Source: Candidatus Woesearchaeota archaeon
GTDB lineage: Archaea; Nanobdellota; Nanobdellia; SCGC-AAA011-G17; JACPNG01
Length of the DNA stretch: 64,000 bases
NCBI GenBank assembly: GCA_018303365.1
Contig: JAGVYI010000016.1
Coordinates: forward strand, 15,330 to 79,329
Direction: 5' to 3'
Positions 1 to 64,000 of this stretch are shown here, piece by piece; positions within the stretch are counted from its first letter, which is position 1; each line of letters starts with the position of its first letter. Under the pieces are notes generated by a model, which worked only from the letters and a program-made list of their open reading frames with translations, had not been told where the DNA came from and searched no databases. Made by a program: the position numbers and the translations under genes.

Positions 1-435
1 GGTCGCTTTTTTGAACAGACTCTTCCTTTGATTGAAGAGCGTTATATTAAGACCGGAAAGGTTCGTTTTGTCTACAAGGATTTCCCTTTAGAGAGCATTC
101 ATCCACAGGCACTTCCAGCTGCTAGCGCTGCCCGGTGTGCAGGTGAACAGGGCAAGTTTTGGGATTATCATGACCTTATCTTCAATAATCAAGCTTTATT
201 GAGTGATACAAATTATAAGCAATGGGCTGAACAACTTGGTCTTGACATGGATGACTTTAGTTCCTGCTATGACTCTGGCAAGTATGTAAATGATATACGG
301 GCTGATCTTCAAGAGGGTTCGCGTGCTGGTGTTCAGGGCACTCCTGGCTTTCTGATTAACGGCCAACTTGTAAGTGGTGCACAGCCTTTCGCAAACTTTG
401 AGCAGGTCATCGAGGCGGAGCTTTCTGCAGCTTAA
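1..435 (+). CDS. DsbA-family thiol:disulfide oxidoreductase, partial. The 5' end, including the CxxC site, lies upstream of the window.
   Basis: The open frame runs from base 1 with no stop. The C-terminal half matches the DsbA/COG1651 thioredoxin fold (FVYKDFPL...GTPGFLINGQLVSG). Confidence 0.55.
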   Translation, partial: GRFFEQTLPLIEERYIKTGKVRFVYKDFPLESIHPQALPAASAARCAGEQGKFWDYHDLIFNNQALLSDTNYKQWAEQLGLDMDDFSSCYDSGKYVNDIRADLQEGSRAGVQGTPGFLINGQLVSGAQPFANFEQVIEAELSAA

Positions 436-440
436 TCTTT

Positions 441-971
441 ATGAGGGGGCGCTTTTTTCAGATTAAGGAGGTGCTCTCCCACCGCCTTTACTTTTTTTTG
501 TTTATTTTTTTTTCTCTATTTTATATTGGTATTTATTATGGAATTATCCGGTTTTTTTTCTATGGCTTACAAACATTTTTCGTGACTTACAGGCCTTCTT
601 ATGTTTATCCTGCTATTTTTTTGAATTTTATGATTGCACTTCTTGTTGGAACTAACATTTCTCTTCTGGTTTTTTGGATAAAAGAAATTCGCTCTCTTGG
701 TTCTGGAGGCTCTGTTGCCGGGTTTTTTGGCATCTTCGCCGCAGCTCTTGCCAATGGCTGTCCTGGATGCATTGCTGGTCTTTTTCCTTTGTTCCTTTCC
801 CTTTTTGGAATTACTGCTTCACTTAGCATTTTGCCTTTTAATGGGCTTGAGCTTCAAGCGGCAAGTGTTCTTCTTTTGGGAACTTCTATTTTCTTTCTTT
901 CCGGGCAGCGCCGACTTGTTTGTCCAGCCAATATTACAGTTTCCAAGAACGTTAATTTTAAAAGGAGGTAG
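441..971 (+). CDS. Polytopic membrane protein with a CPGC motif in a hydrophobic segment; candidate membrane redox partner for the flanking DsbA-like and Trx-like proteins.
   Basis: Very hydrophobic 176-aa ORF. ANGCPGCIAGLFP contains the only CxxC pair. It lies 5 nt after the DsbA-like gene and 14 nt before the CPHC Trx-like gene. Confidence 0.4.
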   Translation: MRGRFFQIKEVLSHRLYFFLFIFFSLFYIGIYYGIIRFFFYGLQTFFVTYRPSYVYPAIFLNFMIALLVGTNISLLVFWIKEIRSLGSGGSVAGFFGIFAAALANGCPGCIAGLFPLFLSLFGITASLSILPFNGLELQAASVLLLGTSIFFLSGQRRLVCPANITVSKNVNFKRR

Positions 972-985
972 GCGGTTAGTCTAAT

Positions 986-1363
986 ATGTGTTCTGTTACC
1001 TTTACTTTCCTTATTGCTAGCCTTTTTGTCCTTGCTGGCTGTACAGGCAATGTTGTCAAGGTTTTACCCGGGGAATATGATGGGTTTGTTTCATGTCTTC
1101 TTGACAAGAACGTAAAGATGTACGGTGCTTATTGGTGTCCTCATTGTGCTAACCAAAAAGAACTGTTTGGAGATTCTTTCACCCTTTTTGAGGCAAGTGG
1201 TGGATATGTTGAGTGCGACCCGAAGGGTAGAAATGCCCAGCCACTTGAATGTACAAAGAAAGGCATTACTGGATTTCCTACTTGGATTTTCTCAGAGGGT
1301 CAGCGCGTTAGCGGTACCCAACCGCTTACTTCATTAAGTGAACTTTCTGACTGTCCATTATGA
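986..1363 (+). CDS. Thioredoxin-like lipoprotein with a CPHC active site, of the VKOR/DsbB-associated Trx-like domain type.
   Basis: The N-terminus has a lipobox-like LAGC. YGAYWCPHCANQKELFG closely resembles the Trx-like domain fused to bacterial VKOR homologues. Confidence 0.5.
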   Translation: MCSVTFTFLIASLFVLAGCTGNVVKVLPGEYDGFVSCLLDKNVKMYGAYWCPHCANQKELFGDSFTLFEASGGYVECDPKGRNAQPLECTKKGITGFPTWIFSEGQRVSGTQPLTSLSELSDCPL

Positions 1364-1986
1364 AGTATGACCTATTTATAGTTTTTTTTCTTGCTTTGCT
1401 TTCCCCCCTTTTTATTTCTCTTTTTACTATACATCTTTTCGTTTATGATGCTGGATTTTATCATGATGCTTTTTTGAAGTATGGGGTTTATGAGCGTGTG
1501 CCTTTTGATGCAGATTCAGCTCTTTTAGATATTATTTCTTTTCTTCGAGGAGGAGAACTTACTTCTTCTGTTTTTTCTGAAACAGAATTTCTTCATCTAT
1601 TAGACGTCAGGAACTTATTTTTTTACGGAGAAATAATCTTTTATGCCATTAGCATCTTATTCTTATTCTGGATTGGATTTCTTTTCTTTCGTCGCCACTA
1701 TGCCCTAATTTTCTATCTCTTTTTCTATGGAGGCCTGTTTTCTATATTACTTTTTTCACTTTTTACTTTGCTACCTTTCTCTTCTATATTCCTAAACTTT
1801 CATCTGGCCTTTTTTTCTAATGATTACTGGATACTGCCTTCTGATTCTTCGCTTGTCCTTCTATTCCCTCAGGAGTTTTTCTTTGATTTTTATCGTATTA
1901 TACTACTTTATAGTTTTATCTGGTCATTTTTGTTTCTTGTTATAGCTTTTCTTATTTATAGGCTCAGGTTACGTACCCTTTTATGA
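1360..1986 (+). CDS. Integral membrane protein, function unknown.
   Basis: Multiple hydrophobic helices. Its start overlaps the stop of the preceding gene (ATGA). Confidence 0.3.
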   Translation: MKYDLFIVFFLALLSPLFISLFTIHLFVYDAGFYHDAFLKYGVYERVPFDADSALLDIISFLRGGELTSSVFSETEFLHLLDVRNLFFYGEIIFYAISILFLFWIGFLFFRRHYALIFYLFFYGGLFSILLFSLFTLLPFSSIFLNFHLAFFSNDYWILPSDSSLVLLFPQEFFFDFYRIILLYSFIWSFLFLVIAFLIYRLRLRTLL

Positions 1987-2608
1987 GAAGTTTTCCTAGT
2001 GTGCTTATCTTTATATCCAGCTTCCCCCTTTTTTGTTGCACGTCAACAAGGCCTAGTTGTTTGAGCCCTTCAGATTTTATTGTTCCATTTACATGATAGG
2101 AGACAAGTGGAAGACTCATCTTCGCTTTTCTACTTAGTTCTTCAAGAGATGCACAGCACCCGTCTTCATACAGCAGTTTTAGAATATTCAACTTTCTCTC
2201 AGTGAGGATCTTATAATACGAGAATTTCAGCACAGGCAATAGCATCACTTGGTTCTCAGCCACACTAAATGCTTTTAGTCCATTTACGAATGCCGCCGAA
2301 GTTGCTGCACACTGGGTTTCCCTGTCTCCTGTTGCTACATTTACAATGATATTCTTGTCTCCTTCCTCGCTTCTTATTTTTGAGACCGCCCTGAACATTT
2401 CTTCCCATACTTCACCCTTGATTTCTTTTATCTGCACCTGTATCTTGAATTTTTCAATCTCTTTTTTCAACTTATTTGCGTCATCTATTCTTTTTGGCGG
2501 AGAGATAAGGATAATCCTATCTGTGGGGAATTCCTTTAACCCCACAAAAATGGCATCTAGGTTATCCCCTACAGGAGCAACGACAATGTTTTTCATGTTT
2601 TGTAACAT
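1964..2608 (-). CDS. Rossmann-like (CARF/Csa3-like) N-terminal domain fused to a C-terminal winged helix-turn-helix; putative ligand-responsive transcription regulator.
   Basis: The N-terminus NIVVAPVGDNLDAIFVGL...RIILISP looks like a CARF/Rossmann domain. The C-terminus LNILKLLYEDGCCASLEELSRKAKMSLPLVSYHV is a wHTH. Confidence 0.3.
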   Translation of the reverse strand: MLQNMKNIVVAPVGDNLDAIFVGLKEFPTDRIILISPPKRIDDANKLKKEIEKFKIQVQIKEIKGEVWEEMFRAVSKIRSEEGDKNIIVNVATGDRETQCAATSAAFVNGLKAFSVAENQVMLLPVLKFSYYKILTERKLNILKLLYEDGCCASLEELSRKAKMSLPLVSYHVNGTIKSEGLKQLGLVDVQQKRGKLDIKISTLGKLLIKGYVT

Positions 2609-2723
2609 AAAAAGGTAGTATTTAAGATTTTTCTTTGTTTTTTTCTTCTTAAAACCCTTTTTTTATCTTAAAGCGAATTAAATTATACTCTCTTTCAGTT
2701 GCTTTATGTCGGAGGTGGTATTT

Positions 2724-2846
2724 ATGCGCCAAGTTGTTGTTTGCCGTGGAGGCAAATGCTATGATCTGACAAGGGACCTTTTTGAAGATGATGACGACCT
2801 TATTTCCCAGATAGAGTCTGACTTGTGGAAGGGGGTGGTCTCTTAA
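2724..2846 (+). CDS. Possible 40-aa micro-protein, MRQVVVCRGGKCYDL...
   Basis: GGAGGTGG lies 6 nt upstream of the ATG. It is absent from the ORF track because it is short. No homology support. Confidence 0.2.
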   Translation: MRQVVVCRGGKCYDLTRDLFEDDDDLISQIESDLWKGVVS

Positions 2847-2883
2847 AGGAAATATTTATATAAGTTGTCTGTGTGTATTCTCC

Positions 2884-3138
2884 ATGGCAAAGGTAAAAGT
2901 TTATTCAACGAGTACCTGTCCTTGGTGCCATAAGACCAAGGAATTTCTTAAGGAACACCGTATTCCTTTTGATGATATTAATGTTGAGGAAGATCAAAAG
3001 GCTGCTCAAGATATGGTTAAAAGGTCTGGTCAGATGGGTGTTCCTGTTATTGATATTGCTGGCGAGATTGTTGTTGGCTTTGACAAATCTCGCATTGAAA
3101 AAGCCCTTAAGAAGAACGGTCTACTTAAAGCAGCATAA
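2884..3138 (+). CDS. Glutaredoxin / NrdH-like redoxin.
   Basis: 84 aa with a CPWC active site, TCPWCHKTKEFL...GVPVI..GFD. Confidence 0.75.
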   Translation: MAKVKVYSTSTCPWCHKTKEFLKEHRIPFDDINVEEDQKAAQDMVKRSGQMGVPVIDIAGEIVVGFDKSRIEKALKKNGLLKAA

Positions 3139-3173
3139 TCAACATTTATATAGTTGTTTTCTTTTTTTCTTTT

Positions 3174-3869
3174 GTGCTTAGGGTTGCTGTTTTGGGCAAG
3201 GATAAGAAACGCGTTTCTTTTTATACCGCTATCCTTAGACGTACAGGCAATTTTCAGATAGTTACCCGACAGCCGGATGTTGTTTTTTCTATTGGTGGCG
3301 ATGGCTCTTTTTTTTATGCGGAGAGGGCATATCCCGGGATTCTAAAGGTTTTAGTTAAAGACAGCAAGGTGTGCCGACTTTGCAGCAGCCCTAAGTCTTT
3401 CTCTACTATTTTATCTTCCCTTCTTAATAAAAAATACAAGGTGGGTTTCTTAAAGAAATTGGGGGCATTTATTCACGGGAAACAATTTTTTCGGTGCATC
3501 AATGATTTTGTAATTAGAAATACCCGTCAGTATGAAGCTATCCGTTTTTCTGTTTTTGTTGGTTCAAAAAGGGTTGCTTCTTCTGTTATTGGAGATGGAA
3601 TTATAATTTCTACTTCCCGAGGCTCTGGTGGATATTTTTCTTCTGTTACAGAGAAATCTTTCTCAAATGGTTTTGGTATTGCTTTTAATAATCCTACCCT
3701 ACCTATTAAACCGATTTTTTTTAAGGATGGTCAAGGTGTTTCTTTTGTTCTTGAGCGAGGGGAGGCTATTTTGAGTTCTGACAATAATCCGAAAGTTGTT
3801 CCTCTTAAGAAAGGCAATCGCGTTTCTTTTAGGAGCATTAAAGAACGAGGAGTTTTGTTTGAGTTTTAG
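3174..3869 (+). CDS. nadK: NAD+ kinase.
   Basis: GTG start. GGDG motif (SIGGDGSFF) and the DGIIISTSRGSGGY motif of NAD kinases are present. Confidence 0.75.
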   Translation: MLRVAVLGKDKKRVSFYTAILRRTGNFQIVTRQPDVVFSIGGDGSFFYAERAYPGILKVLVKDSKVCRLCSSPKSFSTILSSLLNKKYKVGFLKKLGAFIHGKQFFRCINDFVIRNTRQYEAIRFSVFVGSKRVASSVIGDGIIISTSRGSGGYFSSVTEKSFSNGFGIAFNNPTLPIKPIFFKDGQGVSFVLERGEAILSSDNNPKVVPLKKGNRVSFRSIKERGVLFEF

Positions 3870-3909
3870 ATTTAGGTGCAATAATTATGAGAGATGATTT
3901 TCTTTTACT

Positions 3910-4413
3910 TTGAAGGTAAGTCGAGAAACTGATGTTAATAGGATCTTGGACGAATTTTCAGGCAAGTTACCACAGTTTCCAGATGGCAGGATTGACTATT
4001 CCGAATCTTTGAGGGCACCAGTTATAACTTGTTTTGTAAGATTTAAAGATAAAGTTCTTCTTTTGAAAAGAAGCGATAATGTTGGGGCATATCGGGGAAA
4101 GTGGAATGCTGTTGCTGGCTATATTGATGAAGCAAAACCTCTCTCTATGAAGGTGATGGATGAACTCAAAGAGGAGCTTGGAATTCTACATGATGATATT
4201 CTTAGGATTGAATTTGGTGCGCCTTATGAATTTTATGACCTTGGTATAGAAAGGACATGGATTATCTATCCATGTGTTGCTGATTTAAGAAATAACCGAA
4301 AAATAAGGCTTGATTGGGAGCATACTGCGTTTAAGTGGATCTATCCTGATGAAATATTTGATTATGATATTGTTCCACGCTTAGATGAAAGCTTAAACCG
4401 TGTATTGGGGTAG
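3910..4413 (+). CDS. NUDIX hydrolase.
   Basis: Nudix box GYIDEAKPLSMKVMDELKEELGI. The start codon (TTG at 3910) is uncertain. Confidence 0.65.
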   Translation: MKVSRETDVNRILDEFSGKLPQFPDGRIDYSESLRAPVITCFVRFKDKVLLLKRSDNVGAYRGKWNAVAGYIDEAKPLSMKVMDELKEELGILHDDILRIEFGAPYEFYDLGIERTWIIYPCVADLRNNRKIRLDWEHTAFKWIYPDEIFDYDIVPRLDESLNRVLG

Positions 4414-4929
4414 ATAACTTGCTGCCTTTTTTATAATACGGCTCATTTGACTCATAAGCGGAAATGTATCCCTACTTTTACTCGCAAGATTTTTCTCCAG
4501 ACCTTCTTTTTTTGACCTCATTGTCTGGAGAAGCGTTTCATAGTCTTGAAAATACGTTCCATTCTCTTCAAACCATTCTTCTGCATATCTTATTGACTGA
4601 TACCTTCTGTCAGAGATTAACTGTCTTGCCGTGATTATATTAATCCCTCTTAAGACTGCCCCTTCTGCTGTCTCTTTTACGCAGAAAGCTGCATTAATTC
4701 CAGTTATAAGCAAGAATTTGACATCCCATTTTCTTAACAGATTTTCTAGTGTTCCACTAGTGAACCCATCATCACTATCTTTTTCAATGAATATGTGCCT
4801 TTTAACCTCTTGAATAATTTCCCTTAATCTTTTGGTTGTCCTTCCCTTTCCCTGATACTCTAACGCTATAAGCGGGTAGTCTTGCACACAGTTTATATAA
4901 ATCGATAGACGGTGCCTCAACTTTACCAT
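4393..4929 (-). CDS. Isochorismatase-family cysteine hydrolase (nicotinamidase-like).
   Basis: Catalytic region LITGINAAFCV and D...K spacing typical of PncA/isochorismatase hydrolases. Confidence 0.6.
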   Translation of the reverse strand: MVKLRHRLSIYINCVQDYPLIALEYQGKGRTTKRLREIIQEVKRHIFIEKDSDDGFTSGTLENLLRKWDVKFLLITGINAAFCVKETAEGAVLRGINIITARQLISDRRYQSIRYAEEWFEENGTYFQDYETLLQTMRSKKEGLEKNLASKSRDTFPLMSQMSRIIKKAASYLPQYTV

Positions 4930-5000
4930 TTTTTGTGTGCATGGCTGCTCTTTTTACAGTCTTCTTAGAATCGTATGTTTTAACCGTCTTTCTATAATTA

Positions 5001-5543
5001 TTGCGGCTTTTAAGCCTAGCGAAATTTATATATAGGCTATTTTTGGTATTTTTCTCTATGACCCAGAAACACCAGTCAGTAGCTTCTGTTTATAAGGGAT
5101 TTTCAGACAAATACAGTCTTCCCTCATTTAAGAAACTTAATAATATTTTTGAGATAAGTGCTTCTTTAGCTGATGGCAAAGACCCTAAATTCTTTCTTCG
5201 TGACCTGAGGCGCTGTATGGTCGAGAAGGTATCTGAATGTGCTAACTTTGTTGAAGACATTCTTTCTCCTTCATCTAACTCGGCTGCTCTATTTTACGAA
5301 GGGCGCTCTATTAATGGCAAGGTTCACGAAGATGCAGTACTTGTTTTGAAAACATTGATGCCTTTTGTCAGGCGCTCATTTCTTTTAGATATTCTCTCTG
5401 ACGATTCTGGAGAGTCTAAATTCATTACCGAGATTTTCTGCATATGGGGAGATATTCAACAAGCAATCAAGCGTATTTCCACTTCTCTTGAACTTTCCTG
5501 GAAGGAAAAAAGCAAAGCTAATTTCGAGAAGTATATTGGTTAA
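5001..5543 (+). CDS. Hypothetical protein.
   Basis: ORF only. It ends 1 nt before the adk start. The true start may be the internal Met at MTQKHQ. Confidence 0.3.
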   Translation: MRLLSLAKFIYRLFLVFFSMTQKHQSVASVYKGFSDKYSLPSFKKLNNIFEISASLADGKDPKFFLRDLRRCMVEKVSECANFVEDILSPSSNSAALFYEGRSINGKVHEDAVLVLKTLMPFVRRSFLLDILSDDSGESKFITEIFCIWGDIQQAIKRISTSLELSWKEKSKANFEKYIG

Positions 5544-5544
5544 G

Positions 5545-6165
5545 ATGCGCATTTCTCTTCTTGGCGCACCTGGGTCTGGCAAAGGAAGTCAAGCTAAACT
5601 TTTGTGCGAGAGATACTCTCTTGAATGGATTTCTACAGGTGCTCTTTTCAGAGAGGCTATTTCAAATGGAACCGCTCTTGGACGTCAGGTTGCACCTTAC
5701 CTTGAGAAGGGGGTTCTTGTTCCCTATAGCCTTACAATGGATCTTCTTCGCGGGCGGCTTTCTGCTCGGCATGATGATTTTCTTCTTGACGGATTTCCAC
5801 GCACTACTGAGCAGGCAAAATCTTTTACAGACATCAATTCTTTTGATCATGTAATTTTTCTTCGCGTTCATGATGAAGTTATTGTATCCCGTCTTTCCAG
5901 CCGATATGTATGTTCTTGCAGCATTGCCTATAATCTTCTGACAAAAAAACCAAAACAAGATCTTACTTGCGATGTATGCAAAAGGCCTCTTTATCGGCGT
6001 GATGATGATAAGCCAGAAGTTATCCGTTTGCGCCTTGCTATTTATCATCAGGAGACAGAACCTCTTATTAAATATTATAAAGATAGGGGTATTCTGCTTG
6101 ATGTTGACGGTTCTCTTTCAATCAATAAAGTATTCTCCCAGATTACCTCTTTTCTAGACGGCTAA
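5545..6165 (+). CDS. adk: Adenylate kinase, bacterial/long type with a zinc-binding LID.
   Basis: P-loop LLGAPGSGKGSQ, the LID cysteines CSCS...CDVC, and conserved RxDD. Confidence 0.85.
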   Translation: MRISLLGAPGSGKGSQAKLLCERYSLEWISTGALFREAISNGTALGRQVAPYLEKGVLVPYSLTMDLLRGRLSARHDDFLLDGFPRTTEQAKSFTDINSFDHVIFLRVHDEVIVSRLSSRYVCSCSIAYNLLTKKPKQDLTCDVCKRPLYRRDDDKPEVIRLRLAIYHQETEPLIKYYKDRGILLDVDGSLSINKVFSQITSFLDG

Positions 6166-6208
6166 TTTTCCACGAAGTTTTTAAATACCCGCTTTCTTTA
6201 TTTTCTTC

Positions 6209-6964
6209 ATGCAAAAAAGAGGACAACTTTACATTATTGCTGCACTTATTTTTAGTGCAGTTCTTTATACCCTTGCTACGCAAGCAAATACCTACAGGCA
6301 AGAAGACTTTGCCGAGGGTTTTGATGACCTTTCGACCAACTATGCTACTGAGAGCGAACGTCTTGTCAATTCACTTTTATATTCTAATCAAGATGTTCTT
6401 TCCGGGTTTACTAATTTTACACTTCTTTTTACCGGCTATACTAAATCGAAGAATCCTTCCTTTGGCTTGATATACATCTTTGAATTTAATGAGACTATTC
6501 AGGTTGGCAATTTTCTTGACCGGCCTATTATTATTGATACCGGTGATGCACAAAGTTATGATTTTCATAATTTGGAGGGGTGTTTTGACCGCGTTTCTGC
6601 TGTTGTGAAGTTTGCTGGTCTTTCTTTTTCCAGCGACGTTGCTGCAGGTGATATCCAGGAGTGCATTCTTACTTTTCCTACCAAGGATCAGATATGGATT
6701 GGAGTTGATGATGCCTGGTATCCTTTCTCTGTTGTTCGCGGCAAACCAACACTTATGATTGTTACCCGCCAAGAAGCCCAAGAACAAAGAAAGGTTTTTA
6801 TAGGCGGTGAAGGATTTGTTCGTAACAACCGTGACCGTCCTGGACTTCGCTCTCATTGCGAACAGTTGTCTTTGACTTCATGTGAGCTTGCAGGCAATAG
6901 GCGTCTTTGCTGTGTCAGGGATGGTGATTGCGTTCCGCAATATAACTGCATGGAAGAGGGGTGA
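6209..6964 (+). CDS. Class-III signal peptide (archaeal type IV pilin-like) protein.
   Basis: N-terminus MQKRGQ followed by about 20 hydrophobic residues (LYIIAALIFSAVLYTLA). It is first in a run of three overlapping pilin-like genes. Confidence 0.5.
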   Translation: MQKRGQLYIIAALIFSAVLYTLATQANTYRQEDFAEGFDDLSTNYATESERLVNSLLYSNQDVLSGFTNFTLLFTGYTKSKNPSFGLIYIFEFNETIQVGNFLDRPIIIDTGDAQSYDFHNLEGCFDRVSAVVKFAGLSFSSDVAAGDIQECILTFPTKDQIWIGVDDAWYPFSVVRGKPTLMIVTRQEAQEQRKVFIGGEGFVRNNRDRPGLRSHCEQLSLTSCELAGNRRLCCVRDGDCVPQYNCMEEG

Positions 6965-7401
6965 TGTTTATCTTGAAAAAAGGTGTCGGTGCTCTTATAG
7001 GATGGGTTCTTCTTCTGGGTTTTGTTATTAGTATTGGCACTATGGTTTTTTTGAGTTTGCGGACTCATACTACTGAGCTTAGCGATCGTACTGTGAATTA
7101 TATATCTGGGCGCCTTGAATGTTCGGAAATCAACATTAACGTTGTTACTGCTCCTTCTTGCTCTTCGTTCTCCGTGACTAACAGGGGTGTTCTTAATATC
7201 GACCAAGTTGCTGTACGAATTTATAACGGCGAGACCCCAGTTGGTCAAACCCAGATATTTGAGAGTGTTATTGCGCCACATGCAACTGTAGATTATACGC
7301 CAGATTCTTCTGGTGAGCGCATAGAGGTTATTCCTATTGTTCTTATTGATAACAAACCATCAGGCTGTCTTGAGCGGAGGATTATCAAGCCATGTGGTTG
7401 A
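6961..7401 (+). CDS. Class-III signal peptide pilin-like protein.
   Basis: MMFILKKGVGALIGWVLLLGFVISIGTMVFL. ATGA overlap with the upstream gene. Confidence 0.5.
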   Translation: MMFILKKGVGALIGWVLLLGFVISIGTMVFLSLRTHTTELSDRTVNYISGRLECSEININVVTAPSCSSFSVTNRGVLNIDQVAVRIYNGETPVGQTQIFESVIAPHATVDYTPDSSGERIEVIPIVLIDNKPSGCLERRIIKPCG

Positions 7402-7862
7402 CTTCCAGGCAGGGTATTTCACCCTTTATTGCGACTGTTCTTCTGATTGGGCTTACAGTTACTGTTGCGCTTACAGTTATTCTTTGGGGTAGGAGTTACA
7501 TCCAAGAGCGCGCTGCTAAAGAAGGGGCTCTTTCTGAGAAGCAACTTACCTGCAAGATGATTTCATTTACTGCTACCCAGTCTTATCAGCAGTCTGGAGA
7601 GGTACACCTTGTGCTTAAAAATAAGGAAGACATTTCTATTGATAAATTTACTTTCCGCATTGAAGGGTCTGCTGCTGAACCAAAAGAGCGATATGATACG
7701 CTTCCTTCCCTTGCTACCAAAGAATATATTCTTTCATTTACTGAGGATGAACTGCAAAATATCGACCAGGTTTTTATTGTTCCTTGGCTTCGCGTTGCTT
7801 CAGGAGTTTATGTTCCCTGTTCTGACCAACATTTAACGGTCAATATTCTTTCGACTTCTTGA
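7392..7862 (+). CDS. Archaeal pilin/flagellin-like protein (DUF361-type N-terminus).
   Basis: RQGISPFIATVLLIGLTVTVA is the canonical archaeal class-III, DUF361-like N-terminus. Confidence 0.6.
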   Translation: MWLTSRQGISPFIATVLLIGLTVTVALTVILWGRSYIQERAAKEGALSEKQLTCKMISFTATQSYQQSGEVHLVLKNKEDISIDKFTFRIEGSAAEPKERYDTLPSLATKEYILSFTEDELQNIDQVFIVPWLRVASGVYVPCSDQHLTVNILSTS

Positions 7863-10217
7863 TTTTTCTTTGTATATTCCAAGTGCATAAAGAATACTTA
7901 TCAAGATGCTTGTTATCAGCAAGTTTGCTGTTGTAAATACCGGGAAGGCTCTTTCCCTTATGCATTCTGCCTGCTCTGCTGGTGTAAATTCAAACCTACA
8001 CAATTCATTTGTCCCCCTATAAACACATTTTGAGATGTCCCTTGTTCTGATGTTTGTTTCCGGGTCACATTCTGACCATTCTGTTGCAGTACAGTCCCAC
8101 TCTGCAAGGCACCTTGTCTGTCCTTTTGAGCACCCTTCGTTGTTGACACCTGTGCACAAGGGCGTTGATGTGCAAAGGTCCTGAAGGTTTGTTACACCGT
8201 CGCAGTCAAAGTCGTCTGTCCCACATGGCCTTACTTCCAGCTTGTTCGCTGATTTTACTTTTCTTTCCCCTACCTTGACATTGAAGTAATATTCAGGGTC
8301 TCCCTGCAAGAATCCATCATCTGTCCAATTAGCAGCCCAGATAGTCCTTGCTGACCTGTTGTCTATTCTTGTTGGTGTTGGAGGTGGAGGGGTTAGGGTA
8401 TCTCCAACAAGATCATCTTCAATCACTTCAAACTGCAGTTCTTTTCCATTGCAGTCTGGTCTTGTTTGTACTGTGATATTTACTTCTTTTCTATCTGCCG
8501 AGCAAGTTGGTTGCCATGATGCTGCTGTGATTGAGCAGCAATCCGGGTCTACACTATTACAGCGAGCATCTGCTGTGCATATTCCATCCGGGAGTGGATT
8601 ACAGCCGCATGCATATGAAGTACATGCGTTTCCTTGAAGACAGCTATCCTGCTGCTGATTACAGTCAGGGCATAAGCAATTTTCCCCTGGCTCACAGCTG
8701 TTTATACCATTACACTGGTAGCAGGTTCCTCCACGCGCCGTGGCGTCTTGCAGACAGGTGTAGCAATTCTCTCCTTGTTGAAGTTGATTGTCTCCGCATG
8801 TTCCACAGGTTTGACCTGTTGCTATAAGATCTTGCGGGCATGTTTGGCATATTTCTCCTTCATCTATTATTCCGTTTCCGCAACTTTGACATACTCCCGG
8901 GGGCATATCTTGGGGGCAAGTACCACAGTTTTCTCCATTAAGATAGTCTGGTTGGTTATTTCCACAGCTTAGGCATGTTTGTCCGGGCATGTCTTGCGGG
9001 CAGTTCCTGCAGTCTTCTCCTGTATCTGGGACACTGTTTCCACAGAAGCTATTTCCAGAGCAGTCTGGGTCAGGGGGTGTACATCCAGCTAAACATCCGT
9101 CTCCTCCCTGGCATGTGAGTGCATCACAGTCTGGGTCTGGTGTTAAGCAGCTTTGTGGTCCACATCCATCTCCCGGAGCACAAGTTGCTGCGCCACCACA
9201 ATCTGGGTCTATTGGATTGCACCCAATTACACAAAAACCATCTTCTCCATTGTCACATACTCTTCCTACACAATCTGGATCTGATGGCAGACAACCTGCC
9301 AGGCACCCATTTCCTACTTGGCAAGTTGTTTGTCCGCAATCTGGGTCTTGCGGGTTACATATGCCGCCTCCACATCCGTCGCCTGGAAGACACGTTCCTC
9401 CGCCGCAATCCGGATCTATTGGGTTGCAACCTACAGCACACGCATCACCTGGTGAACACGTTGCAACAGGAAAGGATGTGCAAACCCATGAGCCTTGGTT
9501 TTGCAGGCAGACCTCTCCATTTCCACACCCCGCATCGTCCGGACAGTTGTTACAATCTTCTCCTGTGTTTATTCTTCCATTCCCACACTCAGTTGTTGGT
9601 CCTTCTTCTGTTACTTCCAACAAGGGTGATTTTCTTAAAATCACTTCTGTTCCATTATCAAGGATGTGTGCGTTGAAATAATATTCTGGGTTGTCTGTTA
9701 TGAATGGGAAGATGCTTTCGTCCTGCCAATCTGCAATCCAAGATGAGCGGGCTTGACCTTCGCTATTAAATGGTGCTGGGAGTGGGTCTGGAGTGTAATC
9801 GTCATCAGGCGTTATTGGGGTGTCTTTTTCAAGGATATCCCACTGTACAATTTTCCCTCTGCAAGCCTGCGAACCCTCTACAGAGAGGAATACACGTTGT
9901 CTGTTTCCCGCTCTTGTTATTTCAATCAGGCTTGTATCTTTCCAGTTTATTGTATTGATACTACAACAGGCGGGATCTCCTTCATCTACTCCGGTAGAAG
10001 GGTCAAGATCAAATCCTCCTTGCGCATTATTGCAGTTATTGTCTATTCTATCTGTACAGTCTTCAACTTGGCCGTAGAAAATTAACGGATCGTTTGGGTT
10101 GCAATCCAAGGGATTGTCTGTTATTGGCTGCTGAAATCCTTGTGGTGATGCTGTTTGCACGACTAATAGAAGAAAACCAAGTATTAGTACTGCAAACACT
10201 CCTTTTTTGATTGGCAT
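7833..10217 (-). CDS. Giant secreted cysteine-rich surface protein with tandem C-x-P-x-DPDC repeats and a C-terminal transmembrane anchor.
   Basis: Signal peptide MPIKKGVFAVLILGFLLLVV. At least 6 tandem ~23-aa repeats (CNPIDPDCGGGTC..GDGC..). About 12% Cys. C-terminal TM helix plus KEKSRSRK tail. Confidence 0.7.
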   Translation of the reverse strand: MPIKKGVFAVLILGFLLLVVQTASPQGFQQPITDNPLDCNPNDPLIFYGQVEDCTDRIDNNCNNAQGGFDLDPSTGVDEGDPACCSINTINWKDTSLIEITRAGNRQRVFLSVEGSQACRGKIVQWDILEKDTPITPDDDYTPDPLPAPFNSEGQARSSWIADWQDESIFPFITDNPEYYFNAHILDNGTEVILRKSPLLEVTEEGPTTECGNGRINTGEDCNNCPDDAGCGNGEVCLQNQGSWVCTSFPVATCSPGDACAVGCNPIDPDCGGGTCLPGDGCGGGICNPQDPDCGQTTCQVGNGCLAGCLPSDPDCVGRVCDNGEDGFCVIGCNPIDPDCGGAATCAPGDGCGPQSCLTPDPDCDALTCQGGDGCLAGCTPPDPDCSGNSFCGNSVPDTGEDCRNCPQDMPGQTCLSCGNNQPDYLNGENCGTCPQDMPPGVCQSCGNGIIDEGEICQTCPQDLIATGQTCGTCGDNQLQQGENCYTCLQDATARGGTCYQCNGINSCEPGENCLCPDCNQQQDSCLQGNACTSYACGCNPLPDGICTADARCNSVDPDCCSITAASWQPTCSADRKEVNITVQTRPDCNGKELQFEVIEDDLVGDTLTPPPPTPTRIDNRSARTIWAANWTDDGFLQGDPEYYFNVKVGERKVKSANKLEVRPCGTDDFDCDGVTNLQDLCTSTPLCTGVNNEGCSKGQTRCLAEWDCTATEWSECDPETNIRTRDISKCVYRGTNELCRFEFTPAEQAECIRERAFPVFTTANLLITSILISILYALGIYKEKSRSRKNIDR

Positions 10218-10266
10218 TCACCTCTTTTTTGTTTTAGGTGTGCCTTATTTTAAATATCTTTGTTTT

Positions 10267-12564
10267 TTAGAATAAGCGACCTACCCAGCTTCCTATGTTA
10301 TCTATCATTCTTTCAATAACATTTCTTCTTTCTATCCCTTCTTCGGTTAACTCCTCTAATGCTTCCCGCCACTTTCCTGTCCTGATGAGCTTTACAACAT
10401 TCTCTTCTTCAAGCCCCTTTCTTTGCTTTACCAACTGTTCACGTTGCGCTAATTCCTCTGGTGGCAGTTCTGTTCCAAGAGCTGGTGCTGGCAAGTCTTC
10501 GCATAGGGGGGCGTCAAAATCAATAAGCCCGTCCCCATCACGGTCACAAATACTTTTTGTTGAGTCACTTGCTTCATTTATAAGACCGTCACAGTCTTCA
10601 TCCCTTCCTATTAGGTCACAGCACTCTGTTCCTACATTTCCTTTTTGTTCATAGTATTCGCACCTATTTGCGCATATTCCGTCTCCATCAAAATCAAACC
10701 ATCCACCACGGCACCCACTGCATTGTCCTTGTTCACATGTGAGGGCATTATTTGCAGCACAACTGTTGCCACATTCTCCACAATTGTTGGGGTCATTTCT
10801 TGCATCAAGTTCACACCCATCAGATAAGTCTCCGTTGCAATTTCTGAATCCTTGGTTACAACTTTCAATTAGACATACCCCAGATTCACACCTTCCCCTT
10901 GCATTTTGAAGATTACAACTGTTCCCTATTGCACCACAGTTACTTACGTCATTGTTTAGGTCTGCACAGGTGCTTGTTTGTGAATTCCACGAACAACTTT
11001 CTCCTGTTGCAACGTTGCATGGGTTTTGCAAGCAAGTTGTTTCATCTTTATAGTCTTGGCAGCTATTTGCATTTTCTTGGCATGCTGTACATAGGTCTGG
11101 TAGAAGAGTTCTTTGTGTGTAAAAGCAATTGCCCCCACATGTATCACAGACTTGTCTTGAGCATGTGCTTAGAAGGCCGCTTCCACATTCTTGACAGGAT
11201 GCGCAGGCACATTCTCCCCTGTTAATACATGCTGGGTTTGATGAACAGGCATCCTGTGTTGCACACCCATCTGAGCCTATTTGGCAACCTGCGGGGGTGT
11301 TCCTACATATATCTTGGCAATCATTTATCCCGTCTTCGTCTGAATCTCCTGCGGGTACAAGACGATATCCTTGGCAGATTCTGTTATCCTGAGTGCATTC
11401 TCCGTGAGTATTACATTCTTTTTCTCCACCACAGGTTCGTCCTTCAAATGTTCTGCTTAGGATACAGCCTGATGGGCACGTACAAATGCTTGGATTTCCT
11501 TTGATGCTTGGGTTTGTACATGTTTCGCCACATGCTGCAACATCTGTTGTCACCACCTGTTGTTGACCTACGCAATCCGGGTCTGGTGTGCTGCACCTTA
11601 ATGCACACCCGTTTCCCGCGGCACATGTTGATATTGACGTACAATCTTGGTCATAGTATGCACAATTTACTCCTAATTCTACCGGGCAAAACCCATCAGT
11701 TGCTCCGCATGCATAACATGTGTTGCAGATTTCTACTGCTTGTCTTGAATTGAGAGTGAAACCAAGTAGTCCGCAGGCGGTTGTTGTTCTTTCTCCTTCA
11801 ACAATTGTCCTTGTAGGCTGGGTTGTTTGCTGCTCTGTTCCTGTTTGCGTGCTTGCAGGAGCACTTGCCCTTATTGTTAGGCTTGTCTGCCCTGTTGCTC
11901 CAGCACTGTCTGTTACTGTAAGCCTGACAGTGTATTGACCTGCACTTTGATAGGTGTGGCTTGGGTTTTGTATCCTAGCTGTTTGTTCGTCTCCAAAATC
12001 CCAATTGTATGTAAGTATTCCTCCGTCTGGGTCTGATGAACCTAAACTATTGAATCGTACTGTTAGAGGAACTGTTCCTGAAAGAGGGTCTGCGTTTGCC
12101 CTTGCAGTTGGAGGATTGTTTAGCGGCTCTTGGGTTGTTCCTGTTTGTTGTGGTGCTGTTACGGTTATTGTGACAGTTTGACTTGCGCTTTCTCCTTTGT
12201 CATCTCTTAATGTAAATGTTGCTGTGTAGATTCCAGGTTGATTATAAGTTTTGGTTGGATTCTGGCTGTTAACTGGCTGAGACCCATCACCATAATCCCA
12301 TGTGGCAACTGTTGGGTCTCCATCTGGATCTGTTCCAGAACCAAAGAACCTTATAGTATGAGGGGCATTTCCTGATGGAGGGTTAGCTTCTATACTTATT
12401 ATTGTAGGTGCTCTGTTTTCTGGTTGTGCTTGCTCCTCTCCTGTCTCTTCAGGTGGTGGTGGGGGGATACCTCCTGGACCGCCGAGCTGAGCATTAGATA
12501 CTCCTATAGGGAGTAAAATAAGAATGATTAGTATTGCAATTAGTCTCTCTGACCTCTTTTTCAT
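10267..12564 (-). CDS. Large secreted protein with two PKD-like domains, Asp-rich Ca-binding (thrombospondin type-3-like) repeats and a Cys-rich region.
   Basis: Signal peptide, then PPPPPEE. PKD signatures WDYGDGS and WDFGDE. DSDEDGINDCQD and DRDGDGLIDFD repeats. It shares a CSTPDPDC motif with the neighbouring protein. Confidence 0.7.
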   Translation of the reverse strand: MKKRSERLIAILIILILLPIGVSNAQLGGPGGIPPPPPEETGEEQAQPENRAPTIISIEANPPSGNAPHTIRFFGSGTDPDGDPTVATWDYGDGSQPVNSQNPTKTYNQPGIYTATFTLRDDKGESASQTVTITVTAPQQTGTTQEPLNNPPTARANADPLSGTVPLTVRFNSLGSSDPDGGILTYNWDFGDEQTARIQNPSHTYQSAGQYTVRLTVTDSAGATGQTSLTIRASAPASTQTGTEQQTTQPTRTIVEGERTTTACGLLGFTLNSRQAVEICNTCYACGATDGFCPVELGVNCAYYDQDCTSISTCAAGNGCALRCSTPDPDCVGQQQVVTTDVAACGETCTNPSIKGNPSICTCPSGCILSRTFEGRTCGGEKECNTHGECTQDNRICQGYRLVPAGDSDEDGINDCQDICRNTPAGCQIGSDGCATQDACSSNPACINRGECACASCQECGSGLLSTCSRQVCDTCGGNCFYTQRTLLPDLCTACQENANSCQDYKDETTCLQNPCNVATGESCSWNSQTSTCADLNNDVSNCGAIGNSCNLQNARGRCESGVCLIESCNQGFRNCNGDLSDGCELDARNDPNNCGECGNSCAANNALTCEQGQCSGCRGGWFDFDGDGICANRCEYYEQKGNVGTECCDLIGRDEDCDGLINEASDSTKSICDRDGDGLIDFDAPLCEDLPAPALGTELPPEELAQREQLVKQRKGLEEENVVKLIRTGKWREALEELTEEGIERRNVIERMIDNIGSWVGRLF

Positions 12565-12647
12565 GCTTGATTCTCTTTTTATTTGTATTTTTGAAAATAT
12601 GTTTTTCTTTTAAAACCTTTTGATTCTATTTTCAATAGTTTTTTAAG

Positions 12648-13670
12648 GTGCGTTCTTTTCTTTTTTTGGTCATGGTTAATCAAGAATTAATTAATTATCT
12701 TAAAAATGGGCTTTCACAGGGAAAATCTGTTGACTATCTTCGCTCTGAGCTTACTAAAGCGGGGTGGCCTTCTTCCTTGATTTTTGATGCTGTTCAAGCA
12801 GTTTCAGTACAGAAAACTTCTTTACCAAAACAACCTGCTTTAGAGAAAGGGCCTGAACAACCTTCTGTTCAGAAGCCTTTCGAGAAGACACCTGTTTCTT
12901 CCCCTATTAAAGCTGGATCTTCTTCAGAGGAGTATTTTGGTTATAGTGCTCCTGCTCCAAGTAAATTAAAGCTTTCTTCCAAACACTATATTGCCTTTGG
13001 AGCTGCAGGTATTTCTCTTGTTGTACTTGGAATTGTTTTGTTCTTTGTTTTTGGGCCTGGTGGTGGAGAGCGTGTCCTTACTGTTTCTGAACAATCTGGT
13101 GGTGGTTCAGCTTCAGTTGCTTCTTCTGGAAGTAGTACTACCCCTCTTAGCAATACTTCTTCTCAGAGTATTCCTTCTTCAGGTGACTTTGGCATACCAT
13201 CTAGTCAGGTTAATGCCCTTGGCAGTCAGGGTAGCGCGGTTTGTGAAAATGGGGTTTTAGAGGCTGGAGAGACCTGTGATGGGAATTGTCCGACTAACTG
13301 CACTTCCTCATCTTCCTGCGTTAGTGCTGTCCTTTATGGAAGCGCTCCTTCTTGCACCTCACAATGTGTTCTTGCCAACATAACCTCTTGTGTTTCTGGA
13401 GATGGCTGCTGCCCCTTTGTTTGCAATGGTTTTACTGATTCTGACTGTTCTGGCGGACAGCAAATTAATCAAACGTCAAATCAGAGTTCTGGACAAGGAG
13501 CGTTGCAAAGCTGTTCTTCTCAGGGAGGTAGTGTTTGTCCTTCCGGCCAAAGCTGTTCTGGCAGCATTGTTTCTGCTTCAGATACTTCTTTATGCTGTAT
13601 CGGTACTTGTGAGAGTTCATCTGAAGAAGACTCTGGAGTTGCTCCTCCACCTCCACCCCCTTCAATGTGA
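12648..13670 (+). CDS. Single-pass membrane protein with a Ser-rich linker and a Cys-rich extracellular C-terminal domain.
   Basis: N-terminal soluble domain, TM at YIAFGAAGISLVVLGIVLFFVF, Ser-rich segment, at least 20 Cys in the last 150 aa, and a PPPPPPPS tail. Confidence 0.5.
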   Translation: MRSFLFLVMVNQELINYLKNGLSQGKSVDYLRSELTKAGWPSSLIFDAVQAVSVQKTSLPKQPALEKGPEQPSVQKPFEKTPVSSPIKAGSSSEEYFGYSAPAPSKLKLSSKHYIAFGAAGISLVVLGIVLFFVFGPGGGERVLTVSEQSGGGSASVASSGSSTTPLSNTSSQSIPSSGDFGIPSSQVNALGSQGSAVCENGVLEAGETCDGNCPTNCTSSSSCVSAVLYGSAPSCTSQCVLANITSCVSGDGCCPFVCNGFTDSDCSGGQQINQTSNQSSGQGALQSCSSQGGSVCPSGQSCSGSIVSASDTSLCCIGTCESSSEEDSGVAPPPPPPSM

Positions 13671-13745
13671 TGGGTGGTGTTCTAGTTGATTTGTTGATGG
13701 GTTGTTACGAAAATCTTTATATACCGCTTATAGTCTTTTTATTTA

Positions 13746-14327
13746 TTGAAAATGAAGCAACACTCTATGAATCGTAAAGTTATCTTACCCTTTGTTGGTT
13801 TACTTTCTTTGTCTCTTCTTGCTGTTTTTGCTTTTTCCCAACAGTCTGTTGTCGAGGATATACTCCGTGTTTCTTATAGCCAACTTAGAAATCAAGTTGG
13901 TTTTCGAGTTGGCACTACTGGCGTTACCTTCCCAAATTTTTATGTCTGGTCCAACTATTCCTATAATTATGTTGGTCTTGATAATCAAAGTAATTACCAA
14001 TATCTGCGCTTTCCTATGTACTTTGCTGAAACTCAACAACTCGCAGAGGGCTGGGTAAGTGGTTCAAAGCTAATTTTTTCTGCTCCAAATAATACAAATC
14101 CAGATGGTGTTGAGACTGTTAATACACAGTTTTACGTTCTCTACAAAGAAGGAGTTCCTTCAAATGCGGGTCATCGCTATACTTATCTTTGTTGCTATGA
14201 CGATTCTGCTGGGGCCTACCCAAACTCAACAGTTCTCTGCCAAAATGCAGACACAACTAAAATCACGAGCAAAGTTACAGACAACAGACCCAATGGTTAT
14301 TACTGCGGTTGGAATATAGCCAGGTGA
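13746..14327 (+). CDS. Secreted protein, unknown function.
   Basis: Signal peptide MKMKQHSMNRKVILPFVGLLSLSLLAVFAFS. Confidence 0.4.
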   Translation: MKMKQHSMNRKVILPFVGLLSLSLLAVFAFSQQSVVEDILRVSYSQLRNQVGFRVGTTGVTFPNFYVWSNYSYNYVGLDNQSNYQYLRFPMYFAETQQLAEGWVSGSKLIFSAPNNTNPDGVETVNTQFYVLYKEGVPSNAGHRYTYLCCYDDSAGAYPNSTVLCQNADTTKITSKVTDNRPNGYYCGWNIAR

Positions 14328-14331
14328 TTAG

Positions 14332-14577
14332 ATGATTAAGAAATCTATATTTGCTTTGATTTTTGTTTTTGGTTTATTCTTGTTTGGTTGCAGTTCTGGG
14401 CTAAGGGAAGCGAGCGGAAGTCTTCCTGTATCTCCCGGAACACCTGAGCAGGCGTCTGAGAATGCCGGTGTTGAGTCTGGTACTCCAAGCAGTCCTCCTC
14501 CATTTACCGGAGCTGTTATTGCTGAAGTTCCTCCTTTACCTGAACCTCCAGTGCAAGAAAGGTCTTCTCCTTACTAA
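14332..14577 (+). CDS. Small Pro-rich lipoprotein-like protein.
   Basis: LFLFGCSS lipobox-like motif after a signal sequence. Confidence 0.3.
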   Translation: MIKKSIFALIFVFGLFLFGCSSGLREASGSLPVSPGTPEQASENAGVESGTPSSPPPFTGAVIAEVPPLPEPPVQERSSPY

Positions 14578-14602
14578 CTTTTGCTTTCTATAAATTTTTC
14601 AG

Positions 14603-15141
14603 AAACATTTATTAATAACTCATTAAACATTAATTTCAATGAAAAAGAGGTCAAAGAAGAAGCCTTCTTCCAAGTTTTACCATCACCAGCTTTACATTCC
14701 AATCATTCTTGTTCTTTCTTTTGCTTCCCTTGCTTTGCTTTGGATATTTAGCACAGGTGCAACCGGTTATGCCACCTACAGCTTCGGCAACACTGTTCCG
14801 CAGGGGTTTGGAGTTCCGTGGAATGTATTTTCTTCACAGCATGAGAATATAATAAGCTCATCAAACGGAATGATTACTGCCCAGGCAGACTATGTCTATA
14901 AGTATGGCTATGTGTGGGATGGCAGCCAATGGACGCGCTTTGAGTTTCCACAGCAAAAGGTGTCTAATAATTGGGTTGCAAGAGAAGCTTCTTTTGATGT
15001 TAACAGTCTTGGTCTTACTGCTGGAGAATATTCTGTTGTTGCATATACATGCCAGTATGTGAATAAGGAATGGAAGTGCGGCTGTCGAACCTCACAGTGT
15101 CGAAACGGTGTTGATGGTGGTATGTGGCAGTTGCAGAAGGT
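14603..15141 (+). repeat. Direct repeat copy A, about 540 bp: promoter plus 5' coding region shared with 21063..21607.
   Basis: Manual alignment gives about 85-90% nt identity, including the TATA box, the ATG, the signal anchor and the CQYVN.EWKCGCRTSQCR domain. Confidence 0.8.
14608..14618 (+). promoter_or_regulatory. Archaeal TATA box (TTTATTAATAA) centred about 26 nt upstream of the ATG of paralog A; implies a leaderless transcript.
   Basis: An identical element at identical spacing precedes paralog B (21068..21078). Confidence 0.45.
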
Positions 15142-15991
15142 AAGAGTTACTGGTTCTTCTCTTGGTCCAAATGCTGAAATTCCAAGGAATATTGAGCTAG
15201 ATGTTCCCCATAGCCAAACCATATATAGAGGCGATTTATACTATTTAACTATAAATGTCTGGGGTGTTTCTAGCTTAGAGGGAATACATTACAAAGTGTT
15301 GTATTGTGATGCCACTGTTAATCCTAGTTGTGAACCAAACGTTGAGGGAAATAACATGATTCTAAATTCTAGTAATTGGAGATTTTTTAGAGGAACGACG
15401 AGAGGATGGAATAACTTCAACGCGACAGTTGCAAGATGGAGTGGGGATCGTACAGGGGGATTCAATTCCCTTTTTGGGCGCACAACCCCTCCAGAGGGTG
15501 AATATCGAGTTAGGTTTGTGTTGAATGGTATTGAATCTCAAGTCTATAATTTTAAGGTTGAGGATAGCAGGCCGGACAGGTCTCCTAGTTCGGCTGATTT
15601 TACTATATATCCGGCCCAAATGATCGAAGGCCAATCAGTTACCCTCCAGATTATAGCTACAGGAATTGCTTCAAGAAATGGTCTTGAAGATGCTGCAATT
15701 GAAATCAATACCTGTTATGCGGGGTCTTTTTCAAGTGATTATGAGGAACGAGATTGTTTTCCTGTTGGAGGTCAGAACACGCAGCGTCTTCCTCCTGCAG
15801 GGGATGATCCCTGGATACTTAGCAGTGACTCTTTATTTTCTCGAGCAACACTGTTAACTAGACCTTCAACTATTGTTCGTCCTAGGGAGGGTGGTAGTTA
15901 TCGGCCAGAGGAAGGTTACTACAATGTGTGGATTAAGATATATGGTACTGAATCTCATGTAAGCAGAATTGGAGTTAGAAGTTCTCCATAG
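14639..15991 (+). CDS. Surface protein paralog A: conserved N-terminal signal-anchor plus Cys-containing domain, with a unique C-terminal domain.
   Basis: MKKRSKKKPSSKFYHHQLYIPIILVLSFASLALLWIF... The first ~170 aa are nearly identical to those of the 21099 gene. Confidence 0.65.
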   Translation: MKKRSKKKPSSKFYHHQLYIPIILVLSFASLALLWIFSTGATGYATYSFGNTVPQGFGVPWNVFSSQHENIISSSNGMITAQADYVYKYGYVWDGSQWTRFEFPQQKVSNNWVAREASFDVNSLGLTAGEYSVVAYTCQYVNKEWKCGCRTSQCRNGVDGGMWQLQKVRVTGSSLGPNAEIPRNIELDVPHSQTIYRGDLYYLTINVWGVSSLEGIHYKVLYCDATVNPSCEPNVEGNNMILNSSNWRFFRGTTRGWNNFNATVARWSGDRTGGFNSLFGRTTPPEGEYRVRFVLNGIESQVYNFKVEDSRPDRSPSSADFTIYPAQMIEGQSVTLQIIATGIASRNGLEDAAIEINTCYAGSFSSDYEERDCFPVGGQNTQRLPPAGDDPWILSSDSLFSRATLLTRPSTIVRPREGGSYRPEEGYYNVWIKIYGTESHVSRIGVRSSP

Positions 15992-16031
15992 TTTTCGAAA
16001 TATTTATATATTCCCATATAATCTTTCATTT

Positions 16032-16529
16032 ATGTTTTACCAAAAGAGGGGTATTTCACCACTTATTGCTACTGTCTTGATTCTTGGTTTTACCGTGGCA
16101 CTTGGTGTTCTTATTATTAATTTTAGCACTTCGTTTACAAGAAATATTCAGGAACAGACAACGGAATCTTCAAACACCCAGATTATCTGTGCTCAAGAAG
16201 TACTATTTAGCATTTCTAATGCCTGCGATGCAGGAAATAATATTGTTCGCGTGACTGTCAAAAATGATGGTTCCAGAGATATTGATCGGTTTATCTCTAG
16301 ATTTTATAGGAGTGAGAGTGATGTTGCTCAAGAGACCCTTACATTTATTAATAATGGCAATGGCATTTCTTCTTTTAACATAGAGTCTGATGAGGTTACT
16401 ATTCCTAATGGTCCTGTTCGCCAAGTTGAACTTATCCCTGTTGTTACTATCTCTGGCAAATCTGTTACGTGTTCAACCAATGTTGACTCTTTCGGAGCTG
16501 TTCTTGGAGATGGTCTTCTTGGTTGCTGA
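16032..16529 (+). CDS. Archaeal pilin-like protein (DUF361-type).
   Basis: MFYQKRGISPLIATVLILGFTVALGVLI. The internal Met was chosen as the start; the ORF-track start at 15969 is upstream. Confidence 0.55.
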   Translation: MFYQKRGISPLIATVLILGFTVALGVLIINFSTSFTRNIQEQTTESSNTQIICAQEVLFSISNACDAGNNIVRVTVKNDGSRDIDRFISRFYRSESDVAQETLTFINNGNGISSFNIESDEVTIPNGPVRQVELIPVVTISGKSVTCSTNVDSFGAVLGDGLLGC

Positions 16530-16538
16530 AGGGTCATT

Positions 16539-17060
16539 ATGAAGCTGGGTGAGGTTTGGGTTTCTGCAGTTCTTTACTTGGCTTTGGGTCTTATACTTAT
16601 CACAATTGTTCTTGCTGCCGGCATCCCTCTTATTAACAAAATACGAGACCGCAATACTGTTGCGCAAACAAAGGACATTCTTTTTGTCCTTGATAAAAAC
16701 ATCCGAACTGTTGCTTCTGAAGGCACAGGCTCAAAGCGCTATGTAAGTCCGGTTAACATTGATGCGGGAGAGCTTGTTTTTGATTCTGACCAAGACAGAC
16801 TTTCCTGGAGCATGACAACAAGCAACAAACTTGCAGAGCCCAGTCTTACACTTCAGGAAGGAGTACTGTTTCTTCGCCTTGATGAGACTCCTATTTCTGA
16901 TGAGTATAAGGTTAATCTGTGGCTTGATTACCTGAATCTCTATGACCTTTTCATGGTTTCAGACTTTTCCAATCCTTTTTCTGGAACTTATAGTCTTTCT
17001 ATTGAAAATAATGGAACCTATGCCAATGGTCGACCCACGATTGTTTTAAGGGTTGCTTAG
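16539..17060 (+). CDS. Pilin-like / pilus-assembly accessory protein (FlaF/FlaG-like N-terminal anchor).
   Basis: N-terminal hydrophobic anchor VSAVLYLALGLILITIVLAAGIPLINKIR, then a beta-rich domain. Confidence 0.4.
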   Translation: MKLGEVWVSAVLYLALGLILITIVLAAGIPLINKIRDRNTVAQTKDILFVLDKNIRTVASEGTGSKRYVSPVNIDAGELVFDSDQDRLSWSMTTSNKLAEPSLTLQEGVLFLRLDETPISDEYKVNLWLDYLNLYDLFMVSDFSNPFSGTYSLSIENNGTYANGRPTIVLRVA

Positions 17061-17609
17061 GAAAAAACCTCTGATATACCTTTCTGGTTAAATTTTATTA
17101 ACTCTTTCACCAGAAATCCCAGTACTTTAGTACGGGGAGGATGTCACTGACGATTATTTCATAGATTGTCGTAAACTTCCAGAAGGGAATCCTTATAGAC
17201 CTCTGTATAATAGATTGGGAAGTTCTCATTATCGCCCTGTTGGTTGGCATAACATGGTGCATGAATTGCTACATAGGTTTGGAGCAACGGATATTTATCA
17301 AGGAACTCTTGATGTTGGAGACCCTCAAAGTAGAGAATTGGAAATATCAATGGACCAAAGATATGGGAGAGTATTATGGGAGATGAGATAAAGAATTGTG
17401 TAGAGTGGGTGGGTTTAGAAAGGGACGGAAATATTTGTTCACAAGAAGAATTGGAAAGCATATACTTAGATAGATACAATAGACAATTAATTGGATTAGA
17501 ATAGATTAAAATTCTTATTAAAAATATCTGTGTCTTATCTAACTTAGATTTAACAGAAAATTATATAAGCCCTTATTTTTTATAATCTTAGTCAAAAGAG
17601 GGTGATGCT

Positions 17610-19232
17610 GTGGAACTTGGTCTTTTTAGTAAAAAGAAAGAGAATCAACCGCAACAACCCCCTTCTTCAGTGCAATCTTCTTCTCAACAAAAACCTGTTT
17701 TTTCTCTTGAAGGTGATAAACCTCCAGCACAGCTTCCAGACTTTACAGATGTCTCAAAGGTTGATGTCCGCTACCCATTGCTTGCACCCTATGCTTTAGT
17801 TCACATTTACTGGGATGCTCCATCTCACGAGCTTGTCTATGAGGTTGAAGAGCCTCAACTCTCTTCTGAAGAAAAAGAAATGCTTTCAACCCTTGAGGAT
17901 GGTATTCGCGAGCTTATCAACATTAGCTTTGTAAACATCAAAGACGAGACGATCATTATTTCTTACCTTGAGAAAAATTTGCAGGTTTTACTCTCTGAGT
18001 TTCACCTACGTATAAAAAAAGAAACTTTCTTGAAGTTTATGTACTATATGTACCGCGACTTTGTCGGCCTTAATGAGATTGAGCCACTTATGCATGATTA
18101 TTATATTGAGGATATTGAATGCAACGGCTCCCAAACGCCCCTTTATATTATTCACCGCAAGTATCAGAATTTGCGAACAAATATTGTTTTTCCTTCAAAC
18201 CAGCCTCTTGCAAGTTTTGTTGAAAAGCTTGCACAGAAAACAGGGAAGTATGTATCATATGCAACGCCCCTTCTTGACGGCAGGCTTCCTGATGGTTCCC
18301 GTGTAAATGCAGTCTATTCCTCTGATGTTTCAAGCAGAGGACCGACTTTTACTATTAGGAAGTTTTCGCGTGAGCCATGGACTCCAATAAAACTTGTTGA
18401 TTTTCGTACTGTTTCTCCCGAGATTCTAGCATATCTTTGGATTCTTATTGAAAACGGTACCAATATCATGGTTGTTGGCGGGACCGGCTCTGGAAAGACT
18501 TCATTTTTGAATGCTATTGCTTTTTTTATTCCGCCTGCTGCCCGTATTGTCTCTATTGAAGATACAAAAGAACTGCAACTTGAGCATGAAAACTGGCTTC
18601 CAAGCATTGCCAGAGAAGGGATTGGTCTTGCTTCGTCCACTGGTCAGAAAAGGGGAGAGGTTACTTTATTCGACCTTCTTCGTGAGAGTTTTCGCCAGCG
18701 TCCTGATTATGTTATTGTTGGAGAGATTCGTGGCAAAGAGGCCTTTGTCCTTATCCAAGGGGCAAGTTCTGGCCATCCTTCTTTTGCAACAATGCATGCG
18801 GAGTCTGTTGAGTCCATGGTCAGGCGTCTAATGACTGAGCCTATTAATTTATCTCCCGCACTTGTTGAATCTATTGATGCTGTCTGCGTTTTAGTTCATG
18901 CAAAGGTTGGCGGCAAAGATGTTCGCCGGATTCGCGATATTTCTGAAATTATCAAGGTTTATCCAGACGGACAGGTGAAAACTAACGTACCCTTTGTCAG
19001 GGATCCACGCAGCGACAAATTTTATTTCCGTACTGGAAGCTATGTCTTTCAAAAGGTTGTTACCCAGCAAGGCATCAACCTGCAGGAGCTGAATCTTGAG
19101 TTTTCACGCAGGGCAAAGCTTCTTTTCAAACTATATGAGCAGAAAATTTTTGGATTTTCCGAAGTTCAGCAAGTTATTCACCAGTACTATAAATCTTCTA
19201 AGGAGGTTCTTTCCAGGTTCGGGATTTCTTAA
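17610..19232 (+). CDS. Type II/IV secretion-family ATPase (FlaI/TadA/PilB-like) of the archaeal pilus system.
   Basis: Walker A VVGGTGSGKTSF, the Asp/His boxes and GEIRG. GTG start, with AGAGGGTGA 5 nt upstream. Confidence 0.8.
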   Translation: MELGLFSKKKENQPQQPPSSVQSSSQQKPVFSLEGDKPPAQLPDFTDVSKVDVRYPLLAPYALVHIYWDAPSHELVYEVEEPQLSSEEKEMLSTLEDGIRELINISFVNIKDETIIISYLEKNLQVLLSEFHLRIKKETFLKFMYYMYRDFVGLNEIEPLMHDYYIEDIECNGSQTPLYIIHRKYQNLRTNIVFPSNQPLASFVEKLAQKTGKYVSYATPLLDGRLPDGSRVNAVYSSDVSSRGPTFTIRKFSREPWTPIKLVDFRTVSPEILAYLWILIENGTNIMVVGGTGSGKTSFLNAIAFFIPPAARIVSIEDTKELQLEHENWLPSIAREGIGLASSTGQKRGEVTLFDLLRESFRQRPDYVIVGEIRGKEAFVLIQGASSGHPSFATMHAESVESMVRRLMTEPINLSPALVESIDAVCVLVHAKVGGKDVRRIRDISEIIKVYPDGQVKTNVPFVRDPRSDKFYFRTGSYVFQKVVTQQGINLQELNLEFSRRAKLLFKLYEQKIFGFSEVQQVIHQYYKSSKEVLSRFGIS

Positions 19233-19234
19233 TT

Positions 19235-20209
19235 ATGGCAGACACATCTTCGTTTGTTGACAAAGAGACTCTTTCGCGCTATGTTGCTTTTCGCAAGAAG
19301 CACAAAGGGGATTTGAAAGATGAGTATGTTCTTTATTCTTCAAGCCCATTTGGACAGTTTGCTAATTCTATTTTTGAATCTGTTTCGCTAAATCTTATAA
19401 AAAAATATCCGCAATATTTCAAGAGTTTGTTTAAGGTCCTACGCGCTTCTGATTTTCCAATTCTTTCAAAGACATATGTCAGCATTATTCTACTTGTTGG
19501 GTTAGCTTCTTATCCTGTTTTTTTTATTCTTCTGCTTCTTTTATTTGGATTCTCAATTACCGGCTTTCTTAACACTTTTCTTCTAAGCCTTTTTGGTGCT
19601 GGACTTGCTCTTTTTCTTGCTTACCAATACCCTTCTTTTTTGGTTTCTTCGCGTCAGAGAAAGTTAAAAAATGACCTTCCATTTGCAGTTATCCATATGG
19701 CTGCTGTTGGAGGCAGCGGAGCCCATCCTTCTTCTATGTTCAACCTTATTGCAACCTCAGATGAGTATAAAGGGGTTCATCCAGAATTTAAGCGGGTTCT
19801 AAACGCTGTGAACCTTTTTGGATATGACCTAAGCACTGCTCTTCGCTCTGTTGCTGACAGTACTGGCTCGAGGGATATTCGCGACTTTTTCGGGGGTATG
19901 GCAACAACAATTGAAAGTGGCGGCAGCATGAAGGAGTTTCTTGATTCAAAGTCTGAGGACCTGATGGTAACATATCGTCTTGAGCGCAAGAAGTTTATCG
20001 AGAGCCTATCAACCTATTCTGATATTTACATTAGCCTATCAATTGGCGGGCCCCTTTTCTTTTTTATTGTCCTTGCTATCTTAAATCTACTTGGCGGTTC
20101 TGTCGGCGGGGTTGCGATCGGCACTCTTGCCACTATCGGTACTTTTGTTATCCTTCCTCTTATCAACCTCGGATTTTTAGCATTTTTAAAATTTAGCAGT
20201 TTAGAATGA
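19235..20209 (+). CDS. FlaJ/TadB-like membrane platform protein, first half.
   Basis: TM segments flank a GspF-like cytoplasmic helical domain. It starts 3 nt after the ATPase stop. Confidence 0.6.
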   Translation: MADTSSFVDKETLSRYVAFRKKHKGDLKDEYVLYSSSPFGQFANSIFESVSLNLIKKYPQYFKSLFKVLRASDFPILSKTYVSIILLVGLASYPVFFILLLLLFGFSITGFLNTFLLSLFGAGLALFLAYQYPSFLVSSRQRKLKNDLPFAVIHMAAVGGSGAHPSSMFNLIATSDEYKGVHPEFKRVLNAVNLFGYDLSTALRSVADSTGSRDIRDFFGGMATTIESGGSMKEFLDSKSEDLMVTYRLERKKFIESLSTYSDIYISLSIGGPLFFFIVLAILNLLGGSVGGVAIGTLATIGTFVILPLINLGFLAFLKFSSLE

Positions 20210-21060
20210 TTAATTTCAAGAAAGAATATTTTGTCGGCATCAGTCTTGCTTTGGTTTTACTAGTTCTAGATGTCTTGTTTCTTCGCTCTACCCGCTGGTT
20301 TATTGCTATTATTATTGTTTCTATCAATATTGGCTGGCTTCAGTTCTGGATTGACTTTTTTCGTGAACAGAACCGTCAGAAGGAAATTGATACAAAATTT
20401 CTTGAGTTTGTTCGCAATCTTGTCAGCACTGCCAAATCCGGTCTTTCAATTCCCAGGGCTATTATTCAAGCTTCTGGTGAGGACTATGGCGCTCTTACAC
20501 CATATGTTCGAAAGCTTTCTCACCAGGTTGAGTGGGGTGTTCCTGTTGAAAAGGCTCTTTTGACCTTTGCAAAGGATACTCGAAATGCTGTGATCAGCAG
20601 GTCTGTTTCTATTGTTATTGAAGCGAGCAAGGCTGGCGGTGATATAGAAAATGTTCTTGATTCTGTTACTGATTCTGTGATGTACGTAAAGAAAATCAAG
20701 CAGGAGAGGAAAAGCGGAACGTACTCGCAAATAGTCCAGGGTTATATTGTTTTTTTTATTTTCATTGCAATAATGCTTGTTTTGCAGCTCTGGCTTTTTC
20801 CACAGTTTTCTAATTTGAAAGGTCTTGGCCAAGGCGGCTCAGAGCTTGCTGGTTCTCTTGGTACAGGTGCTATTTTCGGTGAAGGAAAGCGTGCTGACAT
20901 AGATAGCATTTTTTTTAGTCTTATTCTTGTACAAGGTTTTTTTTCGGGAGTTATGATTGGTGCGTTCTCTGAAGGAAGCGTGAAGCGCGGTCTTTTGCAT
21001 TCTCTTGTTTTGATGACTCTTGCAACGCTTATTATTACAACTGCGAAGGGCGGGATTTAG
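20206..21060 (+). CDS. FlaJ/TadC-like membrane platform protein, second half.
   Basis: A second GspF-like domain between TM segments. ATGA overlap with the first half. Confidence 0.6.
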   Translation: MINFKKEYFVGISLALVLLVLDVLFLRSTRWFIAIIIVSINIGWLQFWIDFFREQNRQKEIDTKFLEFVRNLVSTAKSGLSIPRAIIQASGEDYGALTPYVRKLSHQVEWGVPVEKALLTFAKDTRNAVISRSVSIVIEASKAGGDIENVLDSVTDSVMYVKKIKQERKSGTYSQIVQGYIVFFIFIAIMLVLQLWLFPQFSNLKGLGQGGSELAGSLGTGAIFGEGKRADIDSIFFSLILVQGFFSGVMIGAFSEGSVKRGLLHSLVLMTLATLIITTAKGGI

Positions 21061-21062
21061 CA

Positions 21063-21607
21063 AAACATTTATTAATAACCCATTAAACATTAATTTTAAT
21101 GAAAAAGAGATCAAAGAAGAAGCCTTCTTTTAAGTTTTACCATCACCAGCTTTACATTCCAATCCTTCTTGTTCTTTCTTTTGCCTCCCTTGCTTTGCTG
21201 TGGATATTTAGCACCGGTGCGACTGGTTATGCCACCTACAGCTTTGGCAACACTGTTCCGCAGGGGTTCGGTGTTCCTTGGAATTTGTTTTCCAGTCAGC
21301 ATGAGAACTTGCTTGATTCTTCTGATAATACAATAAATGTTAAGGCAACTTTTGTCTATAAGTGGGGTTATATATGGGATCATAATGTCAGGCAGTGGAA
21401 GGGGTTTGAGTTTCCACAGCAGAAGGTATTTAATAATTGGGTTGCAAGAGAGGCTTCTTTTGATCTTAATAGCTTAAACCTTGTCCCTGGAGAGTATTCT
21501 GTTGTTGCCTATACCTGCCAGTATGTGAATAATGAATGGAAGTGCGGCTGTCGAACCTCACAGTGTCGAAGCGGTGTTGATGGAGGCATGTGGCAGATAC
21601 AGAAGGT
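21063..21607 (+). repeat. Direct repeat copy B (partner of 14603..15141).
   Basis: See copy A. Confidence 0.8.
21068..21078 (+). promoter_or_regulatory. Archaeal TATA box (TTTATTAATAA) for paralog B; leaderless spacing.
   Basis: Same element and spacing as at 14608. Confidence 0.45.
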
Positions 21608-22832
21608 TGATATTATTTCTGGCATAACCAAAGTAGGGACTGTGACTTATCGTGATGGCGATGCTTTTATTGGAGAAAATAAAAATAATCCAAAATGGGT
21701 TTGGAATTTAGAAGGTTTAACTACAAGTAATCCTACTCTTGGTGTTGAAAATGATTGGAAATATAGGGGTGTGTCCGATAGGGATACTGGTGTTTCTAGT
21801 GCTATTGGGGTTAGACAGTGTACAAACCTTCCAAATAATTATATTACCATTTGTTTTGCTGATATTGTTGGTTTAAACGAGAACATAGATAATTATACTA
21901 TATCCTTTGAGGAGAATATTGATTTGAGTGGTGCTGGAGGAAGATTTTCAACTTATATAGCCCGAAATGTTATTACCATTAGTAGTAATACCCAAAGTAT
22001 TGACTTGCATTCTTCTGCATCCCACGTTGTTACAAATTATGTTGCTTTAGTTATAGATGATTTAGATTCTAATAAGATAAACTTGTTCTATAAGGGGAGT
22101 AGGGGTTTTGTATTCTTTAGTGATTTAGCGAATTCAAAAGTGGCACTCTCCAATGATTGGTCCAATGATTTGCGACTTGATTTGATGAGTGGGTCTGGTG
22201 ACTTATACTCTTTGCACATTAATTCTCCTGTTGATGTTATTTCAGCTTTGTTCCGTGCTAGTGGTGGACGCGGTTTTTCTTCTCTTGGTAGCACACGTGG
22301 TTATGAAGAGTCTGGAGAATTGGTGTGGCAGTCTGACGACCCTAATACCGGAGTTGCTCTTTACTCTTTGAATATAGGGGCAATAGATGCAGACCTTCGA
22401 ACGTTGTATGGTGTTGTCATAAAAAATCCACGCGGCAATGGGGCTTCTGATGAAATATCCTTAGAAGTTCCAAGCAAACAACTTAGGGGGATTATTGAGA
22501 TAACTTCTCCTTCACTTAGACAACGAAAGGAAATTGCACTGGGGGGGTCCATAGGCAATAATCCATTATTTTCGGATAGCAATTATGGACTACTTACTTT
22601 TTCAAGAGACAGTCCAAGCCTAGAAACCAGTCTGTCTAGTTCAGAGAATGATTATGGAAGGAGGATATTTATGGAAGTAGATGTTGATTCTATAGCATAC
22701 ACTTCCCGTTCTCTTGACCTTTCAAGGCTAAGAACAGCATCCCCCCAAAATCCAGTTACGATAAATCATTTATTAGGAAGAGATATTACAATAACCGGAG
22801 TAACAGATAATTCAATAACAGTACTACAATAA
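21099..22832 (+). CDS. Surface protein paralog B: the same conserved N-terminal module, with a different C-terminal domain.
   Basis: The N-terminal ~170 aa are nearly identical to the 14639 gene; the remaining ~400 aa are unrelated. Confidence 0.65.
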   Translation: MKKRSKKKPSFKFYHHQLYIPILLVLSFASLALLWIFSTGATGYATYSFGNTVPQGFGVPWNLFSSQHENLLDSSDNTINVKATFVYKWGYIWDHNVRQWKGFEFPQQKVFNNWVAREASFDLNSLNLVPGEYSVVAYTCQYVNNEWKCGCRTSQCRSGVDGGMWQIQKVDIISGITKVGTVTYRDGDAFIGENKNNPKWVWNLEGLTTSNPTLGVENDWKYRGVSDRDTGVSSAIGVRQCTNLPNNYITICFADIVGLNENIDNYTISFEENIDLSGAGGRFSTYIARNVITISSNTQSIDLHSSASHVVTNYVALVIDDLDSNKINLFYKGSRGFVFFSDLANSKVALSNDWSNDLRLDLMSGSGDLYSLHINSPVDVISALFRASGGRGFSSLGSTRGYEESGELVWQSDDPNTGVALYSLNIGAIDADLRTLYGVVIKNPRGNGASDEISLEVPSKQLRGIIEITSPSLRQRKEIALGGSIGNNPLFSDSNYGLLTFSRDSPSLETSLSSSENDYGRRIFMEVDVDSIAYTSRSLDLSRLRTASPQNPVTINHLLGRDITITGVTDNSITVLQ

Positions 22833-22888
22833 ATTCTATCGGTTTAATATTCACAAAAAGCTTATAAGCCTCTTTTCTTTTTGTATTT

Positions 22889-25834
22889 TTGATGTTTAAA
22901 AGAGGTGTAAGCCATATTGACTGGGCTATTAGTATTGGCATCTTTCTTGTCCTTGTCCTCAGCATTGTTGTTTTTTTAAGACCTGGAGTTGAGACTTTTA
23001 CAAGCCATCAGGCGCTTGTGCAAACTGTCGAGTCAAACCTTAGAAGTGAATTTTCCAACGAACTTGAAAAGACTCCAATTTTTATTAATTCCACTGAGCA
23101 GCGTGCTGGAGATTACCAGATTACTTTCACTTTTGATGGTGGGGGCTTTCCATTTGAGGGAGAGAATGAAGAGTTTGTTGTTGTTGACTCTTTGAGCGCT
23201 GTTGTCCCGACTCAAATTTCAGGGGATGGCAGGGACCGTACACTTCGCTTTGACGGGTTTTTAGACCCACGCAAGACAAATGTGTTTTATATTCTCCATG
23301 CAAACGACACAACTTATTTGTCTTCTAATTTGGAGAACACATTTGTTCTTTTTGCTGGCTTAAACTTTTCTTATGACTTTGGAGTTACCAGAATAGAGCG
23401 CGGTTTTGACCTTTCAAGACTTCGTACAATTGAGCAGGATTATGATGCACTTAAAGAAACTTGGGGAATTCCTTCGGACAGAGAGTTTCTTATTCAAATT
23501 GCGCAGACTGACACATTTCGCTATACTTTTGATGACATTATTTTTCGCTATGCCAGACAAGACCCTACTTTTCAATCAGATGTTTTTGTTAAGGAGTTTA
23601 GAGATATTCTTCTTGACCCAAATGGTACGCGCACACCAATTCTTGTGAATATTCAAGCTGGGTTTTTTGGTGAGCCTACAAAGATTATATGCGCTGTTGA
23701 TGAAGATTGTGGGGTTTGCAACAGTTGTGTTAACGGCCAATGTGAAGCAGTCTCTTTTGGCAGTGATCCTCTTAACCAATGCAAAGATGTTGACTGCAGT
23801 GATTATTACTTTGGGTTTGTCGGCGGTGTTTGCTATGGGCGCGCTTCTATCCAGTCTGTTTGCAATGGTGCTGGGGCATGTACACAGGTTTCCGAGGATG
23901 ATTGTCCTGTTTCTGGTCGCGGAGAGTCATCAGGTGTGAGCTGTAGTGAATGCCAGCAAGAGAGCGGGTGCTCTGGGACCACTATGGGTTCTTGCTCTGT
24001 TGCTCTAGATGGTACAGATTGCATGGGGCTGTGCTCGCAGTGTGTTTCAGGTGCGTGCCGCCAGGCACCTTCTGATGATGCCTCGTGCGGCACTATTGAC
24101 TGCGATAACCTTGATGGATATAGCGTTGTTGGAGACAACTCTGCAAGCGGCAGTGCGAGCTGTGTTTTACGGGATTACTCCGACTTAACTTCCAATCGCT
24201 GTGAGGGGCTTCTTGACTGCCGAGATCCAAATACCGCCCCTGATTGTTCTGTTTTTACAGATAGGACTTTAGCTAATTGCGGTGTTTGCCAGCGTGTGCA
24301 AAGCTGTTCTCCTAATGGTGCGACCTGTACCACCTATCCTGCTAATACTCCCTGCGGCCCAGACAGGGTTTGCACTGAGACGGGTCAGTGCGTACGCTCT
24401 CCTCTTGAGATTCGTGGGGTCAAGCGCTTTACTTCCGGCAATTATGAATATGGTTTTGTTCGTATTTATCCTGGCGGGAAAATTATTCTTGATGGAGACA
24501 ATGTTGCTATTACTGTTGATGCATTTTTTGAAAATAACGGTGCTGTTGAGAGCAATACTTTTTCTCCACATCTTACTATTCGCGGCAGAGAGATTACTGG
24601 TTCTGGCCCTTATGCCCTTCAAGGAGGAAGGGGTCGCTATGAATGCGGGTGGAATGATGCTTGCTGGTGGGGAAGCGGAGGAGATTCCTCTCTTGTTTTA
24701 GATGCCAGTGCTGTATCTACAGGGGCTGTTAATGTTCGTTCTGGTTCTGGAGGTCCTGGAGGCAGGGCTTCTGTGATATTCAGGAATGCCCAAAATGGAA
24801 ACGTTGCGTCTTTGAGTGTTATTGGGGCTTCAGGAGCCAATAGCGGCATTAGTTCTTTTGGATGTAGCGGTTATAATGGTGGCAGTGCTGATGTTTCCTT
24901 TGAGTCTAGCTCTTTAAATATTGGGTCTGTTGTTGTTCAAGGAGGAGATGCTTCTTCTCCTGCATGTGTCGGTGAACCTGGGACCGGCGGGAGTGCTACT
25001 TTTCGTGGCAGCGGCAGTGGAGCTTCTATTACCTTTACTTCTTCTTTTAATTTAGAGGGTGGGGATGGCACCAGCGGTTATAGTTCTTATTATAGAACTT
25101 CTGTTTTTGGGCGCGGTGGATCTGCAGAGGTTTCTTTGAGCAATGGCGGAGATGTTTCTTTTCTTGGGCCAGTAAACCTTCAAGGCGGTATCGGCGGTTA
25201 CTCCTCAGGTGCGGGTGTTATGAGCATATCTGCAAACAGACTATCCCAAAAAAGGGAACTTGTTATTGCTGCTGGCCAAGCGCGAAGCGGTGTTTGCCGT
25301 GCTTATACCTGTTGGGATTCTGGGGCAGTGCTTAATTCACAGGGTGGAGAAGCGCGTTTGAGCTTTTCAGGGAATTCTTATACTTCTGAGGGGCCTGTTA
25401 CACTTACTGCTGGGTCTGGGTTTTCTGTCTCTTCTGGAGGCAGCGCCCTTGTTTCCATTCAAGCAACAAACAGCTTTTCTTATACTTCTCCTTTTACTCT
25501 GCGCGCCGGGAACTCTTTTGATGGGTGCCTTAATGGCTATTATGGAGGAAATGCAATTGTTGATATCAATAGTCAGACTATTTCAGGCAGCTCCTCTTTT
25601 ACTACTTATGGTGGTAATGGAGGCCGCGCCTCTGAACCTTACTGGTGTAATGATGCGTGCTATGAACGTGTGGGGGGTAATGGGGGAGATTCTCTTTTGC
25701 GCCTTCGTACCAGTTCAACAGACCCACCCCATAATGGGCAGGGAGGGAGTGTGGGAGGCAATGCCGGAAGTTTTTGTCGTTATAAGCAGTCTTCGCGACC
25801 AACAAATGGGAGGTTTGCAACAGAAAGATATTGA
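22889..25834 (+). CDS. Giant (981 aa) pilin-anchored surface protein: class-III-like N-terminus, a Cys-rich region, and a long Gly/Ser-rich repetitive region that may be beta-helix-like.
   Basis: MMFKRGVSHIDWAISIGIFLVLVLSIVVF. Dense Cys clusters across aa 260-480. Recurrent GG.G/SGS segments in the C-terminal half. Confidence 0.65.
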   Translation: MMFKRGVSHIDWAISIGIFLVLVLSIVVFLRPGVETFTSHQALVQTVESNLRSEFSNELEKTPIFINSTEQRAGDYQITFTFDGGGFPFEGENEEFVVVDSLSAVVPTQISGDGRDRTLRFDGFLDPRKTNVFYILHANDTTYLSSNLENTFVLFAGLNFSYDFGVTRIERGFDLSRLRTIEQDYDALKETWGIPSDREFLIQIAQTDTFRYTFDDIIFRYARQDPTFQSDVFVKEFRDILLDPNGTRTPILVNIQAGFFGEPTKIICAVDEDCGVCNSCVNGQCEAVSFGSDPLNQCKDVDCSDYYFGFVGGVCYGRASIQSVCNGAGACTQVSEDDCPVSGRGESSGVSCSECQQESGCSGTTMGSCSVALDGTDCMGLCSQCVSGACRQAPSDDASCGTIDCDNLDGYSVVGDNSASGSASCVLRDYSDLTSNRCEGLLDCRDPNTAPDCSVFTDRTLANCGVCQRVQSCSPNGATCTTYPANTPCGPDRVCTETGQCVRSPLEIRGVKRFTSGNYEYGFVRIYPGGKIILDGDNVAITVDAFFENNGAVESNTFSPHLTIRGREITGSGPYALQGGRGRYECGWNDACWWGSGGDSSLVLDASAVSTGAVNVRSGSGGPGGRASVIFRNAQNGNVASLSVIGASGANSGISSFGCSGYNGGSADVSFESSSLNIGSVVVQGGDASSPACVGEPGTGGSATFRGSGSGASITFTSSFNLEGGDGTSGYSSYYRTSVFGRGGSAEVSLSNGGDVSFLGPVNLQGGIGGYSSGAGVMSISANRLSQKRELVIAAGQARSGVCRAYTCWDSGAVLNSQGGEARLSFSGNSYTSEGPVTLTAGSGFSVSSGGSALVSIQATNSFSYTSPFTLRAGNSFDGCLNGYYGGNAIVDINSQTISGSSSFTTYGGNGGRASEPYWCNDACYERVGGNGGDSLLRLRTSSTDPPHNGQGGSVGGNAGSFCRYKQSSRPTNGRFATERY

Positions 25835-26550
25835 AAATGACTTTTTTGTTTTGGGATAGAGATGGTGTTTTTTCAAAAAAAGGGTCTACTCTCTTTTTTT
25901 TAATCGTTCTTATACTCTTAGGAATAGGCGCTTATTTTGGATATCGTTATTTTTTTCCTGATGACCAGAAAACCTTTAATCAGTCTATCTTAGAAGAAGA
26001 TGTTGGGGGTTGCTCTAGCATTGATGATCCTTTTTTGCGCCGCTCTTGCATTCATTTTATTTTGGGTAATCCCAACATTACTGAAGAACATTTTCTTTTT
26101 ACTGACCCTTTAGCACGCACTTTTGAGAGCATCCATAGCGCCACTGTTTATCCTAATGGAACACAAATTCCTTGCGAACGCATTGACGATGCTGGTCTTA
26201 GCGAGGCCTGCCTTTCCTTGAAAGGGCAGGATACCACGTGCTCTGATTCGTGCAAGGCTTGGGTTTCTTATCTTAGTGCAATAAAAAAAGATGATCCTTC
26301 TTTATGCGATTCCCTGACAGAGGTTCTTGTTTCATCTAAGGGGGTTTCACTTCGAGGGGCTTGCTTTTCTTTTTTTGAGGGTTATGATACTCCACCACTT
26401 GAATCTCTTGAACACAATGAGAAGTATTACCGCGATGCTCTTTTTTCTTTGAAATTAGAAGAATGCGAAAAAATTACTCTGGACTCTTTTCGTGAGAAGT
26501 GCAGAGAAGATGTTTCTCTACGCCTTTCTGTTCTGGAGGATCAACAATGA
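25831..26550 (+). CDS. Class-III signal-like membrane-anchored Cys-containing protein.
   Basis: SKKGSTLFFLIVLILLGIGAYFGY. ATGA overlap with the upstream gene. Confidence 0.45.
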   Translation: MKMTFLFWDRDGVFSKKGSTLFFLIVLILLGIGAYFGYRYFFPDDQKTFNQSILEEDVGGCSSIDDPFLRRSCIHFILGNPNITEEHFLFTDPLARTFESIHSATVYPNGTQIPCERIDDAGLSEACLSLKGQDTTCSDSCKAWVSYLSAIKKDDPSLCDSLTEVLVSSKGVSLRGACFSFFEGYDTPPLESLEHNEKYYRDALFSLKLEECEKITLDSFREKCREDVSLRLSVLEDQQ

Positions 26551-26963
26551 TTTTCTCCAATCGCTCAGGGTATCTTAGAACACTTGAGGCAATTATTGCT
26601 GCTGTCCTTGTCCTTATATTCATTTTTACACTTCTTCCAAGGCGTGAGATTTCTTCCCCTGAGACCCCTTATGTTGTTCAAAGCTCACAGGAATTTATAT
26701 TGAACCAGATTCTTGTTAATGACACTCTTCGCGGGTGTGTTGTTTCTGATCCGCTGTGCGAGAATTCTGATGCTATGCGTCAGCTTATTCTAGACAATCT
26801 TCCTCCGGGGTACACTTATGGATTTAAGATTTGTGACACTACTAATTGCCTTATTTCTACATCTCCGGATAAGTCGGTCTTTGTTGATGACGTGCTTCTC
26901 TCTGCTGATTTGGCAAGCCAGAATCCAAAAGTATTTCGCCTTTGGCTCTGGGAAGGAGAGTAA
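26547..26963 (+). CDS. Pilin-like small protein.
   Basis: MIFSNRSGYLRTLEAIIAAVLVLIFIFTLLP. ATGA overlap; internal start chosen. Confidence 0.4.
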   Translation: MIFSNRSGYLRTLEAIIAAVLVLIFIFTLLPRREISSPETPYVVQSSQEFILNQILVNDTLRGCVVSDPLCENSDAMRQLILDNLPPGYTYGFKICDTTNCLISTSPDKSVFVDDVLLSADLASQNPKVFRLWLWEGE

Positions 26964-26994
26964 TCTTTAAAAATATCCTAGTTTTCTGTTTCCT

Positions 26995-27441
26995 ATGCTT
27001 CGAAAGGTTCTGGCTATCTTTATTTTTCTTATTCCTTTTGCTCTTGCCCAGTTTAGCCCTCCGGTTTACATTACCAATCCTGATACTGGCGAGTGCCGCT
27101 ATTACTTTGCAGGGGATGCTGCTCATTTTAATCCCAGACCCGAGAATTTCACAGTTACTATAGGTCCTGTTAATGCTTTTTCAGATGTTCTTGAAGCCTG
27201 TACGGTCTACCATTGTATTTCTAGTGGAGGGGGCTTTGGTGTTTCTAAGGAGTGTATTTGTCCAAATAGGGGCATATTTGTTAATAATACCGGCTGCGTT
27301 GGAGGTAAAGAGGCGAATCCTATTGTTTCAGATAGCCCCTCTTTTGATTTTGGACGTATTGTTTTAGCTATTAGCTTAATTGTTAATGGATTTTTATTGT
27401 ACTTTCTTTTAAAGAGGAGGAAGACTTATCATCAACATTAA
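26995..27441 (+). CDS. Secreted Cys-containing protein with a C-terminal TM anchor and basic tail.
   Basis: Signal peptide MLRKVLAIFIFLIPFALAQ. C-terminus IVLAISLIVNGFLLYFLLKRRK. Confidence 0.5.
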   Translation: MLRKVLAIFIFLIPFALAQFSPPVYITNPDTGECRYYFAGDAAHFNPRPENFTVTIGPVNAFSDVLEACTVYHCISSGGGFGVSKECICPNRGIFVNNTGCVGGKEANPIVSDSPSFDFGRIVLAISLIVNGFLLYFLLKRRKTYHQH

Positions 27442-27542
27442 AAGAAAAGTATTCTAATTATCAAAATGACTATCTCTAGGGTTAAAGTCCTAATGATAAA
27501 GAAGCGAAATCTTTAATAATACTCTTCTTTTTTCTTAACTAT

Positions 27543-28172
27543 ATGATGACGATGCTGACTGGCTTTTTGCGTCGCCTTAGTTTTCTTTTTCGCCGTAGGC
27601 GTCATGTGAAGCTTGGTCTTTATGGACCACCAAACTCAGGGAAGACCACTCTTGCAAACCGCATATGTAAAGACTGGATTGGTGAGGAGATGGGCATTGC
27701 TTCACGTATTCCTCATGAAACAAGGGAAGTTGTTATTAAAGAGAAGATTGAAATGAAGTCGCGCGGGCGTTTTCTTAGTTTCAACTTGGTTGACACTCCC
27801 GGAATTGCAACCAAAATTGATTATGAAGATTTTCTCAAGTATAATATGAGTGCAAAGGATGCAAAACAACGGGCGAAAGAAGCAACAAAAGGTGTTATTG
27901 AGGCTATTAAGTGGCTTGATGACATGGATAGTGTAATTGTTGTACTTGACTCTACGAAGGATCCATATAGTCAAGTTAATTTAACAATTATTGGAAACCT
28001 TGCTGCCCGTGATATTCCTGTTCTTGTTGTTGGTAACAAGGTTGATGTGAGGAGTTCAAATCTGCGACGTATTCAGAATGCATTTCCACAATACAATATT
28101 ATTGGTATTAGTGCTTTAAGAGGCAAGAACATTGAGGCTTTTTATGAGGCTCTTTTTAAGCTTGTGCGATAG
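27543..28172 (+). CDS. Small Ras/Era-like GTPase (archaeal GTPase of the DUF2073/DUF2072 triad).
   Basis: G1 GPPNSGKT, G3 DTPG, G4 NKVD. Confidence 0.7.
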   Translation: MMTMLTGFLRRLSFLFRRRRHVKLGLYGPPNSGKTTLANRICKDWIGEEMGIASRIPHETREVVIKEKIEMKSRGRFLSFNLVDTPGIATKIDYEDFLKYNMSAKDAKQRAKEATKGVIEAIKWLDDMDSVIVVLDSTKDPYSQVNLTIIGNLAARDIPVLVVGNKVDVRSSNLRRIQNAFPQYNIIGISALRGKNIEAFYEALFKLVR

Positions 28173-28186
28173 GAGGTTGATGTACT

Positions 28187-28588
28187 GTGCTTACTTTACA
28201 ATTCATTCCACGTGCTGAGGTAGAACACCTTCCATCTTCTTCCAGAATTCGCAGACTCCTTGCTCTTGTGAAGGAAGATAAAATTGTCCTTCTTGAAGGG
28301 CGGCTAAGCCCTACTGAAGAGACAGAGCTTATTCAACGCACTATGGAAGATGTTTCAAAGGATTTTAAAGGTATTGAGCTTTGTACAATTTATCCTGGAA
28401 GCAGTCATAATGATAACCTTATCAGCAAACTGAGGCATAGCCTCATTGGTTTTCTTCTTGGTGACCGCCAGGGTCTTACAGTTATTGGGCCTGCTACAAT
28501 TATTAAAGAGATTCGTCGTGATCCTAATAAAGTTCAGGTTATTACAGAGAGTATTCGTCGCCGTAAGCGCCGAAACTCACGAAGGTAG
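28187..28588 (+). CDS. Conserved archaeal protein co-occurring with the GTPase (DUF2073-like).
   Basis: Position and size; a conserved partner in the archaeal GTPase/Zn-ribbon triad. The assignment is from memory of family organisation. Confidence 0.4.
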   Translation: MLTLQFIPRAEVEHLPSSSRIRRLLALVKEDKIVLLEGRLSPTEETELIQRTMEDVSKDFKGIELCTIYPGSSHNDNLISKLRHSLIGFLLGDRQGLTVIGPATIIKEIRRDPNKVQVITESIRRRKRRNSRR

Positions 28589-28590
28589 GT

Positions 28591-28968
28591 ATGCCTCACC
28601 AATGTGTTCGTTGTGGAAACCTGTATCCCGATGGTTCTTCCCAATTGCTTGAGGGTTGCAAATGCGGTGGGAAATTTTTCTTCTTTGTTAAAAAGCATGA
28701 GGTTGAAGAGGCAAAAGAGCTTGTTGCTACCCTTACGAAGAAAGACAAGGACACGATGGAGCAGGATGTTTATGATATTCTTGGGATTGAAGACCAGACC
28801 AAGCCTGTTATTTTGGATCTTGAATCAATCCGGGTTTTAAGCCCTGGCAAATACCAGCTTGATGTTGTTGAACTTTTCAAGGGAAAACCACTTGTTTACA
28901 GGCTTGAAGACGGGAAGTACATTATTGATCTTGCTTCAAGTTTCCGGCGTCAGCAGGCAGACCGCTGA
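28591..28968 (+). CDS. Zn-ribbon protein (DUF2072-like).
   Basis: CVRCGN...CKCGG is a C4 zinc ribbon. It is the third member of the triad. Confidence 0.45.
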   Translation: MPHQCVRCGNLYPDGSSQLLEGCKCGGKFFFFVKKHEVEEAKELVATLTKKDKDTMEQDVYDILGIEDQTKPVILDLESIRVLSPGKYQLDVVELFKGKPLVYRLEDGKYIIDLASSFRRQQADR

Positions 28969-30823
28969 TTTCACTAAAGAATCTTTTTATCCTTACTTCA
29001 GGGTATTTTGAAATTGTTATGTTCCATTCTTTTGGAAGATATTTTAAGTAATTTTGCCATGCGTACCTCTCATCAATAAACACAACAACCCCCTTGTCTT
29101 TTTTGCTTCTTATGCACCTTCCTGCTGCCTGGATAGTCTTTGTTATTGCCGGGACAGTGTAACCATATTCCCATCCTTTTTTGAACCTTTTATCATAGTA
29201 TTTTATGAGCTGTTCTGTTTCTAAGTCTGGCTTTCCTAACGGCAGGCCGACAATAAGCACTCCCTTTAGAAGATCTCCTGGAAGGTCAATCCCTTCTGCA
29301 TAGGACCCTGCATTTGACCCAAGGAGCACAGCCCCGATTTTCCTGTACCCTTTGAACTTTTCAATAAGCTCTTCTTTCTCTTCTTTTGTCATTCCCTGCT
29401 GTTCAAGAAGCATTGTCCTGTGGCAATGTTTTGTTAGCTCCTGATATACATCATCTCTTATCTGATAACTTGGGAAAAATACTGCACAGTTTCCATGTAT
29501 TTCTTTTATTATCTGTGATGTAAGCTGCCCTATCTCTTGATACATTTTTGTATTTCTCATGGAGTATTTTGTTGTTGTTTTTGGCACAACAATACTTAGC
29601 CTGTTCTTTTTTGGGAACGGGTCTTTGTATTCTTTTATTACCGCATTTATCCCAAGCAGGTCTGCGTACATCTTTGCTGGCTTTAGCGTTCCGCTTATTC
29701 CTATAATCATTGCCTGCGATGCTATTTTCTTTAGTAGCGGTGCTGGGTCAAGGCATCGGTAGGTGAGAGTGTACTGAGGCCTTTCTTTTCTATAGGTCCT
29801 CTGGAGAATGCGTGCAAATCCTTCATCTTCACCTCCCCATGTATTGAGAAACTCTGCCAGGGTCTTTGTAAAGCTTTTTTGTTTCAATTCAAGGGTCTGC
29901 TCTCCAACAAAGTCGAGGTCTCCTACTAGCTGGTCTTTGTTGCCTATCTTCTCTATTTTGTCTCCCCACTCACCTTTTTTTATGAGAACTTCATTTTTAT
30001 CAAGACCCAGCTTTTTACTCAGGTCTTCAAGCGCTAGCCCAATTTCTTTTACTGTCTCTGCTATCTCTTTGTAGCCTAAGGATTCACATTCTTTTCTTGC
30101 TGCTTCCAGGCTGAATGACGAGATGCTTATTGTAAGAAGGTCTCTTATCCTTGCAGGTAGGTTGTGCGCTTCATCTATTATAATTATTGCTTTTGTAAGG
30201 TCTTTACCTATCTTTCCAAGAAGGTTATTTCTTACGTTCTCGTTGAATATGTGGAAGTAATCTGCAATGATTATGTCCGAACTCTGTGCATGCATTGCTG
30301 TTATCTCGTAGGGGCATACTTTTTTTACCTTACACACTTCTTTTACTTTTTCAACGTCATTAGTATCTGTTTCTAATATTTTTAATACGCTTTTTGCGCT
30401 TGAAGACACCTTTCCTTTTTCCTTTAGGTTGCTGTAGAATTCACAGTCTTTTCTTTCTACAAGCGATGTGCAGTATTCACTAAACTCTGCAGCAGACAAA
30501 TCTGCCACTCCTGATTGCAGACACATCCATTTTTTTCCTATGAAATCTGCAACCTTTAATCTTGTACTGTGCCTTTGTTTTATTTTCTCTACTGTTTCCA
30601 GAACTATCTTATGCTGTGTGTGCCTGTTTGTAAGAAAGAAGACTGTCTTATTTTCCTTTTTTGCAACGGCAAGTGCTGGTGCCAGCGCTGCTGCTGTCTT
30701 TCCTATTCCTGTTGGCGCGTGAATCAGTATATGTTCTCTTTTCTCGAGCGCTTCTTTTATGTCCTGAATGAGCTGGAGCTGTGTTTCTCTTACTTTGCTA
30801 TGCGGAAAGAGAATATCATGCAT
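28922..30823 (-). CDS. xpd: XPD/Rad3-family 5'-3' DNA helicase with an FeS cluster.
   Basis: Walker A APTGIGKTAAAL, DEAH box IIIDEAHNL, and four FeS Cys (CLQ...C..C....CPYE). Confidence 0.8.
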   Translation of the reverse strand: MHDILFPHSKVRETQLQLIQDIKEALEKREHILIHAPTGIGKTAAALAPALAVAKKENKTVFFLTNRHTQHKIVLETVEKIKQRHSTRLKVADFIGKKWMCLQSGVADLSAAEFSEYCTSLVERKDCEFYSNLKEKGKVSSSAKSVLKILETDTNDVEKVKEVCKVKKVCPYEITAMHAQSSDIIIADYFHIFNENVRNNLLGKIGKDLTKAIIIIDEAHNLPARIRDLLTISISSFSLEAARKECESLGYKEIAETVKEIGLALEDLSKKLGLDKNEVLIKKGEWGDKIEKIGNKDQLVGDLDFVGEQTLELKQKSFTKTLAEFLNTWGGEDEGFARILQRTYRKERPQYTLTYRCLDPAPLLKKIASQAMIIGISGTLKPAKMYADLLGINAVIKEYKDPFPKKNRLSIVVPKTTTKYSMRNTKMYQEIGQLTSQIIKEIHGNCAVFFPSYQIRDDVYQELTKHCHRTMLLEQQGMTKEEKEELIEKFKGYRKIGAVLLGSNAGSYAEGIDLPGDLLKGVLIVGLPLGKPDLETEQLIKYYDKRFKKGWEYGYTVPAITKTIQAAGRCIRSKKDKGVVVFIDERYAWQNYLKYLPKEWNITISKYPEVRIKRFFSEISGLPADAGNLKQDQ

Positions 30824-30938
30824 TTTGTACTTTTTATTTTATTAGCTTATAAGCTTTTCATTTACCGGTCTTATATTAGTTATGGGGCTGTTCCAGACTT
30901 TATAAAGAAAGAATTCTTAGAAGAACACTGCCCAGTTT

Positions 30939-31592
30939 CTAAATAATCTCTACTTTTATACTTTCTTTTTCTACCAAACTCTTGAACTTTTCTGCATCTT
31001 CTTTTGACCCTATAATACTTCCATAGTGCATTGGTATTGCTATCTTTGGCTTTATTTTCTTTGTCGCCTCTGCTGCTTCTGCTGCGGTCATAACATATGT
31101 CCCGCTTACAGGGATAAGGAGGATGTCAATGTCAAGATTATTCATTTCTTCAATAAAATCACTATCACCACAGTGATAGATTCTCTTGCCATCTATTGTT
31201 ATAAGGTACCCGACCTTTTCATCTTCTTTTGGATGAAATGGTATCCCCTTGGACCTGAATTTGTTTGTATTGTATGCAGGATATGCCTCCACTTTTAGGC
31301 CTTCTATTCGGAGTTTACTTTTTGGTCTTACAATCTTCTTTTTGTTATTTTCATACCTCATTAGTTTACTCACACAATCCTGCGTTGCGACGATTACTGT
31401 ATTTTCCTTTACGATTTTATTGATGTCTTCAATACTGCAGTGGTCATAGTGCTCGTGGGTGATTAGAATTACATCTGCCTTTTCTTCTTTTTCTATTTTA
31501 AAAGGATCAATGTAGATTATTTTTCCTTCTTTACTTCTTATTTTAAAGCAGTCATGATTTATCCTTTCTATTTCTATTCCTAGGATGTTCAT
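30939..31592 (-). CDS. Metallo-beta-lactamase-fold hydrolase.
   Basis: HEHYDHC motif. Confidence 0.6.
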   Translation of the reverse strand: MNILGIEIERINHDCFKIRSKEGKIIYIDPFKIEKEEKADVILITHEHYDHCSIEDINKIVKENTVIVATQDCVSKLMRYENNKKKIVRPKSKLRIEGLKVEAYPAYNTNKFRSKGIPFHPKEDEKVGYLITIDGKRIYHCGDSDFIEEMNNLDIDILLIPVSGTYVMTAAEAAEATKKIKPKIAIPMHYGSIIGSKEDAEKFKSLVEKESIKVEII

Positions 31593-31630
31593 GCGATTTT
31601 TCTTTTTCTTCTATTTTAAAAGTTTCTTAT

Positions 31631-32182
31631 TCAGTAATCCCTTACTTCCCAGATAACTGCGTTTCTTCCCGGTATGTTTCCCAGACAGATTTCATAAGCA
31701 CTAAACTCAATAATGCAATCAGGAAACAGCTCTATTAGGGCCATCATGTCTTGGTAACTTGACGGTGTCAGAAACAGCTCTAACATCATTCTTGCTTTTA
31801 GCCCTTCCGCTCTTTTTCTAAAATTTCCTAGCGCTTCTCTCATTCCTACCTTATCTGTTGAATACTCTAGGAGATAATGGCGAATACTTGTCTCAAGCTC
31901 ACCTTGGAGTGTCAGTCTTCTATCTGGTGCACTTTCGTTAAATGTTATTAAATCTTTTTCAGCCCCCCTTTTTATTATTTCTTCTTGCCTTTGCCAAATT
32001 TTATCAAATGGGACTTCATATAACGCTTCTCCTCCACCCCCTTTTCCTTTGTACCTTATTGAGACACTTCCCGTATAGCCGCTTTTTACAATCTCTTTAA
32101 AAGAATCCCACATTCGAAGGTGATTGCCAAACATGCCCCCTTGCAGTAAACGATAGTTCTCTTCTTTTGTCTTTACTATCAT
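31631..32182 (-). CDS. Conserved hypothetical protein.
   Basis: ORF with no recognisable motif. Confidence 0.3.
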   Translation of the reverse strand: MIVKTKEENYRLLQGGMFGNHLRMWDSFKEIVKSGYTGSVSIRYKGKGGGGEALYEVPFDKIWQRQEEIIKRGAEKDLITFNESAPDRRLTLQGELETSIRHYLLEYSTDKVGMREALGNFRKRAEGLKARMMLELFLTPSSYQDMMALIELFPDCIIEFSAYEICLGNIPGRNAVIWEVRDY

Positions 32183-32295
32183 CTATTCCTGCCTTATTTT
32201 TTACTTTATATCTTTAAGGCTGTTTTATTGTATATTTAGGCTCCCTATTAAGGAATCACAGAAATTCTTTTATATATGTTAAATGGTCTCTTTTT

Positions 32296-32982
32296 ATGCC
32301 TACCTTGCTTCCAGATATGAGCCTTCAGCAATTTCAATTGTTTATCAAAGAAGTTTACGAGCTACCAAATAACCGTCAATTTGAATTGGCTGAAATGATC
32401 AACAATATCCAAAGATTTGCCATGCGCAGTTTAAAGGGCATACGTAAAGGCGACATTGACCGCACTAAAAAAAATCTACTTATCTCTTTCGGTTGGTTTA
32501 TGTCTACCCTTATTAGGTTGAAGATAGACCTTGAAGATGAAGTCTGGAAGCGTTTTCCTTATGTCTGTTCTTATTGTAACTCTTGCCCATGCTCCTGTAA
32601 AGAAATCAAACCTGAGCATCGCCGAGAAGTATCTTTTGATGCTTCAAAAAGACCAAAGAACCTTTCTGGTTTTCAAAGGATGTTTAATGAAATTTACCCT
32701 TCTTCTTTGCGCTCTCTTGACCATGCGGGGGTTCATCTTGCGGAAGAACTTGGTGAGTTCTCTGAGGCCTTATGGGCGTATCGCAGCAATCGTGCTCCTG
32801 AGACTTTTCAAGAAATTATGATGGAGGCTGCAGACTATTTTTCATGTTTGGTTGGAATCTTTAATTCCCTTCGTGTTAACCTTGCCTTTGAGCTTTCCAA
32901 CTTATTTCGAAATAACTGCCATGAGTGTCACAAAGCTCCATGCACCTGTAGTTTTGCAACCATACGGGCATACCGCTCATAG
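32296..32982 (+). CDS. MazG-like nucleotide pyrophosphohydrolase domain protein with a Cys cluster.
   Basis: AEELGEFSEAL...EAADYFSCL is an EExxE/D MazG-type motif. CSYCNSCPCSC is a Cys cluster. Confidence 0.35.
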   Translation: MPTLLPDMSLQQFQLFIKEVYELPNNRQFELAEMINNIQRFAMRSLKGIRKGDIDRTKKNLLISFGWFMSTLIRLKIDLEDEVWKRFPYVCSYCNSCPCSCKEIKPEHRREVSFDASKRPKNLSGFQRMFNEIYPSSLRSLDHAGVHLAEELGEFSEALWAYRSNRAPETFQEIMMEAADYFSCLVGIFNSLRVNLAFELSNLFRNNCHECHKAPCTCSFATIRAYRS

Positions 32983-33942
32983 CTTCTGGTTTACCCTCCA
33001 ACGCGGATTAATATCGATTTCTTCTGGATTTTTTGCATTCTCTTTTTCCTGCATAGCCTGCCAAGCAATCATTGCTGCTTGGTCTCCAGCATAGTACATT
33101 GGAACTGCCCTGCATGCAGCTTTTCTTTCTTTACACATTATATCCAGCATTGCGGTGAGCCTTTTATTTGCTGCTACCCCTCCAATTAACAAGAGTTCTT
33201 TTTTCCCTGTAAAAGCCATTGCCCGTTCTGTTATTTCTGTTAGCATTGCGAAGATGGTTTCTTGCATTGAATAGCAAAGGTCTTCTTTTTTTGCTCCTTT
33301 TTTATATAGGTTTGTTGCCTGCGTTACAATGCCAGAAAATGCTACATCCATACCCTTTACACTATATGTAAGCGGAATATACCTGCCTTTCTTTGCATAT
33401 TCTTCTATTTTTGGCCCATAAAGCGGTCCTTCGCCAAGGTCAATATTTCTTGCGAATTTGTCCAGGGCATTTCCAAGGCCCGTGTCCAGGGTCTCTCCGA
33501 GTATGTAATAGGTATCTTTTTCTTTGGTAATAAGCTGCGTGTTTGCTCCTGATACAAAGAGAAACAATGGGTCTTTTGCTTTTGTCAGAAGTGTACCGAT
33601 AGAGAGGTGCGCTCTTATGTGGTTTACTGGGATTATTTTTTTGTTGTACTTTTTTGCAATTTCTTTTGCAAGACTGACTCCTTGCAGCAAGCAGGGTGGC
33701 AGGCCTGGTCCAGCAGTTACTCCGATTATGTCTATTTCTTCTAGGGACATCTTTGCTTTTTCCAGTGTTTTTTTAAGAAGAGAATGTTTTTCAGTTTCGA
33801 AGACCTTTGCTGCTTCTTGAGGCACGATTCCGCCGGATTTTGTATGATAGATTATCCTTTCATCTGCTAGAAACCTGCCTTTTTCATTTACGATTGCAAT
33901 ACCAAAGGTATGTGCAGAGGATTCGATTGCCAAGACTTTCAT
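32977..33942 (-). CDS. kae1: tRNA N6-threonylcarbamoyladenosine synthase Kae1 (KEOPS catalytic subunit).
   Basis: MKVLAIESSAHTFGIAIV..., HxxH metal site (NHIRAHL), ASKH fold. Confidence 0.85.
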   Translation of the reverse strand: MKVLAIESSAHTFGIAIVNEKGRFLADERIIYHTKSGGIVPQEAAKVFETEKHSLLKKTLEKAKMSLEEIDIIGVTAGPGLPPCLLQGVSLAKEIAKKYNKKIIPVNHIRAHLSIGTLLTKAKDPLFLFVSGANTQLITKEKDTYYILGETLDTGLGNALDKFARNIDLGEGPLYGPKIEEYAKKGRYIPLTYSVKGMDVAFSGIVTQATNLYKKGAKKEDLCYSMQETIFAMLTEITERAMAFTGKKELLLIGGVAANKRLTAMLDIMCKERKAACRAVPMYYAGDQAAMIAWQAMQEKENAKNPEEIDINPRWRVNQKL

Positions 33943-35129
33943 TTTCTTGCTGCTATTTCAATAATATCTTTATGTTTTAATTTGTGCTCTTTTCCTATCA
34001 CCCTTTTTGTCCTTACATCAAACGCTTTTATGAAATTCTTTCCAAAATCTGTGTGAAGATGGTATGCAAAGTCAAGGGCTGTGCTTTCTTTTGGCAGAAG
34101 AAAACAATCCGGGAGTACATTTCCCTTGCTGTCTTCTAATTTGTTCATTCCCCCTGGGAAGACTGCGATGTATTCAAGAAGATTGAATACCGCTGTATTT
34201 AGCACTTCCTGTACACCTGTGCTTTTATACCTTGCTAATACTTCTTTTTTTATGAACTCAAGGGCTTCTTTCTGTTTTTCTGTTGGCTCTTTTCTTATGC
34301 TAAATTCTTCTTCTCCAGGTATATATTCTATTATTTCTTTTTTTGCTGCTTCTTTGAGAGCAAGCTCTGCTTCTGCGCTGCAAGGAACTATTTTATATTC
34401 CTTATTTTCCTGTTTTAGTTTTTGAATGTTTTTTTCTGAAGATTTTCTATCAATTTTATTTGCTGCAATAAGGATTGGTTTTGTTTTTTTTCTTAGGTTT
34501 ATTGCCAGAGCAACAAGGTCTTTTTCTTCCCAGGATAGTATATTCTTGTAGAGATTGAGCTCTCTTTGCGCTTCTTTTATATGCTCTTCAGTCACTTTTA
34601 ATCCTGAAAGCTGTTTTGCAAGGGCTTCTGCGAGTTCAAGTTGCTCCTGCTGGATTTTTCTTGCAAAGCGCTCCCACCCTTTTTTGAGAATCTCCAGATA
34701 CCACATATCGAGTTCGGTTTCTAGGAATAATATGTCCTTTATTGGTTCATATTCTCCATCCCCTATTGGCTCTCCCTGAGCATTGAGGCTTCCAGAGGCA
34801 TCTACTATATGGATAAGGACATCTGCTTGGCGAAGGTCATCAAGAAACTGGTTTCCTCTTCCCTTTCCTTTGTGAGCATCTGGCACAAGGCCTGCAACAT
34901 CAATGAGTTTTACCGGCACAAATCTATAGCTTCCAAGAACATACCCTTCTTTTGGGTTTGATGTCTTACTGAATTCTCTAGCAACATCTTCTACTTTTAC
35001 ATAAGCTACGCCCTCGTTTTTTTCTATTGTCGTAAATGGGTAATTTGCTATTTCAACTTCTGCGAGTGTTGCTGCTTTGAAAAATGTAGATTTTCCTGCT
35101 GATGGTTTTCCTACAAGACCTACTATCAT
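33939..35129 (-). CDS. Obg-family GTPase (YchF/DRG-like) with a C-terminal TGS domain.
   Basis: GLVGKPSAGKSTFF P-loop, DVAGLV. Its stop overlaps the Kae1 start (ATGA). Confidence 0.7.
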   Translation of the reverse strand: MIVGLVGKPSAGKSTFFKAATLAEVEIANYPFTTIEKNEGVAYVKVEDVAREFSKTSNPKEGYVLGSYRFVPVKLIDVAGLVPDAHKGKGRGNQFLDDLRQADVLIHIVDASGSLNAQGEPIGDGEYEPIKDILFLETELDMWYLEILKKGWERFARKIQQEQLELAEALAKQLSGLKVTEEHIKEAQRELNLYKNILSWEEKDLVALAINLRKKTKPILIAANKIDRKSSEKNIQKLKQENKEYKIVPCSAEAELALKEAAKKEIIEYIPGEEEFSIRKEPTEKQKEALEFIKKEVLARYKSTGVQEVLNTAVFNLLEYIAVFPGGMNKLEDSKGNVLPDCFLLPKESTALDFAYHLHTDFGKNFIKAFDVRTKRVIGKEHKLKHKDIIEIAARK

Positions 35130-35234
35130 GTGGTTGTTACTGCTTTAAGCGTTTTAAAAGGATTTTGCTTGGCTTTTGTGACTTCTTTTGCGTGTTGACG
35201 CATTTTTATAAAGACCAGCCCTTTTCTTGTTTTC

Positions 35235-35480
35235 ATGAAACGCACAACAAAGAAGAAAAACAGTGTTCCTCGTGCTGTTGCACCTGGTGCTGCTTCTAAA
35301 CCAAAAAGTTCTTGTTTTGCTTGTTGTGGCGGCAAAGGTGGCTACGTAATTATGGGCATCATCCTCCTTCTTTTAGCTTATGCGCTTTGGGTTGGGGTCT
35401 GGAATCTTACCCAAGTAGTTGCTCTTTTGCTTTTCCTCATGGCAATCAAGAAGTTTATTATGGTGGCTACCTGCCGCTAA
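35235..35480 (+). CDS. Possible small membrane protein.
   Basis: ORF with a basic N-terminus, a CFACCGG motif, and one TM helix. Confidence 0.2.
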   Translation: MKRTTKKKNSVPRAVAPGAASKPKSSCFACCGGKGGYVIMGIILLLLAYALWVGVWNLTQVVALLLFLMAIKKFIMVATCR

Positions 35481-35668
35481 TTTTTTATTTTTTCTATGTT
35501 ATTTTATTATTGAAAGGTTTAAAAATTTGGGTAATTCTATATTATTATTGTGAGAGATAAAATACTGCCCCAAATAATAGAAAAAGCAGGGTTTGATTTT
35601 CAGTGGAGCGCTGAAAGGGTTTGGGCTCTAAAATACCCTGTTGAAGATATGCATATCAAAGAATTAGA

Positions 35669-35962
35669 ATGGCATTTGAAATTCCTTTTTGGAATAGAAA
35701 AGATGGATTTTATGATTTAACACCAAACGAGGTTATTAATAACCCAGATAATTTTAAAGAGGAATATAGTAGAACCATGAAAGCAGATATGACTTATCCG
35801 ATAGATATCATGAAAAACAATGGAAGGTGGCTAATTTTAGATGGGTTGCATAGATTAGTTAAATCTAAGATTCTTGGTTATAGTAAAGTAAAGGTCAGGA
35901 AAATCCCGCGCTCAGAAGTTCCAAATATTGAAAAGCAGGGGCGATTTAAGAAACCTATTTAA
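35669..35962 (+). CDS. ParB/sulfiredoxin-like nuclease domain protein.
   Basis: WLILDGLHRLVKSKILGYSKVKV matches the ParB-box pattern h.L.DG.HR...A...G...V.V. An upstream frame (35531-35719) may encode a frameshifted N-terminus. Confidence 0.35.
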   Translation: MAFEIPFWNRKDGFYDLTPNEVINNPDNFKEEYSRTMKADMTYPIDIMKNNGRWLILDGLHRLVKSKILGYSKVKVRKIPRSEVPNIEKQGRFKKPI

Positions 35963-35987
35963 ATGTGGATTTTTGTTTCTTTTCTAA

Positions 35988-36108
35988 GGGCCCATAGCTT
36001 AGCCTGGAGATTTTCGGGCAATTGGAGCACCGGTCTTATACGACCACTTCCGGTATAAATTACCTCTAAGAAAGCCGGGGGTCCCCGGTTCAAATCCGGG
36101 TGGGCCCA
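35988..36108 (+). tRNA. tRNA-Ile (anticodon UAU) with a canonical 32-nt intron between positions 37 and 38, and about 14-15 extra nt in the D-loop (possible second intron).
   Basis: Acceptor GGGCCCA/TGGGCCC, T-arm CCCGG-TTCAAAT-CCGGG, anticodon stem CCGGT/GCCGG, loop CUUAUA|intron|A. A 4-bp BHB helix CUUA:UAAG is flanked by 3-nt bulges. Confidence 0.6.
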
Positions 36109-36113
36109 TTTTT

Positions 36114-36632
36114 ATGAAATCTCGCGTTTTTGTTAATAAGGTAGAGATAGAGCATCTTAATTGGCTGAGTGTTTGCACAGGTGTTCCTATTTCGTATAAG
36201 GGTGGTGTAGATTTAGCAAACGAGGCAATAGGTATTGAACTTAAGTCACGCCTTCTAAAACCTCGTTCTATAGAGCCTTATCCTAACTTCGCTGTTCATG
36301 AATATCAGTTCAAGTTGTTTCCTGAAGAGAAGCCTGACAGGGAACTTTTTTGGGCGTTTATGCTTTATAACCTTGACATCCCTATTTCTTCTATTAGGGG
36401 CGATAGTGATTTAAAAAAGTATATTGTTGATAGGAGAGTTTGGTTTTTTGATTGGGGTTATGTCAGTCAATTTCCAGTATCAAACGTAAAGACAGGGCCT
36501 TATATTTATGTGCATGGCCGGTCTTTTGCCTCTGAGAAATTCAACTCTTTTGAAGTAGAAGGCGGCTTATTGTATTTTCCTGTTGGTTCTTCATTAGAGG
36601 AGAAGCTTTCTTTTTTGACGAAAAACAATTGA
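36114..36632 (+). CDS. Hypothetical protein with a possible PD-(D/E)xK nuclease-like motif.
   Basis: GGVDLANEAIGIELK gives D...E.K spacing. Weak. Confidence 0.25.
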   Translation: MKSRVFVNKVEIEHLNWLSVCTGVPISYKGGVDLANEAIGIELKSRLLKPRSIEPYPNFAVHEYQFKLFPEEKPDRELFWAFMLYNLDIPISSIRGDSDLKKYIVDRRVWFFDWGYVSQFPVSNVKTGPYIYVHGRSFASEKFNSFEVEGGLLYFPVGSSLEEKLSFLTKNN

Positions 36633-36721
36633 AGAAATTCAAGGAGACTTAGAGAAAACTATAGCTAATTCTAGAGGGTATTTTTATATCTATTTTTGTA
36701 AAGGGTTAATTTTCATGTTTT

Positions 36722-37126
36722 TTACTTAGAAATTACCATTTTTAATGACCACCTGCCACTTCCCAGAAGAGCAAGAGAACTTGTTGCTCCTAGAAGAAGA
36801 AAGACAAGCTCTATTCCTCCGTCTTGAATGAAAAATCCGTTTTTGAGATGTACTGTAAAAAGTGCGACTGCCATATCCATTGCAAGAAGCGTGCTTGCTA
36901 GCTTTGTAAGTATTCCTAGCAGTATCGCAATACCCCCAAAAAATTCTAGTATTGCTAGAGCCCATGCTGCTAGCGCCGGAAATGGCACACCAATATTTGT
37001 GAGAAGTCCTGTGAATCCAGGTATGCCTCCAAACAGCTTTACGTATCCGTGTGCAATAAATATTACTCCTACAACAACGCGTAGTATAAGTAAAGCTATT
37101 CCTTTTTTATTCTGCATGTGATTCAA
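36722..37126 (-). CDS. DoxX-family membrane protein.
   Basis: Four TM helices and a DoxX-like N-terminus, ILRVVVGVIFIAHGYVKLFGG. Confidence 0.6.
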   Translation of the reverse strand: MNHMQNKKGIALLILRVVVGVIFIAHGYVKLFGGIPGFTGLLTNIGVPFPALAAWALAILEFFGGIAILLGILTKLASTLLAMDMAVALFTVHLKNGFFIQDGGIELVFLLLGATSSLALLGSGRWSLKMVISK

Positions 37127-37582
37127 GAGTATCTTTAATTCAAATATCTTTCAGGTTTTTTTATTCTTGAACTTTATTCGGTGTCATGGAGATGTGCAAG
37201 CAATTTCTCTAGATCGGGAATCGGGATTTCTACATGACCCCAAACCTTCGCCTCAATACTATCATCAACATCATTGCGACCTGCTTTTCTAACACAATTT
37301 ATATGGACTGCTTCTCTGGACTGGGTAATTGTATAATAATCATAAATGACGTCAGGCTTACCATTTCTATGCCTCGGAATTAAATTTTCCATAACCCTTC
37401 CATCATGGCCTTCGTAGATTGTCTCACCGTTCCGCTTCAAAATATAATAATCCATACCGATAAAGGCATCAACTACCTTATAGAAATATGTGTTGGTAAA
37501 TATGAGTTTTTCAAAAATATTCTTTAATAGCATGAACTTTTGTAATGAGGTTACCCTTTGCTCTTTTCTGTGGCCAATCATT

Positions 37583-37628
37583 TCGCCCTTTCGAGGCGAA
37601 GACCCGGGTTCAAATCCCGGCCGGAGCA
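37583..37628 (+). tRNA. tRNA-Glu (anticodon UUC) 3' portion, positions ~27-73. No canonical 5' acceptor or D-stem is found upstream.
   Basis: Anticodon arm UCGCC-CUUUCGA-GGCGA, T-arm CCGGG-UUCAAAU-CCCGG, acceptor 3' CCGGAGC-A. Upstream GCUC....GUGGCCAAUCAU resembles a degraded tRNA-Glu 5' part. Confidence 0.5.
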
Positions 37629-37648
37629 CTTTGTTTCTGATATAGAGA

Positions 37649-38350
37649 ATGTTCTTTGTTTCTTTATCTTATATCATCCTTAACGTCAATATTTATAAAC
37701 CGCGTCTATTTTTGGTGCCACTCATGATAGTCTTGACAATGGCCTTTAGGTTTGCAGTTGTATTCATATTCGCACTTGTTTTTGGACTAGAGAGACAGAG
37801 GGCACATAAGCCTATTGGGTTTGGTACATTCGTCTTTGTATCTATCGGGGCTTGTGCTTTAGCATTAATTTCAGTAATTACGAACCAAGGAGGGTCGTTA
37901 CCTTTACTTGCGGCTATCGTTACCGGAATTGGATTTTTAGGAGCTGGTGCCTTAATTAAGACTACAGATAAAATATTTGGATTTACAACAGCGGCTAGTA
38001 TATGGTTATTTTCAATAATTGGACTTACAATTGGGATTGGGGAATATATTGTGGGATCTATTCTTTACTTTCTTTGTTGGATGGTTGTCTTTATTGATAG
38101 ACAACTTGAGAATAGGGGTATTGGGTCTTATCAAAAGAAGATAACCATACGAACTACAAAAGATATAACATCTGAAGAACTTCATTCTGTACTTCAAGCA
38201 AAAAGATATAAACTTGTAAGTGTTGAGATTAATACTAAATCTCATGAGTATTTTATAACCTTGCTGTTGGAGGGTGCTAAGGCGGATATAAATGACCTTC
38301 CAAAAAGGCTTTTTAAGGTGTCCTGGGTGGCATCTTTTAAAATAGAATAA
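37649..38350 (+). CDS. mgtC: MgtC/SapB-family membrane protein.
   Basis: ALVFGLERQRAHKPIGFGTF...GIGFLGAGALIK signature. The start may be the internal Met at 37703. Confidence 0.65.
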   Translation: MFFVSLSYIILNVNIYKPRLFLVPLMIVLTMAFRFAVVFIFALVFGLERQRAHKPIGFGTFVFVSIGACALALISVITNQGGSLPLLAAIVTGIGFLGAGALIKTTDKIFGFTTAASIWLFSIIGLTIGIGEYIVGSILYFLCWMVVFIDRQLENRGIGSYQKKITIRTTKDITSEELHSVLQAKRYKLVSVEINTKSHEYFITLLLEGAKADINDLPKRLFKVSWVASFKIE

Positions 38351-38428
38351 TTTTACCTCAGTTATATCCCTTTTGACTTAGACTTTTGAGAAAGCTTTAT
38401 AAATCGCCTTTTGAGAAATGACTTTCAG

Positions 38429-38530
38429 ATGAAGCGAAGTTCACGACGTTGGAAGAAAAAGGGTCAAATGCGCTGGAAATGGCAGCGTAAGCGAATGAAA
38501 AAGGAAAGACGCAAGCGTCGTGCCAAGTAG
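38429..38530 (+). CDS. rpl41e: Ribosomal protein L41e (33 aa). Not in the ORF track.
   Basis: Translates to MKRSSRRWKKKGQMRWKWQRKRMKKERRKRRAK, which matches the archaeal L41e pattern (KRSSRRWKKKGRMRWKW). Confidence 0.65.
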   Translation: MKRSSRRWKKKGQMRWKWQRKRMKKERRKRRAK

Positions 38531-38538
38531 TTCTGGCT

Positions 38539-38829
38539 ATGAATACTATTACTCAAAAAAGGCTTAAGAAATACTTTCAACTAACAAGCGAAGCTTTGAC
38601 CGAGGCTAAGGCTTCTTTGGAGAATCCTTCTTTTGATGGTGCTCGTGCTGATTTTTTAGATATGATTGAGCGTTACCTTTCTGATGCAGACTACTTTGCT
38701 AAGAAAGGGGATGTTGTGACAGCATTTGCAGCTCTCAATTATGCCCATGGCTGGCTTGATGCTGGTGCCAGCGTTGGTCTTTTCAAGGTTCATAATAACA
38801 GGCTTTTCACTGTTGATGATGTTGACTAA
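38539..38829 (+). CDS. Conserved hypothetical protein.
   Basis: ORF immediately downstream of L41e. Confidence 0.35.
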   Translation: MNTITQKRLKKYFQLTSEALTEAKASLENPSFDGARADFLDMIERYLSDADYFAKKGDVVTAFAALNYAHGWLDAGASVGLFKVHNNRLFTVDDVD

Positions 38830-39443
38830 AGATTCTTTATTACTATGTTTGGTAAAAATTTATTCCTGAATTCAAATAGAACTGTTACTTCTGTTTCAAT
38901 ATCTATATTTTTAAACATTTTATGTAATTTATCTAGAAATCCTTTAATCTTATTATTATCATTAAATAAGAACGTCCCAATTAAATCATACTCTCCTTCA
39001 AGTTTTGCTGCAAGGTAGCACAAACTTTCATTTTTTATAAAGTCATATACTTTATTGACGAATTCTTTTCTCTTAATCTTAAATATTATATTATAAGGAC
39101 TGTAACCCATTCTTAGAGAATTAAATATTGTGTGATATGCTTTAATTATCCCCTCCTTCTTTAATTTTTTCATCCTGTTAATAATTGTTTTGCTATCAAC
39201 ATTTAACTTATTTGCAATCTTGCTTGCAGGGATTCTTGCCTCTTCTTCTAAACATTCAAGTATTTGAATATCAATCTTATCCACCTTGGTCTTCTGTTTA
39301 TCTTCTTTTTCTTTCCTTTGATTTATCTTTATGCCGAATAGGTTATATGGGGGTGTTTCATATCTTGAGATTGTGGAAACTTTTATGTCTGCGTACTTGG
39401 TTATTAGATATAATTTAGATAATTGTTCTTGGAATTCATTCAT
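38826..39443 (-). CDS. Lrp/AsnC-family transcription regulator (HTH plus RAM domain).
   Basis: HTH DIQILECLEEEARIPASKIANKLNVDSKTIINRMKKLKKEGII, followed by an AsnC-type ligand-binding domain. Confidence 0.65.
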   Translation of the reverse strand: MNEFQEQLSKLYLITKYADIKVSTISRYETPPYNLFGIKINQRKEKEDKQKTKVDKIDIQILECLEEEARIPASKIANKLNVDSKTIINRMKKLKKEGIIKAYHTIFNSLRMGYSPYNIIFKIKRKEFVNKVYDFIKNESLCYLAAKLEGEYDLIGTFLFNDNNKIKGFLDKLHKMFKNIDIETEVTVLFEFRNKFLPNIVIKNL

Positions 39444-39598
39444 GTCTTTTGCTATAACTGTTATTGTTACATTATAAAAACTTGAAGTTGTAGATATTCC
39501 AATATAAAAATCAAGATTTTCTAATTCTTTGAGGATGTTTTCTGTTAAGTTGACCTTGAGGAATATAATCTTTGTGAAGTATCCAAGATTTTTAAAAT

Positions 39599-39889
39599 CT
39601 ATAACTTATTAAGTGTTGATGACTTACTTAACTTTATTTTTTTTGATATGTTTGTTATTGGTTCCCTTGCATTGCTGATTAGATTTTCAATAATAACTTT
39701 GTATTTTCTATCCACTCTTTCTTTATAGTTTATCATTTTATCTGTTATTATAGAACTATTAGGAGTATTATATATAATACTTTCCTTTGTGTTCCATATA
39801 TCTGTGGTAACATCTATAAACTTTGAAGTACGCTGCAATGTATGGCTTGGATATCTCCTGTAATTGGTGGGACAATAATCAAACCACAT
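39599..39889 (-). pseudogene. Lrp-like HTH fragment; possibly the disrupted N-terminal part of a tandem-Lrp gene.
   Basis: A second HTH, NLISNAREPITNISKKIKLSKSSTLNKL, lies 155 nt upstream of the Lrp gene on the same strand with no continuous frame. Confidence 0.25.
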
Positions 39890-40876
39890 AATGATTTATC
39901 TTCCCAGTCAAATAGTAAGCTTAAATCCCCATTAATTGCTAGTGTAGAAATAAACCAGAATTGTATGCTCAGCTGTTCTTATTGTTATTTGAATAGGAGG
40001 GAGAAAAGCAACCATGTTTTAACAGAGGGGGCTTTAAAATATACCATTGATGAAATGACGAGGGTTGGTGTTTCTATCATAACTCTTGCTGGAAAGGAGA
40101 TCTTCTTTGATGATAAGGGTATAAACATTCTTAAATTTCTCGACTCTTTAAAGATAAAAAAGGGTAATTTAAGATATGGATTTATAACTAACGGTTATCT
40201 TCTTCCTAAGTATTTGCCTAAACTTAAAAAAATTGATTTTGATTGGATGGATATTTCTATTGATAGTTTTACAAATGGTAGTAAATCTTACAAAAATGTG
40301 GCAAGAGTTATTTGGGAGCTAGCTAACGATGAGGTTTTATCAAATAAACTGACTATTAGCAGTATCCTTTCTGAAGACAATAGTCTGGATTTGCTTGATT
40401 TAAGTTTACATTTGGATAAAATAGGGATTAAGCACCAGACAATAACCCCCAACTTCGATCAAAATCAAGATAGTTTAGTCCCATTACAAAAATATGTGGG
40501 AGTTTTTGAGAATTATGTTAATAATGGTAACTTTAAAAACTTAAAAGTATATTTTGTTGTTTCTGGAGACAAAGATAAAGAGTGGTTTAAAACCCATTAT
40601 AACCTTAAGAAAAAATTTATTGATTCCCTTGACCAAGACACTTATTATCTGGATTCAAGTGAACATATATTTGTTCTATTTCATAATCCTTTGCGTTATT
40701 TTAGATTAACAGCAGATGGCTATATTCTTCAAGGGAGGGATATCTTCCAACCAAACTACCGTGACTTTGCGGTTGGAAATGTAGAATTAGACCCTTTAGG
40801 CGACATTCTTGTTAAATTACTTAGGAAAAGCGAGGTCTTTGATTATTATATTCCACAACTTAAACTTGCAATTTAG
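39842..40876 (+). CDS. Radical SAM domain protein.
   Basis: CMLSCSYC is a CxxxCxxC motif near the N-terminus; TIM-barrel-like length. The true start may be internal. Confidence 0.55.
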   Translation: MAWISPVIGGTIIKPHNDLSSQSNSKLKSPLIASVEINQNCMLSCSYCYLNRREKSNHVLTEGALKYTIDEMTRVGVSIITLAGKEIFFDDKGINILKFLDSLKIKKGNLRYGFITNGYLLPKYLPKLKKIDFDWMDISIDSFTNGSKSYKNVARVIWELANDEVLSNKLTISSILSEDNSLDLLDLSLHLDKIGIKHQTITPNFDQNQDSLVPLQKYVGVFENYVNNGNFKNLKVYFVVSGDKDKEWFKTHYNLKKKFIDSLDQDTYYLDSSEHIFVLFHNPLRYFRLTADGYILQGRDIFQPNYRDFAVGNVELDPLGDILVKLLRKSEVFDYYIPQLKLAI

Positions 40877-40944
40877 TTTACTTTTGATTTAATAAACTGC
40901 TTCTAACCGGCTAAGTTAAATATCACTTTATCTCTATTTTTCTT

Positions 40945-41382
40945 ATGAAAGTTATTGTTGTCTCTGGAACACCCGGGACTGGTAAGACAAGATATGCGAA
41001 GAGACTAGCAAAAGAGAAGAATTATCTTTATATTGATATTAATGAGTTTGTCCTAAAACAAAAGATTCCATATGTGTATGACCGAAGACGCAAGGCAAAA
41101 GCAGTAGATATTTTTGAATTAAAACGTAAGCTTATTTCTCACTTAAAAAAACTATCTGAAAGAGGAGCTGTTATTGATTCTCATCTTGCGCATTATTTAC
41201 CAAAAAGATATGTAAGCCTTTGCATAATTATGAAATGTTCTATTCCAAAACTTAAGAGGCGCCTTAAGAGCAGGGGTTATTCGGAGGCCAAGATTTCTGA
41301 GAATGTTGATGCAGAGCTTTTTGATGTTTGCTTTAATGAGGCTTTAGAAGCTGGACATAAAGTCAAGGTGATTTTTAGTTGA
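40945..41382 (+). CDS. Fap7/adenylate kinase isoenzyme-6-like P-loop NTPase.
   Basis: VSGTPGTGKT P-loop. The size and architecture match archaeal Fap7 (KAD6). Confidence 0.6.
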   Translation: MKVIVVSGTPGTGKTRYAKRLAKEKNYLYIDINEFVLKQKIPYVYDRRRKAKAVDIFELKRKLISHLKKLSERGAVIDSHLAHYLPKRYVSLCIIMKCSIPKLKRRLKSRGYSEAKISENVDAELFDVCFNEALEAGHKVKVIFS

Positions 41383-41533
41383 GCTTTAAAGTCTTACTTA
41401 GGGTTAGCAGGCCTCTTGGTCCTTTAGTTTTTCTTTTTGGCAGCTTTCTTTGGAGGGTAGGCCACTTAATATTTTTTCCAGCTTATTTTTCTATCTTTTC
41501 CTTATCGTCTTTTTTATGCAGGGTTAATGATTT

Positions 41534-42001
41534 TTACAATGTTGTTTCTGATTCTAAGTTTTCTTTTATTTTCGAGACTATTTCTTTTTTTTCTTCTTTT
41601 GATAATTCTAAAATTGATTTTTTTGATAGAACGTCAAGGAAGTTGCTATACACGTCCTTATACATAGGAATAATATGGAAATGAAGATGCGTTACCAAAC
41701 CTCCTGTTTGTAACAGGACCACCCTTTTTGGGTTAAATGCTTTTTTAATGGCTTTTGAAATTCTAAATAATACTCTTTGCATGTCGAAATATTCTTCCTC
41801 TGACAGTTCTGTGATGTCTTCCTTGTGCTTTCTTAGTGCAAGGAGTGTATACCCTTTTGTTGGTGGGTTTATATCCAAAAATGCAATGACCTTCTTATCT
41901 TGATATATTATTCCTTTAGTTTCAATTTGATTCTTGCATATAAAACAGTCTTCTTTGGTAACCCTTTTTAATTTACTTATATCAAACTGTTTTTCTTTCA
42001 T
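41534..42001 (-). CDS. HIT-family (histidine triad) nucleotide hydrolase.
   Basis: HLHFHIIP histidine triad. Confidence 0.7.
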   Translation of the reverse strand: MKEKQFDISKLKRVTKEDCFICKNQIETKGIIYQDKKVIAFLDINPPTKGYTLLALRKHKEDITELSEEEYFDMQRVLFRISKAIKKAFNPKRVVLLQTGGLVTHLHFHIIPMYKDVYSNFLDVLSKKSILELSKEEKKEIVSKIKENLESETTL

Positions 42002-42010
42002 TATAGAAAT

Positions 42011-42199
42011 TTATTTCTTATCTTGGAAGATAGTATACCCACAGGCTCCACAAGTCTGCCTGTTACTGTGCTGTGCTAAAAAAGTTCCTGGTCCACATCT
42101 TTGGCATGAAGCTCCTTTATCTAGCTTATCGCCTTGAACTTTATATTTTTTCCATCGCTGACTTACTTTTTTATTTTTTGGTTTTGCTTTTTTTGCCAT
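42011..42199 (-). CDS. rps27ae: Ribosomal protein S27ae (eS31).
   Basis: Lys-rich N-terminus plus C4 zinc ribbon, CQRCG...CGACG. Conserved position after S24e. Confidence 0.75.
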   Translation of the reverse strand: MAKKAKPKNKKVSQRWKKYKVQGDKLDKGASCQRCGPGTFLAQHSNRQTCGACGYTIFQDKK

Positions 42200-42200
42200 T

Positions 42201-42479
42201 TTACTTCTTTTTTTCTTTCTTTCTCTTTTTTATTTCTTCTGTCTCTTTTAATGCTTCTGGTGTCTCGTATTGGTGCAAGTTTGCAGTTATTTTATTTTCT
42301 CCAAATTTACTATTGATGCGTTTTATAATGATCGTATCTTCTGTGCATCCAAGAAGGCTTGCGATCTCTTTTTTGAGTTCCTCTTTTTTTGGTATTGCCC
42401 CTTTTACTTGTGCTTCTATCAAGATTTCCTTTCTTTTGAACAAGGGATTTTCAGTTTTTTCATTTATTTTAAGGCTCAT
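42201..42479 (-). CDS. rps24e: Ribosomal protein S24e.
   Basis: NPLFKRKEILIEAQVKGAIPKKEELKKEIASLLG matches S24e. Confidence 0.8.
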   Translation of the reverse strand: MSLKINEKTENPLFKRKEILIEAQVKGAIPKKEELKKEIASLLGCTEDTIIIKRINSKFGENKITANLHQYETPEALKETEEIKKRKKEKKK

Positions 42480-42658
42480 CTTGCTTTTATTACATATTCT
42501 CCCTTTGCATTAATACCGATTTTCTTTGCAACCTCTGAGCTGTTTGCATCTAATATTGTGATTCTTCCCTGCCAATTTTCTGAGAATTCCTTTCCCTTAC
42601 ACAATGAGCATTCTTCTCCTTTTACAAAGATTTTACACTTTCTACACACTTTTCTCAC
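42476..42658 (-). CDS. spt4: Transcription elongation factor Spt4 / RNAP subunit E''.
   Basis: CRKC...CSLC zinc ribbon plus SENWQGRITILD. Confidence 0.8.
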   Translation of the reverse strand: MRKVCRKCKIFVKGEECSLCKGKEFSENWQGRITILDANSSEVAKKIGINAKGEYVIKAR

Positions 42659-43218
42659 TTTGCTTTTCCTGTTTTAGTTTTTTTCTTTAATTCTTCTTCT
42701 ATCCACTTAAGGGATCCCAGACCGACTTGCCTCATTGTTAATCCTACTTTTGGATTTGTCGGATCTTTATAGGATGTTGCGATAATTCTTGCACGGCACC
42801 TGTCCCCTACTTTCAGGTTTTTTTTGCTCTCTTTTCCTGCAAGAACTTTGCTTTTTGAGAAGCTGACAAAGTCGTCCATTGCCTGAGAGACGTGAATAAG
42901 GCCATCGATAGGGCCGATTTCTATAAATACGCCAAATTCTGCTATGTCTGTTATTCTTCCAAGGACGACTTCCTGCAAATCTGGCTTGAAAGTGTAGATT
43001 TTACACACTGTTTCGTAATAAGGGGCACCATCTCCAGGAATAATTACTCCTTCCCCAATTTCTTCCACCGTGGCTACTCCAAGAACAAAACCTAAATCTT
43101 TTGAAATATAGCCTTCAAAACGCTTATTGAGTCCGTGTAGGACCGCTTTTTTTGTATCTTCCTGGAATAGGTCTGGCGGCACCCTCACGTGGGTCTTTAT
43201 TGTTGTCTCGTAAAACAT
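42655..43218 (-). CDS. rpoE: DNA-directed RNA polymerase subunit E' (Rpb7 homologue).
   Basis: N-terminal Rpb7 fold plus S1 domain (GRITDIAEFGVFIEIGPIDGLIHVSQ). Conserved operon with Spt4-S24e-S27ae. Confidence 0.85.
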   Translation of the reverse strand: MFYETTIKTHVRVPPDLFQEDTKKAVLHGLNKRFEGYISKDLGFVLGVATVEEIGEGVIIPGDGAPYYETVCKIYTFKPDLQEVVLGRITDIAEFGVFIEIGPIDGLIHVSQAMDDFVSFSKSKVLAGKESKKNLKVGDRCRARIIATSYKDPTNPKVGLTMRQVGLGSLKWIEEELKKKTKTGKAK

Positions 43219-43230
43219 TTGTTTTTGCTC

Positions 43231-43590
43231 CTATTCCTGTGCAATTGTAAGGTATTTTTTTTGTCTGATTGTTATGATAGTTCTTCCCTGCTTTTTAAGC
43301 TTTCTTTTTAATTCTTTGTCTTGGGTTGCCACCCACCATTCTTTTTTTGTTTTGAGTATGCTATCATCCACATCCTTATTTATAGATTCTATCCTTTTTG
43401 GTTGCAGGAGTTCTAGCATAGACATCACCATTTTTTCCTTTGGTTTTCCTTTGATTTCCTGCTCTGTTTTGTCTACAATGGCTAGGGTGTGTGGATAATC
43501 ACAAATCCTTTGTATTTCCCTTTTTATATCAATTTTTTCCGCCGCACACCGAAGCAGAAAATCTGTATCCATCACTATTATTTTTTGCAT
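43231..43590 (-). CDS. PIN-domain protein; the conserved archaeal gene upstream of rpoE'.
   Basis: IIVMDTDFLL, an acidic residue in the first beta-strand, then downstream Asp residues. Confidence 0.5.
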   Translation of the reverse strand: MQKIIVMDTDFLLRCAAEKIDIKREIQRICDYPHTLAIVDKTEQEIKGKPKEKMVMSMLELLQPKRIESINKDVDDSILKTKKEWWVATQDKELKRKLKKQGRTIITIRQKKYLTIAQE

Positions 43591-43784
43591 TCTTTGCTTT
43601 CTCTTTATAAACCTTTCTTCTTTTTTAGTTCTCTTATTCTGTTTTATAAATATTTTCTGTATTTTCTGCTATTCTGCTTCTTTATGGTCTAAAATGCCTG
43701 TTTTTTGGTGTTTTTAAGCTCGAAAGGTTTTTAAACTATGGCTTGATTTTTAGTTATATCTTGCTGTTTTTTGCCTATTTGTGA

Positions 43785-45683
<1,899 letters not shown>

Positions 45684-45691
45684 GTGAGCTT

Positions 45692-48121
45692 ATGCCTGAG
45701 GAGATTCAACCACGTCTTATTGAAGAGGAGCTTAAAAATTCCTATCTTAATTATTCTATGAGTGTCATTGTTGGTCGCGCTCTTCCAGATGTTAGAGATG
45801 GTCTTAAGCCTGTTCATCGTCGTATTCTTTATGCTATGCATGAGCTTGGTATGCATTATAATCGTCCATATAAAAAATGCGCGCGTATTGTTGGGGAAGT
45901 TTTGGGAAAGTATCATCCTCATGGAGACAGTGCTGTTTATGATGCACTTGTCCGTATGGCTCAGCCTTTCTCTCTCCGCCACCCTCTTATTGATGGGCAG
46001 GGTAATTTTGGCAGCATTGACGGCGATAATGCGGCCGCAATGAGGTATACAGAAGCACGTCTTTCCCAAATTGCAGGTGAAATTTTATTCGACATAGAGA
46101 AAGAGACTGTTGATTTTACCCCTAATTTTGATAATTCTTTAAAAGAGCCGGTTGTGCTTCCATCACGCATTCCAAACCTTCTTGTTAACGGTAGCTCTGG
46201 GATTGCTGTTGGCATGGCAACAAATATTCCTCCGCATAACCTTCGTGAGGTTTGCCGGGCACTAACACATTTTATTGACAATCCTGAATGCAGTGTTTCT
46301 GATATAATACCTTTTATTCAAGGTCCAGACTTTCCTACTGGTGGAAACATATGCGGGCGTCAAGGCATTCGAGAGGCTTACGAGACTGGCCATGGACGCA
46401 TTATTGTTCGCGGAAAGGCTGAAGTGAAGGGAAAGAAAATTGTAATTACCGAGATTCCATACCAAGTTAACAAGACAACCCTTATCGAGGCCATAGCAGC
46501 TCTTGTCCGTGAAAAACGAATAGAAGGCATTTCTGATATTCGAGACGAATCCGACCGGAGGGGCATGAGTATTGTTATTGAACTTAAAACCAATGCCAGT
46601 GCAGATGTTGTCCTGAACCAGCTCTATAAACACACAAACCTTCAAACTACTTTCGGCGTTCAACTATTGGCCCTTGTTGATAGTCAGCCAAAGGTTCTTT
46701 CCATTTTGGATATCTTCTCCCACTACATTTCTTTTAGAAAGGGAGTTATCCTTCGCAGTATAACTTTTGACTTGGTAAAAGCAGAGCGACGACTTCATAT
46801 TCTTGCAGGTCTTCGTGTCGCATTGCAGGATGTTGATGGTGTTGTCAGTCTTATCCGCTCTTCAAAAGATGTCGAAACTGCAAGGATTGGTCTTGTCTCC
46901 CGATATAAACTCTCTGAACTTCAAGCGAACTCTATTCTGGATATGCGTCTTCAACGTTTTACGTCTCTTGAGCAGGAGAAAATTTACAAAGAGATTGAAG
47001 AGCTTCGGGTGACTATTTCTGAGCTTCAATTAATCCTTTCTAATGAGTCAAAAGTTTTTGCTATTATTAAAAATGAGCTTTCCAACCTTGCTGAGCAGTA
47101 TGGGGATGAGCGCCGAACAACCATTATTTCTGCAACTGAAGATTTTGAGACTGAGGACCTTCTTGAGAAGCAGGATGTTGTTATTACTGTTACCCATTCA
47201 GGGTATATTAAACAAACTCCTCTTGAGCTTTATCGTCAACAACGTCGCGGTGGAAGGGGAACCAGGGCTACTTTAACTAAAGAAGAAGATCTTGTTGAGC
47301 ATCTTTTCGTCACTAGTAACCTTAACCATCTTCTTTTCTTTTCTAATCTTGGTCGTGTGTATTGGTTGCACGCATATCAAGTTCCAGAGGGATCCCGTTA
47401 TGCTAAAGGCAAGGCGCTTGTCAATCTTCTTTCGTTGCAGGAAAGAGAGTACGTAGCTGCAGTCCTTCCAATTCAAACGTTTGATGACCAACACTACCTT
47501 CTTTTCGCGACAAAACAAGGCCTTTTGAAAAAAACAAATCTGTATCTTTATTCCAGGCCACGGAAAACAGGAATTGTTGCAATTGGTCTTAGAGATGGTG
47601 ACGAAGTCGTACAAGTGCGCCTCACCCCAGGAACATTGCGAATGGTTCTTGCAACAAAATATGGGTTTGCGCTTCGTTTTGATGAATCCGCTATTTCCCC
47701 TGTTGGTCGCGGTGCTGCAGGTGTTCGCGGTGTTCGTTTGCGATCTGGAGACTGTGTCATTGGTATGGAAGTTGATGTTCCTGGAGCTTCTCTTTTGAGC
47801 GTTACCAAGAATGGATTTGGTAAGCGCAGCAACCTTGAAGACTATAGGCTTATATCGCGCGGAGGGAGGGGTGTTGTGAACATTAAGACAAAATACCTTT
47901 ATCCTGATAACAGAAATGATGCGGTTACAAGCATCAAAACTGTGCGTGATGGTGACGAGGTGCTTCTTATTAGTCATAAGGGAGTCATTATTCGCCTTCC
48001 GGTTGGTGGGATTCCTTTGGTTGGGAGGGGTGCCCAAGGAGTTCGCCTTATGCGCCTTGATGAAGATGATGCGCTTGTTAGTATGGCCCGTATTATTGTT
48101 GTGCACGACAATGGTAATTAA
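45692..48121 (+). CDS. gyrA: DNA gyrase subunit A.
   Basis: [10 protein letters not shown] active-site Tyr region; C-terminal beta-pinwheel repeats. Confidence 0.9.
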
Positions 48122-48189
48122 TCTTCTATTTCCCATTTACTTCTTTGTTTTTCATGAATATTTTTAAATAGAATATTCTCTTCTTTTGC

Positions 48190-48813
48190 ATGTTCTTTTC
48201 TTCTCTCCCCAGACTTGAGGCTTTAGTCTATGCAACCCTTATTCTTTTTGTTACAAAAGGAACATCTATTGCTCAAAATTCTCATCACGAACCTAAACCT
48301 GTGATTCCTATCTATTCGGATGAGGCGGTCTGGGGCAATACTGTTGACGCGTTCAGACAGGGCACTGGGTTAGGCGGTTTCCGGGCTATCCCTAATTTTT
48401 CCTATGTTCTTGGAAAACCAGAAAATCCAGATTATAACACTTCTGTTAGTCTTGGTAGAGGCGGTTCGCTTACACTTTCCCATAGGCGGGATGGCCAGAT
48501 TGTTTGTTTTGTTAACAATCCCCAGGATTATGACTTAGAGGTTATTACCCCTCCAAGAAACTATGATGTTAATGTGGCAGAAGATATTTCAATTTCTATA
48601 AGTCTTGATCCTGCAGGTTTATCTTGGAAGGAATTAGGCACATTTTCTTCTGATATGTTTCCGGATGGCGTTCTTCGTATTGATTTAGGAGATGTTCTTT
48701 CTGGTTACCATGTTCGCATTACTGACCCGCCTAACGGCAGGAAACACAAAAGTGCTCCTGGTGAAGAAATCGAGGGTGTTCGTTTGCGTTGGCCCTGCCT
48801 TGATGTTTCTTAA
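48190..48813 (+). CDS. Secreted hypothetical protein.
   Basis: N-terminal hydrophobic signal. Confidence 0.35.
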   Translation: MFFSSLPRLEALVYATLILFVTKGTSIAQNSHHEPKPVIPIYSDEAVWGNTVDAFRQGTGLGGFRAIPNFSYVLGKPENPDYNTSVSLGRGGSLTLSHRRDGQIVCFVNNPQDYDLEVITPPRNYDVNVAEDISISISLDPAGLSWKELGTFSSDMFPDGVLRIDLGDVLSGYHVRITDPPNGRKHKSAPGEEIEGVRLRWPCLDVS

Positions 48814-50052
48814 TTACTTTTCTTTTATTGTTCCCCATCCTATGAGGCGGAAACGTGCACCAAGAAGTCTTGATAGTGTTATTCTATCTGTTTTATCTGC
48901 ACAGACGGGTATTTTTAGTTTAATATGGAACTTTCCTTTTGTTATTTCGTTTACTGTCCCTACCGTTGCTGCGGCATTAACGTTGAGCATGAGTGTCTCT
49001 CCTTTTTTTATTGGTTCAACAATAAGTTCATCTTTTGCTCCAACAACCCTGTCTAGCAGGTGCGGCTCTAATGTTAGGTCCCACCATGTTGGTGGTAATT
49101 TTCCCTTAAGCCCTACGACACTTCCTGTGAGCGCGTCTGACTTTACTGTGCTTGGATCGAGTTTTGTTGCAATCGCTATCGACCCTCCAGGGATAGCATC
49201 GTTTATCTTCTGATCTGCAGTTCTTATTTCAGTTATTTCTGTTATGATTGGCTCATAGATTACTTTTCCTTCTTTTTCTTTTTTTCTACCTGGTCTGATT
49301 TCTATGTTGTCTTTCTCTTTAAGGGCCCCTTGCTTGAGTGACCCACCAAGCACACCTCCGACCAGCTTTTCTATAGGGGTTCCAGGTCTATTTGTATCAA
49401 AACTTCTTGCAACAAACATCCTTGGTTCTTTTTTTCTGTCCCTTTTTGGTGTTGGAAATAGTTCTTCTATTGCCTGGATAAGCACGTCAATATTGATTCC
49501 ATGTTGCGCTGATATTGGGATAACTTTAGCATCCTTTGCAATTGTATTTTTAATAAACTCCATGATTTCTTTGTAGTTTTCTTTTGCTTTATCCTTTGAC
49601 ACTAAGTCTATTTTGTTTTGTACAATAAGAATATTTTTTATTCCCGTGATTTCAAGGGCCATGAGGTGCTCCTTTGTTTGTGGTTGTGGACATTTTTCGT
49701 TTGCTGCAATAAGGAGCAGTGCTGCATCCATGATTGCTGCTCCTGAGAGCATTGTTGCCATAAGGGTTTCATGCCCTGGTGCGTCAACAAGACTGATAAT
49801 CCTCTTGTCTTCTATTTCTCCATGTTCTTTGCACTTTGGTTCTATTTTGAAACGTTCCGCTTCTTTACACTTTTTACAAGCGTAAAAGGTTGCATTTGCG
49901 TAGCCTAGCCTTATTGTGATTCCTCTTTTGAGTTCTTCTGAATGCGTGTCGGTCCATTTTCCAGAAAGTTGCTCTGTAAGGGTTGTTTTTCCATGGTCAA
50001 CATGGCCGACCATTCCTATATTTATCTCTGGCTGGGATGTTTCTGTGCTCAT
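48814..50052 (-). CDS. eif2g: Translation initiation factor aIF2 gamma subunit.
   Basis: GHVDHGKTTL, DAPGH, NKIDL, and the zinc knuckle CKKC...PKC. Confidence 0.9.
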   Translation of the reverse strand: MSTETSQPEINIGMVGHVDHGKTTLTEQLSGKWTDTHSEELKRGITIRLGYANATFYACKKCKEAERFKIEPKCKEHGEIEDKRIISLVDAPGHETLMATMLSGAAIMDAALLLIAANEKCPQPQTKEHLMALEITGIKNILIVQNKIDLVSKDKAKENYKEIMEFIKNTIAKDAKVIPISAQHGINIDVLIQAIEELFPTPKRDRKKEPRMFVARSFDTNRPGTPIEKLVGGVLGGSLKQGALKEKDNIEIRPGRKKEKEGKVIYEPIITEITEIRTADQKINDAIPGGSIAIATKLDPSTVKSDALTGSVVGLKGKLPPTWWDLTLEPHLLDRVVGAKDELIVEPIKKGETLMLNVNAAATVGTVNEITKGKFHIKLKIPVCADKTDRITLSRLLGARFRLIGWGTIKEK

Positions 50053-50091
50053 GGAAGAATTCTACTGTTTTAGCCTTTTAAACGTTTTGCC

Positions 50092-50430
50092 TTATTTTTT
50101 CTGCATACCTGAAACATGCAATATATCTTTTATTTCTTTGAACTTTACCCTTCTAAGGTTGTTGATAATAAGGTCATGGCTTGGAAGAAGACATTCTACC
50201 TCTAACCTTCTTATTTGTACTTTACCGATGTTTCCAAATTCTAGAATCTTTTTTGGACACTCCCCAGTCAAATGAGGATTATTTATATCAAAGAGACTGA
50301 TAAAGTAAGGGTGTGTTGGTCTTGTTTCACTAGAACTTTTTTTCCCAATGATGACACTCTTTACTTTGTACTCACTTTGCTGTCTCTTCTGTAGGGTTTG
50401 TCTTGGTTTCCTGCTTGGCTTCTTGGGCAT
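50092..50430 (-). CDS. Hypothetical protein between S6e and aIF2-gamma.
   Basis: ORF whose first 59 nt overlap the S6e 3' end in another frame. The start is uncertain and there is no internal ATG. Confidence 0.25.
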   Translation of the reverse strand: MPKKPSRKPRQTLQKRQQSEYKVKSVIIGKKSSSETRPTHPYFISLFDINNPHLTGECPKKILEFGNIGKVQIRRLEVECLLPSHDLIINNLRRVKFKEIKDILHVSGMQKK

Positions 50431-50818
50431 TATCTTCTTCCTCTTTTTTTATACCAAGGGCCTTTTCTATTGTTTCTTGGCCTTCTTTTGTTATCTTTAG
50501 ATTGACTTGTGCTGTTTGTGGGGTGATTGTATTTCCCCTTATTGTTTTTCTTTTTTTCAGACCCTTCTTTCTTTTTCGTAAGCCAGGCCCTTTTGACAAG
50601 AGTGCGCGTTTTTTCTGATCAGACCCTACGTCCGCTCTCATTGGAAACCCCGCATTGTCACTCCCCCCTGTTATCTGTAATTCAAACCCATTCAACTCAA
50701 TGGCTTCTCCTGTGACAACTTCGTGAATTTTCTTTCCTAATAGCGGGTCTGCCTGCACAACTTTATGATAGCTTTTGCCTGATTTTGGATGAGCTATTGT
50801 TATCTTTATTTCAGTCAT
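50372..50818 (-). CDS. rps6e: Ribosomal protein S6e.
   Basis: ITGGSDNAGFPMR signature. Confidence 0.85.
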   Translation of the reverse strand: MTEIKITIAHPKSGKSYHKVVQADPLLGKKIHEVVTGEAIELNGFELQITGGSDNAGFPMRADVGSDQKKRALLSKGPGLRKRKKGLKKRKTIRGNTITPQTAQVNLKITKEGQETIEKALGIKKEEEDNAQEAKQETKTNPTEETAK

Positions 50819-50881
50819 TTTTCCCTCTTTGCGCTTTATTAAACTTTATTATATAGTGACTATACAATATATATACCGAGC

Positions 50882-52603
50882 CTATATCCCCCAAATTGCA
50901 TTTGCTTCTCTTTTCTTTCTTGCTATCTCTTTGAGCAATTCAACTTCGTCCTCTTTTAAATATTTCGCTAACTTTTTTAGCTTTTTGAATTCTTCTTCTG
51001 TCAAATCGCTATAGAGTATATCTCCTTCTGCTATCTGTCTTCCGATAATGATCCCTGGAAGCGATATTGCTGCTTGTTTTCCTTTGTCGATCTCGTGGGC
51101 ATTTTCGCGCTCGTACTGTATGCTCTTGACTACAGCAATTTGCTTTTCTTTTTTGAACAGCGGTGTTCCTGCTTTAAGTCTTCCTACAATAACTTCAGCC
51201 CCCACTATTGCAGGGTTTGACTGGCGGAACACATATCCGTGGAGAATAATGAGTTTACAGGGGTGTGGGATATTCTGCAGGTCTTTTGCTTCCTTTTTCT
51301 TTTTTTCTTCTTCCTGCCAAGCTTTGAGGTCGTCAATTAACCTATAAATAACATTTCCTGTAATGACCTTTACTCCATCTATCTTTTCTTGCCCTACATT
51401 AAATCCAAGAATTACCCTGTCTGTTTCTTCTTTCTGGCTTGTTGTTTCTGCAATATCTTTTTTTGTTATTTTTCCTATGCCTGCTTTTTTTATTCTTATC
51501 CCCTGTTCATGTAGTAGGTTTGTCAGGGCCTCAAGTGAACCCAATGATTCTGCTTTGATTGTAATCCCTTCTTTATCTGTTTCAAATATAACTTCCTGTA
51601 CCTCTTTTTTGATTTCTTCTTTTGTCTTTTCTATTTCTTTTCCTGCCACCCTTATCGGCATTCCCGCTATTGCTTCTTTACTCTCTGGGGCATAGATTAT
51701 CACACCTGCTGTAGCAGTTACTTCTTTGGTCCTCTTGGGCCTTCCTTTCTCCTGAAGGAAAAGGGCTCTTGCTTTTGTTATGATTGGTTTTTCAAGCCCC
51801 CCGATAACAAGTGTGTCCCCAACAGTTAATCTTCCTTCATAGATTATTGCATCCAAAATTGTTCCTAGGCCTTTTTCTTCTCTTACCTCTAGGATTGTTC
51901 CTTTGGCATGACCACTTACTTCTGTTTTCAGTTTTTCTTGCAGATAGCGCTGTGCCAGGCCGGTAAGCACCATCAGCATTTCCGGGATTCCTTCTTTTGT
52001 TTTTGCTGAAACAGGTATTAGGGCGACTTGTTTTGTATAATCCTCGACCCTGTCGAATCTTTCTGCTCCAAATCCGATTTCATACAGTTTTCCGACAATC
52101 TCGTATAGTTTTGCATCTATATTGTTTTTTGTTGTTTCGTCTTGACTGTTAATTGCTGCAATCATGGTTCCGCCTTTTTTTTGCCATCCTGGAACAAGGT
52201 CAATTTTATTTAACGCCACAATGAACGGTGTTTTGTATCCTTTAAGAATTTCTACTGCTTCAATTGTTTGCGGTTTTACTCCCTCATTTATATCAATTAC
52301 AAGTATTGCTATGTCAGCAAGATTACCCCCTCTTTTTCTTAGGTTAGTGAATGCTGCATGACCTGGAGTATCAATAAACAGAATTCCTGGTAAAGTTATT
52401 TTAAGGTCTAGTTTTTCAAGCAGTTTGCCGCATGTTTTTTTTATATAGTTGAGCGGCACATCAATAGAAGATAGTTTTTGTGTAATTCCGCCTGCTTCTT
52501 TTTGTGTGATAGAAATCTCTCTAATTGATTCTAGTATTGTTGATTTTCCATGATCGACGTGACCTATGACTGTCACGACCGGTTGTCTTATATTTTTTGT
52601 CAT
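50882..52603 (-). CDS. infB: Translation initiation factor aIF5B (IF2-like GTPase).
   Basis: VVTVIGHVDHGKSTILESIR, DTPGH, NKID. Start placed at the internal MTKNIRQP Met; the ORF-track start at 52693 lies inside a hairpin. Confidence 0.85.
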   Translation of the reverse strand: MTKNIRQPVVTVIGHVDHGKSTILESIREISITQKEAGGITQKLSSIDVPLNYIKKTCGKLLEKLDLKITLPGILFIDTPGHAAFTNLRKRGGNLADIAILVIDINEGVKPQTIEAVEILKGYKTPFIVALNKIDLVPGWQKKGGTMIAAINSQDETTKNNIDAKLYEIVGKLYEIGFGAERFDRVEDYTKQVALIPVSAKTKEGIPEMLMVLTGLAQRYLQEKLKTEVSGHAKGTILEVREEKGLGTILDAIIYEGRLTVGDTLVIGGLEKPIITKARALFLQEKGRPKRTKEVTATAGVIIYAPESKEAIAGMPIRVAGKEIEKTKEEIKKEVQEVIFETDKEGITIKAESLGSLEALTNLLHEQGIRIKKAGIGKITKKDIAETTSQKEETDRVILGFNVGQEKIDGVKVITGNVIYRLIDDLKAWQEEEKKKKEAKDLQNIPHPCKLIILHGYVFRQSNPAIVGAEVIVGRLKAGTPLFKKEKQIAVVKSIQYERENAHEIDKGKQAAISLPGIIIGRQIAEGDILYSDLTEEEFKKLKKLAKYLKEDEVELLKEIARKKREANAIWGI

Positions 52604-52684
52604 TTTCCATGCTCTCTTCGGTTTCCATTGAAATTTGTCTGTTTTTAAAAGCTTTTGTGCATTTTTTATTAAGAAATAGAAAGA

Positions 52685-52703
52685 GGGAGGCATTACGCCT
52701 CCC
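52685..52703 (-). terminator. Perfect 7-bp hairpin (GGGAGGC-5 nt loop-GCCUCCC) followed by a T-rich run on the minus strand. Candidate terminator for the upstream micro-ORF, or a regulatory structure in the aIF5B leader.
   Basis: gggaggcattacgcctccc is followed by tttttcttgttttt on the plus strand; the minus-strand reading gives the hairpin plus UCUUUCUAUUUCUU. Confidence 0.35.
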
Positions 52704-52720
52704 TTTTTCTTGTTTTTATC

Positions 52721-52804
52721 TCTTCTTTTTCTTGGCTGTTTTCTTTGAAGCTGTAGTTTTCTTACTTTTTGCTACAGCTTTCTTTGCTGTTTTATTTGCC
52801 ATTT
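52721..52804 (-). CDS. Possible 27-aa Lys-rich micro-protein, MANKTAKKAVAKSKKTTASKKTAKKKKR.
   Basis: ATG preceded by GGAGGTGG at -8 on the minus strand. The composition is histone-H1-tail-like. Confidence 0.25.
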
Positions 52805-53022
52805 GTTTTTTCCACCTCCGCGGTGTTATCGTAATGTATTCTTATGTCTCCTTCTTTTGGCTTTTTTAGTAAAGAAAGAGAAATTCGGTTACTTTTAATC
52901 TCTTTAACCTCTATTTTATAGTATATAAATGTTTCTATTTTGTTATTACCTATAGATAGTCCTCTTATTTTTTGAAGTGATTATTTCATAATTTTTTTAA
53001 GTGATACCTTCATCTTTTTTGG

Positions 53023-53448
53023 ATGTCTATTGCTTCTTTTTTGAAGAGTCTCTTTTCTTTTCCTTCAAATTCTTTTGAAAGTGTTGTTTTATTGAAGGGC
53101 GTGGCTTCCCAGATTTGTGAGCTTGCTAGGGCGCATTATCCTCGCGAGGTTGTTTATTTTCTTTCAGGAAAGATTCTAAACCACACTCTTTTTATTGACG
53201 GGCTTCTTTACCAGCATTACTCTTCTGATAGTAGACATGGAATAGTATATCAAAATCTTCCTATTCTTTCTTCAATGGTCGGGTCTTTTCACAGTCATCC
53301 TGGTTTTTCATGTAACCCTTCAAAAGCAGACCTTTCTTTTTTTAGGAAGTACGGCTTTGTCCATTTTATTATTAGAAGACCATATGATTCTTCTTCTTTT
53401 TGTGCTTATGACAGTTATGGGCACCCAATACCATTTCAATTCTCATGA
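53023..53448 (+). CDS. JAB1/MPN/Mov34 (JAMM) metalloprotease-family protein.
   Basis: HSHPGFSCNPSKAD has the H-x-H-x7-S-x2-D JAMM motif. Confidence 0.65.
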   Translation: MSIASFLKSLFSFPSNSFESVVLLKGVASQICELARAHYPREVVYFLSGKILNHTLFIDGLLYQHYSSDSRHGIVYQNLPILSSMVGSFHSHPGFSCNPSKADLSFFRKYGFVHFIIRRPYDSSSFCAYDSYGHPIPFQFS

Positions 53449-54158
53449 TCTTCTTGTTTCATTTTTTTTGTACAATAAGCTGCAATATTCTCAAGATTAA
53501 TCACATCTTCTTCATTGTATTTCAATAACAACTCAAAATACTCTCCATCGTTTGAAGCGTGCATAGCTTTCCATAATTCAACAGGATTTCCATAGAGGTG
53601 CTCTGGTCTTTTGAGATTGAGCTTTTTTTCTATCTCTTTTAGTCCTCCTTTCAGTCTTATTCTCTGGCATGCTCCTTTAAGGTCATAGTGAGGTCCATCG
53701 AAAACAACCCCTTCACTTCTCAGTTTTGGAAGGTCAAAGGCGCTACCATTGAAGGTAACAAGCACTTTGGCTTTTGATAGCTCCTTTGCTATTTTGGACA
53801 TGTCCCAGTTTATCCCCTTCACCCAAGTCTTTGTCTTTTCTCCGTCGTAGATTCCGACCATAATTGGTTTTCCTGCCTGATCAACTTCAATGTCAAGATA
53901 TTTTGCTTCTTCCTTAAAATAATCATATATCCTGAACATCTCCCTTTTAGGCCAGTTTGCAAAGGCTCTACTCTCTTCTTTTTGCAGGTGCTCTTTTGCT
54001 TTTTCTATTAGGGAGTCATACTTTTTCTTGTTCTCTTTTTCTATGCCTTTGATTTTTTCTGCATTGAGAAATCCATTCCAGTCTTTTACCTGTCTTTTTA
54101 TTTTATTATTCTTTTTAATCCCTATTTTCGGAAGGAAAATAAAAGAGTGTCTTACCAT
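53436..54158 (-). CDS. RNase H-like (DnaQ/YprB-type) 3'-5' exonuclease domain protein.
   Basis: LDIEVD...NGSAFDLPKL...YNEEDV acidic motifs with DEDD-like spacing. Confidence 0.45.
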   Translation of the reverse strand: MVRHSFIFLPKIGIKKNNKIKRQVKDWNGFLNAEKIKGIEKENKKKYDSLIEKAKEHLQKEESRAFANWPKREMFRIYDYFKEEAKYLDIEVDQAGKPIMVGIYDGEKTKTWVKGINWDMSKIAKELSKAKVLVTFNGSAFDLPKLRSEGVVFDGPHYDLKGACQRIRLKGGLKEIEKKLNLKRPEHLYGNPVELWKAMHASNDGEYFELLLKYNEEDVINLENIAAYCTKKMKQEDHEN

Positions 54159-54782
54159 TTATTTCTTACTTCGTGTTAGTGTGAAAATAATGAGGATAAC
54201 TACGAGTATTGACCCTATAATGCTCATTATTATTATTATTGGTTTTTTAGCTTGTTCTTGTGACGTTAGGTTAACTACAATATTATTTTGATCTTCAGCC
54301 GGTGTTTCTACCTCGTTTTCTGGTTCTTGGACACCCGCTTCTATTTTTTGATATCGACAGAAATTACTTACACAGGTTCCTTGAATGGCCTGGTCGTCTT
54401 TTTTGCAGTCGCTGTCCTTAAGACAATTAAAACAAAGGTTATTTTTGCATTCGTCTGCGCACGCCTTACTCTCCCTTACATTGAACTCAAATTTTGCTGA
54501 CTCAAAAATGATCCTGTCCACTTCAATTTCTACACCATCTATCCGCTTTGGACTTCCTTTTGAGAGTATTTGTCTTTTATTGTTTAGACATACAATAACC
54601 TTGTTATTTCCTTCGTCAATTTTTAAAAGGGTCATATTATAGCCTTCGAAAAATGTATTTTCTCCTATTTCTATTTCAGACCTTATAATTCGAGCTTCTG
54701 CAATCTGCCCAATTAGCCCTAATACTATAATAAGAAAGAGGATGCCTTTGATTGTCTTTTTTTTCATAGTCATTGTTCTCAT
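54159..54782 (-). CDS. Secreted Cys-rich protein with a C-terminal TM anchor and basic tail.
   Basis: Signal peptide, CADECKNNLCFNCLKDSDC cluster, and a C-terminal IIIIMSIIGSILVVILIIFTLTRSKK. Confidence 0.5.
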   Translation of the reverse strand: MRTMTMKKKTIKGILFLIIVLGLIGQIAEARIIRSEIEIGENTFFEGYNMTLLKIDEGNNKVIVCLNNKRQILSKGSPKRIDGVEIEVDRIIFESAKFEFNVRESKACADECKNNLCFNCLKDSDCKKDDQAIQGTCVSNFCRYQKIEAGVQEPENEVETPAEDQNNIVVNLTSQEQAKKPIIIIMSIIGSILVVILIIFTLTRSKK

Positions 54783-54909
54783 ATTGGATTTTCTTATTTA
54801 AGTGTTTTTCTTGTTGCCTTTTTTATATACCCTTTTGATTGCCCAAATCTTTATATATTTTAGCATTTCCTAGAGATTACATAATAATACCTAATCTGAG
54901 TGATAAAAG

Positions 54910-56043
54910 GTGGCAGAATTTTCTTTTATGGCATTTCAAGGCTTTCTTGCTTCCTTGCTCTTTATTATTGCTTTTTTTTCATGGCTTTCTGTCCGCCGAA
55001 GGGTTGGCCCTGCTTTTGAGACTGCCGCTGCCTTTCACGCCCTTCTTATCGCTTCACTTGCTTTTGTCATAAGACCTTTTACTTTTTTCTTTGATAATAT
55101 GATACTCTCTTTTGCATTTTACAGTATTCAGGTTATTCTCCTTGGGGTTGCCTTTATAATTGTTTATCGTATTTATGACCGGCGGAAGGTTGGGACTCTT
55201 CCTTCTGGGGCTTCTCCTGTCTCCTTTTTAAAATCAACTTCTAAGGATGTGCGTCGCACCGAGATTTTTGAGCTTGAAAAAGCACTTGAGCGGCACCATG
55301 CTACCATTCGCAGGGAGAAAGCAAGGCTTGATTCCCAACAGCAAAAATTAAAAGAGCGTGAACGTACCTTTAATGAGCGCCTATCTTCTTTTAAAACAGA
55401 CCTTTCTGCTCTTAGGCGTTTGCGGGCAGAGCAGGAGGATTTGTCTGAAGATAAGGCGCAGCTTGAACATGACCATAAGCTTCTTACAGAAAAACAGCAA
55501 ACTCTTGCTACACAGTCTCAGGAGCTAAAAGAGCGTGAACGTAAACTTTCTAGGGATGAAAAAACTATTGTGGATGTAAAGGAAGACCTTGAAGAATCCC
55601 GCAAAGACATTGAACGCAGACAATCTCACCTTGATAAAAGGCTTACAGAGACAAAACAACTTCAAGAACATATTCAAAATGAGAAGCATTTTCTTAGCCG
55701 TGAGCGCAAGGAACTTGAGAAGTTTCACTCAAAGCTTCGTGAACAAGAAGCTGATTTTCTGGAAGAGCGCTCAGATTTTCTTAGAGAAAAAGAAAAGTTT
55801 GACAAGAAGCGTCTTGAGCTAAAATCTCGTGAAGAACAACTTGATGACCTCTCTGACAGGCTTTCACGTGAGACGGGGATAGTTCAGCAGCAGCGTCGTG
55901 AACTGAGCAGGGAGCGTGAACGTCTTTACAAAGAGGTTGCAAATCGCGAGGCAAAGTTTGTAAAAGATATTGAAAGGCGTGAGGCGAAACTTCAAAAAGA
56001 ACAGGAACATCCTTCTACCAAGAAAGGAGGAAAATCACCATGA
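54910..56043 (+). CDS. Membrane-anchored long coiled-coil protein.
   Basis: 3-4 N-terminal TM helices, then about 250 aa of Glu/Arg/Lys-rich heptad-like sequence. Confidence 0.5.
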   Translation: MAEFSFMAFQGFLASLLFIIAFFSWLSVRRRVGPAFETAAAFHALLIASLAFVIRPFTFFFDNMILSFAFYSIQVILLGVAFIIVYRIYDRRKVGTLPSGASPVSFLKSTSKDVRRTEIFELEKALERHHATIRREKARLDSQQQKLKERERTFNERLSSFKTDLSALRRLRAEQEDLSEDKAQLEHDHKLLTEKQQTLATQSQELKERERKLSRDEKTIVDVKEDLEESRKDIERRQSHLDKRLTETKQLQEHIQNEKHFLSRERKELEKFHSKLREQEADFLEERSDFLREKEKFDKKRLELKSREEQLDDLSDRLSRETGIVQQQRRELSRERERLYKEVANREAKFVKDIERREAKLQKEQEHPSTKKGGKSP

Positions 56044-56375
56044 GTGCAACTGACATCCTTTTCGGACTTAGTATTTTCTCATTTCTTTTTGCTATTTTCC
56101 TTATCTTCTTTGGTTTTCGTGTTCTTCGCTACGAAACTGAAGAATTTCGCCAACGCTTTGCCATTGTTCTTGTTGGATTCATTTTTTATGGTATAACACT
56201 TATTTTTGATTTGATTTTGTTCTCTTCTGTTTTTGGAGAACTCCCTTCTTTTCTTGTTTCTTTACAACCTATTCTTGTAAAGGTACAACTTTTGGCGCTC
56301 CTTCCACTTAGCGCCCTTTTTATCTTGGTTGCTGTCTTGTCCATTCCACACAACAGGCCAAAAGAGGATAATTAA
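56040..56375 (+). CDS. Small membrane protein.
   Basis: Three predicted TM helices. ATGA overlap with the upstream gene. Confidence 0.35.
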   Translation: MSATDILFGLSIFSFLFAIFLIFFGFRVLRYETEEFRQRFAIVLVGFIFYGITLIFDLILFSSVFGELPSFLVSLQPILVKVQLLALLPLSALFILVAVLSIPHNRPKEDN

Positions 56376-56411
56376 CCAAATACTTTATAAAGTTCTTTCA
56401 CTTATTTTCTT

Positions 56412-57344
56412 TTGATGATTAAATCATTCAGCGTTTCTCAAAAAGGGGCTTCATCAGAGCCTCTTTCTTCACTACAGGCTTCCCGCAAAACTTTCTTTAT
56501 TGATTGTCTTGAACCAAAAGAGGCAGAGCTTAAGGAATTGGTGAGCAAGGTTGGCGTTACTCTTTCTGATTTGAAAAATTGCCTTGACCCTCACGAACAT
56601 GCCCGTATCGAAAACAGGAAAAATTATTCTCTTATTATTCTTCGCGCAGTTAGTCTTAAGGGACGTAACCCGACCGTTCCTATAGGCATTTTTTTATTTA
56701 GAAACGCGATTGTTCTTGTTCATGGAGCCGAGTTAAAAGGCGTATCAGACCTTCTTGAAGATTATAAAACCCTTCTTATTTCTGATAGTCTTTCTGACTT
56801 GATCTATACTGTTTTACACCACCTTCTTCTAGATTTCTCGTTATCTCTTGATACAATTGAGGAGGCTTTTGCTCCCCTTGAGGACAAGGCGCTTTTTACT
56901 TATGATAAGAACTATCCAACCAAGATTTTTTCTTCTAGGAAAACCCTTCTTTATCTTCGTAAGAGCCTTTCTATGAACAGGGAAGTTATCGACCTTATTG
57001 GAAAGGGTTATGTTCCGTGGATTAGGGATCTTGAGCCTTTTTCTCGCCTTTATACCGAATTTATCCAACTGATTGATGTTGAAGAACTTTTCCGTGAGCG
57101 TCTGACCAGCACAATCGATATTCATCTTTCTGCTACCTCTAACAGGCTCAATGAAGTTATGCGTTCTTTTACGGTTATTGCTTCCCTTCTTCTTGTTCCT
57201 ACTGTTATTTCAAGCATTTATGGAATGAACTTTCTCTTCCTTCCGTTTGCAAAGCACCCTCTTGGTTTTTACTTTACAATTGGATTTATGGCAATCTCTG
57301 TTAGCATGATGCTCCTTTTTTTCAGGAAAAAACAATGGTTGTAG
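56412..57344 (+). CDS. corA: CorA-family Mg2+/Co2+ transporter.
   Basis: Two C-terminal TM helices and the YGMNF signature. Confidence 0.75.
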   Translation: MMIKSFSVSQKGASSEPLSSLQASRKTFFIDCLEPKEAELKELVSKVGVTLSDLKNCLDPHEHARIENRKNYSLIILRAVSLKGRNPTVPIGIFLFRNAIVLVHGAELKGVSDLLEDYKTLLISDSLSDLIYTVLHHLLLDFSLSLDTIEEAFAPLEDKALFTYDKNYPTKIFSSRKTLLYLRKSLSMNREVIDLIGKGYVPWIRDLEPFSRLYTEFIQLIDVEELFRERLTSTIDIHLSATSNRLNEVMRSFTVIASLLLVPTVISSIYGMNFLFLPFAKHPLGFYFTIGFMAISVSMMLLFFRKKQWL

Positions 57345-57347
57345 CTT

Positions 57348-59837
57348 ATGCGTCGTCGCACTTCTCAAAGAAAACGCCATCAACTTGAGGTTTTCTTAGT
57401 TGTTGTCTCCCTTTTTGCCATTTTAGGACTTCTTAACCTATTTGAGGTTTATTTCACAGGTTTTGTTGTCTTTACCCCCCAAGAGGATTTGTGGAACTTT
57501 TCTGATTCATCTTTGTATTCATACAATTTGAGCGTTGTTTCTTTTAACAATAGTGTGGTCAGCCTTGTTCATTTTTCCAAATCGGTTTCAGTTTCTTTTT
57601 CTTTTCCTTCTTCTTTTTATTTTAATTCCAGTGAGGTGTCTTTTGCTGATGGTCGCGCTTCTCTTATTGAGCATACCCTCTTTGCTTCTTACATTCTTAG
57701 AGATGGAGATGCTGGCTACAGCAGTACAGAAGATAGCTGGATTAAAAGTGATGAAGAAGACGAGACCTTTGGTCTTTATGATTCCCATAAGGTAAGAGAT
57801 GAAGACGATGATGATCATGAGCGTTACCTTATTCGTTTTCGTGATGTATTTTCCACACTTCCTTCTGATGCAAACATTACCCAGGCGACACTTTATCTTC
57901 GTGTTGAAGGTGATGACGATGATGGTACTTTGAGTCTTTATGAACTTAGACGTGACTGGATTGAAGGCAATGTTAATGGCAAGTTAGATGAATCTGGTGA
58001 GCAAGGCGTTACCTGGACTGACGCACAGGCTTATGGAGATGGCACTGCCTCTGTTTCTTGGGAGGCTGGTGGAGCAAGCGGCAGTAGTGACAGGGGCCAA
58101 TCTGTTGTTTCAAGCGTTGATGTTCCTTCTGATGAGGAGACTGTGTCTTTTGATGTCACTTCATCGATTCTTAGCTGGAAGAATGGAGAACCAAACTATG
58201 GCTGGATTATTGTCGGAGATGATGAGGGTGCAAAAAAGGTCTTTAGCAGTAAGCATTCAAACAGCGGAAAAAGGCCGCTTCTTACAATTAATTATACCCG
58301 TCCTTTCTTTTCTTCTTCAGCGCAGCTTATTACCCTTTTTTCTCCGCTCTTATTTTCAGACGGGTTTAATTTTACAGGGTTCTCTGCTGATGGGTCTGGT
58401 GTTTCTTTTCAGCTAAGCCCTGATAACCAGACATGGTATGCTTATGTTGATGGGGCCTGGCAGCCTTCTTACGAGACCACTTTGATTTCTTCTCTTAGCG
58501 AGGGCATTTCTTCTTTCCCTTTTTCTCCAACCCTTTATGTGCGCACTTACCTTGATGGAAACAACACGTCTTGGGTTGAAGGCTTTTCTCTTTCTTACGC
58601 TTCTTATCCTTTCTTTGGTCTTATTAGGACTTCGGCTCTTTCTCTTCCGGTGGTTAATTCTACAGGTATTTTTCTTGCAGACTATGATGGCAATGTTTCT
58701 TTTAATTATTCTTTTAATGATGGTGATTCATGGACTCTTGTTGATGCAAATAGCACAATCTCCCTTTTGAATGAAAGCAACCTTACTTTCAATGCAGAGC
58801 TTGCTTTTTCTGGTGGTCTTTCGCCTGTCTTACGTTCTTTTTCCCTTTCCTATGCTTCCTGCATTGAATCCTGGGAATGTTCTTTGTGGTCTTCTTGCTT
58901 TCCCAACAGTACCCGCAGCCGCTCTTGTAGTGACAGTTCCTCTTGTGGAACAACTCTTTTGATACCTTCTTTAGTTTCATCGTGTGTTTATTACCCTCCA
59001 AATTACACCCTTCCATCTGATACTACACATCTTATTGGTCTTGTGCACAACCGGACCACCACGATTGATGTAAATAGCACAATGATATCTCTTACTTCTA
59101 GTGAGGACTTTTCTAACATCTCTGTTATTGTAGCAACAAATATATCACTTCCTTCTTCTCCTTCTTCGGTTAGCCTTGTTGGTCTTGCCCGTAATATTAC
59201 TTTTACTAATCAGAGTCTTAATTCGGCCCTCATAAACGCTTCCCTTACTTTCTTTTATGACCCTTCAGATTTAGCTTCTCTTGGTGTTTCTGAAAATTCC
59301 CTTCGCATTTATTATTACAATGATAGCTCCTCTTCTTGGGAGATTCTTGATAGCTTTGTGAATACTACAGACTACAGCGTTTACGCTTTAGTTAATCATT
59401 TTAGTTTGTATGCCCTATTTGGAGAATCTGGTTCTTCATCCAGCTCTTCGTCTGGGGGTGGTTCCAGAAGACGAGACAAGACTTTGACAGGTGTCTTTAC
59501 AGAGCCTTCTTTGTTGCAGGAATCTGGGGAGTCTTCTTCTAGCAAGGAACCGACTTCCCTTACAACCTGTTTTGACAGTGTTCTTAATCAGGGAGAAGAA
59601 GATATTGATTGCGGTGGGCCTTGTGCTGCCTGTACCTCTCAAGACCTTTTACCTTCCAAGCCAGAAGAATCTTCTTCTGATAGGGGGTTCATTACCGGTC
59701 TTTTCAATTTTGAGAAAGATATTCTTTCACATCTTAGCATTTCAAATGTTGTAGCTCTTTTTGTTACAATTGCCTTTGCCTCTTATTACTTATTCTTTCA
59801 TTCTTTCAGACGCTTTAGAAAAGAGGAAAATAGGTAG
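57348..59837 (+). CDS. Large Ser-rich surface protein with an N-terminal signal anchor and a C-terminal TM anchor.
   Basis: N-terminal TM; about 20% Ser; many N-x-S/T sequons; C-terminus VVALFVTIAFASYYLFFHSFRRFRK. Confidence 0.5.
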   Translation: MRRRTSQRKRHQLEVFLVVVSLFAILGLLNLFEVYFTGFVVFTPQEDLWNFSDSSLYSYNLSVVSFNNSVVSLVHFSKSVSVSFSFPSSFYFNSSEVSFADGRASLIEHTLFASYILRDGDAGYSSTEDSWIKSDEEDETFGLYDSHKVRDEDDDDHERYLIRFRDVFSTLPSDANITQATLYLRVEGDDDDGTLSLYELRRDWIEGNVNGKLDESGEQGVTWTDAQAYGDGTASVSWEAGGASGSSDRGQSVVSSVDVPSDEETVSFDVTSSILSWKNGEPNYGWIIVGDDEGAKKVFSSKHSNSGKRPLLTINYTRPFFSSSAQLITLFSPLLFSDGFNFTGFSADGSGVSFQLSPDNQTWYAYVDGAWQPSYETTLISSLSEGISSFPFSPTLYVRTYLDGNNTSWVEGFSLSYASYPFFGLIRTSALSLPVVNSTGIFLADYDGNVSFNYSFNDGDSWTLVDANSTISLLNESNLTFNAELAFSGGLSPVLRSFSLSYASCIESWECSLWSSCFPNSTRSRSCSDSSSCGTTLLIPSLVSSCVYYPPNYTLPSDTTHLIGLVHNRTTTIDVNSTMISLTSSEDFSNISVIVATNISLPSSPSSVSLVGLARNITFTNQSLNSALINASLTFFYDPSDLASLGVSENSLRIYYYNDSSSSWEILDSFVNTTDYSVYALVNHFSLYALFGESGSSSSSSSGGGSRRRDKTLTGVFTEPSLLQESGESSSSKEPTSLTTCFDSVLNQGEEDIDCGGPCAACTSQDLLPSKPEESSSDRGFITGLFNFEKDILSHLSISNVVALFVTIAFASYYLFFHSFRRFRKEENR

Positions 59838-59844
59838 GGTTTTT

Positions 59845-60189
59845 TTAGAATGAAAGCGTATCTTCCTCTTTAAGACTTTCTGCTTTTCCCTTTCTTAGTT
59901 CTATCATATACTTTGCTTTCTTTTTCGGGACAATCCATGGGGTAAAAGGGAGCACACCTTTTTTTATATCTACAATCTTTTTTTTGCTGTCCAGCCAGAT
60001 GATATCAAGAGGAGCGAATACAAAAAGCATATCTACGGTCATATTCAATTTTGTTTCTTTTTTTCCAAGAAATATCGTTGCCTCACCTTCTCTTAGATTT
60101 TTTTTGCAGCGTTGCCCTAAGAATCTTTGCCATGGTGTCGTGCACCAGCGGACTTTTCTTGCAACGACTTTATCCCCATTTTTAATCAT
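59845..60189 (-). CDS. DUF192-like small protein.
   Basis: Size and the MTVDMLFVFAPLDIIWLD core. Weak. Confidence 0.3.
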   Translation of the reverse strand: MIKNGDKVVARKVRWCTTPWQRFLGQRCKKNLREGEATIFLGKKETKLNMTVDMLFVFAPLDIIWLDSKKKIVDIKKGVLPFTPWIVPKKKAKYMIELRKGKAESLKEEDTLSF

Positions 60190-60236
60190 TTTTAAGGCAA
60201 ACCTATATAAAGTTATTATTAAGACTTTCTTTTGTC

Positions 60237-61571
60237 ATGGAATTTTGTGCAGTTGGCGGTTATAGTGAAGTTGGCCAGAATATGAGTGCCCTTCGTGTCG
60301 GTGATGAGGTTGTAACCCTTGATATGGGTTTTTATCTTCCTAAACTTATGGATTTTGAAGAGGAGGGGGGGGATAGGCGAAATCTTACAACTGATGGGCT
60401 TATACGTCTTGGTGCTATTCCTAATGATGCTCCTCTAGCAAAATGGCGGCCACTTACAAAAGCGGTTGTTCTTAGTCATTGCCACTTAGACCATCTCGGT
60501 GCAACACCCTACCTTGCTCCGCGCTATGGAAATGCCCCTGTTCTTGGCACACCGTACACTACACGTGTTCTTCGTGACATGATCCGCGATGAGCGTCTTT
60601 CTTTCAAGCAACCTATTAAGACAGTCAATCCTAACTCATTTATTCGCGTTTCAAAAAATATTGAAATTGAATTTATTGGCGTTACTCACAGTACAATCCA
60701 AACCGCAATAGTCGCGGTCCACACACCAGAAGGGATTGTGCTTTATGCAAATGATTTTAAATTTGACCAGCATCCTATTGTAGGACAGAAACCAAATCTA
60801 AAACGTCTTCGACAGTTCAGCAAGGAAAATGTTGTCGCACTTGTTATTGATGCTCTTTATGCCCATGCGCCTGGAAAGACCCCCTCTGAGCGTGTTGCCA
60901 GGCATATGCTTGAAGATGTTCTTTTGAATTCCGATAATGCTGGAAATGCTATTTTTACGACCACTTTTGCTTCCCATATCCCTCGCTTGAAGAGCCTGAT
61001 TGAATTTGGCTCAAAGCTTAACCGCAAGGTTGTCTTTTTAGGCCGTAGCCTTTTGAAATATGCCCGTGCTGCTGAAGCGATTCAGGCAGTTAATTTCTCT
61101 TCACAGGCAGAGATTGTAGGTTCTGCAAACAGAATTGCTGCCAAGCTTCAGGAAATTGAGAAAAAAGGAAAGGATAATTACCTTGTTGTTTGCACTGGAG
61201 GGCAGGGAGAGCAGACCTCTGTTCTTAATAAGATAATGACCAAGCAACTTCCTTTCGATTTTGCTGCAGATGATCATATGGTGTTTTCCAACAGGACCAT
61301 CCCTGTTCCTATTAATATCGCCAATCGTGCCAGGCTTGAAGAGAAGCTCCGTCGCCGTGGTGTCCGCATTTTTAAGGATGTTCATGTCTCAGGGCATGTT
61401 TTTAGGGAAGACATTCGTGACTTATTTAAAATGGTCAAGCCACAGCATGTTATTCCCTGCCAGGGGAACAGCACGGTTCTTAGTCCATGCGTCGAACTTG
61501 CCAAAGAATGTGGCTATCAAGAAGGAAAGTCTGTTCATTTATTTCATGATGGTCAGAAGATTTCTTTGTGA
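60237..61571 (+). CDS. rnj: Archaeal RNase J (beta-CASP metallo-beta-lactamase ribonuclease).
   Basis: HCHLDHLGA motif and beta-CASP motifs; about 445 aa, typical of aRNase J. Confidence 0.75.
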   Translation: MEFCAVGGYSEVGQNMSALRVGDEVVTLDMGFYLPKLMDFEEEGGDRRNLTTDGLIRLGAIPNDAPLAKWRPLTKAVVLSHCHLDHLGATPYLAPRYGNAPVLGTPYTTRVLRDMIRDERLSFKQPIKTVNPNSFIRVSKNIEIEFIGVTHSTIQTAIVAVHTPEGIVLYANDFKFDQHPIVGQKPNLKRLRQFSKENVVALVIDALYAHAPGKTPSERVARHMLEDVLLNSDNAGNAIFTTTFASHIPRLKSLIEFGSKLNRKVVFLGRSLLKYARAAEAIQAVNFSSQAEIVGSANRIAAKLQEIEKKGKDNYLVVCTGGQGEQTSVLNKIMTKQLPFDFAADDHMVFSNRTIPVPINIANRARLEEKLRRRGVRIFKDVHVSGHVFREDIRDLFKMVKPQHVIPCQGNSTVLSPCVELAKECGYQEGKSVHLFHDGQKISL

Positions 61572-61653
61572 GGACTTAATATATCGCTAATAAATGAAAG
61601 GCAACATTTTTCGTTCGAAATGTTTAAATAAATGAAGTATTTATTTAAATGAC

Positions 61654-61911
61654 ATGGTGAAAACAAGACCAAAAGATTCAGGCGAACATCATGGGCGGCG
61701 AAAGAGAAAAGCAGATGAAGTCTCTTGCTATTCCTGTGGTGGTGTACTAAAGAAATCGCTTAGTATTTGCCCTAAATGTAAGAGCAAACTAAAAAAAGAA
61801 ACCGAAGCAGATAGCAACAAATCAAAGGGAAGCGTAGGTTGGTTAATTTTTTGGATACTATTTTTTTGGCCTGCCGCGGTTATATATTTTTTTATGAGAA
61901 GATGGGAGTAG
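61654..61911 (+). CDS. Zn-ribbon small membrane protein.
   Basis: CYSCGG...CPKC ribbon plus a C-terminal TM. Confidence 0.35.
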   Translation: MVKTRPKDSGEHHGRRKRKADEVSCYSCGGVLKKSLSICPKCKSKLKKETEADSNKSKGSVGWLIFWILFFWPAAVIYFFMRRWE

Positions 61912-61999
61912 TTTAATTTACCCTTTTAAATATGAAGAACTGCTCCCCGTTCTTGATGTGTTACATTCACTTTTTAATAGAACCTTGTTAATCATGTTA

Positions 62000-62073
62000 T
62001 GGACTCGGCGGGATTCGAACCCGCGGCCCCCGCCTTGCGAAGGCGATGCTCTACCAGACTGAGCTACGAGCCC
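62000..62073 (-). tRNA. tRNA-Ala (anticodon CGC).
   Basis: GGGCUCG acceptor with a G3:U70 wobble, anticodon loop UUCGCAA, T-loop UUCGAAU. Confidence 0.85.
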
Positions 62074-62482
62074 TTATGAAGTTATCTGCTTTTTCAATCA
62101 ATCCATTTAGGTTTTTAAACTTTAAGAGTTTTTGTGCTTCTTCTTTTTCAGCCCACATGAAAGCTTCATGCTCATCTGACAGGATGACTTTATCTTCTTT
62201 TGTTTCTCCAAGAAAGTATGTGACTTCTTTTTTTACTTTATTTCCTTGAAAATAATATATCCAGTATGTTTTTTCTTTGAAGTTGTCTTCCAACTTAATA
62301 TCATCTAATCCAGTCTCTTCTTTTGTCTCTCTTCTTGCTGTTTTTTCATCTGACTCTCCTTTTTCTTTGGTTCCTTTCGGAAAATTGAAGTTAGTGTGCC
62401 CCTTTCCTTTTAATAGGAGATACTCCACTCTACCATTTTTCTCTTTATATACAATAATTCCTGCTGATATTTCGCTTTTCAT
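62051..62482 (-). CDS. NUDIX hydrolase.
   Basis: Nudix box GKGHTNFNFPKGTKEKGESDEKTARRETKEETGL. Start placed at MKSEISAG. The last 7 codons run into the 5' end of tRNA-Ala. Confidence 0.65.
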   Translation of the reverse strand: MKSEISAGIIVYKEKNGRVEYLLLKGKGHTNFNFPKGTKEKGESDEKTARRETKEETGLDDIKLEDNFKEKTYWIYYFQGNKVKKEVTYFLGETKEDKVILSDEHEAFMWAEKEEAQKLLKFKNLNGLIEKADNFIRARSSVW

Positions 62483-62486
62483 TTTA

Positions 62487-62561
62487 TGGGGTTGCCCGGA
62501 TTTGGACCGGGGTCTGGGCATCCCGAATGCCCGATGCTCGTCCAAGCTACACCACAACCCC
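62487..62561 (-). tRNA. tRNA-Pro (anticodon CGG).
   Basis: Acceptor GGGGUUG/CAACCCC, anticodon arm GGGCA-UUCGGGA-UGCCC, T-arm CCCGG-UCCAAAU-CCGGG. An extra G lies at -1. Confidence 0.75.
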
Positions 62562-62616
62562 CTTGTATATGTGACATTACAGCTATCTTTATAAAAATCG
62601 CTGCTGTCTTTACTTT

Positions 62617-63819
62617 ATGAAGTTTGCCCATCTTGCTGACTGCCATATTGGTGGCTGGCGAGAAGAATCCTTGAAGGCTCTTGGCATAAAATCCTTTGAA
62701 AGAATAATGGATATTTGTATTAAAGAGCATGTTGGATTTATCCTTATTGCTGGTGACCTCTTTAACACGGCTATCCCATCTATAGACCTTCTACGCGAGA
62801 CTGCAGCCCTACTTCGCCGCGTTCGTGACCATGATATTAATGTTTATATTATTCCTGGAAGCCATGATTTTTCTTATAGTGGTAAGACTATGCTTGATGT
62901 TCTTGAAGAGGCTGGTTTAGTTCATAATGTTATGCGCTTTGATGATGATGGAAAACTTGTCTTTACAACAGACAAAACAGGGGTTAAGTTAACGGGTCTT
63001 CTTGGTAAAAAGGGGGGTCTTGAGCGTCTTGATTATGAGCGCCTTTCACGAGAGCATCTTGAGAAAGAAGCAGGGTTTAAGATTTTTTTATTTCATACCC
63101 TTATCAATGAATTCAGGCCTCCCGAGCTTGAGATGGTTGATAGTACCTCCGTTGCCACCTTACCAAAAAATTTCCATTATTATGCGGGTGGGCACCCTCA
63201 TTTTGTTTTTAAAACCTCTTTTTCAGATGGCATTCTTTCCTACCCAGGACCTTCTTTTCCGAATAACTTTAAGGAGCTTGAAGAGCTTGGTTGCGGAGGA
63301 TTTTACATTGTTGATGATAAGCTTAACATTCGCCATATCCCAATTCGCCTGAAAGAAGTTGTTTCTTATGTGTTTGATGCCGCTGACAAGACTCCTGATG
63401 CTATTGAAAGAGACGTAATTTCAACTGTCAAAGATGTTACAGACAGGATTGTTACTTTGCGTTTTGAAGGGGTGCTTTCTTCTGGCAAACCTTCTGATAT
63501 TAATTTTCGCAACATTTTCTCAAACCTTTCTTCTGCTTACTGTGTGCTCAAGAATACGCATAAACTAACAAGCAAGGAGTTTATTGAAGAGGAGACTATT
63601 GCTTCAGAGCAAATCTTAGAGATTGAGTCTTCAGTTGTTCGGGATAATAAGAGCCCTGTCGATATTTCTTCTTTTGGTATTTCCAATATAGAGTCTTTTG
63701 TTTCCTCTCTTATGGTCTGTCTTAATACAGAGAAACAAGACGGGGAGAAGAATGCTGATTTTGAGAAGCGTGTTGTCCGCAATGTTTCTTCGTTGTTCTC
63801 CCTGCAGGAGAATTTATAA
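62617..63819 (+). CDS. mre11: Mre11 DNA double-strand-break repair nuclease.
   Basis: Phosphoesterase motif I MKFAHLADCHIG, motif II GDLF, motif III GSHD. Confidence 0.8.
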   Translation: MKFAHLADCHIGGWREESLKALGIKSFERIMDICIKEHVGFILIAGDLFNTAIPSIDLLRETAALLRRVRDHDINVYIIPGSHDFSYSGKTMLDVLEEAGLVHNVMRFDDDGKLVFTTDKTGVKLTGLLGKKGGLERLDYERLSREHLEKEAGFKIFLFHTLINEFRPPELEMVDSTSVATLPKNFHYYAGGHPHFVFKTSFSDGILSYPGPSFPNNFKELEELGCGGFYIVDDKLNIRHIPIRLKEVVSYVFDAADKTPDAIERDVISTVKDVTDRIVTLRFEGVLSSGKPSDINFRNIFSNLSSAYCVLKNTHKLTSKEFIEEETIASEQILEIESSVVRDNKSPVDISSFGISNIESFVSSLMVCLNTEKQDGEKNADFEKRVVRNVSSLFSLQENL

Positions 63820-64000
63820 TGCTTTTTTTGAGACTTGTGCTTCACAATATAAGAAGTTATGTTGATGCCACTATTAACTTTCCAAAGGGAAGCGTTCTTC
63901 TTTCCGGAGATGTTGGCAGCGGGAAATCCACGATTCTACTTGCTGTTGAGTTTGCTCTTTTTGGTATTAACAGGGGGTTTATTTCTGGCAGTACTATTTT
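63819..64000 (+). CDS. rad50: Rad50 ATPase, N-terminal part (runs off the window).
   Basis: The ATG overlaps the mre11 stop (TAATG). Walker A SGDVGSGKSTIL. Confidence 0.7.
   Translation, partial: MLFLRLVLHNIRSYVDATINFPKGSVLLSGDVGSGKSTILLAVEFALFGINRGFISGSTI

What the first reader, a model, noticed from the sequence alone, without database searches (positions are those of the whole stretch)
62000..62561. tRNA-Pro - Nudix mRNA - tRNA-Ala packed with 4-nt and negative spacers on one strand
The Nudix CDS starts 4 nt after the tRNA-Pro 3' end. Its last seven codons (ARSSVW*) are read from the first 23 nt of tRNA-Ala, and the stop codon is the UAG inside the D-loop. The mRNA would be liberated by tRNA 3' and 5' end processing. 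Cleavage at the tRNA-Ala 5' end by RNase P would remove the stop codon from the message. This is an unusual arrangement. It could couple Nudix expression to tRNA processing, or yield a non-stop transcript.
Basis: seen in the sequence. Interest (0 to 1): 0.5.

Follow-up and report, generated by a model that had tools for sequence, protein, structure and literature searches.

The report
tRNA–Nudix–tRNA gene pack in archaeon
In a tiny-genome (DPANN) archaeon, a small housekeeping enzyme gene is wedged between two tRNA genes so tightly that it starts 4 bases after one and borrows its stop codon from inside the other; this looks like an extreme but explicable case of genome compaction rather than a new kind of system.

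Summary
On the minus strand lie tRNA-Pro(CGG) at 62561-62487, a 4-nt spacer (TAAA), a 143-aa Nudix gene (ATG 62482, stop 62053-62051) and tRNA-Ala(CGC) at 62073-62000. The overlap is 23 nt, and the stop is the conserved U20-A21-G22 of the tRNA.

A second, independent assembly (99.8% identical, no indels) has the same layout, so it is not a sequencing error.

The organism is a Woesearchaeota-like DPANN archaeon that uses leaderless mRNAs. Nudix has neither a TATA box nor a Shine-Dalgarno site. tRNA-Pro has a canonical promoter but, unlike most tRNAs in relatives, no T-tract terminator.

The best reading is one transcription unit. RNase Z cutting behind tRNA-Pro would make a quasi-leaderless Nudix mRNA. 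The overlap is a tolerated by-product of compaction: the seven-residue tail lies in the family's variable C-terminus, and conserved tRNA bases supply stop codons.

Relatives show milder versions: 1- and 10-nt CDS-tRNA overlaps, and rpoH 12-25 nt behind tRNAs. None shares this exact arrangement.

RNA-level coupling and non-stop mRNA formation remain untested. It is a new variant of known tRNA-mRNA co-transcription, of moderate interest.

The parts
62588..62595 (.). Palindromic TATA box TTTATAAA, centre of a 24-bp near-palindrome (62580-62603). Inferred bidirectional promoter for tRNA-Pro (minus strand) and the leaderless Mre11-like gene (plus strand, ATG 62617).
   Evidence: PWM score 8.8, near the maximum. 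It ends 26 nt before tRNA-Pro position 1 and 21 nt before ATG 62617. These match the lineage norms of 22-27 nt for tRNAs and 19-23 nt for leaderless genes. Function is inferred.
62487..62561 (-). tRNA-Pro(CGG), 75 nt, no encoded CCA, C55 in the T-loop
   Evidence: ARAGORN; Rfam RF00005 47.8 bits against a gathering score of 29.
62483..62486 (-). 4-nt spacer TAAA between the tRNA-Pro discriminator and the Nudix ATG. It would be the whole 5' UTR after an RNase Z cut.
   Evidence: Sequence. No T-tract follows the tRNA, unlike 24 of 36 tRNAs in relatives.
62051..62482 (-). Nudix hydrolase CDS (143 aa plus stop), Ap4A-hydrolase-like family
   Evidence: Pfam PF00293, E = 6e-16. 85 homologues, several named bis(5'-nucleosyl)-tetraphosphatase. 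Alignment A1.
62112..62119 (-). TATA-like box TTTAAAAA inside the Nudix 3' end, 38 nt upstream of tRNA-Ala. Possible internal promoter for tRNA-Ala, or incidental to the conserved F-K-N codons.
   Evidence: PWM score 9.1. Background is 0.7 hits per kb per strand at a score of 8 or more. The FKN motif is conserved in the family.
62074..62076 (-). Out-of-frame TAA directly abutting tRNA-Ala position 1. It may be a remnant of an ancestral stop codon.
   Evidence: Sequence and frame analysis. The ancestral-stop reading is speculative.
62051..62073 (-). 23-nt overlap: the Nudix codons (R)ARSSVW plus stop are tRNA-Ala positions 1-23. The stop UAG is U20-A21-G22.
   Evidence: Between the window and L001, two adjacent differences (62058 and 62057) fall at D-loop positions 16/17 and change V to A.
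62000..62073 (-). tRNA-Ala(CGC), 74 nt, G3:U70 present, no encoded CCA, no T-tract after it
   Evidence: Rfam 69.4 bits; ARAGORN. Its acceptor, D and T arms form in the co-transcript context.
61791..61797 (-). First run of five or more T (T7) on the minus strand downstream of the unit. Candidate archaeal terminator, about 200 nt past tRNA-Ala and antisense to the zinc-ribbon gene.
   Evidence: T-run scan. Function is inferred.
35988..36108 (+). Second tight junction in the same genome: a two-intron tRNA with anticodon loop CUUAUA (reads as tRNA-Ile UAU), followed by TTTTT and then the ATG of ORF172.
   Evidence: Rfam 47 bits; own detector. A TATA-like TATTTAAA ends 24 nt upstream (read by eye).
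36114..36632 (+). ORF172, a conserved Woesearchaeota hypothetical protein that starts 5 nt after the tRNA
   Evidence: Homologues at 40-45% identity cover 96-97% of the query at lengths of 160-180 aa. In relatives the gene follows protein-coding genes, not tRNAs.

Best explanation
tRNA-Pro, Nudix and tRNA-Ala form one compact minus-strand transcription unit in a Woesearchaeota-like DPANN archaeon.

Inferred steps:
1. Transcription starts about 4-5 nt upstream of tRNA-Pro, from the TATA box at 62595-62588.
2. No T-tract terminator follows tRNA-Pro, so the polymerase runs through Nudix and tRNA-Ala.
3. Endonucleolytic 3' processing of tRNA-Pro (RNase Z) leaves an mRNA that begins UAAA-AUG. That is effectively a leaderless mRNA, which is this organism's main mode of translation initiation.
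4. The Nudix frame has no stop of its own and ends at the conserved U20-A21-G22 of tRNA-Ala.
5. The resulting seven-residue tail is dispensable.
6. The overlap is a tolerated by-product of genome compaction, not an evolved switch.

The consequence is that, on any one transcript, complete translation of Nudix and 5' maturation of tRNA-Ala exclude each other. A terminating ribosome would cover the tRNA's 5' half. Once the tRNA folds and is cut at position 1, the mRNA has no stop codon. tRNA-Ala may also be made from a TATA-like box inside the Nudix 3' end.

Shown here: the geometry, the presence or absence of promoter, terminator and Shine-Dalgarno signals, and the comparison with the lineage. 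Inferred: every RNA-level step.
For: Geometry is confirmed, and the frame is verified in an independent assembly.

Organism and initiation mode. RNase J homologues are named Woesearchaeota or Nanoarchaeia, and archaeal markers are present in the window. First-in-unit genes have a TATA 8-mer ending 19-23 nt before the ATG, which means leaderless mRNAs; internal genes carry GGAGG or GGTGA sites.

Nudix has neither signal. No TATA-like hit scoring 5 or more lies between 62588 and its ATG. The 15 nt upstream are the tRNA 3' strand plus TAAA.

tRNA-Pro has a top-scoring TATA at 26 nt; the lineage mode is 24-25 nt. It has no T-tract, whereas 24 of 36 tRNAs in relatives do, and most of the exceptions are followed by another tRNA or by a close ORF. 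No run of five or more T occurs within the unit.

tRNA-Ala has no TATA at the normal distance, only one at 38 nt.

Lineage precedents:
- Tandem tRNAs 3-6 nt apart imply that tRNAs can be excised from multi-gene transcripts.
- rpoH lies 12-25 nt behind tRNAs in three relatives and 47 nt behind in a fourth.
- RNase J lies 13-22 nt behind a tRNA in L068.
- Real genes end in TA|G, using tRNA G1, in L013 and L015, and at U8-A9-G10 in L017.

The tail is dispensable. Homologues end 0-13 residues after the KAxxFL helix, and the tail shows V/A variation between strains at tRNA-variable positions.

Conserved tRNA bases often spell stops: TAG at positions 8-10 in 18 of 39 tRNAs, TAG near positions 20-22 in 10 of 39, and G1 in 33 of 39.

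Literature:
- In N. equitans, RNase Z generates the 5' end of a downstream RNA from a tRNA dicistron (PMC3491384).
- In T. kodakarensis, tRNA-Lys lies in the 5' UTR of TK0306 (PMC4247193).
- In E. coli, the secG-leuU transcript is separated by RNase P (PMC7049720).
Against: There are no transcript data at all; TSS, processing sites and termination are all inferred from sequence motifs.

Archaeal promoters can be weak or atypical, so absence of a PWM hit does not exclude a Nudix promoter inside tRNA-Pro.

The strong TATA-like box 38 nt upstream of tRNA-Ala could make tRNA-Ala largely independent of read-through.

The arrangement could not be tested for conservation. The only close relative (L001) is essentially the same strain, and more distant relatives lack it.

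Whether this organism has RNase P, RNase Z or Pelota is unknown. None was found among the window ORFs scanned against Pfam, and not every ORF was scanned.

It is untested in this lineage whether an mRNA with a 5'-monophosphate and a 4-nt leader is translated efficiently.
Confidence: 0.55

Rival explanations
1. Largely independent units. tRNA-Ala is made mainly from its own promoter, the TTTAAAAA box at 62119-62112 inside the Nudix 3' end, with a TSS near 62090 and a leader of about 17 nt. Nudix mRNAs that read through simply carry an unprocessed or slowly processed tRNA at their 3' end. The overlap then has little effect on either product.
For: The box has the top PWM score (9.1) and lies 38 nt upstream. 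The chance of a hit scoring 8 or more in a 26-nt window is about 0.02. L017's overlapped tRNA likewise has a strong TATA at 46 nt, and L040's at 39 nt. In T. kodakarensis, about 30% of the internal TSSs found within coding sequences lie near ORF 3' ends (PMC4247193).
Against: The box encodes K-F-K-N, and F-K-N is a conserved family motif in an AT-rich genome, so it may be incidental. Its distance of 38 nt is outside the 22-27 nt mode for tRNAs. Read-through transcripts would still contain a foldable tRNA-Ala that RNase P should cut. This rival also does not explain how Nudix itself is transcribed.
Confidence: 0.25
2. An evolved regulatory coupling. The overlap is selected so that RNase P cleavage at tRNA-Ala converts the Nudix mRNA into a non-stop message. 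This would limit Nudix output to the first rounds of translation, or tie it to tRNA-processing capacity, as a prokaryotic version of mitochondrial tRNA punctuation.
For: The geometry permits it. CDS-tRNA contacts recur in the lineage. The same genome has a second junction at 5 nt. Non-stop mRNAs arise in human mitochondrial gene expression (PMC9674279).
Against: The arrangement is not conserved in any relative examined, and the module is a lineage-specific insertion. The tail residues are not conserved between strains and lie in the family's variable region. Unlike mitochondria, the cut message cannot regain a stop by A-addition: the frame leaves ...AUA A, and adding A gives AAA. Tolerance plus compaction explains everything that is seen.
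Confidence: 0.08
3. Artefact or decay: a frameshift from sequencing or assembly, a mis-called ORF end, or a Nudix or tRNA pseudogene.
For: An out-of-frame TAA abuts the tRNA, so a 1-nt indel would give a conventional stop. This is metagenome-derived sequence.
Against: An independent assembly shows no indel in 5.9 kb. There is no homopolymer between the last family-aligned residues (NFI) and the TAA. The alignment fixes the frame through I137. The Nudix domain is intact. Both tRNAs score well above the Rfam threshold and have intact identity elements.
Confidence: 0.04

Closest known systems
Dicistronic tRNA-sRNA and tRNA-mRNA transcripts in archaea: N. equitans tRNA-Val/sRNA8 (PMC3491384) and T. 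kodakarensis tRNA-Lys in the TK0306 5' UTR (PMC4247193)
   Same: A tRNA with a box-A/TATA promoter lies directly upstream of another gene on the same strand. RNase Z cleavage at the tRNA 3' end is proposed to create the 5' end of the downstream RNA.
   Different: Here the downstream RNA is a protein-coding message left with only a 4-nt leader, so it is leaderless-like. In T. kodakarensis the tRNA lies within a 159-nt 5' UTR, and in N. equitans the downstream partner is a C/D box sRNA.
E. coli secG-leuU mRNA-tRNA operon, separated by RNase P (PMC7049720 and the work it cites)
   Same: A protein-coding gene is followed on the same strand by a co-transcribed tRNA, and the tRNA's 5' end is released by RNase P.
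   Different: In E. coli the cleavages described lie downstream of the secG mRNA, so the message would keep its stop. Here the stop codon is 21-23 nt inside the tRNA, so the cut removes it.
Mitochondrial tRNA punctuation (PMC3790967, PMC8437803, PMC9674279)
   Same: An mRNA is flanked immediately by tRNAs on one strand. RNase P and RNase Z cuts define the mRNA ends. Coding sequences abut or overlap tRNA genes, and non-stop mRNAs are a known by-product.
   Different: This is an archaeal chromosome with ordinary promoters at most genes. Only some tRNAs are embedded this way. An incomplete stop cannot be completed by A-addition in this frame. No RNA evidence exists.
N. equitans leaderless tRNAs, 'life without RNase P' (PMC10100707, PMC3491384)
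   Same: A related phylum. Box A sits at a near-fixed distance upstream of tRNA genes (26 nt in N. equitans, 22-27 nt here), with T-stretch terminators after the tRNAs.
   Different: tRNA-Ala here, and the tandem tRNAs 3-6 nt apart in relatives, cannot be made leaderless. 5' endonucleolytic processing must therefore exist in this lineage.

Membership tests
tRNA (Rfam RF00005) | Cloverleaf scoring above the Rfam gathering score of 29 bits | tested here: met
   tRNA-Ala scores 69.4 bits. tRNA-Pro scores 47.8 bits in a tight scan. ARAGORN draws a cloverleaf for both.
tRNA-Ala identity | G3:U70 wobble pair in the acceptor stem | tested here: met
   GGGCUCG / CGAGUCC pairs G3 with U70. That this pair defines alanine identity is established knowledge.
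Nudix hydrolase (Pfam PF00293) | NUDIX domain above the curated cutoff, with the Nudix box | tested here: met
   59.1 bits against a cutoff of 21.1. The box residues G37, E43, R51, E52, E55, E56 and G58 are invariant or nearly invariant in A1.
Ap4A hydrolase (asymmetrical bis(5'-nucleosyl)-tetraphosphatase) subfamily | Ap4A-hydrolysing activity | not testable with these tools
   Homologues at 33-49% identity are given this name by their sources. That is annotation, not an assay.
Mitochondrial-type tRNA punctuation | mRNA immediately flanked by tRNAs on the same strand | tested here: met
   A 4-nt spacer at the 5' side and a 23-nt overlap at the 3' side.
Mitochondrial-type tRNA punctuation | mRNA ends generated by RNase P and RNase Z cleavage of a polycistronic precursor | not testable with these tools
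   Indirect only: Nudix has no promoter or Shine-Dalgarno site, and the unit has no terminator.
Mitochondrial-type tRNA punctuation | Incomplete stop codon (U or UA) completed by 3' A-addition | tested here: not met
   After a cut at tRNA position 1 the frame ends ...AUA A, and adding A gives AAA (Lys). The adjacent TAA is out of frame. L013 and L015 do end in TA|G.
Archaeal primary leaderless mRNA | TATA box about 19-23 nt upstream of the start codon, so that the TSS coincides with the AUG | tested here: not met
   No TATA-like hit lies within 105 nt upstream of the Nudix ATG. A leaderless-like 5' end could arise only by processing.
RNase P-independent (leaderless) tRNA genes as in N. equitans | Every tRNA has box A at a fixed distance so that transcription starts at tRNA position 1 | tested here: not met
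   tRNA-Pro fits roughly (26 nt). tRNA-Ala has no box at that distance. Relatives have tandem tRNAs 3-6 nt apart with no promoter between them.
mRNA-tRNA operon of the secG-leuU type | Co-directional CDS and tRNA with no terminator between them | tested here: met
   No run of five or more T on the minus strand between 62587 and 61798.

The most novel reading that the evidence does not exclude
This DPANN lineage uses tRNA genes as general punctuation and expression modules for mRNAs, an archaeal counterpart of mitochondrial tRNA punctuation. tRNA promoters drive the downstream protein genes. RNase Z cuts create leaderless mRNAs. Conserved tRNA nucleotides (G1, U8-A9-G10, U20-A21-G22) serve as the stop codons of upstream genes. 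RNase P cleavage then turns those messages into non-stop mRNAs, which sets their translational lifetime.
Probability: 0.12. Interest if true: 0.65.

Novelty: new variant of a known kind. Interest (0 to 1): 0.35.

Why it matters
If RNA mapping confirms it, this would be a clear prokaryotic case of two things. First, tRNA 3' processing would manufacture a leaderless mRNA. Second, a gene's stop codon would lie inside a downstream tRNA, so tRNA maturation and complete translation would compete for the same transcript. That would extend tRNA-punctuation logic from organelles to free-standing archaeal genomes. It would also show how far compaction can go in DPANN archaea.

There is a practical point as well. 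Annotation pipelines that forbid CDS-tRNA overlaps, or that run tRNA finders with default filters, would mis-call these loci. In this window, two of the four tRNA or tRNA-like elements were missed entirely by default settings, and Rfam at default settings also missed tRNA-Pro.

Tried and rejected
- Sequencing-error or frameshift reading. Rejected: an independent assembly has no indels, the frame is fixed by the alignment, and there is no homopolymer at the critical spot.
- 'tRNA-Pro is not a real tRNA', because Rfam missed it at default and at E<=1. Rejected: it scores 47.8 bits in a tight scan.
- Looking for conservation through Nudix orthologues. The genome-contig scan found only relatives at 29-30% identity. 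The contexts of Nudix homologues at 44-49% identity (L002-L004) have no tRNAs nearby. Nudix homologues in L073 and L019 are not adjacent to tRNAs.
- Looking for conservation through the RNase J anchor. The closest orthologues, at about 60% identity, have different downstream genes. 80 metagenome loci show that RNase J->Mre11-like gene order is ancestral and that the tRNA-Nudix-tRNA block is an insertion.
- ARAGORN intron mode as a tRNA census. It proved unreliable, with spurious calls and a missed two-intron tRNA. I replaced it with a T-arm/acceptor detector.
- The MgtC gene (37649) as a third tRNA->ORF example. Rejected: the Pfam match starts at residue 36 and a TATA box lies within the first codons, so the real start is probably downstream.
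- Whether ORF172 homologues also follow tRNAs. They do not; they follow protein-coding genes with 4-nt overlaps.
- Mitochondria-style completion of the stop by A-addition. Rejected on frame.
- A Pfam survey of about 49 of the window's roughly 70 ORFs for RNase P subunits, RNase Z, Pelota, CCA-adding enzyme or splicing endonuclease. None was found. This is uninformative for a 64-kb sample.
- Foreign origin of the block. Its base composition and GC3 are only slightly below those of its neighbours, so this is inconclusive.

Full report
**Observation.** All features lie on the minus strand.
- ARAGORN calls tRNA-Pro(CGG) at 62561..62487 and tRNA-Ala(CGC) at 62073..62000.
- The Rfam tRNA model scores tRNA-Ala at 69.4 bits.
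- Rfam missed tRNA-Pro at its default settings and at E<=1. It scores 47.8 bits, against a gathering score of 29, when only 111 nt are scanned. The miss was therefore a filter artefact.
- tRNA-Pro has a perfect acceptor stem, two G-U pairs in the D-stem and an unusual C55 (T-loop UCCAAAU). tRNA-Ala has the G3:U70 pair. Neither gene encodes CCA.

The Nudix ORF runs from ATG 62482 to TAG 62053-62051 (143 aa; Pfam NUDIX, E = 6e-16). It begins 4 nt (TAAA) after the tRNA-Pro discriminator. Its final 23 nt are tRNA-Ala positions 1-23. The stop is U20-A21-G22, which is the end of the D-loop plus the first base of the D-stem 3' strand. Only this frame enters the tRNA. An out-of-frame TAA abuts tRNA position 1.

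**Not an error.** The protein database holds a 143-aa protein that is 99% identical (P0001). Its contig (L001, an ENA assembly) is 99.8% identical to the window over 5,908 nt, with 11 mismatches and no gaps, and has the same two tRNAs. In an alignment of 26 family members, the frame is supported through ...EKADNFI. All members start 3-5 residues before the SAG motif, which supports ATG 62482 as the start. No homopolymer lies between the NFI codons and the TAA.

**Organism and expression signals.** RNase J homologues are named Woesearchaeota, Nanoarchaeota or Nanoarchaeia, with the best at 61% identity. The window also encodes aIF2-gamma, RpoE/Rpb7, Kae1 and OapB/OapC. So this is a DPANN archaeon with about 92% of the window in long ORFs.

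Upstream regions show two modes of initiation. First-in-unit genes have a TATA-like 8-mer ending 19-23 nt before the start codon, which means leaderless mRNAs. Operon-internal genes carry GGAGG or GGTGA sites. Nudix has neither. The only TATA-like hits upstream of it belong to the tRNA-Pro promoter, at least 105 nt away.

**Comparison with the lineage.** I used an RNase J alignment to fetch 80 related loci, about 0.86 Mb, at 48-59% RNase J identity. A purpose-built detector (T-arm plus complementary acceptor strands) found about 36 confident tRNAs in them.
- The typical tRNA is self-contained. A strong TATA 8-mer ends 22-27 nt before position 1, with a mode of 24-25. A T-rich tract follows the discriminator in 24 of 36 tRNAs. 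[quoted passage not shown]
- tRNAs without a T-tract are mostly followed by another tRNA 3-6 nt away or by a close ORF.
- The window's tRNA-Pro has a top-scoring TTTATAAA at 26 nt but no T-tract.
- tRNA-Ala has no box at the normal distance, only a TTTAAAAA at 38 nt inside Nudix, and no T-tract.
- No run of five or more T occurs on the minus strand from 62587 down to the T7 at 61797-61791.

**Lineage precedents for both halves.**
- tRNA followed by mRNA: rpoH (Pfam Rpb5_C, E about 1e-27) follows tRNAs by 12, 16, 25 and 47 nt in four relatives at 45-62% identity. RNase J follows a tRNA by 13-22 nt in L068. At least four of these spacers are too short to hold a promoter.
- CDS running into a tRNA: a metallophosphoesterase in L013 and a Sua5/YrdC protein in L015 end in TA|G, where the G is tRNA position 1. 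A membrane protein in L017 stops at tRNA U8-A9-G10.
- Conserved tRNA bases often provide stops. G1 occurs in 33 of 39 tRNAs, TAG at positions 8-10 in 18 of 39, and TAG near positions 20-22 in 10 of 39. The overlaps seen are 1, 10 and 23 nt, one for each of these three sites.

**A second instance in the same genome.** A two-intron tRNA with anticodon loop CUUAUA, which reads as tRNA-Ile(UAU), lies at 35988-36108 (47 bits). It is followed by TTTTT and then the ATG of ORF172. ORF172 is a conserved Woesearchaeota protein whose homologues cover 96-97% of it. In relatives this gene follows protein-coding genes with 4-nt overlaps, not tRNAs.

**The arrangement is lineage-specific.**
- Nudix homologues at 44-49% identity (L002-L004) have no tRNAs nearby, and the genome collection held nothing closer.
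- Nudix homologues in L073 and L019 are not adjacent to tRNAs.
- RNase J followed by the Mre11-like gene is a conserved gene order in about 18 relatives. In L084 and L021 the two genes are only 53-55 nt apart.
- In the window they are separated by about 1,045 nt. This stretch holds a zinc-ribbon gene on the plus strand and the tRNA-Ala/Nudix/tRNA-Pro block on the minus strand. The block is therefore an insertion.

**The tail is unconstrained.** Family members end 0-13 residues after the KAxxFL helix. Between the window and L001, two adjacent substitutions (62058 and 62057) fall in the overlap at tRNA D-loop positions 16/17 (UC versus CU). These positions are variable in tRNAs. The change turns V into A in the tail. 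The overlap thus appears to evolve under tRNA rules.

**Mechanism (inferred).**
- Transcription starts about 4-5 nt upstream of tRNA-Pro and reads through Nudix and tRNA-Ala.
- RNase Z cutting after the tRNA-Pro discriminator gives an mRNA that begins UAAA-AUG. This resembles the organism's leaderless messages.
- tRNA-Ala's acceptor, D and T arms form in the context of the co-transcript.
- A ribosome terminating at tRNA positions 21-23 would cover the tRNA's 5' half. Once the tRNA folds and is cut at position 1, the message lacks a stop.
- The stop cannot be restored by A-addition, because the frame would end ...AUA A.
- The TATA-like box 38 nt upstream may add an independent supply of tRNA-Ala. 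However, it encodes the conserved F-K-N motif and may be incidental.

**What is known.** The individual elements have precedents:
- RNase Z creates the 5' end of a downstream RNA in N. equitans (PMC3491384).
- A tRNA sits inside an mRNA 5' UTR in T. kodakarensis (PMC4247193).
- RNase P separates secG mRNA from leuU tRNA in E. coli (PMC7049720).
- Mitochondria use tRNA punctuation and produce non-stop mRNAs (PMC3790967, PMC9674279).

My searches found no archaeal description of tRNA punctuation or of a stop codon inside a downstream tRNA. A 2026 survey of 208 Nanobdellota genomes does not address tRNA-CDS junctions.

**Verdict.** It is best read as an extreme, strain-level outcome of genome compaction built on a lineage habit of embedding tRNAs in operons. 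It is a new variant of a known kind and of moderate interest. All RNA-level steps remain to be shown.

Noticed in passing
window 35988-36108 (+): A tRNA with two insertions, about 17 nt in the D-loop and about 33 nt after position 37. Its anticodon loop CUUAUA reads as tRNA-Ile(UAU). Default ARAGORN and Rfam at the gathering threshold both missed it. It scores 47 bits in a local scan.
   Followed up: partly
window 37560-37629 (+): A tRNA-Glu(UUC)-like element (27 bits, just under threshold). Its anticodon arm, T arm and 3' acceptor strand are perfect, but its 5' acceptor strand and D arm are degenerate (GCUC-UUUUCUGU-GGCCAAUCAU). No matching 5' half (GCTCCGG...) occurs elsewhere in the window. 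It could be a piece of a split tRNA or a decayed gene.
   Followed up: partly
window 62580-62603: A 24-bp near-palindrome, CAGCTATC-TTTATAAA-AATCGCTG (20 of 24 positions symmetric), centred on the TATA box. It is placed correctly to drive both tRNA-Pro (minus strand, 26 nt) and the leaderless Mre11-like gene (plus strand, 21 nt). It may be a bidirectional promoter or a regulator binding site.
   Followed up: partly
window 62498-62508 (-): The tRNA-Pro T-loop is UCCAAAU, with C at position 55 where nearly all tRNAs have U (pseudouridine 55). L001 shows no difference from the window anywhere in tRNA-Pro, so it carries the same base.
   Followed up: no
window 61924-61999 (-): The 3' flank of tRNA-Ala (TAACATGA...) nearly repeats that of tRNA-Pro (TAAAATGA...). 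It opens a 23-codon ORF 4 nt after the tRNA. This is probably chance, but it is the same junction motif.
   Followed up: no
L021 17736-17937, L030 18642-18829, L041 8922-9103, L026 near 3406: A conserved cluster in relatives. In L021, L030 and L041 two tandem tRNAs lie 3-6 nt apart and rpoH follows 16-47 nt downstream. In L026 a single detected tRNA is followed by rpoH at 12 nt. This implies a tRNA-rpoH co-transcript that leads the RNA polymerase operon.
   Followed up: partly
L013 3414-4295; L015 15035-15574: A metallophosphoesterase gene and a Sua5/YrdC gene end in TA|G, where the G is position 1 of a Pro-like (GGGG...CCCCA) intron-containing tRNA. A cut at the tRNA 5' end would leave an incomplete UA stop.
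   Followed up: partly
window 60237-63819 versus L084, L021, L017 and others: RNase J followed by the Mre11-like phosphoesterase is a widely conserved gene pair in these DPANN archaea. The gap between them ranges from 53 nt to several kb, so it appears to be a hotspot for insertions.
   Followed up: partly
window 14600-14641 and 21060-21101 (+): Two genes (450 aa and 577 aa, neither with a Pfam hit checked) share a nearly identical promoter and 5' region of about 38 nt (AACATTTATTAATAAC-CATTAAACATTAATTT-AATGAAA). This suggests paralogues or a duplicated regulatory cassette.
   Followed up: no
window 3910-4413 (+): A second, more divergent Nudix gene (Pfam E = 3e-9) lies in the same window next to an isochorismatase-like gene. 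Nudix function is therefore not unique to the tRNA-flanked copy.
   Followed up: no
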